The position numbers and the translations under genes are program-made. This document shows positions 1-37,915 of a DNA stretch of 37,915 nt, one piece after another. Source of the stretch: a virus; the IMG/VR virus record IMGVR_UViG_3300009943_000002, positions 1 to 37,915 of that record. One strand, 5' to 3'. Each line of letters starts with the position of its first letter. Position 1 is the stretch's first letter. A model generated the notes under the pieces. It was not told the origin of the DNA. It made no database searches and worked only from the letters and a program-made list of their open reading frames with translations.

Positions 1-42
1 AGATTCGGTATCGAGGATAGCATCCACTTTCCGAACCGGGCA
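1..42. repeat. Terminal direct repeat, identical to 37874-37915 (assembly overlap of a circular or circularly permuted genome)
   Basis: agattcggtatcgaggatagcatccactttccgaaccgggca occurs at both window ends. An ORF is continuous across the junction. Confidence 0.95.
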
Positions 43-957
43 GCCCCGAACACTGGTCACAGGCACGCCAAAGGCGTCCTTGACGGGGTAAATCACGTTG
101 CCTTTTTCGTTGGCCAACTTATCCAGATAGCTCTTCATCGTGGCGTTGGCATACAGGATGCAGCCCTTCCCGGACATGGGCATGCGGTTCAAGGCCTCGA
201 TGATCAGGTCCACATCAATGATGTTGGTGGTCCCGCTCGTCTCACAATTGGCAATCCGGAAGATGCAGCGCTCGTCTTTGACCACCAGCCCACACTTGAC
301 CTGAAAATGATCCCGATAAACCTGCCACATATAGCCACTGCTATCCACTTTGGTCACTTCACCCAGATCGGTATGGGTAATCCCTCCGGATTTAGAGCCC
401 TTAGGATAAACCATAAAAACACGATTTTCGCCCCATTGCACCCCATACAGGGACGTCAAATCGGTTCCTGTTCCACCAGCCCCATAAACATTGGTCTGGG
501 ACAAGTTGTCCAGCCTGGGGGCCAGTCCGGTAAATTTTTCAGGATCAACCATCGCATTGCCATAGATCACGGTGGAGGCCAGGGTCTGAGATAGACCCTC
601 CAAAAAGGCCACCGCCTCAGAGTTGCGGAAGGCCCTGGGATCGGGAGCGGCCAGAACCAGATCCTTATCGGCCTCGGAATAGGTCTCAAGCATCCCGATC
701 GTTTCGGTTACCGGCTTGGTTTGCGAGGCCTCGGCCGCCACACCGGAGTTCAACTTCCGCCACGACCCGGAGGGTAAGGATAGACGCTGAACGATCCGAT
801 GGGCAAAAGTATCATTCGCTTCGAGCCAAGGCGCATCCTGAAGGATTTCGTTATCCCGCGAGAGCACCTCGGCGATAATCGCCATATTCCCTTTCGGATC
901 CATGCGATTGGCAAGTTCCAAAAGGGTGAGTTGACTGTATGTGTTCAAAGTTGCCAT
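1..957 (-). CDS. Major capsid protein (HK97-fold, T7/BPP-1-like). It is split by the linearisation point, and the last 3 codons plus TAG lie at 37862-37873.
   Basis: ATG at 957-955 is preceded by AGGAGGTA (961-968). The frame is open to base 1 and continues through the terminal overlap to TAG at 37864-37862, giving 322 aa in total. The gene lies directly after the portal and scaffold genes. The protein begins MATLNTYSQLTLLELANRMDP. Confidence 0.8.
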   Translation of the reverse strand, partial: MATLNTYSQLTLLELANRMDPKGNMAIIAEVLSRDNEILQDAPWLEANDTFAHRIVQRLSLPSGSWRKLNSGVAAEASQTKPVTETIGMLETYSEADKDLVLAAPDPRAFRNSEAVAFLEGLSQTLASTVIYGNAMVDPEKFTGLAPRLDNLSQTNVYGAGGTGTDLTSLYGVQWGENRVFMVYPKGSKSGGITHTDLGEVTKVDSSGYMWQVYRDHFQVKCGLVVKDERCIFRIANCETSGTTNIIDVDLIIEALNRMPMSGKGCILYANATMKSYLDKLANEKGNVIYPVKDAFGVPVTSVRGCPVRKVDAILDTES

Positions 958-973
958 TGATACCTCCTATTAG

Positions 974-1654
974 CTATCCCGTCTTTTCCATGGACGGAAA
1001 GTTTAAAAGCGGTTCTCCGCCAAGTGTTCGCTTGATTGTTTCCGGTTTTCGTTTCCCCACAACCAAGGAATCCTCCGATATTGCGTCACCTATGGCCGTG
1101 AACGCCTTGACCAGAAGGGGATTGTCCCCCAGACCGGTCTGGTCCAGGAAGGCAACCAACTCTTCACTGCCGAAGGTCTTCAGGGCCTTTCTGGCCGTCT
1201 CCAGTTTTTTTTCGAAATCCCCCTTCCATTCATCTTTCAGGGATTTGCGCATCTTTTCCCGGAGTTCGTCCTGTTGTTCCTTGATCCGCTTCACGCCGTC
1301 GTTCCACCATTCGGCCAATGATTTGGCCTGTTCGGCCGTCAGCTTTGCCTGGTGGGCGGCGGCCTTGAATTCAGATAGGAATTTCTCGTCTTTCGGCAGA
1401 TCCGCCGGTAGAGGGATATCATATTCTTCAGGCTTCTCCGGGATCTTGGGCATCCCCTTAACCAGCTCCACATAGCGGGCTGCTAAAGTGCCCACATCCG
1501 GAATATCCTTGAAACCCTCATGTCCCCTTAGATCTTCCGGTAAAGATTCGATGAATGCATTACCTTGGTCACCCTGGTTGTTTTCGCCTCCGTTCCCCTG
1601 TCCTTCGGTGATAGCCTGAGAACCGGCCCCTTCGGCAAAATTTTCTTCTGACAT
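974..1654 (-). CDS. Scaffolding protein
   Basis: 226 aa, acidic and helical (EQQDELREKMRKSLKDEW). It lies between the portal and capsid genes. I prefer ATG 1654 to the track's GTG 1660 because AGGAGGTG sits 5 nt upstream. Confidence 0.7.
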   Translation of the reverse strand: MSEENFAEGAGSQAITEGQGNGGENNQGDQGNAFIESLPEDLRGHEGFKDIPDVGTLAARYVELVKGMPKIPEKPEEYDIPLPADLPKDEKFLSEFKAAAHQAKLTAEQAKSLAEWWNDGVKRIKEQQDELREKMRKSLKDEWKGDFEKKLETARKALKTFGSEELVAFLDQTGLGDNPLLVKAFTAIGDAISEDSLVVGKRKPETIKRTLGGEPLLNFPSMEKTG

Positions 1655-1666
1655 AGACACCTCCTA

Positions 1667-1798
1667 TTATTTCCCTTTATAGCCGTTGGCATAAGCGGCC
1701 CGGCCTTGCTTCTCGGCCTTCTTCTTGGACCCCTTGCCGTGATAGATTTTTCCGTGTTTGCCCCATTGCCAACCGCCCTTGACTCGATGCACAGGCAT
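1667..1798 (-). CDS. Small basic protein, 43 aa (MPVHRVKGGWQWGKHGKIYHGKGSKKKAEKQGRAAYANGYKGK)
   Basis: Below the ORF-track size cut-off. ATG 1798 is preceded by GGAGGTG, and the ORF fills the gap between neighbouring genes exactly. I recall a KGG(W/Y)xWGxxGK motif in small podophage head-module proteins. Confidence 0.55.
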   Translation of the reverse strand: MPVHRVKGGWQWGKHGKIYHGKGSKKKAEKQGRAAYANGYKGK

Positions 1799-1810
1799 TT
1801 TGCACCTCCA

Positions 1811-2107
1811 TTATTCGTTGACTTCTTTTTTCAGCCGCTCCAGGCCTTCCGCCGTAGCCATCTCTCTCATGGCCAAGAGATAGAGGCCGATGTTTCTTTC
1901 CCCTTCGAGGAAAAAAGTCTTCGAGTTTCCGGTAAAGGTCGTGCTGAAAACATGGCACCGCTCCAAGAGGTGCCGGTAAATTCTTTTTCCGCTCTCCGTC
2001 GAAAAGGTTTTCTCAAAATCGTGCAGGAGATTCTTGAACTCCAGGTCCTTTTTTTTCGCCTCATCCTGAACCTGCTGGACTTCTTCGTGCAAAATATCCG
2101 ATTCCAT
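1811..2107 (-). CDS. Hypothetical small head-module protein (98 aa)
   Basis: Starts 2 nt after the portal stop. Its composition looks protein-like, unlike the overlapping 93-aa and 81-aa ORFs. Its position matches the small gene between portal and scaffold in BPP-1-like phages. Confidence 0.6.
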   Translation of the reverse strand: MESDILHEEVQQVQDEAKKKDLEFKNLLHDFEKTFSTESGKRIYRHLLERCHVFSTTFTGNSKTFFLEGERNIGLYLLAMREMATAEGLERLKKEVNE

Positions 2108-2108
2108 A

Positions 2109-3758
2109 TCACATCCCCAACCCGCTTAATAGATCACCCAAAACATTCCCTTCTTCCGTTCGGGTCTCCGACAGGGTCTTGGCTGCCCCTATTTCGTTCA
2201 TCGCCGCTTCGGCCTGCTTCTGCTCTTCCATCAGCTTCTGCCGGGCCGCCCTCATCTCCTGGACCCGATCATCCGGCAATATGACCTTTGCCGGCACCCC
2301 CACCATCTCCGCAAATTGATCCACCGCCTCATCAGCATTAAATTTGTCCAGGACCTCGGGTTTGAACTGGGCAAGGCCGGCAACGAAATCTGCGGCCGCC
2401 CTGATCGACTGCGTCCCGATCATCCTCTGGGCCTGGGCCAAGATTGAGACGTAATCCACCTTCAGGTCTTGCCCTATAATCTCTTGCGGTGGGGGTGGAA
2501 CCATGCCCCGACGAACCATGATGCCGAAGGTTCTGTCAATGACCCGATCATGAAATTCGGTGGAATGCCGGTCAATGAACGGTCCCAATATCAGTTTCTC
2601 TTCGTGCCGCTCCATGACCTCACGGGCCGTCATTTGCGGGTTATCACTTTGGGTGAGCATCAGAAAAATGTCGTTGAAAAAGGCCCGCCGGATCGATAAT
2701 TCGATTCTGGCGATCCTCTGCTCTACGCCGCCGAAATCCGTACTGACCTGATACAGGGGCTCGGCTCGCCCCATGGTTTGGGTGTCGATATAATTGATTG
2801 CGCCTGGTAGTAGAGACACCACCCCCTTGAACCCAGAGGGGACCGACATGGGCGGATCTACATGCTTGTGCAGCGCCTTCAGGGTGGTTTTTTCGATTTC
2901 ATTCAGCATCTTGACATCGGACAAGACCTTCATGGCTTGGGACCGGCCATACACGTCCGGGCCAGATGTATTCCAGCGTGGAACAAAATAGGGGAATTCT
3001 TCGTATCCGCCCACCCAAAGAGGTTTTTCAAGGTTGCCCATTTCGAGATAGACCGATTCATAGGGCATGTTCAACCGATCCAGCTTATCGCTGTCTCTCT
3101 CTCTGCGGGGTTGGACGACATGGAGGACCTCCATCCATTCATAGGGAGACCCATCCACCTGATTGCGTCTCGTCTCGGAGAGGTTCTCGATCCCAAAAGA
3201 TGTAGCTGCATTCTTAACCGTCATCCAATAACGGCGGTATAGGGTGTCCACTAAGCCATTGTGTCCCTCTGCGATACAGTATTCGCCGACGGCGCAGGGA
3301 CGGAACCAGATGGTTGTGGTCGGGGATTCTTCTTCATATAGGCATGCAATGCCAAAACCAAGAATATCTGCATAAAGAGACATTACGGCTGCATAAAAAT
3401 TGGATTTGGAGAACAGTCGATACATGAGCTGCTCGACATAATCCAGCCATTCCCGCACCGGGCCATATCCGGCCAGTTCGGCATCGGCCAAGGTCAGCCT
3501 AAACCAGGGGCGGGAGGGGGAAGTCAACCCCATCTGCATCCCGGCGGCCCCTCTATCCAGGGCTTCCTCGGCCACACCATTGATGATCTTGGACCGTCTC
3601 TTTTCGCCCCGGTTGGGTTGCTGCCCCTCCCGCGAGAAAAATCCGCTGTCAGGCAAAATATATTCCTGGATTTCTTTCCAGTGCGCCTCCCAAGGAGACC
3701 GCTCTTCTTCTAATTCGGCCAGGCGATCAAAGTATTCTTGGATCTGTTCTCGCTCCAT
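2109..3758 (-). CDS. Portal (head-to-tail connector) protein, podovirus T7 gp8-like
   Basis: 549 aa. The N-terminal region (SPWEAHWKEIQEYILP) and the size are typical of podovirus connectors. It lies downstream of the terminase genes. Confidence 0.8.
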   Translation of the reverse strand: MEREQIQEYFDRLAELEEERSPWEAHWKEIQEYILPDSGFFSREGQQPNRGEKRRSKIINGVAEEALDRGAAGMQMGLTSPSRPWFRLTLADAELAGYGPVREWLDYVEQLMYRLFSKSNFYAAVMSLYADILGFGIACLYEEESPTTTIWFRPCAVGEYCIAEGHNGLVDTLYRRYWMTVKNAATSFGIENLSETRRNQVDGSPYEWMEVLHVVQPRRERDSDKLDRLNMPYESVYLEMGNLEKPLWVGGYEEFPYFVPRWNTSGPDVYGRSQAMKVLSDVKMLNEIEKTTLKALHKHVDPPMSVPSGFKGVVSLLPGAINYIDTQTMGRAEPLYQVSTDFGGVEQRIARIELSIRRAFFNDIFLMLTQSDNPQMTAREVMERHEEKLILGPFIDRHSTEFHDRVIDRTFGIMVRRGMVPPPPQEIIGQDLKVDYVSILAQAQRMIGTQSIRAAADFVAGLAQFKPEVLDKFNADEAVDQFAEMVGVPAKVILPDDRVQEMRAARQKLMEEQKQAEAAMNEIGAAKTLSETRTEEGNVLGDLLSGLGM

Positions 3759-3760
3759 TG

Positions 3761-4306
3761 CTATTCACCCAAGAGGGTTTTTCGTTTTGTTGGCGCTGGG
3801 GAGGTTGCACCGGTTCCGCCGGTCATCATGGTTGACTTTCTTCCGGCGGCACCGGAGGCCAGACGACGACGCAGATTCTCGGTATATGCCTGCTCCTGGG
3901 CCTCTGATTCGGCCTTTGCCTTGGCCAGGCGCTCCTGCTCCCTCATGTAGGCATCATACTGCATGGCCAACATGTCGGATTGGAGGTTGTAATATTCCCC
4001 CATCATCTGAGCATATTGCTGGTTCTGCTCCTCGATTGCTGCGTTATGCCTGGCTATTTCGGCTCGGGCCGCCGCCGCATCTTCTTCGGCTTTTCGCTTA
4101 TCCGCCTCTTCCTGCTCTTTTTCTCGCTTGACGTCTGCCTCAGCCTCTCCCCAGGTCTCCACGACATCTTTGATGCCATAGGCCGAGGCAATGCCCGGAT
4201 CAAAAGATAGCCCAAAATACTTCCAGGGGTCGTTTTCAATTCTCTGCCACCCCTTGCTCGCACCCCGCATAAACAAATCAAGAAAATCTCCCTTATTGCC
4301 GCCCAT
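3761..4306 (-). CDS. Hypothetical coiled-coil protein between terL and portal
   Basis: 181 aa with a Glu/Ala/Lys-rich central helix and a GGGGGGGAAAG SD-like tract upstream. It overlaps the terL end by 14 nt. Confidence 0.55.
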   Translation of the reverse strand: MGGNKGDFLDLFMRGASKGWQRIENDPWKYFGLSFDPGIASAYGIKDVVETWGEAEADVKREKEQEEADKRKAEEDAAAARAEIARHNAAIEEQNQQYAQMMGEYYNLQSDMLAMQYDAYMREQERLAKAKAESEAQEQAYTENLRRRLASGAAGRKSTMMTGGTGATSPAPTKRKTLLGE

Positions 4307-5780
4307 CTTTCCCCCCCATCGAATAATTCAAAACATCATATTCAATCTTCGCCTGCTGCCGGGCCCGCTCTCTACCTCGCCATCCCTCTTTTCTGACAGG
4401 CCGTGCGAAGGAGAGGGCCAAAGCATCGGCCCGGTTCGGCGAGGGCAATCCCCGCTTTTTCATGTCGTCCTTCGATTCCAGGAGTAGCTTCCCGGCATTT
4501 TTGCCCGTGGCAATCACATGGGCCTCCGGTCCTATCAGGTCGTCGCACAACACACGATCATCTGGGATAGCTCCACCATCCCGCAACCATTCCTTCATCT
4601 GCGCCCACATATACATCCGTAGGTTGGCATATTGCGGATCCGGAGATGCCTCCCCGAAGGGTACAATGATCCAGTCCCGTCCCAGTTGTTTGCCCGCCGA
4701 ATAGACCCCGGTCCCATAGCCAAAATCAATAAACACGGCATCAGCCTGGTGCTCATCCTCCAGCCTGGCCAAATGACCGGCAATGACCATGTCGTTGTCG
4801 TTTTTCGGGAATGTAGCCAAGATCGAAAAGACCAGGCCCTGCCTCATCCCGATCACCGTTTCATCGCTCCCTGTCCAGGCGTTGTCGAGGGTAATGATCT
4901 TGGGCGCCCACTGATATTTGGTGATATGATACTGCCTGGCCCTCGCCTCCTCGACATACTCGCGGGGGATGAATTGATGGTCCGATGCAGAAGGGAATTG
5001 CCCGAGAATGCGGACCTTGACAAAGTCAGAGTCCAGCCCATAATCCTCGATCCATTGATTGATCTGATCCTTGTTGGTCCGGGTGACCGACCGGCTATCT
5101 ATTTGCCTGGTGATCCAGCGTGCTCGGAACCGATGGAAGCAATCAAAGAATCGCCCCTGATTGCGGGTGGGGTTGCCGAAGGCCAACCAGAAGGCCCCCC
5201 TCTCAGTCATGGCCCCCTCTGTTACCTCCCAAATCACATCATCGATCAGTGAGGCTTCGTCATAAATGATCAGGACATTTTCCTCATGCGTGCCCGCAAA
5301 AGCTTCTGACCGTTCTCGGGTCCATGGAATCGCTGAAGCGAACCAGGTCTCCGGATGTGGTATAAAGTAGAACTTGGTGGCTGTCCATTCAAACCAATGG
5401 GCATGTATGGCCAAACGATGCCACTTGGCCAATTCGCGCCATGTTTTTGTTGTGAGTTGGGTCTGGGTATTGGCCGTGACGACGATCTGCGGGTGGGCGC
5501 GGGTCGAGATGAACCAGAGGATGATCCAGGAGACCAGGGCTGTCTTGCCAATGCCGTGTCCAGAGGCTACCGCCACCCGCACAGACTCCCTGGATGTCAG
5601 GGTAGCCCTCCCGATCTCCGCCAGGATGTCCGCCTGCCAGGCCTCCGGACCGTCCTCACCGGCAAGCGGCCCCTCGCCCCAAGGGAAAATATAATGAACG
5701 AAACCAAGAGGGTCGTCGTAGAACTGGGCGACGTGATCCATCAGGGTCTCATCTCGTCTATTGGCCGTCATTACCGCCAT
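4293..5780 (-). CDS. terL: Terminase large subunit
   Basis: 495 aa with a Walker A-like ASGHGIGKT, a Walker B LIIYDEAS, and C-terminal nuclease-type motifs (VFIDFGYGTG, NRADALAL). Confidence 0.88.
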   Translation of the reverse strand: MAVMTANRRDETLMDHVAQFYDDPLGFVHYIFPWGEGPLAGEDGPEAWQADILAEIGRATLTSRESVRVAVASGHGIGKTALVSWIILWFISTRAHPQIVVTANTQTQLTTKTWRELAKWHRLAIHAHWFEWTATKFYFIPHPETWFASAIPWTRERSEAFAGTHEENVLIIYDEASLIDDVIWEVTEGAMTERGAFWLAFGNPTRNQGRFFDCFHRFRARWITRQIDSRSVTRTNKDQINQWIEDYGLDSDFVKVRILGQFPSASDHQFIPREYVEEARARQYHITKYQWAPKIITLDNAWTGSDETVIGMRQGLVFSILATFPKNDNDMVIAGHLARLEDEHQADAVFIDFGYGTGVYSAGKQLGRDWIIVPFGEASPDPQYANLRMYMWAQMKEWLRDGGAIPDDRVLCDDLIGPEAHVIATGKNAGKLLLESKDDMKKRGLPSPNRADALALSFARPVRKEGWRGRERARQQAKIEYDVLNYSMGGKDGRQ

Positions 5781-6378
5781 GCGCTTTTCTCTTGGCCGCC
5801 CTTAGCCGCTCCTCCAGGTTGGCGATCGTTACGTCTTCGAGTTCGACACGCTCCGCCCACAGGCGGAGATATTTGGCGAGCTTTTCCAGGGCCGCGGGCT
5901 TGTCCCAGAGTTTGACCCTCTTGATTTGGGTCCCATCTCTGCCGTCGATGATGTCCAGGCTGGCGATGGATGCGGCCGTGGCGTCATCCCACTCCGATGG
6001 TTTCTTGATGGTGCCGTCCTTGTTGAGGATTTTGCGCAGATCGGCCATTGCCAAATAGGCGAGCTGCTTGAGGACATTTTGTTTGGTGACGCCAGATCTT
6101 TTCAAGATATCTTCTTCGTATAGCCGCACCGCCGCCTGGACCTGCTCGCATCCGCGGCGGCTGCTCAGAATGGTAGAGGCGAGAGAGTCGGCCGATCTCG
6201 GCGAGTATCCGGCGGAGATGGCCGAGGCCCTGGCGTTGTGGGTGATGGCGTAATGGTAGGCAAATATCCGTTGCCGGTAGGTTAGCCCGAGCTCGCGGAT
6301 ACCTGGGATGTCAAGATTGGCTTCAGTTTTTTTTCTGCCCATATTATTGGCTGATAACATTTTTTTTATTTTCGTCAA
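5758..6378 (-). CDS. terS: Terminase small subunit (P27/Terminase_2-type HTH)
   Basis: LTYRQRIFAYHYAITHNARASAISAGYSPRSA matches the conserved small-terminase HTH. It overlaps the terL start. The start codon is uncertain (TTG 6378, ATG 6360 or ATG 6342), and none has a clear SD. Confidence 0.75.
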   Translation of the reverse strand: MTKIKKMLSANNMGRKKTEANLDIPGIRELGLTYRQRIFAYHYAITHNARASAISAGYSPRSADSLASTILSSRRGCEQVQAAVRLYEEDILKRSGVTKQNVLKQLAYLAMADLRKILNKDGTIKKPSEWDDATAASIASLDIIDGRDGTQIKRVKLWDKPAALEKLAKYLRLWAERVELEDVTIANLEERLRAAKRKAHGGNDGQ

Positions 6379-6597
6379 CCCGTCGCCAGGGGCGACAATT
6401 AGGATGCGATATATAGGGGCGCTTTCAGGGTTGCGATAAAGTCACAATATATTGTTGTATGATTTTTTTGGGATGCTATATTCAGTTTTTTTGGCACACT
6501 TCTTGCTTCTAAGCCCCAAACCACAATATCTTGCGGTCACCTCTACTCCTCCACAACATCTTGTATCAAAAAATTTTTAATTTTATTCATTTTTTTC

Positions 6598-6626
6598 TTG
6601 ACATCAAGATAATCATGATATATATT
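6598..6626 (+). promoter_or_regulatory. Sigma70-type promoter TTGACA-17-TATATT with an A/T-rich UP-like tract upstream
   Basis: TTGACA at 6598-6603, a 17-nt spacer, and TATATT at 6621-6626. An aaaaatttttaattttattcattttttt tract precedes it. It lies about 50 nt upstream of ORF 6677. Confidence 0.6.
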
Positions 6627-6676
6627 ATGATCAACAAAATAACGAACCGGCAAATAGCCGGGAAAGGAGGGAAAAA

Positions 6677-7018
6677 ATGAAATCCTATAATGACCTCATG
6701 GAGCTCACTGGCTCCATGAGCGGAGTGGTGGTCTATGGCCGAGAGGCCATAGTGTGTAATTGGTCATCTGTTAATGGGTTCCCCCGCCTGACGCCGTTGG
6801 GCGGGGGGATCATTGGCCTTGGGGAGGATATCCCCGAGGCCGAGGGCCGGGACGCAACCGGCCAAGAAATCGCCGCCCTGCTCAGGGGCGTCCGGATAAT
6901 ATATTCTGACGCCCCCGAGCGGGACATTGACGACCTTTTCCGGGGCCGGTGCCCCGGGAAGGTCTATGGCTTCCCAAAATTCGGGGCGATTGTAATCGCC
7001 CCAGAGGGCTGGAATTAA
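6677..7018 (+). CDS. Hypothetical protein (113 aa), candidate moron
   Basis: AAAGGAGGG SD 6-7 nt upstream. It has its own promoter and its own terminator and is oriented opposite to the flanking operons. Confidence 0.65.
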   Translation: MKSYNDLMELTGSMSGVVVYGREAIVCNWSSVNGFPRLTPLGGGIIGLGEDIPEAEGRDATGQEIAALLRGVRIIYSDAPERDIDDLFRGRCPGKVYGFPKFGAIVIAPEGWN

Positions 7019-7025
7019 GTCTTTT

Positions 7026-7058
7026 GGGCCGCCCCCTGTCTTTGGGGGTGGCCCTTTT
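7026..7058 (+). terminator. Rho-independent terminator
   Basis: GGGCCGCCCCC (7026-7036), loop tgtcttt, GGGGGTGGCCC (7044-7054), followed by TTTT. Confidence 0.75.
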
Positions 7059-7067
7059 CCACTGATC

Positions 7068-7208
7068 ATGGTGCTGGCCTTTTGGACGAGGCTGTTGCCG
7101 TTTGACCAGGTGGCCAGGCTGTTTGGTGTGTCGTGGCAAGGGGTCAACGACATTGTGTCGGCAGCTATTGCCCTGCGGGCCGCCGCAAGAAATATAACCA
7201 AAAAATAA
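7068..7208 (+). CDS. 46-aa ORF with an HTH-like segment. It could be a remnant of an ECF sigma region 4 or of a transposase HTH.
   Basis: MVLAFWTRLLPFDQVARLFGVSWQGVNDIVSAAIALRAAARNITKK. There is no SD. It ends 16 nt before the ZAS-like ORF. Confidence 0.3.
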   Translation: MVLAFWTRLLPFDQVARLFGVSWQGVNDIVSAAIALRAAARNITKK

Positions 7209-7224
7209 AAGGGGGTGAAACGGC

Positions 7225-7437
7225 ATGAAGTTGGCATGTGGCAAGGACCCTGTGGCTGAGGGAATTGAGCGCCAGCCAGGGGTATGGGACATGCGGGTAT
7301 TTGATCAGCACGTAGAGTCATGTCCCGAATGTATGGCGCTGGTGCGAAAGATCCGCCGGCGCCTGGAGGACGCCCTCCGCAAGGGCGCTCCGTCAACGGT
7401 AATTATCACCGCCCAAGATATGGGCATCAAGGCTTAG
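7225..7437 (+). CDS. Minimal zinc-binding anti-sigma-factor-like protein (ZAS / zf-HC2 motif)
   Basis: 70 aa with an AAGGGGGTG SD. H29-x3-C33-x2-C36 (HVESCPEC) plus C5 lying 24 residues upstream reproduces the four-ligand ZAS pattern. Confidence 0.5.
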   Translation: MKLACGKDPVAEGIERQPGVWDMRVFDQHVESCPECMALVRKIRRRLEDALRKGAPSTVIITAQDMGIKA

Positions 7438-7477
7438 GCCACAGGACCGGCCCGGCACAAACCCGGGCCAAACCAAG

Positions 7478-7517
7478 GGCCGACTATCCCAATGGGGGAT
7501 GGTCGGCCTTTTTTATT
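7478..7517 (+). terminator. Rho-independent terminator
   Basis: GGCCGAC (7478-7484) pairs with GTCGGCC (7502-7508) and there is additional internal pairing. It is followed by TTTTTTATTT. Confidence 0.7.
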
Positions 7518-7577
7518 TCGATCGGCCAAGGGCCGGAAGAAGTGGACAATTGTTATCGGGATGGTATCAACCGGTAC

Positions 7578-7626
7578 AATGATAGTTTGAACTTAAATTT
7601 TTTAGTAATGATAGTTTGAACTTAAA
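7578..7626. repeat. Two 20-bp direct repeats of AATGATAGTTTGAACTTAAA, a putative operator/promoter for the RHH gene
   Basis: Exact copies at 7578-7597 and 7607-7626, 29 bp apart start to start. TTGAAC (7587-7592) with a 17-nt spacer and GATAGT (7610-7615) forms a candidate promoter built from the two repeats. Confidence 0.6.
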
Positions 7627-7699
7627 ATTATTGAGTTTGGTGTGTCTTGGAATACCGCAAAGCTTACAACGGAAAATTTTTTATGAATTGGAGGTCAAC

Positions 7700-7897
7700 A
7701 TGCAAGAGCCAAGCAAAAACATGTTTCTTCGCAACATTCCCCAGTCTGTCCATCGGGCGCTGAAGGTCCGTGCGGCCCAGGAGGGAAAAACAATGCAGGG
7801 GCTGATCCTGGACTTGATCTGGGAACACATCAATAGCCCGCTTCCTGGCGGGGGCAGGAAAAAATTAGACACTGAACATGGCGATAACAAACAATAA
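7700..7897 (+). CDS. Ribbon-helix-helix protein, FitA/VapB-antitoxin-like, with no adjacent toxin
   Basis: ATG 7700 follows TGGAGGT. FLRNIPQSVHRALKVRAAQEGKTMQGLILDLI is a typical RHH N-terminus. The track ORF starts earlier at a non-SD start. Confidence 0.65.
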   Translation: MQEPSKNMFLRNIPQSVHRALKVRAAQEGKTMQGLILDLIWEHINSPLPGGGRKKLDTEHGDNKQ

Positions 7898-7914
7898 AGT
7901 AGCGCCTTAAGTTT

Positions 7915-7954
7915 GCCCTACAAGTTCTTGATTGTAGGGCATATTATTATTGTT
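7915..7954. terminator. Bidirectional terminator between convergent genes
   Basis: GCCCTACAA (7915-7923), loop gttcttga, TTGTAGGGC (7932-7940), followed by ATATTATTATTGTT. Confidence 0.6.
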
Positions 7955-8186
7955 CCACGTAGAACACCCTCTGCATCCAGCGGGTGAAGTATGGTTCCAC
8001 GACCTTGATCCGGGGGCCTCGTCTGGTCGGTATCTTGATGAGCGCCCCCGCCTTGTATGCGCTCTTGGCATAGCTTCTTTGGAGCGTACGGATAGACAAC
8101 AATGGTCTATCGTTGTCGTAGTCCCAAAAATATTTCTGTTGGATCGCCTTCCAGCCAACAACCCCGCCGAAGCCATCTATCACCAT
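7947..8186 (-). CDS. Small HTH protein, possible excisionase/AlpA-like. It is the last gene of the early operon.
   Basis: 79 aa with a GAGGAGGG SD. SIRTLQRSYAKSAYKAGALIKIPTRRGPRIKVVEPYFTRWM resembles HTH_17/Xis-type folds. The overlapping 89-aa ORF is Arg/Ser-rich and unlikely to be coding. Confidence 0.4.
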   Translation of the reverse strand: MVIDGFGGVVGWKAIQQKYFWDYDNDRPLLSIRTLQRSYAKSAYKAGALIKIPTRRGPRIKVVEPYFTRWMQRVFYVEQ

Positions 8187-8304
8187 GTTGTTACCCTCCT
8201 CTACAGATAGCGTTTTTCCGGGTCTACAGAAACGATCTCAAAAAACCCATAGGGATATACCAGCTAAAAAAGTTTGTTCGTTTTTCGTCAATACAGAAGC
8301 GCTT

Positions 8305-8604
8305 CTACGACATAGAACGGCGTTTTATTGACCGTGCTGTGCCCAGATTTTCGGGATTCCGTTTTGCCCTCACTCGATCCGGGTTATATGGCATGTACGG
8401 ATAGAGCGGGCATGTGTGATCTTTGCAATCTTTGTCTGCTTTGAGTCCATCGTAAAAACCCAAGCAATCATAGCACTTGGCATAGATTGCCTGTTTCGGT
8501 GTTAGTCTTCTCCCGTCATAGTGCATCAACAATTCTCTTTTTCCTCTGGCACCCTTGCCATATTTTTCGACAAGTTTAGCTTGCTCCGAATGTTCATTGA
8601 TCAT
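8305..8604 (-). CDS. Hypothetical Cys-rich small protein (99 aa)
   Basis: A CYDC...C...C cluster suggests a possible zinc ribbon. The start overlaps the upstream stop (ATGA). Confidence 0.55.
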   Translation of the reverse strand: MINEHSEQAKLVEKYGKGARGKRELLMHYDGRRLTPKQAIYAKCYDCLGFYDGLKADKDCKDHTCPLYPYMPYNPDRVRAKRNPENLGTARSIKRRSMS

Positions 8605-9029
8605 TGTCGATCCTCCTTTCCCCGGGTCAACCCGCCCAGTATCTCTGCTATCGGCTCCGGTTCATCCTTGGGTTGCGGCGACCCGCCACGCATGGAGGCT
8701 ATGAAGGCCCTGATCTTTTCCCTTAAGGCGGGGTTCGCCGAAATGGGCCGCTCCTCTGGATCGTGTCTGGGGATTGCCCTATTAGGCAGTGAGCGGTAGA
8801 TCGAGATTACTTTCAGCGGAAAATTCCTGGGCCACATCTCCTGGAGCTTCATCCGGTCCCAGACTTCGTCCCAACGATCCTCGGGTATCTGCCTGACGAT
8901 CTCGTCGATCCACATGATCAGGGTTTCCCGTTCTGGCTCGTGCCGCTCGAAATACCTGCAACATTTTGCGATCAGTCCACCGACAGCTCGTCTTCGTGCT
9001 TCGCTCTCGCCTCTTCCTCCGCCAGCCAT
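8601..9029 (-). CDS. Hypothetical protein (142 aa), replication-module associated
   Basis: An ORF downstream of the initiator gene. The start is uncertain: ATG 9029 overlaps the initiator by 58 nt. Confidence 0.5.
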   Translation of the reverse strand: MAGGGRGESEARRRAVGGLIAKCCRYFERHEPERETLIMWIDEIVRQIPEDRWDEVWDRMKLQEMWPRNFPLKVISIYRSLPNRAIPRHDPEERPISANPALREKIRAFIASMRGGSPQPKDEPEPIAEILGGLTRGKEDRQ

Positions 9030-9949
9030 TCTTCAATCACCCCTTTCTTGCGTTTTTCGCGATAGCCACCCTCTGAGATTTTCTCCCACCTCCGCAGGGC
9101 AAAGTCTATGTTAGCCACCCAGCCCCTATCGTTTCTGCCGAGGAGGAACGGGCAGTCACGTAGAGACTCGAATAGATCGCCCCACCACTCCAGGGGATGA
9201 TGTTTTAGGGCGGACCTGATAGCCCGCTCCCGCGCCGGCGATACAGGGAGCCTAACCCTTGGAAGTTCTCTCGGCGCTTTTTCGTTCCACAAGTTCACAA
9301 GTTTTTTAACGACAGAGACAGGGGGGGGTCCATCCGACCCGACAGGGTCGGTGGACTCATGGACTATATTCTCTTTTTCTGTTTCTGTATCTGTATCTGT
9401 ATCTGTATCTGTATCTGGTTTCGAAAGGGTTTCACGAGACCCATGAAATGGGTCAGAAAGGGTTTCATGAGAGTTTGAAGCATGGACTATGCCTTGTTCT
9501 TCTGTGTCTGTGTCTGGTTTCGTAATGGTTTCAAAATGGATGTGAAACCGTTCTGTAATGGCTTCTAAATAGTTAGAAACTGGCAATAATATCTTTGACT
9601 TAGGAAGCCCATAAAATAATATCACTAAATTCTTACATTGGTTGGTGTTACTTGGTGGATTATGTTCCAGATATTTATTAACGACGACCAAGGAGACAGC
9701 TTCATCATATGCTACTAATCCCTTTCGACCCAGTTCCGAGAGTGTTTGCGTCACCTTTACTAAGGGCCATTTCAGATCCTCGACTATATAGCCTTTCTTT
9801 AGGATATAGGCCCCCAATGCGTTCGAATGGGGGCATGTCAGCACATAGAGGAATAGCAGCTTTCCTTCTGTCGACAATGAGATAAATTTTTCATCGTGCC
9901 ATATCTTAACTTCAACATTTTGATACCTGCCTTTCCTATGCATGGTCAT
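8972..9949 (-). CDS. Putative replication initiator / replisome organiser
   Basis: 325 aa with an N-terminal winged-helix-like domain and a TD-repeat linker. The C-terminal segment (GWVANIDFALRRWEKISEGGY) resembles the conserved C-terminal domain of phage replication proteins. Confidence 0.55.
   Translation of the reverse strand: MTMHRKGRYQNVEVKIWHDEKFISLSTEGKLLFLYVLTCPHSNALGAYILKKGYIVEDLKWPLVKVTQTLSELGRKGLVAYDEAVSLVVVNKYLEHNPPSNTNQCKNLVILFYGLPKSKILLPVSNYLEAITERFHIHFETITKPDTDTEEQGIVHASNSHETLSDPFHGSRETLSKPDTDTDTDTDTETEKENIVHESTDPVGSDGPPPVSVVKKLVNLWNEKAPRELPRVRLPVSPARERAIRSALKHHPLEWWGDLFESLRDCPFLLGRNDRGWVANIDFALRRWEKISEGGYREKRKKGVIEEWLAEEEARAKHEDELSVD
9378..9419. repeat. Hexanucleotide microsatellite (TCTGTA)5 with degenerate flanking units. 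It encodes (Thr-Asp)n in frame.
   Basis: Perfect copies at 9384-9413, flanked by tctgtt and tctggt. The translation is KPDTDTDTDTDTETE. Confidence 0.9.
9415..9549. repeat. Iteron-like GGTTTC repeat cluster inside the initiator gene (candidate ori)
   Basis: - GGTTTC occurs five times direct (9417, 9428, 9461, 9516, 9527) and once inverted (9544).
- GAAAGGGTTTCAYGAGA occurs at 9423 and 9456.
- CTGGTTTCGWAAKGGTTTCA occurs at 9415 and 9514.
- An inverted repeat GACCCAT-gaa-ATGGGTC lies at 9438-9454.
- An A/T-rich stretch follows at about 9560-9700. Confidence 0.5.
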
Positions 9950-10344
9950 TTTCCCTCCATTATGCTGGTGCCTGGCTCGAACCTCTTAACACTAATTGAT
10001 ATCCTCGGATTCTTCCCGTCATAGATCAGCCTCGACCCATCCCAGGACTCTATCTGCCCATCGTTCTCCCACAGAATCCCCTCGAAACAATCCCCTATAG
10101 ACTCCAGCGCCCCGGATAGGTCCGGTCGGTTCCCCTTGTAATAGATGACGGCCCTCACAGCCAACGGCCCAGACAATGGCTTAACGCCGGCCATTATCTT
10201 CCTTACTTCCTTCTCCCACGCCCTATAAGCGGTGGAGGGGAGGGCGACATATTTCGCCGCCGATCCCTTCCCGACTCTGGTAATGATCTTGGAATTTTTT
10301 TTGGAGTAAACCCTGCCCGGAACGACATAGGTGTGTTCTGTCAT
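9946..10344 (-). CDS. rusA: RusA-like Holliday junction resolvase
   Basis: 132 aa. SKKNSK near the N-terminus and RPDLSGALESIGDCFEGILWENDGQI match the RusA catalytic-region layout. Confidence 0.65.
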   Translation of the reverse strand: MTEHTYVVPGRVYSKKNSKIITRVGKGSAAKYVALPSTAYRAWEKEVRKIMAGVKPLSGPLAVRAVIYYKGNRPDLSGALESIGDCFEGILWENDGQIESWDGSRLIYDGKNPRISISVKRFEPGTSIMEGK

Positions 10345-10370
10345 CTATCACCCCCACATACTGTCATCCT

Positions 10371-10601
10371 CTACAGATCATCTAATAGGATGACCCTACG
10401 ATCATCATCGTTCGTCAATACCATTGTCTCGCAACATAGCGACATGACGGCCAAGCAGATATCTTGGCCCCTACTCCCCCATGCCTCATATGACCCGATA
10501 CCGACGTCACCTACGAACAGACCGCTACGGTCAAAGGTCCGGCCGCAATTGCTGCACATATAGGGATAGTCCAGTGCGTCTATGTGTGTTTGTTTGCCCA
10601 T
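10371..10601 (-). CDS. Hypothetical protein (76 aa)
   Basis: GGAGGGG SD and a CSNC motif. Confidence 0.55.
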   Translation of the reverse strand: MGKQTHIDALDYPYMCSNCGRTFDRSGLFVGDVGIGSYEAWGSRGQDICLAVMSLCCETMVLTNDDDRRVILLDDL

Positions 10602-10630
10602 AGATCATTCCCCTCCTTTTTCGACCATCT

Positions 10631-11290
10631 CTACCTCCTGGCCCCTCCCAAGCTCGACTGGGGGAAAACCTCAATCCCCGGTATGCTCGTTTTCCCTTTG
10701 TCGGACCTGACCACGGCACCGATCTTGGTCAGGTTCGGCATCAGATATTCCCTTGGGATTAGAGATTCGTTAACCACCCGAAATGTCCAGGTCGTCCTCT
10801 CGGCCAGACCAGATATCTTGGGGGTCCGTGGCTGGACTGTGACCACCGGGACTTCTATCGGTTCCTCGAGAATGGCCTGGGCCGCCCCCAGGTCTCCCTC
10901 TCTCTCGGCCTGTATGGCCTCGGCCAGACGAATCTCCTCTTCCCTCCGCCGGGCTTCCTCCCTGATCCGCCGGGCCTCTTCTTCGGCCTTCCTTTCTTCC
11001 TCCCTCTTCCAGGCGATCATGGCCGGCGCAACCAAGGCCTCGGCCTCTTCCAGCGGTTTCAGGGCCTCCCTCTCTTTTTTAACAAGCGCCTTGTGGGCCT
11101 GATCCGCCTTTTCCTTGAGGGGACGGAACCAATCCTGTATGGCCTTCCGCTGGTCCTTCAATCTCCGTAAAAATTCGCCAGCAAACTGATAGTCTTCAGC
11201 CGTTTTCACAAGGATTGATCTCGCCTGTTCATACAGAGTCAGAGCGGTTTCCATCGGTTCATGATTTTCTACTTCAGTCGCTAAGCTCAT
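10631..11290 (-). CDS. Hypothetical coiled-coil protein (219 aa)
   Basis: Glu/Arg/Ala-rich central helix. ATGA-coupled to the nuclease gene. Confidence 0.6.
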   Translation of the reverse strand: MSLATEVENHEPMETALTLYEQARSILVKTAEDYQFAGEFLRRLKDQRKAIQDWFRPLKEKADQAHKALVKKEREALKPLEEAEALVAPAMIAWKREEERKAEEEARRIREEARRREEEIRLAEAIQAEREGDLGAAQAILEEPIEVPVVTVQPRTPKISGLAERTTWTFRVVNESLIPREYLMPNLTKIGAVVRSDKGKTSIPGIEVFPQSSLGGARR

Positions 11291-11880
11291 TTATTGTTCC
11301 TCCTTTTCCAATGTGTTATGGATAAACATGCCAACGCCACTTTCCTGTCCTCCCGGTCCCGATATTCCTTCCATTCATACTTCCCATCCTCGAATAGCCG
11401 AACAGCAATTCGTCTCCGAGGACCGAGCGATAATAATTCGGACTGTAGTTGGAGTTGGATGGCTACCGACGGGAGAAGTTCTCCAGTCTTAATCTCCACG
11501 ATAGCTGGGTTATCCTCCCAAAAGCCGTTCCTATCTATAATCCCGGCGAGCTGAAGGGGAATGGAATATACGACCTGTTCAATCCCCCCCTCAACCCACC
11601 GGCAATCATGCTCCCGGCAACATCTGTCCCAGGCCTCCAGGTATCCCGCCTGGGGACCATCCAGGTATTCGGCATCCAGGACCCCCAGGTCAAAATAGGC
11701 GGTCGCAAGGTGGACGGCAGACCCTCTTTCCCGAGCATACTCACTGAACCAAGTGGTATCGATCAGGCCGGCGGAAAGGAGGGCCTGCGTAATGGATGGG
11801 ATGGGCCTGCCATCAAGCCTAAACAGATGGTTTTTTTTATTAAAAGAAAGGTGGTCATCTATTACAATCCAATCTTCCAT
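11287..11880 (-). CDS. PD-(D/E)XK family nuclease (Cas4/RecB-like exonuclease)
   Basis: 197 aa. GSAVH, AGIIDR (Asp) and VEIKTG (E-x-K) occur in the canonical order. Confidence 0.6.
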   Translation of the reverse strand: MEDWIVIDDHLSFNKKNHLFRLDGRPIPSITQALLSAGLIDTTWFSEYARERGSAVHLATAYFDLGVLDAEYLDGPQAGYLEAWDRCCREHDCRWVEGGIEQVVYSIPLQLAGIIDRNGFWEDNPAIVEIKTGELLPSVAIQLQLQSELLSLGPRRRIAVRLFEDGKYEWKEYRDREDRKVALACLSITHWKRRNNK

Positions 11881-11883
11881 TAC

Positions 11884-12486
11884 TTATCCTTCTTGAATAT
11901 GTTTCCATAGTTCTCCCGAAACAATTCTGGTAATATTAGATGGATCAATCTTAAAAATATTGGCTATTACTTTTCGCTTAATTCCGATACGATGCATTTC
12001 TTTGATGACAGGAATATCTGAATTTTTTAATTTTGAACTTGGGTGTTCTTCTCCATATAAAATGCGTTGGCGATTTTTATTTATCATGTCATTTACATTA
12101 TCCTGGACAGTCCCCAAGAAAAGGTGATCCGGGTTGACACATCCAGGGTTATCGCATTTATGAAGAACCCAAAGTCCTTTGGGAATTGGTCCATTATGAA
12201 TTTCCCAGGAAACTCTATGGGCGGAGATATTTTTTCTGTTTTTTCTTATAACTCCATATCCATTAAGATATTTACTTCCGGTCCATTCCCAACAATCTCC
12301 AGTTGTATCGACATACTTCCAGAATCTTTCCTTGACAGTTAATCTTTTTCTTCCAATTGCCCCGCATGATTTTGAGCAATAAATGCCCCATCCCTTTTTA
12401 ATTGTACTTGGTGAAACCCATTTCACGAATTTCGTTCCGCATACAGGACATTTTCTAACCGGACGTTCAATGAATGTATTACCCAT
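11884..12486 (-). CDS. HNH homing endonuclease (HNH_3 type with a C-terminal HTH)
   Basis: NGYGVIRKNRKNISAHRVSWEIHNGPIPKGLWVLHKCDNPGCVNPDHLFLGT is the classic HNH_3 core. The gene is visibly A/T-rich compared with its flanks and is wedged between two recombination genes. Confidence 0.85.
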   Translation of the reverse strand: MGNTFIERPVRKCPVCGTKFVKWVSPSTIKKGWGIYCSKSCGAIGRKRLTVKERFWKYVDTTGDCWEWTGSKYLNGYGVIRKNRKNISAHRVSWEIHNGPIPKGLWVLHKCDNPGCVNPDHLFLGTVQDNVNDMINKNRQRILYGEEHPSSKLKNSDIPVIKEMHRIGIKRKVIANIFKIDPSNITRIVSGELWKHIQEG

Positions 12487-13354
12487 TTACCCCTCCTGAC
12501 TGGGTTTCTTTTGCGGCCTTTTGTGCTTCAATGTCCCTCCGGATCCGATCCAAGGTTGACCAAGCCCATTTTTCCGATTTTAGTAGGTCATCCAAATTCG
12601 AGACCGAGTGTTCCTCACCCTTTCTATCGATGAACCTTGAATAACCCTGGATAAGTTCCGATTCAGTCCCTCCGATCAACCCTACGAGTTCCTTTAGAGC
12701 CGATTCCAGTTTTTCCCTTAATGATAATCCATCTGGGTTTTTTTCTTCCTGGGAACTGTTGGGCTTCCCGGCCATTTTCGGCTGAGTAATGGGGGGCTTC
12801 CCCTTTTCCCTGTATTCGATTCCCCTTATATCCTCCCTCCTGATCCCGGCATACTCCAGGAGGTCCTCATAGGTGAGATTTCGAATTCCCAATAGCCTGG
12901 TGATCCCGTTCCCCAGGAGGTTGGTCAGTGCCGCCATCTTGAGGTCACGGCGGTCGAGGGGCTTTTCCCCCACCTTCTGACCATTCTCCCAGATATATTT
13001 CCGGAAAAACTCATCCCGACTCGACCTGGACCCCTCAGCCTCGATGGACCTCCCGGCCAATGAAAATCGTCCCTTGTAAACATAGGTGATTGTCCCGTCC
13101 TCCTCCTGCTCCATAGTGGGTTCATCAATCTGCCAACTGATATTGAAGAGGTTGGCGATCTTCTCGGCCCCAGAGGCCATTAGATATGGCCTCCCATTCT
13201 GATCAACCCAGTCATTGGCATTGGTGACCTTCAGGGCCACCCTCTTAATCTTCATCACCGCATCAATCCTTTTTTCAGCCCTCTCGGCAATGGCGATTAA
13301 ATGGTCATCACCGAAGACCTCCCCCGTTACCTTTTCAATCTGATACTCTTCCAT
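12479..13354 (-). CDS. Hypothetical protein, possible recombination/ssDNA-binding function
   Basis: 291 aa. The functional guess rests on its position upstream of the PD-(D/E)XK nuclease and an HhH-like segment (LLGNGITRLLGIRNLTYEDL). I recognise no firm family motif. Confidence 0.35.
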   Translation of the reverse strand: MEEYQIEKVTGEVFGDDHLIAIAERAEKRIDAVMKIKRVALKVTNANDWVDQNGRPYLMASGAEKIANLFNISWQIDEPTMEQEEDGTITYVYKGRFSLAGRSIEAEGSRSSRDEFFRKYIWENGQKVGEKPLDRRDLKMAALTNLLGNGITRLLGIRNLTYEDLLEYAGIRREDIRGIEYREKGKPPITQPKMAGKPNSSQEEKNPDGLSLREKLESALKELVGLIGGTESELIQGYSRFIDRKGEEHSVSNLDDLLKSEKWAWSTLDRIRRDIEAQKAAKETQSGGVNG

Positions 13355-13372
13355 GTTTTTCCTCCTTAGTTT

Positions 13373-13696
13373 CTATTTTCTACAGAGATCATTTTTCCCC
13401 CATCCGAAAAAGCCAAGGTTCACAAAATTGAGAATCCTTTTCCTGATCGCCCCAATCCGCTCTTTCCTGGCCTGCTTGGCTCGATCCCTCTCCCCGGCAA
13501 GTCTCATCATGCGGATCAGGACGAATGATGGAATGAATCCATCACGCCTGATCTCCGCCCTGGATACGGCCACTGACGGCTGCCGGGGTGGGTCAATAAC
13601 CCTGATGTAATTCCGTAGGCGAAAGACCTCATCAGCTACGGCCCGGGATTTAGGAGATATGCTTCGTATCGTCAATGGTCTCTGGTCCGTGTTCAT
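13373..13696 (-). CDS. Hypothetical protein (107 aa)
   Basis: ATG 13696 is preceded by GGAAAGGAGGAG. The longer track ORF start lacks an SD. Confidence 0.5.
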   Translation of the reverse strand: MNTDQRPLTIRSISPKSRAVADEVFRLRNYIRVIDPPRQPSVAVSRAEIRRDGFIPSFVLIRMMRLAGERDRAKQARKERIGAIRKRILNFVNLGFFGWGKNDLCRK

Positions 13697-13838
13697 CTTC
13701 TCCTCCTTTCCGCCATTCAAGGTATTCAATCCTGGCTTGGAGCTCAAAAATTTTCCTGCCAGCTATCATGGCACAGCAAAAGAACCCCATGGTCGCCCCA
13801 CCAAGAAGAAGCAGTAGATAAATGATCCAGAATTTCAT
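13650..13838 (-). CDS. Small membrane protein (62 aa)
   Basis: N-terminal hydrophobic span FWIIYLLLLLGGATMGFFCCAMIAG. ATGA-coupled to the upstream gene. Confidence 0.55.
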   Translation of the reverse strand: MKFWIIYLLLLLGGATMGFFCCAMIAGRKIFELQARIEYLEWRKGGEDEHGPETIDDTKHIS

Positions 13839-14173
13839 TTTCTCATCCCCCCTTGCTCAATAATCTTCCACCCGCCCCAATCGTGCCTGGATGCATAGTC
13901 CAGGCATTGCTCGTAATGCTCGCAGCCTCCGTAGTATGGGTGATAGAGATAACACCCCACCGGTCTCCCAGTGGGAGCCTGCCGAATTAGGCATGATGCG
14001 GGCTGTCCAACCTCCTTCTGCATGTGCCTATTTCCCGCCTGGCCACCAGCGCCATTGCGCCGCAGCTCTCTATCCATCGGAATGCCCCTCACTGCCCGGT
14101 AATAGGCCGTCATGTAGCTGAGGCCATATGTTCTCATCCCGACCCATATCTCCGGGTATCGTATCCTAGGCAT
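13835..14173 (-). CDS. Hypothetical protein (112 aa) with a C-terminal Cys/His cluster
   Basis: GAGGAGG SD. The cluster is CYLYHPYYGGCEHYEQC. Confidence 0.55.
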   Translation of the reverse strand: MPRIRYPEIWVGMRTYGLSYMTAYYRAVRGIPMDRELRRNGAGGQAGNRHMQKEVGQPASCLIRQAPTGRPVGCYLYHPYYGGCEHYEQCLDYASRHDWGGWKIIEQGGMRK

Positions 14174-14193
14174 GGTTCCTCCTCATGACCGAG

Positions 14194-14265
14194 TTAGAGC
14201 CCCCGGTCTCGGAATTCGGGCATGGTCAAAGCGCCGACTTCTCCCACCGCCCAGATAGGGTTCAT
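14194..14265 (-). CDS. Micro-ORF (23 aa, MNPIWAVGEVGALTMPEFRDRGL) carrying copy 1 of the 22-bp repeat
   Basis: Its ATG overlaps the stop of the upstream gene (ATGA). It fills the gap to the next gene's SD. Confidence 0.35.
   Translation of the reverse strand: MNPIWAVGEVGALTMPEFRDRGL
14232..14253. repeat. 22-bp exact direct repeat, copy 1 (CGCCGACTTCTCCCACCGCCCA)
   Basis: Identical to 15407-15428. Confidence 0.95.
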
Positions 14266-14465
14266 TGCGCTAACTCCAACCTCTTGACTTCCTTGAGCTT
14301 TCTCTCGAAGAAGTCAATTAGCCCTTCTCTTGCTTCTTGCATGATTTCCGGCCCCATATATTCCAGGGCCATTTTGAGATAAACGGAAAGTTCGGGTAGG
14401 ATCGCCCAGGTCTCATCGGCCAGCCAGGCGGCGGGACAGGAATGGGATGAAGGGGAATTCGCCAT
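14262..14465 (-). CDS. Hypothetical early protein (67 aa)
   Basis: I prefer ATG 14465 with a GGGGG tract 7 nt upstream to the track's TTG start at 14477. Confidence 0.5.
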   Translation of the reverse strand: MANSPSSHSCPAAWLADETWAILPELSVYLKMALEYMGPEIMQEAREGLIDFFERKLKEVKRLELAQ

Positions 14466-14487
14466 CAAGACCCCCAATATAAATTTG

Positions 14488-14515
14488 TTGACAAATTATT
14501 TTGTTGTTCTATAAT
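14488..14515 (+). promoter_or_regulatory. Near-consensus sigma70 promoter TTGACA-16-TATAAT reading antisense into the cro-like gene
   Basis: TTGACA at 14488-14493 and TATAAT at 14510-14515. TTGTTG hexamers occur at 14485, 14501 and 14515. Confidence 0.55.
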
Positions 14516-14745
14516 TGTTGATATTGGTCGGTCCATATCTCCCGGGGGTCAACCCCGAGGATACGGCATAGCTCCGCCCTGACCTCGGGGAGAACGAGGC
14601 TCCCCCGGAAGATATGGTTGACCGTGGACCGGTGGATCTTCCGGCCCAACCGCTCGGTCAACATATCGGCGAGTTTGGCCTGCGATAGGCCTTTCTCGAT
14701 GGTTAGGATCTTTAAACGACGATGGACAGGATTGAGTTCATACAT
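14509..14745 (-). CDS. Cro-like XRE-family HTH regulator, first gene of the early operon
   Basis: 78 aa. LSQAKLADMLTERLGRKIHRSTVNHIFRG forms an HTH. AGGGAGG SD. It is divergent from the cI-like gene. Confidence 0.75.
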   Translation of the reverse strand: MYELNPVHRRLKILTIEKGLSQAKLADMLTERLGRKIHRSTVNHIFRGSLVLPEVRAELCRILGVDPREIWTDQYQQL

Positions 14746-14779
14746 TGACTCTACCTCCCTTAGGTAAAATTATGCCGTC

Positions 14780-14808
14780 GAAATACAACAATTGTTGGAA
14801 TATGTCAA
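14780..14808 (-). promoter_or_regulatory. Candidate early (PR-like) promoter with a palindromic operator in its spacer
   Basis: On the minus strand, TTGACA lies at 14808-14803 and TATTTC at 14785-14780, with a 17-nt spacer. That spacer contains the perfect palindrome CAACAATTGTTG (14786-14797). AAATACAACA recurs at 14781 and 14814. Confidence 0.5.
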
Positions 14809-14842
14809 GTTAAAAATACAACACTTATTTAAATTAAGTTAA

Positions 14843-15280
14843 ATGGCTGAAAAATCTCCAGAATTTAGCGCAAGACTAAACGCCCTATTTAAAGAAAGGG
14901 GGCTAAATCCAAACAGGTTTGCCAATGTTCTGGGGATAAAGACGCAAAGTATCTATAACTATTTGAAAGAAGGACGAATTCCGGAAGCGCCCATTCTATA
15001 TAAAATTGCCCAAGCCCTGGGCGTCTCTATGGAATGGCTCTTAACTGGAAATGGCGAAGAAAAACAGGGGGATAGGACTGGCAGGCTTACCCGTTTCGAT
15101 GACTATCTTTTGCAAAAAGACCCGGCATACAAAAAGGCAAAGGACGACCTGTATCGTATCTTCGCCTCCAAGCGGCCCGATATAAAAAAGGTGGTGGCTA
15201 ATAACCTGGCGGTCTGCGCCGAGACCGTTGATGCTCATGAGAGACATCTACTTACGACAGGAACGGCGCCTGGAAAATAG
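14843..15280 (+). CDS. CI-like XRE-family repressor without a recognisable S24 peptidase domain
   Basis: 145 aa with an N-terminal HTH (FANVLGIKTQSIYNYLKEGRIP...ALGVSMEWLLTG). It is divergent from the cro-like gene. No SD precedes the ATG. Confidence 0.75.
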   Translation: MAEKSPEFSARLNALFKERGLNPNRFANVLGIKTQSIYNYLKEGRIPEAPILYKIAQALGVSMEWLLTGNGEEKQGDRTGRLTRFDDYLLQKDPAYKKAKDDLYRIFASKRPDIKKVVANNLAVCAETVDAHERHLLTTGTAPGK

Positions 15281-15281
15281 C

Positions 15282-15320
15282 TCGGGGCCGTGGCCATGTA
15301 TCACCGGCCACTGGCCCCGA
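15282..15320 (+). terminator. GC-rich hairpin after the cI-like gene (terminator/attenuator lacking a U-tract)
   Basis: GGGGCCGTGGCC (15284-15295) pairs with GGCCACTGGCCCC (15306-15318), with one bulge. It starts 2 nt after the TAG stop. Confidence 0.45.
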
Positions 15321-15371
15321 AGACGAGGAACGGGGGAAGGTAATCTATGTTAAATTTTGAATTATTTTAAA

Positions 15372-15400
15372 TTGACGGCCACAATGAAATGTTCTACATT
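15372..15400 (+). promoter_or_regulatory. Candidate int promoter TTGACG-17-TACATT
   Basis: TTGACG at 15372-15377 and TACATT at 15395-15400, 41 nt upstream of the int ATG. Confidence 0.5.
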
Positions 15401-15406
15401 GGAGTT

Positions 15407-15428
15407 CGCCGACTTCTCCCACCGCCCA
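15407..15428. repeat. 22-bp exact direct repeat, copy 2, in the int leader
   Basis: Identical to 14232-14253. It begins about 7 nt after the candidate -10 element and ends 4 nt before GGAG (15433-15436). Confidence 0.95.
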
Positions 15429-15441
15429 TCCTGGAGACAAG

Positions 15442-16506
15442 ATGGGCATTCTTTCCCCGCCACTAACCATGCGATGTAAGTGGTATCAGAAGGGGCCGAA
15501 TTCCTACCAGGTTTATCTGCACTGGAAGGGTAAGGCCTACTACCGATCCCATTACGACCATCGCCTCAAGCTGATCAACGAAGAGATGGCCCGCCGTCTG
15601 GCCGATGCCATCAACCAAGACATAGACCTGAAGGGTCCAGGGTTTGATCCGAGGCAATGGTTTGAGACCAAAGGGTTTCTATTCCAAGAGTATGCCAACA
15701 GGTGGCTGGCCGAAAACCAAGGCAGATACGCACCATCGGTGGTGAGAGATGTGGTTCGTATGGTGTCGTCTTTCGTCGCCTATTTCGGCGAAATGGACAT
15801 CAGGTCTATTAGGGCCGGCAACATCGCTGACTATCTCAAAACTCTATCCCACCTGTCGACCAAGACACAAAAGAACTACTTGATTCAGCTCCATAAGATT
15901 TTTTCCGATGCCCTAAAGCGGGAAGACATTGCCCGGATCCCAGGATTCCCGACCATCCACATCCCAGAGCCGGAAACCAGGTGGCTGTCCGAAGCGGAGC
16001 AGGATAGAGTATTCGAGCATATCCCGTATGAGCACCGCCCCATCTTTTGGTTTCTCCGAATCTATGCCTGCCGTCCAGCAGAGGCCAGGGCCCTAATGTG
16101 GGACATGGTGTCCTTTGAAAAAGGAATCGTTGTCGTCAAGCGGTCCTTCTCCGGGGGCCAATTAAGAGAGCACACCAAGGCCAGGGAGATTAGGTATCTG
16201 CCCATGATTGAGCCCATAACCTCCATCCTTAGAGAGATTAGAGGGATCAGCGGTTTTGTCTTCAGACAACCCAATGGTAGGCCCTATGGCGCTGATATGG
16301 GCAAGATCTGGAATAGGGCCTGTGATGCGGCCGGCGTCGAAAGGATATGCCTCTACCAGGGGACCAGGCACAGCCGTGCCACCCAACTGGCGAGAGATGG
16401 CAAGAGTCTAAGGGGAATACGAGACCTCCTCGGACATGCCAGCCAAAGAACCACAGATCGCTACGAGAAAGCCGCCGCCGAAGGGATCAGAAAACTGCTG
16501 GAATGA
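15442..16506 (+). CDS. int: Tyrosine integrase
   Basis: 354 aa. It has RPAEARAL (catalytic Arg), TRHSRATQLA and LLGHASQRTTDRYEK (His-x-x-Arg and the nucleophile Tyr). It lies adjacent to attP. Confidence 0.9.
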   Translation: MGILSPPLTMRCKWYQKGPNSYQVYLHWKGKAYYRSHYDHRLKLINEEMARRLADAINQDIDLKGPGFDPRQWFETKGFLFQEYANRWLAENQGRYAPSVVRDVVRMVSSFVAYFGEMDIRSIRAGNIADYLKTLSHLSTKTQKNYLIQLHKIFSDALKREDIARIPGFPTIHIPEPETRWLSEAEQDRVFEHIPYEHRPIFWFLRIYACRPAEARALMWDMVSFEKGIVVVKRSFSGGQLREHTKAREIRYLPMIEPITSILREIRGISGFVFRQPNGRPYGADMGKIWNRACDAAGVERICLYQGTRHSRATQLARDGKSLRGIRDLLGHASQRTTDRYEKAAAEGIRKLLE

Positions 16507-16508
16507 GA

Positions 16509-16528
16509 AACCTTGCAGAACCTTGCCG
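16509..16528. repeat. Two ACCTTGC repeats, putative integrase arm-type sites (P arm)
   Basis: AACCTTGCAG at 16509-16518 and AACCTTGCCG at 16519-16528. Confidence 0.55.
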
Positions 16529-16565
16529 CCCCACCCATATCTAACCGATAATATTACATAACATT

Positions 16566-16592
16566 CGGGTTCGAACCCCGTTGGGACCACCA
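16566..16592 (+). other. attP core: 3' end of a tRNA (T-arm, acceptor strand and CCA)
   Basis: CGGGTTCGAACCCCGTTGGGACCACCA contains a T-loop TTCGAAC flanked by CGGG/CCCG, then the acceptor 3' strand TGGGACC, discriminator A and CCA. No D-arm or anticodon arm lies upstream. It is 60 nt downstream of int. Confidence 0.7.
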
Positions 16593-16630
16593 GATTTTCA
16601 TAATATTTCCAATATATTACCAACTTGATG

Positions 16631-16672
16631 GACCTTGCGAAACCTTGCGGGAGATTGTCGGCAACCTTGCAG
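16631..16672. repeat. Three ACCTTGC repeats, putative integrase arm-type sites (P' arm)
   Basis: GACCTTGCG at 16631, AACCTTGCG at 16641 and AACCTTGCAG at 16663. All have the same orientation as the P-arm copies. Confidence 0.55.
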
Positions 16673-16802
16673 TATTTACAAGCTGTGGGCAGGTGTGATA
16701 TAAGACGGGTCTGGAACGGTCATCGCCCGTTGTGATCGTTCGACCCCTGATCAGAAGGGTACTGAGACGGGAAGGGGGTAGGCCCCGGAAACCCTGTTAG
16801 AA

Positions 16803-16830
16803 GGGCGGGGATTCTACCCCCCTTTTTATT
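16803..16830. terminator. Rho-independent terminator between convergent int and moron genes
   Basis: GGGCGGGG (16803-16810), loop attcta, CCCCCC (16817-16822), then TTTTTATT. An A-tract on the other side allows bidirectional function. Confidence 0.65.
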
Positions 16831-16838
16831 CGATAGGA

Positions 16839-17111
16839 CTACCAGATTTGACCTCTCCTCTGAGTTCCTCCTCCAAAGCTGTTATAGGGATCGCCCGGAG
16901 TGATGATTCCCTTGTTGGGGTTGTAATTTCCGGGATAATTGTAATTATCGGTCCGGGTCCCGTTAGGATAGGTCCTCTGATAGGGCTGGACCCAGGTATC
17001 CTTTACCCCATCCCGGTCGGTGTCCCGCCAGTATCCATGCACCCAGGCCCCGAAAGACACCGATGCAAAAACCAAGACCATTGCCAAGGCCAAAAATACG
17101 ATTTTTTTCAT
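16839..17111 (-). CDS. Small secreted protein (90 aa) with a DxDxDGxxD calcium-binding-like motif; a moron next to attP
   Basis: ATG 17111 follows GGGGAGGTG. It has a signal peptide (MKKIVFLALAMVLVFASVSFG-AW), a DTDRDGVKD motif, and a PNGTRTDNYNYPGNYNPNKG motif that I recall from small secreted bacterial proteins. Confidence 0.65.
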   Translation of the reverse strand: MKKIVFLALAMVLVFASVSFGAWVHGYWRDTDRDGVKDTWVQPYQRTYPNGTRTDNYNYPGNYNPNKGIITPGDPYNSFGGGTQRRGQIW

Positions 17112-17147
17112 AGGCACCTCCCCAAAAAATAATTTTACACCATGTTT

Positions 17148-17176
17148 ATTTTACGGAGGTAACCTGCCAATGTCAA
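17148..17176 (-). promoter_or_regulatory. Near-consensus sigma70 promoter TTGACA-17-TAAAAT for the secreted-protein moron
   Basis: On the minus strand, TTGACA lies at 17176-17171 and TAAAAT at 17153-17148. Confidence 0.6.
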
Positions 17177-17183
17177 CAAATTT

Positions 17184-17510
17184 TTATTGGTTATCCAGGC
17201 CAAGAATTTCTTCAATTTTTTTGACACGAACAAGAATGTCCTTGACGTTGAGACGGTCTTCCTGCCCAGCCTGTTCTGCTCTTAGGGCCGCCAATTCAAG
17301 CCTGGCCCGCTCCTCTTTCTCTTTTTGAGCCGCAACCTTCTGTTCTTCTGCGGTTCTGAATGCTTCATACTCGGCAGTCCATTGATCTAATTGTGCCTGG
17401 GTCGGTATTGGTCCAAGGACTTGCGGCCATTCAGTTATCTGATCGCCAACTGTGCGTATTCCCGGAGCTTTTTCAAATTTCCAAGCCAAGATTTCAGCGA
17501 TATTATGCAT
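17184..17510 (-). CDS. Hypothetical protein downstream of the tail fibre (possible fibre chaperone)
   Basis: 108 aa with an AAGGAGGG SD and a C-terminal coiled coil. Position is the only functional clue. Confidence 0.5.
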   Translation of the reverse strand: MHNIAEILAWKFEKAPGIRTVGDQITEWPQVLGPIPTQAQLDQWTAEYEAFRTAEEQKVAAQKEKEERARLELAALRAEQAGQEDRLNVKDILVRVKKIEEILGLDNQ

Positions 17511-17519
17511 GGTCCCTCC

Positions 17520-18662
17520 TTACGGTACATACTCAATGATGGTCATGGTTGAAGCAGATACTCCACCGAATGCCCGTGATGTAGGATTAGTTCCGCTGCC
17601 CTGGACATTCAGATAGACGGTCCCGGCGCTGTTTTGTCCAAATCGCACCTTGAAGGTAGTAGAGGAGGTCGTCCCGGCTGTCATTTTGTGAACAAGAGTA
17701 ACCGGAGATATATTGCTCTGTCCAACCGGAATGGCCGCCAAGCTATTGGATGTTGAGTCCTGAAATAAGGCCACACCGCCACCAGAGTCCGGCAATCTTA
17801 CTCCGGAAAAATTGACAATGATCAGCAGTATATTTGACGCCGATTTAGGGGTGATGGAGAGAGTCACGGCCTCCACCCCCTCCGATTGCTGTGGGATAGT
17901 ATCATCCAGCGGTAATGTGGTCGTCCCTGATACTACAGACGATATGGAAGTATGGGCTATCTGCACCACTCCGGAGGTGGTTATGCCGAGCGTTGTCCTG
18001 GCGGCCGCCGCATCGGTATCGTCCAAGAGGGTTTGAGCGAAACTCGATATGGTCGTATTGGCCGGCAGCGATAATGTGGCTAAGTCCTCGTCGAGACCCA
18101 GAATAGAGAGAGCATCAGTAGCATTGGAAGAACTTACCAACTCAGCGCCGAACTCGGATACCAAGGTCTCGCCGATAGAGGTTTTGTTCTCGAGACCAGA
18201 ACCATCAGATTTCCAGCCGATTACGGCATCTGCCTGGGGTTCGGGCATCTCCTGCGACGCCCCACCGGAATATGATATTGGATAGGTGAAAGACCTATCG
18301 GTTATCTCTTTAATCTGCTGGACCATCATGGTCAATTTGTCCAGGGCATCCTCATGGGCCTCCGCCGGGAATGGATCATTGGGCGGATAATCTGTCTCCT
18401 GAAGGAAGTCCAGCGATCTCACGATCACCAAGGTTTCTCCGGTCGCTGGAGCAGTAACCATCTCCACATTTCCACCACTATCATCACCAGCCCCACTCAC
18501 CGTATAATCCGTATTGAGCACCTGAGTAGTTTCGGTTCCATTCGTATCCCGCAAGATCACGAGTAGGTCAGAATCATTGAAAATCTTGAAGGTATACGGA
18601 AACGTTGTAGTGGTCCCGTTGCCAGAATAGGATACTTTGTTTGTAGAAGATGATACGGTCAT
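17520..18662 (-). CDS. Tail fibre protein
   Basis: 380 aa. The N-terminus (YSGNGTTTTFPYTFKIFNDSDLLV...DYTV...G..L.I.R...Q..DY) is the conserved podovirus fibre anchor domain. It follows the gp16-like gene with an ATGA overlap. Confidence 0.75.
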   Translation of the reverse strand: MTVSSSTNKVSYSGNGTTTTFPYTFKIFNDSDLLVILRDTNGTETTQVLNTDYTVSGAGDDSGGNVEMVTAPATGETLVIVRSLDFLQETDYPPNDPFPAEAHEDALDKLTMMVQQIKEITDRSFTYPISYSGGASQEMPEPQADAVIGWKSDGSGLENKTSIGETLVSEFGAELVSSSNATDALSILGLDEDLATLSLPANTTISSFAQTLLDDTDAAAARTTLGITTSGVVQIAHTSISSVVSGTTTLPLDDTIPQQSEGVEAVTLSITPKSASNILLIIVNFSGVRLPDSGGGVALFQDSTSNSLAAIPVGQSNISPVTLVHKMTAGTTSSTTFKVRFGQNSAGTVYLNVQGSGTNPTSRAFGGVSASTMTIIEYVP

Positions 18663-21600
18663 TTTCCCCTCCCCTTCTTGGGCGGCCTAAAAAATAGATC
18701 TGCCGGACTCGTGTCTTTTCCCTCCCATAGATCCAAGAGGGCCTTCATAGTGATTACAGCCTGGGCCGTGGGCAGGCCAAAGGCATAACCGGTCAACATC
18801 AATGAATGCTTGATGATGTTCCAGGCCTTTGGATCCTTGGCCGTAATGGCCTTTTGCAAATCATGTAATTCATAGAATATGCCGAAGGCAGCGCTGGGCT
18901 TGGGATCGTAATCGGTCAGAATGGCATTGACCGCATCCCGCAAGAGCGGGAACCCGCTGGCCAAATACTGCGCAATGTTTGTCGCATATTCCTTGGGACC
19001 AATGAACCTTTGCTGTCTAAAGGACTCTTCGAGATAGCTGGGTACCAGGACCAGCCAAGTAAAAGCCCGAAACAACCCAAAGACGCCTATGTTCCCCAAT
19101 TGAAAGTCATACCATCGTTCAACCAGTCTATTGACGAAGGCGTTGAAAAATGTCTGGAACATAGTGAAGATGGACATGGGGCCTTCCTTGCCCACCTGAA
19201 GCAACTTGGGCAAATCCTTTGTTGCTCCTGATCCTTGGGTCAACCTCACCACCTGATCGGCATACTCAATGGCCCTTCCTTCACTCCCTCTGAATTTGTT
19301 CAGGCCCTGGAAATAGGCGGTTAACCAAGTGGGATATGTTACAGAGGCATCCATAGTGTTCATGAGGAAGAAGAAGGATTTCTGCATCAGCTCTTTGTAG
19401 CCGTCCCCTTGAGGATTGAACTGTTTCGAGAATTGGGCAATCTCCCGATCCAAGGTTTCTTGGCTATATCGGGTAGCTATCATTGTCGATCGTGCCTTTA
19501 CGAATTCAACCCAGTAGACTGGATGGGCATAGAATGTTTTCAGACCGCCCATAAACGGGACGAGACCAAGCATATCGATTGCCTGCGTTGCAGCAAGAGG
19601 TTGAACGGCGGCAGTGATAAACTTCCAGCCCATGATCACAATACTGGCCTTCTTCCTGAGAGAACCGAACATGCGCTCCCAGGTGGTGATGGGCTGTAAC
19701 CTGGGTCTGGCGATGGCCTGTAGCCAAGGTCCGAACTGCTTATAGGCTTCAGGCCACAACGCCTGTTCGATAGCTGCCCGCAGGTCAGGATTATAGATGA
19801 GCTTTTGGATGTCTCGGATTTCTTTCGCATGTGTCACGAAATGAATCACATCGTTGATATGCTTGGTGATGACGGAGAAATCCAGCAGCGGAAACATCTT
19901 TCCGCCCTTGCGCTCAATCGTAAACCCTTTTTCTGGGGCTGGCCTGGCATAATAATTGGCGAACATATCCTTTTCGGCCATGGCCAACATGTACTGTTCC
20001 GCTCTCTTACTCTGCTTGGGGTCGAACACTAATGGAAAATACATTCCCTCTACTTCGCCATAGGGTGTCTGGACCGTAATGCCTTCAACCTTTTTGAGCG
20101 GCACTCCGGTCATTTCCCTGTGGACCTCATTGAGCGGTTCATACAGTTCATTGACCAGGGCCCATATATCCTTGACCAGCTCCCATTCCTGCTTGCTTAA
20201 TTTGTCGGTAATGGCCTGGATGGTATCATCGGTCCATTTCATATCCGGGTCCGGCCCCGACCCCTCTTTCAATGCCAATCGGTTGCCGGGGTTGCCACTA
20301 TTTAGGGCCACCATGATCATCTGCATCTTGGTCAGATATTTTTCCGGAAGGCCCTCTATGGCTATTTTTTTATCCAGCCAGGTCCTACGCTTTTCGGCCG
20401 GTATCTTCTCGAATATCGCCTGAAGGCGCTTCATGAAATCCTGGCCCATCTTGATTTCTTTGTCTTCGGCGGCCTTGATTTTACCGAAGATGTTCTCATA
20501 AACTGGACCAAACGGTTTCAGTCCGTCGAGCATTCGAACAATAACTTCGGGCTTGATCAGTTCGGTGGCCCCTTCCCTGCTCAATTCCAGCATCTTTTTG
20601 ATGGTGTTCTTGGCCTCTTCGAACTCCAGATGACCGGATGGAGGTTTCATCTTCGGCCCATATATGGCACTGACCCCCACTACCATATCTTCCACGGCCT
20701 CTTGGATGTCCCTCTTTTTTTGCTCGGCCAAAAATTTGCTCCGATTCCGGCCCAAATATTCAAGCTGCCGGGCGGCACTATATAGGTCCATCAGCTCATC
20801 GTAGGTGTGCCCCAGAACATCGCCCCTGTAATTGCGATCCAGAATGTCGTCACTGATGTCTACCAACTCGCCTTCGGACCGTAAAGACTCTACAAATTGA
20901 CGCAGGCTCGGCATTCCCTCGCGAGGGAAATCTTGCCGTGCAATAATGCCGTGGTCGGCCAGGAGATCCAAAATCTGACTCTTGAAATCCCAATCGATGG
21001 TTTTGGATTTGGCCACCCTATCAAAATATTTCCTCGCCTTTTCGATTTCTCGCTGTGCCCTGTATTGCTCCTTCAGTCGAATGATAATTTCTCTTTTTCG
21101 TTGTAACTGTCTTAAGGCTTCCTCTAATTTGGCCGATCGCGAAAGGTCTTTAATGTCTTTGGCGGTTAGGGCCTCCCGCGCAGTTCGGGTAGCCTTCTCG
21201 ATGCCCGCCTTTAGGACATCATCGGAAACAAGCAGTTCAGAGACCCTGGCTCTTTCTATTTCGTTCCTGGTTCGCCTGATTAGGTCTTTCGTCTTGGTGA
21301 TCTTGATATTTTTCTTCAACATCTGTTTGGATAACAGCTCGACTTCAGTCTCCAGCATAGACAGATATTCATCGGTAATGGCCGATTCTTCTATTTTATG
21401 CTCCGCATCAAATTCTTGCGTCTTTTCCTGGACATATCGCCTGACGAATTCCTCCTTGGGTTCGGCCTGCATGAGCAGATCAACCAATTGCTCGGTGGAT
21501 ATATCGCCATGACCAAACGCCACCATAGTATGAGACAATTTACCGTTTTCCTGGACCAGTCCAGGGTGGCGCTGGGATAAAGCATTCACCGTGGCTTCAT

Positions 21601-23182
21601 CAAACTCCGCCAAAAGACTTTGGCGATTGAGGCCGCCGTTGTCAATGATCCATTGCACCGGGGCGTGACCACCGTCTTCCTTCCATAATTTTTCGGCCTC
21701 TTTCTGCCATTCCGATTTCGCTTGGTCCAACTCGGTGACTCTACGTTTCTCTATGGCCTCGCTTGTGGCCTGGGCGGCCTTCTCGACGGCATCGTTGTAT
21801 TTCTGCCATACCTCCAGATCTATGCCCTCCGGCGGCGATTCCTTGGGCCACAAAGGTTGTATCTTCAGTAAGGGCTCCTCTGCGGGTTGAACTGCTTGAG
21901 TGGATTCAGCGGTCCCTGCTTCTCCCTTGATTTGGCCAGGGCTCTCCGTGGCCTGGAGAATATTAGTCTGTTCTAAGGGAGGGGAGGAAGGGGTTTCTGG
22001 TTCCGGCGGAAAGGAGGAAACACCGGGTTGAACTCCAGGAACCCCTTCCTCTGTCGGGGAGGGCAGAAGGCCGGATGGTCTGGGCCGGCCGGCAGGAGGA
22101 GATTGACGAATTGATCTAACCTCTTCGTGGGGCGACAGAGAAAATATCTTGGTTTTGTTCAAATCCTCCTTCAGCCGTCTGAACCAGGGCTTGTCTTTGA
22201 TGGTGATAATCTTCTCTGCCGGCACTTCAATATCAATGCCCATGCGCAGGGCCTGCCGCCATTGTTCCCCATTGAGATCGAGGTCTTTGATCATATCAGT
22301 TTCCGGGTCTTCAGCACCCAACTGGAGGGCCCGGACTCGTTCAGGAGAAACATAGATTTTCTTCGGCATTTGATACTCGGTGATAACATCGCGAAATAGA
22401 TTTTCGACGATGGCATCACGCACCTCCGGCATCAGCCGGTTCCAGCCCTTGATCAAACCACCGGTAGCCAAAGCCGAGCCGAAAAATTCGGCCATATTGA
22501 CCAGGGCCTTCAAGGACTCACTGGCATCCGGCGGCAAAAAGGCCTCTGAAGTCTCCATGCCGTAATGATATTTTTTGCCGGTGGCCAAGGCCCCGACCGC
22601 CTTGGTCCCTTCCGATATTCCCGTAAAGGCTCCCACGGCGGCCGCAGTTGTTAGAGGGGCGGTAATTAAGCCGGCACCAATCAATGCCGGAAATGCCAAC
22701 TTAGCCAACCCATCGGCTAACTCATAGGCGCGGGTTACCGGGCCCGATTGCTCCCGTCCCGGCCCCGAAAAGTTCATTCCCGTTATCTCGGGATCCCGCA
22801 TGATTTTGTCATAATGCTGATAGACCAACGACGGCGGAACATTCAGCTTATTGGCAATGGCTACTGAATTCATCGATTTGGCCTGGACCACTCCCGGATC
22901 ATCATCCAAAAACAGATGTTTAATCCCCGTCCATGTGGTGGCCGGGTTGCTTAGGATAGACAACTTATCCCATAGACCTAATTCCTCCCACTTCGGCGGA
23001 CCACTATATGCGCTGATCATCTGCTGCTTGCCGGAGGGTTGGACTCCGGATCCGGCATCTGGTATCATAGACAGGTCGAGCTTGGATTTCTTTGCCGCTA
23101 CAGACTGCGGCTTAAGGACGGCCCCGCCCTGTTGGGCTTCAGGCTGTTCGGCATCCGGTATCATCGAAAGATCTAATGGCAT
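18659..23182 (-). CDS. Large internal virion / ejection protein (T7 gp16-like by size and position)
   Basis: 1507 aa and the last of three consecutive internal-protein-like genes. It has a Pro-rich linker and long helical regions. I recognise no transglycosylase motif. Confidence 0.65.
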   Translation of the reverse strand: MPLDLSMIPDAEQPEAQQGGAVLKPQSVAAKKSKLDLSMIPDAGSGVQPSGKQQMISAYSGPPKWEELGLWDKLSILSNPATTWTGIKHLFLDDDPGVVQAKSMNSVAIANKLNVPPSLVYQHYDKIMRDPEITGMNFSGPGREQSGPVTRAYELADGLAKLAFPALIGAGLITAPLTTAAAVGAFTGISEGTKAVGALATGKKYHYGMETSEAFLPPDASESLKALVNMAEFFGSALATGGLIKGWNRLMPEVRDAIVENLFRDVITEYQMPKKIYVSPERVRALQLGAEDPETDMIKDLDLNGEQWRQALRMGIDIEVPAEKIITIKDKPWFRRLKEDLNKTKIFSLSPHEEVRSIRQSPPAGRPRPSGLLPSPTEEGVPGVQPGVSSFPPEPETPSSPPLEQTNILQATESPGQIKGEAGTAESTQAVQPAEEPLLKIQPLWPKESPPEGIDLEVWQKYNDAVEKAAQATSEAIEKRRVTELDQAKSEWQKEAEKLWKEDGGHAPVQWIIDNGGLNRQSLLAEFDEATVNALSQRHPGLVQENGKLSHTMVAFGHGDISTEQLVDLLMQAEPKEEFVRRYVQEKTQEFDAEHKIEESAITDEYLSMLETEVELLSKQMLKKNIKITKTKDLIRRTRNEIERARVSELLVSDDVLKAGIEKATRTAREALTAKDIKDLSRSAKLEEALRQLQRKREIIIRLKEQYRAQREIEKARKYFDRVAKSKTIDWDFKSQILDLLADHGIIARQDFPREGMPSLRQFVESLRSEGELVDISDDILDRNYRGDVLGHTYDELMDLYSAARQLEYLGRNRSKFLAEQKKRDIQEAVEDMVVGVSAIYGPKMKPPSGHLEFEEAKNTIKKMLELSREGATELIKPEVIVRMLDGLKPFGPVYENIFGKIKAAEDKEIKMGQDFMKRLQAIFEKIPAEKRRTWLDKKIAIEGLPEKYLTKMQMIMVALNSGNPGNRLALKEGSGPDPDMKWTDDTIQAITDKLSKQEWELVKDIWALVNELYEPLNEVHREMTGVPLKKVEGITVQTPYGEVEGMYFPLVFDPKQSKRAEQYMLAMAEKDMFANYYARPAPEKGFTIERKGGKMFPLLDFSVITKHINDVIHFVTHAKEIRDIQKLIYNPDLRAAIEQALWPEAYKQFGPWLQAIARPRLQPITTWERMFGSLRKKASIVIMGWKFITAAVQPLAATQAIDMLGLVPFMGGLKTFYAHPVYWVEFVKARSTMIATRYSQETLDREIAQFSKQFNPQGDGYKELMQKSFFFLMNTMDASVTYPTWLTAYFQGLNKFRGSEGRAIEYADQVVRLTQGSGATKDLPKLLQVGKEGPMSIFTMFQTFFNAFVNRLVERWYDFQLGNIGVFGLFRAFTWLVLVPSYLEESFRQQRFIGPKEYATNIAQYLASGFPLLRDAVNAILTDYDPKPSAAFGIFYELHDLQKAITAKDPKAWNIIKHSLMLTGYAFGLPTAQAVITMKALLDLWEGKDTSPADLFFRPPKKGRGK

Positions 23183-23183
23183 C

Positions 23184-25127
23184 TCAATCCTCGAAAACTT
23201 TATTCCCGTACAGGTCCCATACCTTCTGGATGGTTTGTTCGTCGCTCATCTTGCCGGCCTCTTTTAATTTCTTAACGATGACCACCCGGGCCTGTGCAGG
23301 AACGGTGCCGGCCGGAACTACTTTTTCGATGGGCACGCCCTCCCGTATGGCAGTCAGTGCCCTGAGTTTTGTTCCGGGAGTTACGGGCATCTTTTTCTCT
23401 TTAAGGGTCTCGAATACCCCTCTTATTTCTTCCGGCTTGGCTGTAGGTATGTCGGGATCATAGAACCGGCCCATGTCGTAATTTTGTCCGGTGACCCACG
23501 GCCTCTTCTCGCCCAGGTACTGGAACAATGGAGCCGTCGCATCGAACCAGAACCTTCTCGCCTGTGTAACGACGGGTTTCATCAGTCGATCGGCCAATTC
23601 ATCCACCCTTGGATCGTTCGGCGTCAGTTTTTCTTTCGTCATCCACCAGTGGAGGGATTTAACAAAATCTTCCTTCAATTTCTTGGTGTCGGTATCAATA
23701 TCTTTATCATCCTTGAAATATTTTCGGACAGCCGAATCGAAATAATTGAATTGCCCCTTGAGACCTTGCCTGGAAACATTCTCGATTTCATGCAGGGCCT
23801 GGGCGAACTTGTCGCCACGAATACCGTTCTTTAGCAGATCGATGGGGTTTGTGATGGTGCCGTTGTATATTCCGATCAATGTTTTCACCCAATCGCCCTC
23901 GGCGGTCTTGGGCGTCTTTTCTCCGCCGGTTTCGATCAGCATCTTCCTGGCCTTGAACAAATCATCTTGATCAATCAGTCCGGCATCGGCCGCTTGTTGC
24001 ATCAACCTAAGTGCCTTGCTCGGCTGACCATTATTAACCAAACCATAAAAGTCATTGACCACCTTCTTCTGATTCTCTGCCCGGATACGGGCTATTTCGC
24101 TTTCATTATATCGTTTCTGTGCCTTAAAAAGATCAGAGAGCTTATCGGCCTGAGCCACATTCAGGCCCAGGGATTGATATTGTTTTGGGTCTTGCAGGAA
24201 GCGTATAGCCCCATCCGGATTGTCTTTGAATTGACCGTATAGGGCCTCATAGGCTGTATTGACCTTGGCCGACTCTTTTTCTTTCTCCAGTTTTTCCTGG
24301 GCAGATTGTATCTGTGCCTGATAATAGATGCGCCGCATGGGGTCCAGATCAACCAACTCGGCCGGATTCGATAAGATCTTATCCGCGGCTTCGGCGGCCA
24401 TATTCCCGTTTCGAACCGACATCACTATTCGCTTGGCATCGGCCTCGGCCAACCTCCCCAAGAGGCCCTTAGAGAGTTTATAGGCATCGGTCTTGCCGAT
24501 TACCCCGATCTGCTCCAGACCATAGAGGTCTTTAAGAAAGCCTTCTTTGAGCTGTCTGGCTTTGTCAGGGTTATCCTCGGCGGCAATCTGCCTCTCCACC
24601 AAATCCGCCTTTTCGTGCAGAGCTGCCACACTATCATCTATCGCCAAGGATCGGGCACGCTTCAATACCTGGGGATATTCGGAGATGGCATGGGCATCAT
24701 AGCGCGATACAAATTCATCCAGGTATGGGCCTTGCAGTTTGGTTTCTTTGAGAAATTTTTGCTTTTGGGATTCGGTGAAGTCCCGCCAGTCCTGATCAAA
24801 GTTCTGGTAGTCCGTTCTGTTATCCAGCTCGGCCAATTTCTCCATTAGGGCTCTATTGGTTGCATTTTCGGCCCTGATCAATTCCGCTCGCTGCTGGACA
24901 TGATAGAATTTTTCACCGATGCCGGTGATCTTATTCCCCAGGTCTTGGATGGCATTATATTTTTCCTGGAGTCCCTGGGTCATGAAACGTGAGGCCTGTA
25001 GGCCGGATGTGGCCGCTTCCGGATTGATCATCGGACCGGGCTGAATATCAGGCGCCCGCATAGGGACCGGTGCCGGTCTGGCAATCGGGGCCTCTACGGT
25101 ACGATCATAGGCAGGTATCCTGGGCAT
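23184..25127 (-). CDS. Internal virion protein (T7 gp15-like by position)
   Basis: 647 aa, helical, with a TAGGAGAAGG SD. Confidence 0.55.
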   Translation of the reverse strand: MPRIPAYDRTVEAPIARPAPVPMRAPDIQPGPMINPEAATSGLQASRFMTQGLQEKYNAIQDLGNKITGIGEKFYHVQQRAELIRAENATNRALMEKLAELDNRTDYQNFDQDWRDFTESQKQKFLKETKLQGPYLDEFVSRYDAHAISEYPQVLKRARSLAIDDSVAALHEKADLVERQIAAEDNPDKARQLKEGFLKDLYGLEQIGVIGKTDAYKLSKGLLGRLAEADAKRIVMSVRNGNMAAEAADKILSNPAELVDLDPMRRIYYQAQIQSAQEKLEKEKESAKVNTAYEALYGQFKDNPDGAIRFLQDPKQYQSLGLNVAQADKLSDLFKAQKRYNESEIARIRAENQKKVVNDFYGLVNNGQPSKALRLMQQAADAGLIDQDDLFKARKMLIETGGEKTPKTAEGDWVKTLIGIYNGTITNPIDLLKNGIRGDKFAQALHEIENVSRQGLKGQFNYFDSAVRKYFKDDKDIDTDTKKLKEDFVKSLHWWMTKEKLTPNDPRVDELADRLMKPVVTQARRFWFDATAPLFQYLGEKRPWVTGQNYDMGRFYDPDIPTAKPEEIRGVFETLKEKKMPVTPGTKLRALTAIREGVPIEKVVPAGTVPAQARVVIVKKLKEAGKMSDEQTIQKVWDLYGNKVFED

Positions 25128-25136
25128 TACCTTCTC

Positions 25137-25874
25137 CTAATAGATCTGTTTCTGCTGCGGGTAATTGTATGTATTAGTGGCCGTGTTCGACCTGAACTGA
25201 CTGTAGATATTGGCCGCATTGGTCAAGAGCGTCCCTTGGTTTCGAAGGCCAATACCCTGTGCCTCGTAGCCATAGCCCAAGGCCCTATAGGACCCGCCTA
25301 TGCCGGCCTGGTAGCCATATATCCTGGCGATTCTGGATTGTGACAGTAGGGCATTCTGTTCGACCTGTCCTTCTATGCCGGCCATCTGACCTTCCAGCCG
25401 ATAGCTCATGGCTTTCATCAGTGCCTGGTGTTCCGTATAATCGCCCGAGGCGAATATATTGGCCACGTCTGTCTCAATATCTGAGGCCGATTCCTGCATG
25501 ACCAGAAGTGGTGTCCCCTCCATCTCCACACCGGCCTTGGCATACCTGGCCTGTTGGCTTCCCATGATCCGGGAACCGGCTTGCCTGGTCCTGTTGACGG
25601 CATCCAGGGTACTGGTCTTGATGGACAGGGCTTCGGTTTCGGCCCCCATGGCATTGATCTCGGCGGCCCGCATCAAGATCGCCGTCTTTCCTGCCGCAAG
25701 CCCCGCCTGCTGTTCATATTCCCGGGCATTGGCAAAGTATAGATCCTGCTGGACACCGGCGATCAATCGTTCATAATAGGCTTGATCCCGGGCCGCTTGG
25801 GCCGATTCCTGCCCGGCCCGATACTGCATATAGGCTCCGATTCCCTGAATGATATAGGGTATGGCTGCTCCCAT
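25137..25874 (-). CDS. Internal virion protein (T7 gp14-like by position)
   Basis: 245 aa, rich in Gln/Ala/Gly with a C-terminal Gly/Tyr-rich tail. Confidence 0.5.
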   Translation of the reverse strand: MGAAIPYIIQGIGAYMQYRAGQESAQAARDQAYYERLIAGVQQDLYFANAREYEQQAGLAAGKTAILMRAAEINAMGAETEALSIKTSTLDAVNRTRQAGSRIMGSQQARYAKAGVEMEGTPLLVMQESASDIETDVANIFASGDYTEHQALMKAMSYRLEGQMAGIEGQVEQNALLSQSRIARIYGYQAGIGGSYRALGYGYEAQGIGLRNQGTLLTNAANIYSQFRSNTATNTYNYPQQKQIY

Positions 25875-26314
25875 TAGGCGAACCTCACAAAGCGATAATA
25901 GGTTTCTTGATTGGGTCCATATTTCTCCATCTTACTTTCCAGGAAAAACCCCAAGAGACGCACCCAGGCCAACGACCTCTTGTGGTATTCGACAATGTTC
26001 AACTGCACCCGATGTAGTTTTTCATCTCTTATGACCGCATTCAAATATCCACGAACACATTTTGTGAAGATGATCGGATAGCGTTCGACCAGGCTGCTGG
26101 TTCCGACCCAGGCTTCCCCAACGCCGGGCCAGAGAATCATCACTCCACCAATCGCCATAATCTCATCATCTACCAGCATGGTCATGAACGGTCCTAAATG
26201 GGCTATCTGCCTGATCATCTCTGAAGGCTCTTGAGGAGCGATAGACCGGCGATCTATTTCACGCAGCTTCAATCTGTCTGCATGTTCATCCCGAAAAGGC
26301 ACAAGGATAATCAT
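25874..26314 (-). CDS. GNAT-fold protein in the T7 gp13 position
   Basis: I prefer ATG 26314 (ATGA overlap with the gp12-like stop) to the longer track ORF. LHRVQLNIVEYHKRSLAWVRLLGFFLESKMEKYG resembles the GNAT C-terminal beta-alpha-beta unit. Confidence 0.5.
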   Translation of the reverse strand: MIILVPFRDEHADRLKLREIDRRSIAPQEPSEMIRQIAHLGPFMTMLVDDEIMAIGGVMILWPGVGEAWVGTSSLVERYPIIFTKCVRGYLNAVIRDEKLHRVQLNIVEYHKRSLAWVRLLGFFLESKMEKYGPNQETYYRFVRFA

Positions 26315-28641
26315 TGATCGTTCACCACCAGTTGCGGCATTATGGCCAAGACAGACATGGGTAACGGCTGTTCTTGCGTCACCCAAATCTTTCCCTCTCG
26401 ATTGTATCCGCCCGGCATCTTGATGACCTTATCTCCGCTGAATAATGGAACCGGTTCATCCATCGGATCTCCGGTAGAGCGGAAGGGGATCGTATCCAGG
26501 GCGGTATCGTCCACCCCGATGCTACCCCCCACCGTCTTGTAAAATCGTATGGCCGCCGAATGAATCCTCTGCTTTTTGGCCTGGGCCGTTCCGTCCGAGG
26601 ATCCTGCCTCAAGGCGGACGGTCTGCAATCTCGAATTATACCCGAGACCCACATGTATTTTTGATCCATACCATTGCAGGGTAATGGATCCGGAAGCAAC
26701 GGTCATGTCCGGATGAACCGCTCCATCTACCAGTACCTGAACCTTCTCACCCTCAAGATGGTCCAGACCGCTAATGGTATTGACCACCTTGCGAGCATAT
26801 CCGCCGCCCGTATACGAAGAATAAGAAGAGGAATTAACGCCGGAAAGTTGGAAGCTGACACCGGATACTACACCGGTCACCGTATAAGCTTCTCCTTTTC
26901 CGATATTGATCTCGGTCATGCCCTCCACGGCCCAGATACGGACTTTGTCTCCATCTTCGAAAGTATGCCCAGGAGCAGAGACTACTGCCGGATTGGCCTT
27001 GGTAATGCCCGTTATTTCTACGGCATAGCCGCCATCATAAGATAAGCCGGAGTCCACATAGAAGGCATCTTCGATGTCCTCTCCGAAATCTCCCTCCATC
27101 ATCTCGATATAGCGCTTGATATTGCCGCCAATCGTCCTTTTGACGACCAGCCAAACCTCATCATGCCCATAGAGGCCGGGGATAACCGCCACAGACTCTA
27201 CCAGCCCATCACCCCCAAGAATGTGCTTGTGCCAGGAAATGACCTCCTCTGCGGGATAAAAAGTGCACCCCAATAGAACCCCATCATTGCGGACCATCCA
27301 GATGATAGAGTCTGGGTCCTGCTGATAATCGAAACCGGCAATTCCTTCTTCGACCAAATGTCCCGATAGCAAGCTTAGGTCCTGACCCCGAAAAGAATCA
27401 TTGGCATAATCATAGGTCAGGTGTCTTAATGGATAGCCGTGCTTGCCTACAAAGATCAGGCTGGTATTGATCAACTTCCCTTGGATATTGGCGCTCCCAA
27501 AGGTATTTTCGCGCTCAAACCTGACATTGGTCGGGGTAATGGGGTCCAGGGAGCTGGAGGCCCCGGCGCTCCATTCACTGCCAAGAGTCCCGATGAGCAG
27601 CCGCCGATAGGGCTCGATCCATCTGATCTTGTCGACCCTATTCGAAGCAATGGTATAGACCAATGCATTATCATCGGCGGTTCCGGTGGTCATGTCGTAA
27701 TATGAGCCCGATACCGATCCCCATAAGGTTTGGGGTTGGGAAGGCGTAGCCCCCCACCATAGCCGCTGCTCAAAAAAGCCCACCACTCCGGGGTAATTGG
27801 TTCCGGTCCATTGTGCGGGCATCGAGGTAAAAGAAATGGCACTCAATTCCCAATGATCATGATCATACCGGATCAGTTTATAGGGCTGTACATTGGGATG
27901 GGCAATGTGCAGGACATCGGCGCTCTGGGCGAATCTCAGATAGGCGAGCTGGCTTTCCGTATAGGGAGAGCTGATTTTCAATGCCCCTATTTTCTGGACC
28001 GAAACGTCGTCAATTTTCCCGGTAAAATCGGCATCGGCCCGAAAAGTTATTTTTCCGTCTGATCCGGCGACGATCGTTTCCCGGTAAGTGCCATTGGCAG
28101 AAACAGCGGTTCCGGCTGTTCCCCCGACCATGGGCGTAACCGTTCCGGCCGTACGATCGGAAACGGTATAAACGACCTTGTAAGATTCTCCGGAGGTCAG
28201 GGTAATGGATTGATACAGGTCGGAAGTAGAGGTCTGGGAACCGTCACAATTAGCCGCGCCACCGCTGATGGTCCAGCCCGTTCCTTTCGTCCAGGAGGTG
28301 TCATTGGCAAACGAACCGTTGGTCACCAACTCAATTCCATCCGGACCCTCCAGATAGCCCTGGTCATAGAAAAAGCGCATATATTGATCGCCGATCTCAA
28401 TGATATAAGCCTGCTCTTCCGACCAGATGAAGGGTATCAAAATACATTGTTTGGTCGAGTCCACGGTTTCCAGGATGAATCGTGTCCCCGGCCTCCTGGT
28501 GGCCCCGCCGTGAGGATGAACGATGAAATTCTCCAGGACGGAACATCCATTGAAATAACGACTGATGTCCACCCGGCCCATCAGTCGGGGCGACAGTTCC
28601 CCCGAAGTGAAGTTTGTAAATATCGGCGATACTCTGGGCAT
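26311..28641 (-). CDS. Tail tubular protein B / nozzle (T7 gp12-like) with inserted domains
   Basis: 776 aa. The N-terminus (FTNFTSGELSPRLMGRVDISRYFNGCSVLENFIVHPHGGATRRPGTRF) is typical of podovirus tubular protein B. Confidence 0.75.
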   Translation of the reverse strand: MPRVSPIFTNFTSGELSPRLMGRVDISRYFNGCSVLENFIVHPHGGATRRPGTRFILETVDSTKQCILIPFIWSEEQAYIIEIGDQYMRFFYDQGYLEGPDGIELVTNGSFANDTSWTKGTGWTISGGAANCDGSQTSTSDLYQSITLTSGESYKVVYTVSDRTAGTVTPMVGGTAGTAVSANGTYRETIVAGSDGKITFRADADFTGKIDDVSVQKIGALKISSPYTESQLAYLRFAQSADVLHIAHPNVQPYKLIRYDHDHWELSAISFTSMPAQWTGTNYPGVVGFFEQRLWWGATPSQPQTLWGSVSGSYYDMTTGTADDNALVYTIASNRVDKIRWIEPYRRLLIGTLGSEWSAGASSSLDPITPTNVRFERENTFGSANIQGKLINTSLIFVGKHGYPLRHLTYDYANDSFRGQDLSLLSGHLVEEGIAGFDYQQDPDSIIWMVRNDGVLLGCTFYPAEEVISWHKHILGGDGLVESVAVIPGLYGHDEVWLVVKRTIGGNIKRYIEMMEGDFGEDIEDAFYVDSGLSYDGGYAVEITGITKANPAVVSAPGHTFEDGDKVRIWAVEGMTEINIGKGEAYTVTGVVSGVSFQLSGVNSSSYSSYTGGGYARKVVNTISGLDHLEGEKVQVLVDGAVHPDMTVASGSITLQWYGSKIHVGLGYNSRLQTVRLEAGSSDGTAQAKKQRIHSAAIRFYKTVGGSIGVDDTALDTIPFRSTGDPMDEPVPLFSGDKVIKMPGGYNREGKIWVTQEQPLPMSVLAIMPQLVVNDQ

Positions 28642-28653
28642 AGGCAGTGAACC

Positions 28654-29265
28654 TCAGTCGTTCGTGTCCATATAAATTAAATCATTGTCGGAAGATTCGC
28701 CTCGTGCAGTAATCCAAGACGAGGTCTGGTCTATGGTCTCTCTTCCCTCCAAGGCATCCATCTGCTTGGCCTCGGCCAGCTTCCCGGTGTATAACTGCCA
28801 CATGGTTTCCCGCATGGCGGCATTGGCAGTCAATCGGTAGGCTATTTCAGCGGCCAGACGGGCCGAAACGGCATTTGCCAGAAGTGGGGACAAGGCATTA
28901 AGATCCGTCACCCTTTTGATATACTCGATCGTCGCCGTGGCGGAATCGGTCTCCAGAGTTCTGCCGACGATTTTCCATTTATATCCATAGGCCTCTTCTT
29001 CGTAAAGTTTGACCACCCTTAGACAATAAGGATTGACCGGTAATGCATAGGAGTAGGCATAGCCAAAAAGCGGTGTCGTGGTGTTCTGCGCCAGGCTGGC
29101 CTTCTCCAGGGCACAACCCCAGACATGAGAAGCCAGGACTTCATCCAAGACCATATCGAAAGCGGCATTGCAGACCCTGGCTTCCTCGGTGTCCTGCGAG
29201 ATGGACATGATGACATTGGCTCCAAGAGCGATCAGGGCAGCATTGCAAATCTGGACCTTGTTCAT
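28654..29265 (-). CDS. Tail tubular protein A / adaptor (T7 gp11-like)
   Basis: 203 aa. ICNAALIALGANVIMSISQDTEEARVCNAAFDMVLDEVLASHVW...YSYALPVNPYCLRV follows the conserved gp11-type pattern. Confidence 0.7.
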   Translation of the reverse strand: MNKVQICNAALIALGANVIMSISQDTEEARVCNAAFDMVLDEVLASHVWGCALEKASLAQNTTTPLFGYAYSYALPVNPYCLRVVKLYEEEAYGYKWKIVGRTLETDSATATIEYIKRVTDLNALSPLLANAVSARLAAEIAYRLTANAAMRETMWQLYTGKLAEAKQMDALEGRETIDQTSSWITARGESSDNDLIYMDTND

Positions 29266-29462
29266 GCCTTTTTCTCCTTGGTCGATCCACCACCCTTAAT
29301 CGTTAGTTCTATGGGATCGGGCGATGATGCCTTTGTTTTTTCGGGTGATCCTACCGGCCGGAAATGATGAGACGGCGGATCTCCGTCAAAGGTATAGATT
29401 TTTCCAGCAGAATAATAACGACCCTTGCAATACGAATCTTTGGTGGCGATGAATTCTGTCAT
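29262..29462 (-). CDS. Hypothetical protein (66 aa)
   Basis: ATG 29462 with AGGAGG 7 nt upstream. Confidence 0.5.
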   Translation of the reverse strand: MTEFIATKDSYCKGRYYSAGKIYTFDGDPPSHHFRPVGSPEKTKASSPDPIELTIKGGGSTKEKKA

Positions 29463-29473
29463 CTTCAACCTCC

Positions 29474-29941
29474 TTATGCGTAGAATATATGATTACCGAT
29501 CCTGATCAATTCAGTTTTCTCTTTGGCCCATTTCGGCCTGATTGATTGCTCATGATAATACATAGCCACGGTATTCCGCTTGATTTCTCCGGATAGCAGG
29601 CCCGTGGCGATACGGAGACATTCAGCCAGAGATTTACCGATCTTGGGATCATTCAGCGCCCTTTGAAAGTTCTTGGCTATCTCTACGGCCCCAAGATAGT
29701 TAGGCTCCAGAGGATTCTCAATGGTCCAGGAAAACTGTGCCGGGGCCAGGATGACGGATTTGATTGAATTGCCATAAAGCTTCCCCCACACCGGGAATCT
29801 CTTTCCCCAAGCTACCCGATTCAAGACCACCGATCCGACGGCAACCTTGCCATCTTCAGGCTCGCCCCGGGCCTCCCGGTCAATGCATAGGGCAAGAAGT
29901 TCCTCGTCAGATAACTTATTGAAAATACTATTAGATTTCAT
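29474..29941 (-). CDS. Endolysin, SleB-type cell wall hydrolase (Hydrolase_2)
   Basis: ALCIDREARGEPEDGKVAVGSVVLNRV...SVILAPAQFSW matches the SleB/CwlJ core. I chose ATG 29941 because the longer track ORF overlaps the phosphoesterase gene extensively. Confidence 0.75.
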   Translation of the reverse strand: MKSNSIFNKLSDEELLALCIDREARGEPEDGKVAVGSVVLNRVAWGKRFPVWGKLYGNSIKSVILAPAQFSWTIENPLEPNYLGAVEIAKNFQRALNDPKIGKSLAECLRIATGLLSGEIKRNTVAMYYHEQSIRPKWAKEKTELIRIGNHIFYA

Positions 29942-30710
29942 TTGTCTGGTCAAATAACCTGATCGGCGGAAAGGTAATAGGATCAATGGTGATCCGTTTT
30001 CCCACATGAATGATTGCCCCGCCGATCTTAGGGTAATGAATGAAGTATCCCTTGGCCCCATAGGCCCGAATAGGGGACCATATCTTCCAACAGGGCAGAT
30101 AGGCCGCTCGGGTTGCCCCTGTGCAAATCTCGAAATATTTGTGGCCATGAGCGCCGAGGATCAGATCGGCCCTGCCTAACTGATCGGATAGGGCGTCACT
30201 ATATAACCTTGCCCGATCCAAGGCGGTCCCCTTGTACATGGTCGTCCCCAGATCATGAGCGGCGAAGATGGTCTTACCCGCGCCCTTCACCTTCCACCAC
30301 AACACCAACCCATAGCACTTTCCATTCGGCAATGTTGCTGCAATCTGGTGCTCGATGGATGTATCCAGGCTGCCGTGGTAGGGGGAGCCGGTAACCGAGA
30401 GGTATGGGCGATCACCAACAAACTCACCGACAATCCGCCTCGCTATGGCGACCTGGATATTGATGTCACTCATCAATATATCTGCCCCAAATTCCTTTCT
30501 ATTCACCCCTTCGATGGTGTCGCCCAGATTCAGGACATAGTCACAGTCTTTAGCCTCGTGGCAAAACTCTTCCCAGTATTCATACAGTTTTAACTGGGCC
30601 CTGTTCGCTCTGATGACATTGCCGCTCGGAAGCTCGTAGCTTCGGAGCATCATCCCAGCTGGATGACCGATATGGAGGTCCGCAAAGGCAGCGATAGATT
30701 TGACCGTCAT
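29931..30710 (-). CDS. Calcineurin-like metallophosphoesterase
   Basis: 259 aa. The ordered motifs are ADLHIGH (DxH), NLGDTIEG (GD), FAAHD and GAHGHK (GHxH). Confidence 0.7.
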   Translation of the reverse strand: MTVKSIAAFADLHIGHPAGMMLRSYELPSGNVIRANRAQLKLYEYWEEFCHEAKDCDYVLNLGDTIEGVNRKEFGADILMSDINIQVAIARRIVGEFVGDRPYLSVTGSPYHGSLDTSIEHQIAATLPNGKCYGLVLWWKVKGAGKTIFAAHDLGTTMYKGTALDRARLYSDALSDQLGRADLILGAHGHKYFEICTGATRAAYLPCWKIWSPIRAYGAKGYFIHYPKIGGAIIHVGKRITIDPITFPPIRLFDQTNEI

Positions 30711-30916
30711 AATTCTACCTGGTCGGTCCCCAGAAGGGCATTGAGCAGTTCATAGTTGATGTTCCGGATTTGTTTGATGGGCAGTCCTAACGCACCTAAC
30801 TTGCACCGGATGCTGTCTTCGCTGCGATTCAGGACGGCCACCATATCCTTCAATGACACCCCCCTGTCATACATCTGTTTCAATATTCGTGTTTCCTCAT
30901 CAGTCCAAAGCATCAT
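30707..30916 (-). CDS. Small Myb/SANT- or GcrA-N-terminal-like DNA-binding protein
   Basis: WTDEETRILKQMYDRGVSLKDMVAVLNRSEDSIRCKLGALGL. Confidence 0.45.
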   Translation of the reverse strand: MMLWTDEETRILKQMYDRGVSLKDMVAVLNRSEDSIRCKLGALGLPIKQIRNINYELLNALLGTDQVEL

Positions 30917-31232
30917 TCTTTGACCTCCGCCGGCGGAATAGCGACAACAATCTTGGATTATCAGCCAAGAGCTGCTGTATGGAGCAGGCCAAGCTCTGGA
31001 TAGTCGAATGTTCCAGGCTCAGATCCAGGCTGGCGTTGATGATCTCCACGGCTTCGTGGAGGATGACTTCACGAATCTGCGACAGGGAATAGCCCGGGTC
31101 ATATCGGATTTCGTTCTGGGAAATAAGCGCCAGCCCGCCTGCTTCAAACTGCTCGTTCAGGTTGGGGTCAGCAATAACCCGATATTCGTGCCCCAGAACA
31201 CGCAACTTCGAGATTACCGGACCTTCACCCAT
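30900..31232 (-). CDS. Hypothetical protein (110 aa)
   Basis: Overlap-coupled ORF. It has a HEAVE motif, which is not a true HExxH. Confidence 0.5.
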   Translation of the reverse strand: MGEGPVISKLRVLGHEYRVIADPNLNEQFEAGGLALISQNEIRYDPGYSLSQIREVILHEAVEIINASLDLSLEHSTIQSLACSIQQLLADNPRLLSLFRRRRSKNDALD

Positions 31233-31423
31233 GTCCGCTCCAGTTCCTTTTCGTCGAAGTCATGCCAATCAATTCCCCAGGTTTCTTTGAGCGCATCAAG
31301 ATCGGTCTCTATCTGGCGAATATCGTCCATGTGCCGTATTCGTTCTTTAGCTAAAAACCAGGCCAGGGCTTTGGCTTCTGATTTATTCCCGACCAGCCGG
31401 ATGAAAATATCATTCGACGCCAT
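31214..31423 (-). CDS. Hypothetical protein (69 aa)
   Basis: Overlap-coupled ORF in the accessory block. Confidence 0.45.
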   Translation of the reverse strand: MASNDIFIRLVGNKSEAKALAWFLAKERIRHMDDIRQIETDLDALKETWGIDWHDFDEKELERTWVKVR

Positions 31424-31748
31424 GCTTCACCATTAGTTTGGCCACTTCATCGCAATCTATCCCCAATTTCTGGCATAAGATGATGTTGGTGTAGAGCAGG
31501 GTTCCAAGGATCAGACGAATCTGTTTAATATCCTCATGAATCTCTTTGAATCTGGCATCGTCTGCAGCAAGTTTGAAGTTTTGGGCCTCCACTAAGGCCA
31601 TTATCCGATTCAAACACGCTTCCCGCTCTTTTGCGCACATTGCCGCTGTCACCCTCGATGATTCAGCAAAATACCGGTCCCAGGCCCACTTCCCCAATAG
31701 CGCTAAGATAGCTGAAATGATAATGTAAACTACTTGCTCCCAAGTCAT
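31410..31748 (-). CDS. Membrane protein, holin candidate
   Basis: 112 aa with an N-terminal TM segment (VVYIIISAILALLGKWAW) and a second hydrophobic stretch (IRLILGTLLYTNIILC). Confidence 0.35.
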   Translation of the reverse strand: MTWEQVVYIIISAILALLGKWAWDRYFAESSRVTAAMCAKEREACLNRIMALVEAQNFKLAADDARFKEIHEDIKQIRLILGTLLYTNIILCQKLGIDCDEVAKLMVKHGVE

Positions 31749-31767
31749 GGATTGTATGTGGCTCTTT

Positions 31768-32043
31768 CTATTTTTTCGGTTTAACCGTCGCCCAATATCC
31801 AGGGGTCTGATTATATGACATATACGCTTTTAGTTCCGACTTGGCTATAATCTCATTATTCTCGTCATCCCATTTCCATCCGACATACTCGCCATTGGCG
31901 TCGAAACAGTTTTTGGGCCTGACTATCCTGACTAAATCACCATCAACCCCAATCACCTTGAGAATAGGAGTTAACATCTCATGCCAGACATCACCGACTT
32001 CAGGATGACATAGATGTTTTTCTTCCAAAGCGTTTTCCATCAT
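31768..32043 (-). CDS. Hypothetical protein (91 aa)
   Basis: ATGA-coupled to the upstream gene. Confidence 0.5.
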   Translation of the reverse strand: MMENALEEKHLCHPEVGDVWHEMLTPILKVIGVDGDLVRIVRPKNCFDANGEYVGWKWDDENNEIIAKSELKAYMSYNQTPGYWATVKPKK

Positions 32044-32618
32044 GGATTGAATATGACCCCCATATTGATCTGTCCTGGCCTTGCTCCCAATTCAAGCAAT
32101 CGATCTCTAATGGCCAGCCCAAGACGGAATCCACAACGATCAGGTCCATCATTGGCAATGATAGTTACCGACTTGGTCCTATCAACAATCAGCTTGCTGG
32201 CAGCCTCTCTCACGATCCTGTCGAACCATTGATGGACGGATGCCCGAAGTCCATGATCGGCATTGAACCCGGCAAGGGAGCCTGCGCCATCGTCCGGCAT
32301 AGTAGGATCAGGACCAAAAGCATATATAAAGGCCAGGGCGTAATAGAGCGCATTGTCGTTGGGATGTTGGAATCCTGCGGCCCTCATCATATCAGGGATC
32401 TTATCCATATCAGCAACAACGAAAGAATTGGAGGTAGATGGTTGAGGGAATTCCGCTGCTGGGGCGGTATATTCCGGCTTTTGTTCATTGGCGAAGAATT
32501 CCTTCAATGCTTCCAAACATGCCTCTTTCATCGCTGCTTTGAGGTCGGGCAGGTATTTTGGGATCAACGGCTCGGCCTGTCTCACAATCTCCTTGGCAAT
32601 ACTATCCCAGATTCCCAT
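32040..32618 (-). CDS. Hypothetical protein (192 aa)
   Basis: GGGAGGTGG SD. Confidence 0.55.
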   Translation of the reverse strand: MGIWDSIAKEIVRQAEPLIPKYLPDLKAAMKEACLEALKEFFANEQKPEYTAPAAEFPQPSTSNSFVVADMDKIPDMMRAAGFQHPNDNALYYALAFIYAFGPDPTMPDDGAGSLAGFNADHGLRASVHQWFDRIVREAASKLIVDRTKSVTIIANDGPDRCGFRLGLAIRDRLLELGARPGQINMGVIFNP

Positions 32619-32630
32619 TCAGCCACCTCC

Positions 32631-32840
32631 CTATTTTGCCACATCACCCAATAGTTTGATAAGGCTGTCCACGAATCCCACCTGCCACCAGGGTTTGGGG
32701 ATATATGACTTCCGCCCGTCCTTGGTCACCACCACGGCGTAATTGCGGGCGGTCATGCTCCCGTCGGCCTTGATGGTAATGGTCGGCGAACACCCCGCCA
32801 GGAACCCGATCATCATTCCAACCACGATCAATCTTTTCAT
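32631..32840 (-). CDS. Lipoprotein (possible o-spanin or exclusion protein)
   Basis: Signal peptide with an LAGC lipobox (MKRLIVVGMMIGFLAGC). GAGGTAGG SD. Confidence 0.6.
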   Translation of the reverse strand: MKRLIVVGMMIGFLAGCSPTITIKADGSMTARNYAVVVTKDGRKSYIPKPWWQVGFVDSLIKLLGDVAK

Positions 32841-32848
32841 GGCCTACC

Positions 32849-33112
32849 TCATTTCTTCTTTTTCTTTTTCCCAACAACTACTGATTGCCCCATTTGCTTC
32901 TTCGGCTTCTTCCCGTTTGGCTTCTTCTTTGCCATTGCTATCACCTCCTTTACGAATTCTGGGTTGTTATGAGCAGCATCCTCCACAATCCTCAACACCA
33001 CTTCTTCGATCATGTCAGAGGCTTGCAGTATGGTAAAATCCCACCAAGGCCGAAGCTTCAGCACCACCCCTACCCCAATACTATTTAGGACCATCCACCT
33101 ATCACTGTCCAC
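32849..33112 (-). CDS. Hypothetical protein with a poly-Lys C-terminal tail (87 aa)
   Basis: The C-terminus is KKKPNGKKPKKQMGQSVVVGKKKKKK. Confidence 0.45.
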   Translation of the reverse strand: MDSDRWMVLNSIGVGVVLKLRPWWDFTILQASDMIEEVVLRIVEDAAHNNPEFVKEVIAMAKKKPNGKKPKKQMGQSVVVGKKKKKK

Positions 33113-33509
33113 TGGGGCTTACCTCAATCCGCAACCGGATCGGAACAGTTACAGTAGAGAAATCGAAAGTATAGGAGCACTCATTGCTTGGCCCGCTTTC
33201 AAAACCACTCGTGGCGACAGCGGTGGCAACAAAGTAGAGCGTCGTCTTTTGTCCGCTTGGGACGGTCAGAACCGTTGTAGCGGTATAGGTGGGTTTGGCT
33301 TGGCCATCATATGGGACTACAACGAATGTCTCGTATGGCCCGCCAGGGGCGGAGGATTTCTTGATGCGCCATTCCTTCAGCACTGGCAGGTCATTGGCAT
33401 CCTGCTCCCAAGCGAAGGTGACGGACTTGTCTGCCGAGAACCCGAAATTAACCCACCAGAACAATAGACATAAAACGACGATGATTGCCGGCCAAAGTAT
33501 CCTTCTCAT
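33102..33509 (-). CDS. Signal-anchored FN3-like domain protein
   Basis: N-terminal hydrophobic segment ILWPAIIVVLCLLFWWV. FAWEQD...W...YFVATAVATSGFESGPSNE follows the fibronectin type III pattern. Confidence 0.55.
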   Translation of the reverse strand: MRRILWPAIIVVLCLLFWWVNFGFSADKSVTFAWEQDANDLPVLKEWRIKKSSAPGGPYETFVVVPYDGQAKPTYTATTVLTVPSGQKTTLYFVATAVATSGFESGPSNECSYTFDFSTVTVPIRLRIEVSPSGQ

Positions 33510-34045
33510 AGTTCCTCCTGCACTAAGGCTGCATAAACATCTTCAGTCAATATCCCCTCGAAGATGACGGTCATGTCCTTGTCAATGCGCCATTTATCAG
33601 CCAGGTCATCTGGGGTCAACCCATAAACGATGTTCTTGAAACCTGCACCATCCATGAACTTCCCTGTCAATTCCGAGCATACTCCCGGTCCAAAGGCGAA
33701 GAATTTGGAAATGCGAAATAGATGCAGAGGCAATCTCCATACCGGATACAGTTTCCCAATCATGGGCTTGATGGCTCGATAGCCCATTAGGAACCTTGGC
33801 ATAGACATGTCCTTGTGACGAACGATCATAGCTTGCTTGCCGATGATGTCCCGGAGATGGTATTTACTGATACGCCACTTCGCCTCAATTGTGTTGCCGT
33901 ATCTGGAGACAATGACGCCGGCATGATTGTAGGTGCTCTCATTGTCGGTGGACCAGAACCATTGCACCACTCTGATGGCCCAAGGGATGAAACCGTTGGT
34001 CTTAACGACGAAGAGGTCACCTTGCTTGATTTTCTCCACTATCAT
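33506..34045 (-). CDS. Permuted papain-like (NlpC/P60 superfamily, YiiX/C92-type) hydrolase
   Basis: QGDLFVV...YNHAGVIV (His) precedes GVCSELTGKF (Cys), which is the circularly permuted catalytic order. I chose ATG 34045 (ATGA overlap). Confidence 0.5.
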   Translation of the reverse strand: MIVEKIKQGDLFVVKTNGFIPWAIRVVQWFWSTDNESTYNHAGVIVSRYGNTIEAKWRISKYHLRDIIGKQAMIVRHKDMSMPRFLMGYRAIKPMIGKLYPVWRLPLHLFRISKFFAFGPGVCSELTGKFMDGAGFKNIVYGLTPDDLADKWRIDKDMTVIFEGILTEDVYAALVQEEL

Positions 34046-34350
34046 TTCGTCTTGCCTCTCCCCCAAAAATCGGATTTCTTTGTGGAGTAATACACAATAC
34101 AAGACCCACCATTAATTTCCAGATAGATACCATTGGGGCAATGGATCGGAGCGGAATGAAGCACCCCGTCAGTCGGCTTGTTTCCGTCGGCCACAAATTG
34201 TTCCACCAGGCTGCCGGAATTATCCTGCCCGTTGTAAATCTTGATGGTCCTATTGGCCCCGCCAGTAACCGCCACCACTCCGCAATAGACACAATCTCCA
34301 GTATAGATGATACTGTTTGCCGTCTTTTCACCCGAAGAATATTTGATCAT
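34042..34350 (-). CDS. Hypothetical beta-rich protein (102 aa)
   Basis: AAGGTGAAG SD. Confidence 0.5.
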   Translation of the reverse strand: MIKYSSGEKTANSIIYTGDCVYCGVVAVTGGANRTIKIYNGQDNSGSLVEQFVADGNKPTDGVLHSAPIHCPNGIYLEINGGSCIVYYSTKKSDFWGRGKTK

Positions 34351-34359
34351 GTCTTCACC

Positions 34360-34530
34360 TTACCCTAATATCGTGCTGAATGAAGTAGCCAGAATACTGA
34401 CCCACCTGACCAAGGAAGGGCTCATACTGGGGAGCACATCCATAACGCCCCAGGAGGCGAAGCGATTTGCCCGCCGCTGAGCGCTGGCGGCCCCATAAAA
34501 TCCCCATCCCACGAAGGGTAAATAATTCAT
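34360..34530 (-). CDS. Small hydrophobic protein (56 aa), below the ORF-track cut-off
   Basis: MNYLPFVGWGFYGAASAQRR...VRWVSILATSFSTILG. ATGA overlap with the upstream stop. Confidence 0.45.
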   Translation of the reverse strand: MNYLPFVGWGFYGAASAQRRANRFASWGVMDVLPSMSPSLVRWVSILATSFSTILG

Positions 34531-34835
34531 AGTTTACCGGTCAGGGCCATCCAGGCCTTCTTGAAACGTCCGCCCTCGACCCTCTTGGTCAGGAGTTGAT
34601 CCATTAAGAGTTTGCCTTCTTCCAGATGTAACCTTTCGGCATTCCGCAACAGTTCCACATCCAACTCATGGCCATCCGGGAAGGTTTCCCCCTTTTCCAG
34701 CCGATCATAGACCGCTTCCATAGCATTGGCGATTACGACGGGCGAGAAACCCTTCTTCCTCAACCAGGCAATCTGTCCTTCAGGCGTTCGTAGGCCGCCC
34801 TCAGCGTAAGGTTCAATCAATTTCTGGTAGTCCAT
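34527..34835 (-). CDS. Hypothetical protein (102 aa)
   Basis: Coupled to the fibre gene stop. Confidence 0.5.
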   Translation of the reverse strand: MDYQKLIEPYAEGGLRTPEGQIAWLRKKGFSPVVIANAMEAVYDRLEKGETFPDGHELDVELLRNAERLHLEEGKLLMDQLLTKRVEGGRFKKAWMALTGKL

Positions 34836-35881
34836 TATTCCAACCTCTTTCTCGTTGTCTTGGTAGAATCATCGGTCAGGCAATTGGTGACCGAGAACTT
34901 GACGGTTGTCGAATTATCTTCGTATAGCGTCACAGTTCCAGTCGAGTCCGTAACCTCCATCTTATTTCGCACTATATCCTCGATCAAGTCAACTACGCTA
35001 TCTACCGTATCTATGGCCGATTTTAGAGCAGAATTGCCATAGGTTCCGTTCGTCACAACGGCATAAGCATCCCCACTCTGCGGATGGTGAGTCCCCGAAG
35101 CCAGCGTCCCAATAATCCTCGTCAGCAAGGTCTGAACATCGGCGTTGAGTGCGACAGCCCCCCCACTCAAATTATCCAGGTATCCGGCCCTGGTAGCGGT
35201 CAATCGGCTTTCCAGATCATCCACATATCCCTTGATCTGGGCATTGCCATAGGTGGCATCGGAAACCACGGCATAGGCATCACCAGATTGCGGATTGTGT
35301 GTCCCAGCTGCTATGGTCCCTACCAGCCTGGTAAGGTTGTCCAGATAGCCCGCCCTGGTATCGGTCCAGGTAGTATTCGATAGGGCAGTAGCCGCCGCCG
35401 CTCTGGAGCTAATCGTAGCATCCAGTTGAGCACCTAAATCTCTTGCCGTCTGCGCCGTTCCAGCCACATTGACCACATTGACGCCTATTTGGGCGGTGGT
35501 AGTAGAAACTGCCGAACCAGCAATTTGCCGCACATCAACCTGAGCGTAAGAGGACCCATAGAACGCATCAAACTCTTGGGCCGAAATAACTTCGAATTCG
35601 TGCCAGACGGGAAGGGCACCCGACATGTTGACAGCGATAACCAGCCTCCCAAGGGTATTGGTGTCGGTTGCGTCCAGGGTGCAATAGTAATAGCCGTTGG
35701 CGATATGAGTGGCCCCGCCCGAATTCTTATTAGCAAAACTGGTAGCGTTGTGCTTGGCCAGTTTTATGTCGGTGTTAGCAATGCTCAACCCGGTCTCCGC
35801 CGTCTTCCCATCGGTATCATCGAGAAATGGGCCAAGGATAATTGTCTGCGAAGCCGTGTTGTATTTTAGAGGAAGTGCCAT
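34835..35881 (-). CDS. Fibre-like virion protein with an internal duplication
   Basis: 348 aa, Thr/Ala/Gly-rich. TRAGYLDNL...G(T/H)H(N/H)PQSGDAYAVV...TYGN occurs twice. Confidence 0.55.
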   Translation of the reverse strand: MALPLKYNTASQTIILGPFLDDTDGKTAETGLSIANTDIKLAKHNATSFANKNSGGATHIANGYYYCTLDATDTNTLGRLVIAVNMSGALPVWHEFEVISAQEFDAFYGSSYAQVDVRQIAGSAVSTTTAQIGVNVVNVAGTAQTARDLGAQLDATISSRAAAATALSNTTWTDTRAGYLDNLTRLVGTIAAGTHNPQSGDAYAVVSDATYGNAQIKGYVDDLESRLTATRAGYLDNLSGGAVALNADVQTLLTRIIGTLASGTHHPQSGDAYAVVTNGTYGNSALKSAIDTVDSVVDLIEDIVRNKMEVTDSTGTVTLYEDNSTTVKFSVTNCLTDDSTKTTRKRLE

Positions 35882-36939
35882 TAACCAGTCCTCCTACGTC
35901 GGTAATAGGCCATGAAGATGGGGAGAGAACTTCCGCCGCCAGCGGCTACATATTGATCCGCCCCGATGTCCCAGGTAGACCCACGGGATTCGCCGTCTAT
36001 GTCATCAGAGAACGCCAGATAAGAATCGCTCGATAAGTTCGCACCATAACCCCTTGCCCCAGTGTCTGTTGAGGCAAGATGATAGTTTTTGTTAGCCTCG
36101 TCAATGAAAGTAACCGTTACTGCATTGCGGGGGTTAGACCCTGGGGCGTCGGTTTGGGATGGACCAGAGAGGTTGTTGGTAGAGGAAGAAGAGACGGTGC
36201 CGCTATAATTGTCAGAGTTGTTATAGGAAATGTTATTTTTGAGAATAACGTTTGTGCCGTAAGAGCCTGAAGCAAAACCAATGTAGTGACCTGTGCAGGT
36301 GTTGTTGTAAAGGTAAGCATTCCTGGTTATGCCGGAATTATTACTAACGCTCATACCATATGAATTTGCATATCTTGTTCCATCAAAGTAGATGATGTTG
36401 TTCCAAATAGACATATTTTGATTATAGGACGAGGTTCCACTAATTCCATAAGTCGCCCCACTGGTTTTCGAAGAACTTTGAGCTAATCTGATTAAGCAAT
36501 TTGAAATATAGGTCATGGATGAGACATTGTTATAATAAATATTAATTGCGCTTGGATTTGATCCATTCGCTTGGTCATAGAGATATATTTGAATACCATC
36601 TATATAAACATATTGCACTCGTATTATAATAGCTCCTACCCAACTTGTAGCGGTGTATTCGATTCTAAACTTGCTGGTATCATACACTCCACTATGTCTA
36701 TACCCATCGCTTCGGTCGGCATATATCTGGATATAGTGTGTTGGGTCTGTAGCGAAGGTATCAATATCTGTTGACGACGTAAGTGCAGCTCCGGTAGTGC
36801 ATTTACATCGTGCCACCAAATAGACATTAGAGGATACCAGATTGGGATAGCTGGTGTTCATCGCCGATTCCCAAGCGGCCAATGAAGTGTAGTCTCCGGA
36901 GCCGCCGGTATCCACAATTTTTTCAACCATCACAGCCAT
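35881..36939 (-). CDS. Right-handed beta-helix (pectate-lyase-fold) tailspike / depolymerase candidate
   Basis: 352 aa with GGSGDYTSLAAWE at the N-terminus and repetitive Asn/Ser/Gly/Ile-rich rungs (IWNNIIY, LYNNTCTG, ILKNNISYNN). FIDEANKNYHLASTDTGARGYG...DIDGESRG..WDIGADQY is the typical C-terminal signature. Confidence 0.65.
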   Translation of the reverse strand: MAVMVEKIVDTGGSGDYTSLAAWESAMNTSYPNLVSSNVYLVARCKCTTGAALTSSTDIDTFATDPTHYIQIYADRSDGYRHSGVYDTSKFRIEYTATSWVGAIIIRVQYVYIDGIQIYLYDQANGSNPSAINIYYNNVSSMTYISNCLIRLAQSSSKTSGATYGISGTSSYNQNMSIWNNIIYFDGTRYANSYGMSVSNNSGITRNAYLYNNTCTGHYIGFASGSYGTNVILKNNISYNNSDNYSGTVSSSSTNNLSGPSQTDAPGSNPRNAVTVTFIDEANKNYHLASTDTGARGYGANLSSDSYLAFSDDIDGESRGSTWDIGADQYVAAGGGSSLPIFMAYYRRRRTG

Positions 36940-37358
36940 TACGCAAAATCCCCTGCAGCTTCGCCGGTCTTGAGATTACGCAGGTAATTCTTCAATGCCG
37001 TCCAACTAACATCTTGCCCTACAACAATCACCCCTTTTTGGGTGGCCGCAGTCTTGAGCGCATTGGGCACATTGTCATAATTCAATTTCCACAACCTTCG
37101 AGCCATCACTTTCATAATAGGTCGACCGTCTGGATCGTATAGGCCGATATCTTCGCTGTATTCTTCGATGAACTTGAGCGCTTTTTCTTTGGGCACGCCC
37201 GGGATCTTGAGGACAAAAAACTGAGGCGGCCTTTCTTCTCTGCCCCAAGGATGGCCGTCGTCCATCACCACAACCGGCATCCCAGTCTTCCAGCAACGCT
37301 GGTCGACTTCCGGATCAGGATCGGTGCGCTGGCTGAGTTTGATCAAGAGTTCGCACAT
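36939..37358 (-). CDS. Hypothetical protein (139 aa)
   Basis: I chose ATG 37358 because the longer track ORF overlaps the cement gene and the hairpin. There is no clear SD. Confidence 0.45.
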   Translation of the reverse strand: MCELLIKLSQRTDPDPEVDQRCWKTGMPVVVMDDGHPWGREERPPQFFVLKIPGVPKEKALKFIEEYSEDIGLYDPDGRPIMKVMARRLWKLNYDNVPNALKTAATQKGVIVVGQDVSWTALKNYLRNLKTGEAAGDFA

Positions 37359-37373
37359 TGCAAAATGATTTCT

Positions 37374-37396
37374 GGGGGGGGCAAGATGCCCCCCGC
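37374..37396 (-). terminator. GC hairpin after the cement-like gene (partial terminator/attenuator)
   Basis: On the minus strand GGGGGGC-atctt-GCCCCCC begins 14 nt after the TAA. There is no strong U-tract. Confidence 0.4.
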
Positions 37397-37407
37397 AAAT
37401 TGAGGGT

Positions 37408-37848
37408 TTACTTGTCGCTTTCCGAATCCATTCCGATCCAGGCATTGACCGTTCCGGCGGTCATGTCGGCGGTCCCGACCGTATAGACCAGCTTCAAATA
37501 CCGGTTCAAATTGACGGGCAGAGGAACACTCAGAATGTTATACCCGGCCACCAAAGAAGCCTTTCCGATGGCTGGCGTCGCAATATTGGCCTGGGTATAG
37601 GTCCCGCCCACCGTAGCACAGTGCTGAAGTGCTACGGTAAGAGTGGCCGATCCGGCGGAAGCAAATGCCGTTCCGACCCTAACATTCAGCCAAAGAGGTT
37701 TGGCCGCCTGTCCGGGATTGGCAGAAGCGGCGCTTCCAAAGGCATCATATCCGGCCCCAAGATCGACAATATTGGTGCTGTTGGCGCTCCCGGTAGTGGT
37801 CAGGGCCTGGTCTTCACTGAAAATAAGTTTGGAATCCATAATAGCCAT
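37408..37848 (-). CDS. Capsid cement/decoration protein candidate (BPP-1 Bbp16-like by position and size)
   Basis: ATG 37848 follows GGAGGTG and lies 13 nt after the capsid TAG. The 146-aa protein is beta-rich and Ala/Gly/Thr-rich (MAIMDSKLIFSEDQALTTTGSANSTNIVDLG). Confidence 0.5.
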   Translation of the reverse strand: MAIMDSKLIFSEDQALTTTGSANSTNIVDLGAGYDAFGSAASANPGQAAKPLWLNVRVGTAFASAGSATLTVALQHCATVGGTYTQANIATPAIGKASLVAGYNILSVPLPVNLNRYLKLVYTVGTADMTAGTVNAWIGMDSESDK

Positions 37849-37861
37849 ATCATTCACCTCC

Positions 37862-37915
37862 CTACGAGACCGCAGATTCGGTATCGAGGATAGCATCCAC
37901 TTTCCGAACCGGGCA
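37862..37915 (-). CDS. 3' end of the major capsid gene (continuation of 1-957 across the circular junction)
   Basis: TAG lies at 37864-37862. 37874-37915 duplicates 1-42. Confidence 0.8.
   Translation of the reverse strand, partial: CPVRKVDAILDTESAVS

Follow-up and report, generated by a model that had tools for sequence, protein, structure and literature searches.

A co-varying repeat shared by the early operon and the int leader of related phages points to an RNA-RNA switch on integrase production

The DNA analysed here (the window, 37,915 nt at its full length) is a temperate phage genome, which we read as circularly assembled because positions 1-42 are identical to positions 37874-37915. 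A blastn comparison of 13800-16900 with 50,697 phage records returned no match. The hosts of this phage and of those compared with it below are uncultivated. All of the evidence is computational and consists of sequence comparisons and predictions. The features of the immunity region and of the adjoining integrase gene, int, are listed with the basis of each assignment in parentheses.

13835-14173, minus strand: early ORF of 112 aa, directly downstream of the anti-leader (ORF list)
14189-14212, minus strand: G+C-rich hairpin located after the anti-leader and before the SD of the 112-aa gene, without a following U tract (sequence and fold)
14232-14253, plus strand: copy 1 of the direct repeat CGCCGACTTCTCCCACCGCCCA (exact match)
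14232-14253, minus strand: the anti-leader UGGGCGGUGGGAGAAGUCGGCG, which is copy 1 as read on this strand (exact match)
14254-14270, minus strand: conserved motif GCGCAAUGAACCCUAUC, immediately preceding the anti-leader on the early transcript (similar motifs in the corresponding position of the other lineages)
14262-14477, minus strand: small early ORF of 71 aa, start uncertain, directly upstream of the anti-leader (ORF list)
14509-14745, minus strand: cro-like HTH gene, first of the early minus-strand operon (Pfam HTH_3; PHROG repressor families)
14843-15280, plus strand: cI-like HTH repressor gene, in the same direction as int (Pfam HTH_19, HTH_3, and Phage_CI_repr; PHROG transcriptional repressor families)
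15372-15400, plus strand: predicted int promoter, TTGACG-17-TACATT (promoter scan, 9/12 matches)
15407-15428, plus strand: copy 2 of CGCCGACTTCTCCCACCGCCCA, predicted to be the first ~22 nt of the int mRNA (exact match)
15424-15447, plus strand: predicted hairpin GCCCAUC(C)UG-GAGA-CA(A)GAUGGGC (MFE fold)
15442-16506, plus strand: int, tyrosine recombinase of 354 aa (Pfam PF00589, E 8e-17)

The minus-strand operon was assigned to early lytic growth because exonuclease, HNH, and replication-initiator genes (PHROG matches) follow the 112-aa ORF. The 71-aa ORF gave no family match in Pfam or PHROG.

The repeat CGCCGACTTCTCCCACCGCCCA occurs exactly twice in the window, with 1175 bp from copy to copy, and no third site is present when up to three mismatches are allowed. 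Seen from the leader copy, the partner is upstream and is read on the opposite strand. None of 100 dinucleotide shuffles yielded a match, and the chance expectation (L^2/2/4^22) is ~4e-5, in keeping with the order-of-magnitude figure of 1e-4 given in the first-pass annotation of this DNA. That annotation had reported an exact 22-bp repeat bracketing a cro/cI immunity cassette, and both descriptions hold: the match at the two places is real, exact, and direct, and it encloses the cro-like and cI-like genes together with the 71-aa ORF. The sequences flanking copy 1 and copy 2 are unrelated right to the edges of the repeat.

Copy 2 starts 6 nt past the -10 hexamer of the predicted promoter and stops 4 nt (TCCT) before the GGAG at 15433-15436, in agreement with its earlier placement about 7 nt after the promoter and 4 nt before the SD. 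In the MFE fold its first 17 nt are unpaired and its last 5 nt are shared with the 5' arm of the predicted hairpin, and copy 2 is thereby divided into a predicted single-stranded 5' tail (a toehold or standby region) and the first 5 nt of that arm. Most of the SD is placed in the hairpin loop, and the int AUG (15442-15444) is placed in the 3' arm. The 68-nt leader has an MFE of -16.5 kcal/mol, or -5.3 kcal/mol when the repeat is kept unpaired, and under the same constraint the predicted opening energy of the int RBS falls from 14.7 to 5.2 kcal/mol.

Copy 1 is located in an intergenic gap of the early operon, between the 71-aa and 112-aa ORFs, and the accessibility of the anti-leader in the early RNA is predicted to be not above that of its context. 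A 23-codon micro-ORF with an ATGA overlap (14265-14194, minus strand) had been proposed to contain this copy. The reading frame exists, but it is not conserved as a gene: in a 90%-identical relative its start is GTG and three of four substitutions are non-synonymous, and the stretch was treated as non-coding because the other lineages have no counterpart. The complementarity of the conserved motif at 14254-14270 to the int RBS was no better than chance. A plus-strand promoter ahead of copy 1, from which an antisense RNA beginning with this copy would be made, was also considered and rejected, as no lineage has the hexamers there and the upstream sequence is the G+C-rich hairpin; G+C-rich hairpins are found at the equivalent place in L033, L104, and L106.

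Ten loci were compared (the window, L011, L006, L009, L027, L030, L033, L103, L104, and L106), representing nine distinct lineages with Int proteins 45-58% identical to that of the window, plus one close relative (L011). The same layout was present in all nine lineages, each with its own 20-30-nt sequence in both places, which gives a positive answer to the question, raised at the outset, of whether the copies co-vary in related phages: both copies are kept, and they change together. An ungapped scan returned matches of 18-27 nt, whereas shuffled sequences gave 14 nt at most; at L030 the ungapped core was 13 nt (local shuffle maximum 10 nt), extending to 25 of 27 positions with two 1-nt indels. 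For L103, L104, and L106, blastn-short gave E-values between 3e-7 and 7e-11. When identity was counted column by column over nine loci, with L030 omitted for its indels, cognate copies were 97.6% identical and non-cognate copies 49% identical (maximum 62%), and both copies had changed together in 18 of the 21 variable columns. The copies of the close relative L011 differ at two positions, one of which is a C.A mismatch. Predicted duplexes ranged from -38 to -70 kcal/mol for cognate pairs, with -50.6 kcal/mol for copy 1 of the window and its int leader, as compared to a mean of -22.6 kcal/mol for non-cognate pairs.

The repeats are direct on the DNA in 10/10 loci, and no inverted match rose above the null. 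Since direct copies are transcribed in opposite directions, the two RNAs are complementary. At all related loci a TTGAC(A/G/T)-N16-17 promoter, in several cases with a TGn extended -10, is found at an equal distance upstream of the repeat, and the leader copy starts 4-10 nt past the predicted -10 and ends 10-19 nt before the start codon, never covering the SD. Copy 1 is always intergenic and ahead of most of the early genes, with a small, poorly conserved ORF always upstream of it.

The MAFFT alignment of the leaders was too gappy for a formal analysis of hairpin covariation, and the hairpins were compared one by one. The 3' end of the repeat is within a predicted start-codon- or SD-sequestering hairpin in 10/10 loci, with the start codon in the 3' arm at eight loci and the SD in the stem at L009 and L030, and the repeat covers the unpaired tail along with 4-18 nt of the 5' arm. 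The upstream int start codon, assigned to the hairpin, is in frame with a conserved internal Met at every locus (10/10). At L103, where int starts with GUG, both the 5' arm and copy 1 carry the matching C. Predicted RBS opening energies for the ten loci were 14.5-22.6 kcal/mol in the free leader and 5.2-16.2 kcal/mol with the repeat kept unpaired; the drop was seen in 10/10 loci and amounted to 1.1-11.3 kcal/mol (mean 7.6), the smallest values being those of L030 (1.1) and L006 (4.7). MFE cofolds often show the RBS, once freed, pairing again within other, weaker structures. Pairing of the early RNA flank with the int SD and AUG was no better than in shuffles (fraction at or below the observed value 0.27-0.96), and the extra trans pairs of one cofold are therefore unsupported.

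Several established identities were rejected for the repeat. It is not the att core, as the 22-mer bears no resemblance to a tRNA, the window lacks tRNA and tmRNA genes, and the true core and the arm repeats are downstream of int: attP is at 16510-16670, and the core TTCGAACCCCGTTGGGACCACCA at 16570-16592 recurs at the prophage-host junction in L107, a relative described below. Nor is it an arm-type site for Int, the arm repeats ACCTTGC (window) and ACGTTGACA (L006) being unrelated to the leader repeats. No known RNA family, including C4, matched the window at the Rfam gathering threshold, and a search of 13800-15600 with E up to 10 returned chance-level matches to unrelated families only.

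We read the pair as a trans RNA-RNA interaction because of the co-variation across lineages and the leader hairpin predicted in every lineage; on this sequence evidence it is probable that the two copies serve functional pairing in trans. The first-pass annotation had proposed trans-antisense control of int during lytic growth. The core of that idea is strongly supported by the co-variation and the orientation in the nine lineages, whereas its repressive direction is a serious rival rather than the reading we prefer. The lower predicted RBS opening energy fits activation at least as well as repression, and we tentatively favor a model, to which we give a little less than an even chance, in which pairing with the early transcript would unfold the hairpin and thereby switch int translation on. 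For this to occur the two RNAs would have to meet in the cell, and activation would have to be the outcome. Against the model stand the renewed pairing of the RBS in cofolds, the small predicted gains at L030 and L006, the two differences between the copies of L011, and the relatives that lack the repeat.

According to this activation model, the int mRNA would start at ~15404-15407 and present an unstructured, C-rich tail of ~17 nt followed by the hairpin at 15424-15447. With the AUG in the 3' arm and most of the SD in the loop, int translation is therefore predicted to be off by default. The early operon would run leftward from the cro promoter, with the anti-leader ~0.5 kb into the transcript as a perfect complement of the tail and the first 5 nt of the 5' arm. 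When the operon is on, after infection or induction, the embedded trigger would anneal to the tail and then invade the stem, freeing the SD and AUG so that Int could be made. In a stable lysogen the early operon would be repressed, and int mRNA arising from the int promoter or from cI read-through would stay untranslated. The logic would be that of a toehold switch or an anti-antisense activator. More broadly, and somewhat more doubtfully, the loci may represent a temperate phage family, with probable hosts in Thermodesulfobacteriota, that uses a natural toehold switch with an early mRNA as trigger and mutually orthogonal pairs, in which Int would be made only while the early operon is active.

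Engineered toehold switches place the RBS in a loop and the AUG in a stem next to a 5' single-stranded toehold, and they are opened by a stem-invading trigger (PMC10132225). The phage leaders resemble them in having a predicted unstructured 5' toehold beside a hairpin whose loop contains the RBS and whose stem contains the AUG. As in toehold switches and in activation of the DsrA-rpoS type, the trans RNA matches the toehold and the 5' arm and stops before the RBS, leaving it free (PMC10132225; PMC2831331). Unlike in those systems, the trigger would be an intergenic stretch of a polycistronic phage mRNA rather than a dedicated small RNA, it would invade only 4-18 nt of the stem, and the target would be a phage integrase; the phage case is known here from prediction.

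The same pairing may instead have the opposite outcome, which we consider less likely than activation but a serious rival. The tail would be a ribosome standby site from which int is translated in spite of the hairpin, and the early transcript would cover it and create an RNase III substrate of 20-30 bp; Int would be off in lytic growth and allowed after CI silences the early operon, and in lysogens. The evidence from co-variation, orientation, and position applies equally to this outcome, and a standby site, too, consists of an unstructured 5' tail beside a structured RBS. A perfect duplex of 20-30 bp is a plausible RNase III substrate, and the repeat lengths are close to the minimal duplex length. 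The position of int downstream of cI, in the lysogeny-side orientation, would fit production of Int in lysogeny-committed cells. There is also precedent: structured RBSs can be overridden by unstructured 5' tails (PMC5934652), and in tisB/IstR-1 a perfect antisense over a single-stranded standby region by a sequestered RBS represses, with RNase III cleavage (PMC6690012). The phage leaders share with tisB/IstR-1 the structured RBS, an upstream single-stranded region that is unpaired in MFE folds, a perfect or near-perfect antisense match, and a duplex of RNase III length, but in the phages the hairpin follows the tail without a gap, the complementarity of the antisense continues into the stem, and the regulator is part of an mRNA. 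Stem invasion would be needless for standby repression, yet the complementarity enters the 5' arm by at least 4 nt in 10/10 loci and is predicted to dissolve the start-codon hairpin. Repression at induction would, moreover, cut Int when excision needs it, unless pre-made Int suffices.

Reverse or two-way control, which appears improbable, would have the 5' end of the int mRNA pair with the early transcript between its second and third genes, and cleavage or polarity would lower expression of the downstream recombination and replication genes and favor lysogeny, in the manner of the lambda OOP or PaQ antisense RNAs. The pairing evidence applies here as well, copy 1 is always in an intergenic gap before the bulk of the early genes, and the G+C-rich hairpin that follows the anti-leader in several lineages could stabilize a processed downstream fragment. 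The anti-leader is, however, 45-85 nt from the next SD and would therefore not occlude it, and the conserved start-codon hairpin of the int leader is given no role.

Slightly less probable still is recognition of the repeat as double-stranded DNA by a phage protein of co-evolving specificity, for example the small protein encoded just upstream of copy 1, which would bind within the early operon and over +1 to +22 of the int promoter and cause repression, a roadblock, or looping. In favor of this reading, operators vary together with their repressors in heteroimmune phages, a promoter can be blocked from a site at +1 to +22, and the ORF ahead of copy 1 is in every case small and poorly conserved. 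The 22-mer nevertheless has no dyad or repeated half-site and its length varies from 20 to 30 nt between lineages, properties by which a repressor operator was rejected. The copies are identical or nearly so over their full length, unlike natural operator sets, and they are direct in 10/10 loci although either orientation would work (p ~0.002 for nine independent lineages). Their boundaries follow RNA features (the transcription start and the hairpin arm), and the sequence is unrelated to the TTGTTG/CAACAA half-sites of the cro/cI control region, which include a palindrome at 14786-14797. The duplicated protein-binding site offered in the first-pass annotation is disfavored on these grounds.

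That the pair has no function, being a scar of recombination, a linker for module exchange, or a duplication whose copies gene conversion keeps alike, is very hard to credit: the repeats do bracket the immunity cassette, but the pair persists in nine lineages whose flanks are unrelated, its sequence changing in step, exchange linkers should be common to phages whereas these are lineage-specific and cannot be shared because every lineage has its own sequence (which also weighs against the initial suggestion of a scar allowing cassette exchange), 20-30 bp is too short for efficient gene conversion, and the flanking sequences of the two copies show no relationship.

The arrangement was initially likened to lambda sib, and it would share with sib the post-transcriptional control of Int by which transcript is made, possibly via RNase III. 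The likeness does not extend to the element itself: sib is 3' of int, beyond att, and is a cis hairpin on read-through transcripts that is uncoupled by integration, whereas the phage element is 5' of int, would act in trans, and stays joined to int on integration, attP being downstream of the gene. The P1/P7 c4 and P4 CI RNAs are phage-encoded and act through short complementary sites elsewhere in the genome, and those sites co-vary and give lineage specificity, as the sites described here appear to do. Those RNAs are processed, structured small RNAs with sites in their own transcript and with anti-repressor or replication targets, however, whereas the present pair would target int on a divergent transcript and matches no Rfam family, C4 included.

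A full-text literature search returned no report of an antisense element acting in trans on the int leader of a phage, and the co-varying arrangement points to control of integrase production by an RNA-RNA switch of a kind not described before. If the activation model is correct, an RNA-RNA layer would be added to lysis-lysogeny circuitry, in which pairing between two mRNAs would couple the supply of Int directly to the activity of the early operon, unlike the routes known from lambda (CII/PI, N read-through, and sib). The system would also be a naturally occurring equivalent of engineered toehold switches, comprising nine or more trigger-switch pairs for which cross-pairing is predicted to be weak, and such orthogonal sets would be an RNA-level counterpart of heteroimmunity. 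In phages that are uncultivated, trans RNA interactions can be recognized with no more than the sequence, through short repeats that co-vary between oppositely transcribed regions.

The repeat device is not universal among relatives. In L107, a prophage with an Int 64% identical to that of the window, int is near-leaderless and there is no repeat, and a subgroup with Int 43-48% identical carries nothing more than a short hairpin that sequesters the SD. P0003, the nearest of the distinct relatives (Int 72% identical), has the same leader design, on a contig that ends 251 nt upstream of int.

As the first-pass annotation had reported, the window contains exactly two copies of the 22-mer CGCCGACTTCTCCCACCGCCCA, both on the plus strand: copy 1 at 14232-14253 and copy 2 at 15407-15428; a scan allowing up to three mismatches found no third copy in the window and none in 100 shuffles. 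A blastn search with positions 13800-16900 hit none of 50,697 deposited phage records. The first 42 nt of the window recur exactly, in direct orientation, at its other end (1-42 and 37874-37915), and the window is therefore a circular assembly of a phage genome of about 37,873 bp, the terminal repeat being the assembly overlap. The genes and gaps around the two copies are as follows.

14173-13835, minus: 112-aa ORF, followed leftward by exonuclease, HNH, and replication-initiator genes (minus)
about 14174-14261: gap containing copy 1
14477-14262, minus: 71-aa ORF
14745-14509, minus: cro-like HTH gene
14843-15280, plus: cI-like HTH gene
15281-15441: 161-nt gap containing copy 2
15372-15400, plus: predicted int promoter, TTGACG-17-TACATT
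15442-16506, plus: int, tyrosine recombinase

Copy 2 starts 6 nt past the TTGACG-17-TACATT element and ends 4 nt ahead of the SD sequence GGAG (15433-15436), which confirms the earlier description of a promoter, a short gap, and a repeat ending 4 nt before the SD. The ATGA-coupled, 23-codon micro-ORF that had been noted over copy 1 is present in the window but is not conserved, and the copy 1 gap is therefore regarded as non-coding.

In a close relative (two IMG/VR contigs, about 90% nucleotide identity), both copies were retained; copy 1 was identical to that of the window, and copy 2 had two C/T changes. This retention says little alone because the flanks are equally conserved, so integrase homologues and their contexts were gathered from several sources, and at each locus both strands of the 5 kb upstream were compared with the int leader. 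A significant match between the leader and the early region was found in nine distinct lineages (ten loci, including the window and its close relative L011).

Leader/early matches by locus (Int identity relative to the window's Int; match; spacing)
Window: 22/22; 1175 bp
L011 (window's close relative): 95%; 20/22; 1175 bp
L006: 58%; 26 exact, 29/30; 1746 bp
L009: 57%; 19/20; 2062 bp
L027: 49%; 21/21; 1491 bp
L030: 46%; 25/27 with two 1-nt indels; 2582 bp
L033: 46%; 22/23; 1073 bp
L103: 51%; 21/21; 969 bp
L104: 48%; 24/24; 1264 bp
L106: 45%; 27/27; 1630 bp

The repeat sequence is lineage-specific, each lineage having its own. When the copies were compared column by column in nine loci (L030 was omitted owing to its indels), the leader and early copies of the same locus were 97.6% identical versus 49% (maximum 62%) for copies from different loci, and both copies changed together in 18 of the 21 variable columns; the co-variation that the first-pass annotation had proposed looking for in related phages is thus present across the nine lineages. 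Computed duplex energies were -38 to -70 kcal/mol for cognate RNA pairs versus a mean of -22.6 for non-cognate pairs. The five substitutions that separate cognate copies are all C/T transitions, of which three would give U.G wobbles and two C.A mismatches. The two copies are in direct orientation on the DNA in every case; inverted matches between a leader and its upstream 5 kb never rose above the shuffle null. Copy 1 is transcribed oppositely to int at every locus, lying between minus-strand early genes or, for L104, in the early 5′ region; as a result, the two RNAs are complementary in every case. The neighboring genes of copy 1 are not conserved across lineages, its relation to the int leader being all that is kept.

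The predicted int promoter is conserved across the loci (TTGAC(A/G/T)-N16-17, with an extended -10 of the TGn kind at several of them), and the leader copy begins 4-10 nt past the -10 hexamer in all ten, and thus at the predicted transcription start. At every locus it stops shortly before the SD, 10-19 nt ahead of the start codon, and in 10/10 loci its 3′ end is predicted to supply the 5′ arm of a hairpin. At eight loci, a ..CCCAU.. arm is predicted to pair with AUGGG.., so that the 3′ arm contains the start codon and the SD is within or beside the loop; for L009 and L030, the predicted hairpin holds the SD and ends directly before the AUG. L103 has a GUG start, and the matching C is present in both the hairpin arm and copy 1. 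At all ten loci, the start codon within the hairpin shares its reading frame with the conserved internal Met of the integrase, which argues that it is the real int start. With structures and promoters predicted at 37 °C using generic parameters that may not be those of the hosts, opening the RBS (-12 to +13) cost 14.5-22.6 kcal/mol in the free leader and 5.2-16.2 kcal/mol when the repeat was held unpaired, as in the duplex; the cost was lower at every locus, with a mean drop of 7.6 kcal/mol. In cofolds, the freed RBS often re-paired weakly. No special accessibility of the anti-leader (copy 1) was predicted in the early RNA, and its flank showed no pairing with the int SD or AUG beyond chance. 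Imperfect pairing is tolerated in the close relative (20/22).

Functional pairing between the early transcript and the int leader is very probable, and we prefer it because RNA-RNA pairing predicts four observed features: copies that co-vary, an orientation that is fixed, a leader copy that begins at the 5′ end of the mRNA, and an overlap with the hairpin arm. A protein-binding site and a recombination scar, both offered by the first-pass annotation, predict none of these four features. Sequence does not reveal the direction of control, and the data agree with two published paradigms. Quite possibly, the leader acts as a toehold switch, with anti-antisense activation of int; the published design places the RBS in a hairpin loop and the AUG in its stem, with a single-stranded toehold on the 5′ side and a trigger that invades the stem (PMC10132225). 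We favor this model because the arm is always invaded, the match always stops before the SD, and the RBS opening energy drops. The early-operon trigger would anneal at the toehold and invade the hairpin stem, and Int production would be confined to the periods of early-operon activity that follow infection and induction. The opposite direction, suggested by the first-pass annotation, is somewhat less likely: the leader tail would serve as a standby site that the early RNA covers, silencing int during lytic growth, as fits the tisB/IstR-1 paradigm of standby-site blocking with RNase III cleavage (PMC6690012). It is also conceivable, though improbable, that the int leader acts in turn on the early transcript. 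Trans-encoded antisense control and toehold-like activation are already known kinds of regulation; full-text literature searches turned up neither an element of this sort on the leader of a phage integrase nor a trigger embedded in an early operon.

The device is not universal among relatives. The prophage L107 (Int 64%) has a near-leaderless int. A subgroup with 43-48% Int identity (L029, L031, L032, L034-L037, L041-L043, and L049) has a very short leader in which a 5′-terminal C-run/G-run hairpin (AUCCCCC..loop..GGGGGGAU) buries the SD, and no long partner sequence was detected upstream of int. Relatives with Int identity of 38% or less yielded no leader/early repeat pair.

The repeat was rejected as an att site since the real core and arm repeats sit downstream of int. 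The probable attP of the window (16510-16670) comprises a tRNA 3′-end-like core, TTCGAACCCCGTTGGGACCACCA, at 16570-16592, flanked by five ACCTTGC arm-type repeats (16510, 16520, 16632, 16642, and 16664). This core recurs at the prophage-host junction of L107 (about 7500-7530) in the delta-proteobacterial MAG contig CAWAKF010000039.1, and one related contig terminates about 25 bp past the att core. The att core and arm repeats of the relatives are both unlike the leader repeat. An operator was likewise rejected, the operators of the cro/cI region being TTGTTG/CAACAA half-sites, as was a known RNA family, an Rfam search having given nothing.

Several other features were observed nearby. In the early RNA, the anti-leader is directly preceded on its 5′ side by a conserved motif (window 14254-14270, minus strand), which occupies the same relative place in L006, L027, L030, L033, L103, L104, and L106; its variants (GUGAACCCUWUC, GUCAACCCUYUAAC, UCUAACCCUCUAACC, and CUUAACCCCCAACC) loosely resemble boxA, and their complementarity to the int RBS is not beyond chance. 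In L006, the early operon has a hairpin that resembles an intrinsic terminator and includes a U run (AAGGGGUGGGAUUAAUAACCUACCCCUUUUUUU, about 5255-5290, minus strand) a short way upstream of the motif and anti-leader, and the L006 trigger may be made only upon read-through or antitermination. The cI homologue of the 90%-identical relatives is interrupted after residue 72 by a nonsense codon (GAA to TAA; L002 about 5257 and L011 about 7619, corresponding to about 15059 in the window), so that only its HTH domain is left; the change may represent a clear-plaque-type variant, or the protein may be able to do without its C-terminal part. A perfect consensus promoter (TTGACA-16-TATAAT, 14488-14515, plus) lies between the 71-aa ORF and cro; it is antisense to cro and directed at cI, PRE-like, and is overlapped by three TTGTTG half-sites. 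The 20 nt at 14474-14493, upstream of this promoter, form a 95% inverted repeat with 17171-17190, the promoter region of a gene for a 92-aa secreted protein (17117-16839, minus). This gene, which lies beyond attP in the window and between cI and int in L006 (6370-6648, plus), adjoins the lysogeny module, has its own strong promoter, encodes a signal peptide and an Asn/Tyr/Pro-rich tail, and looks like a lysogenic-conversion moron.
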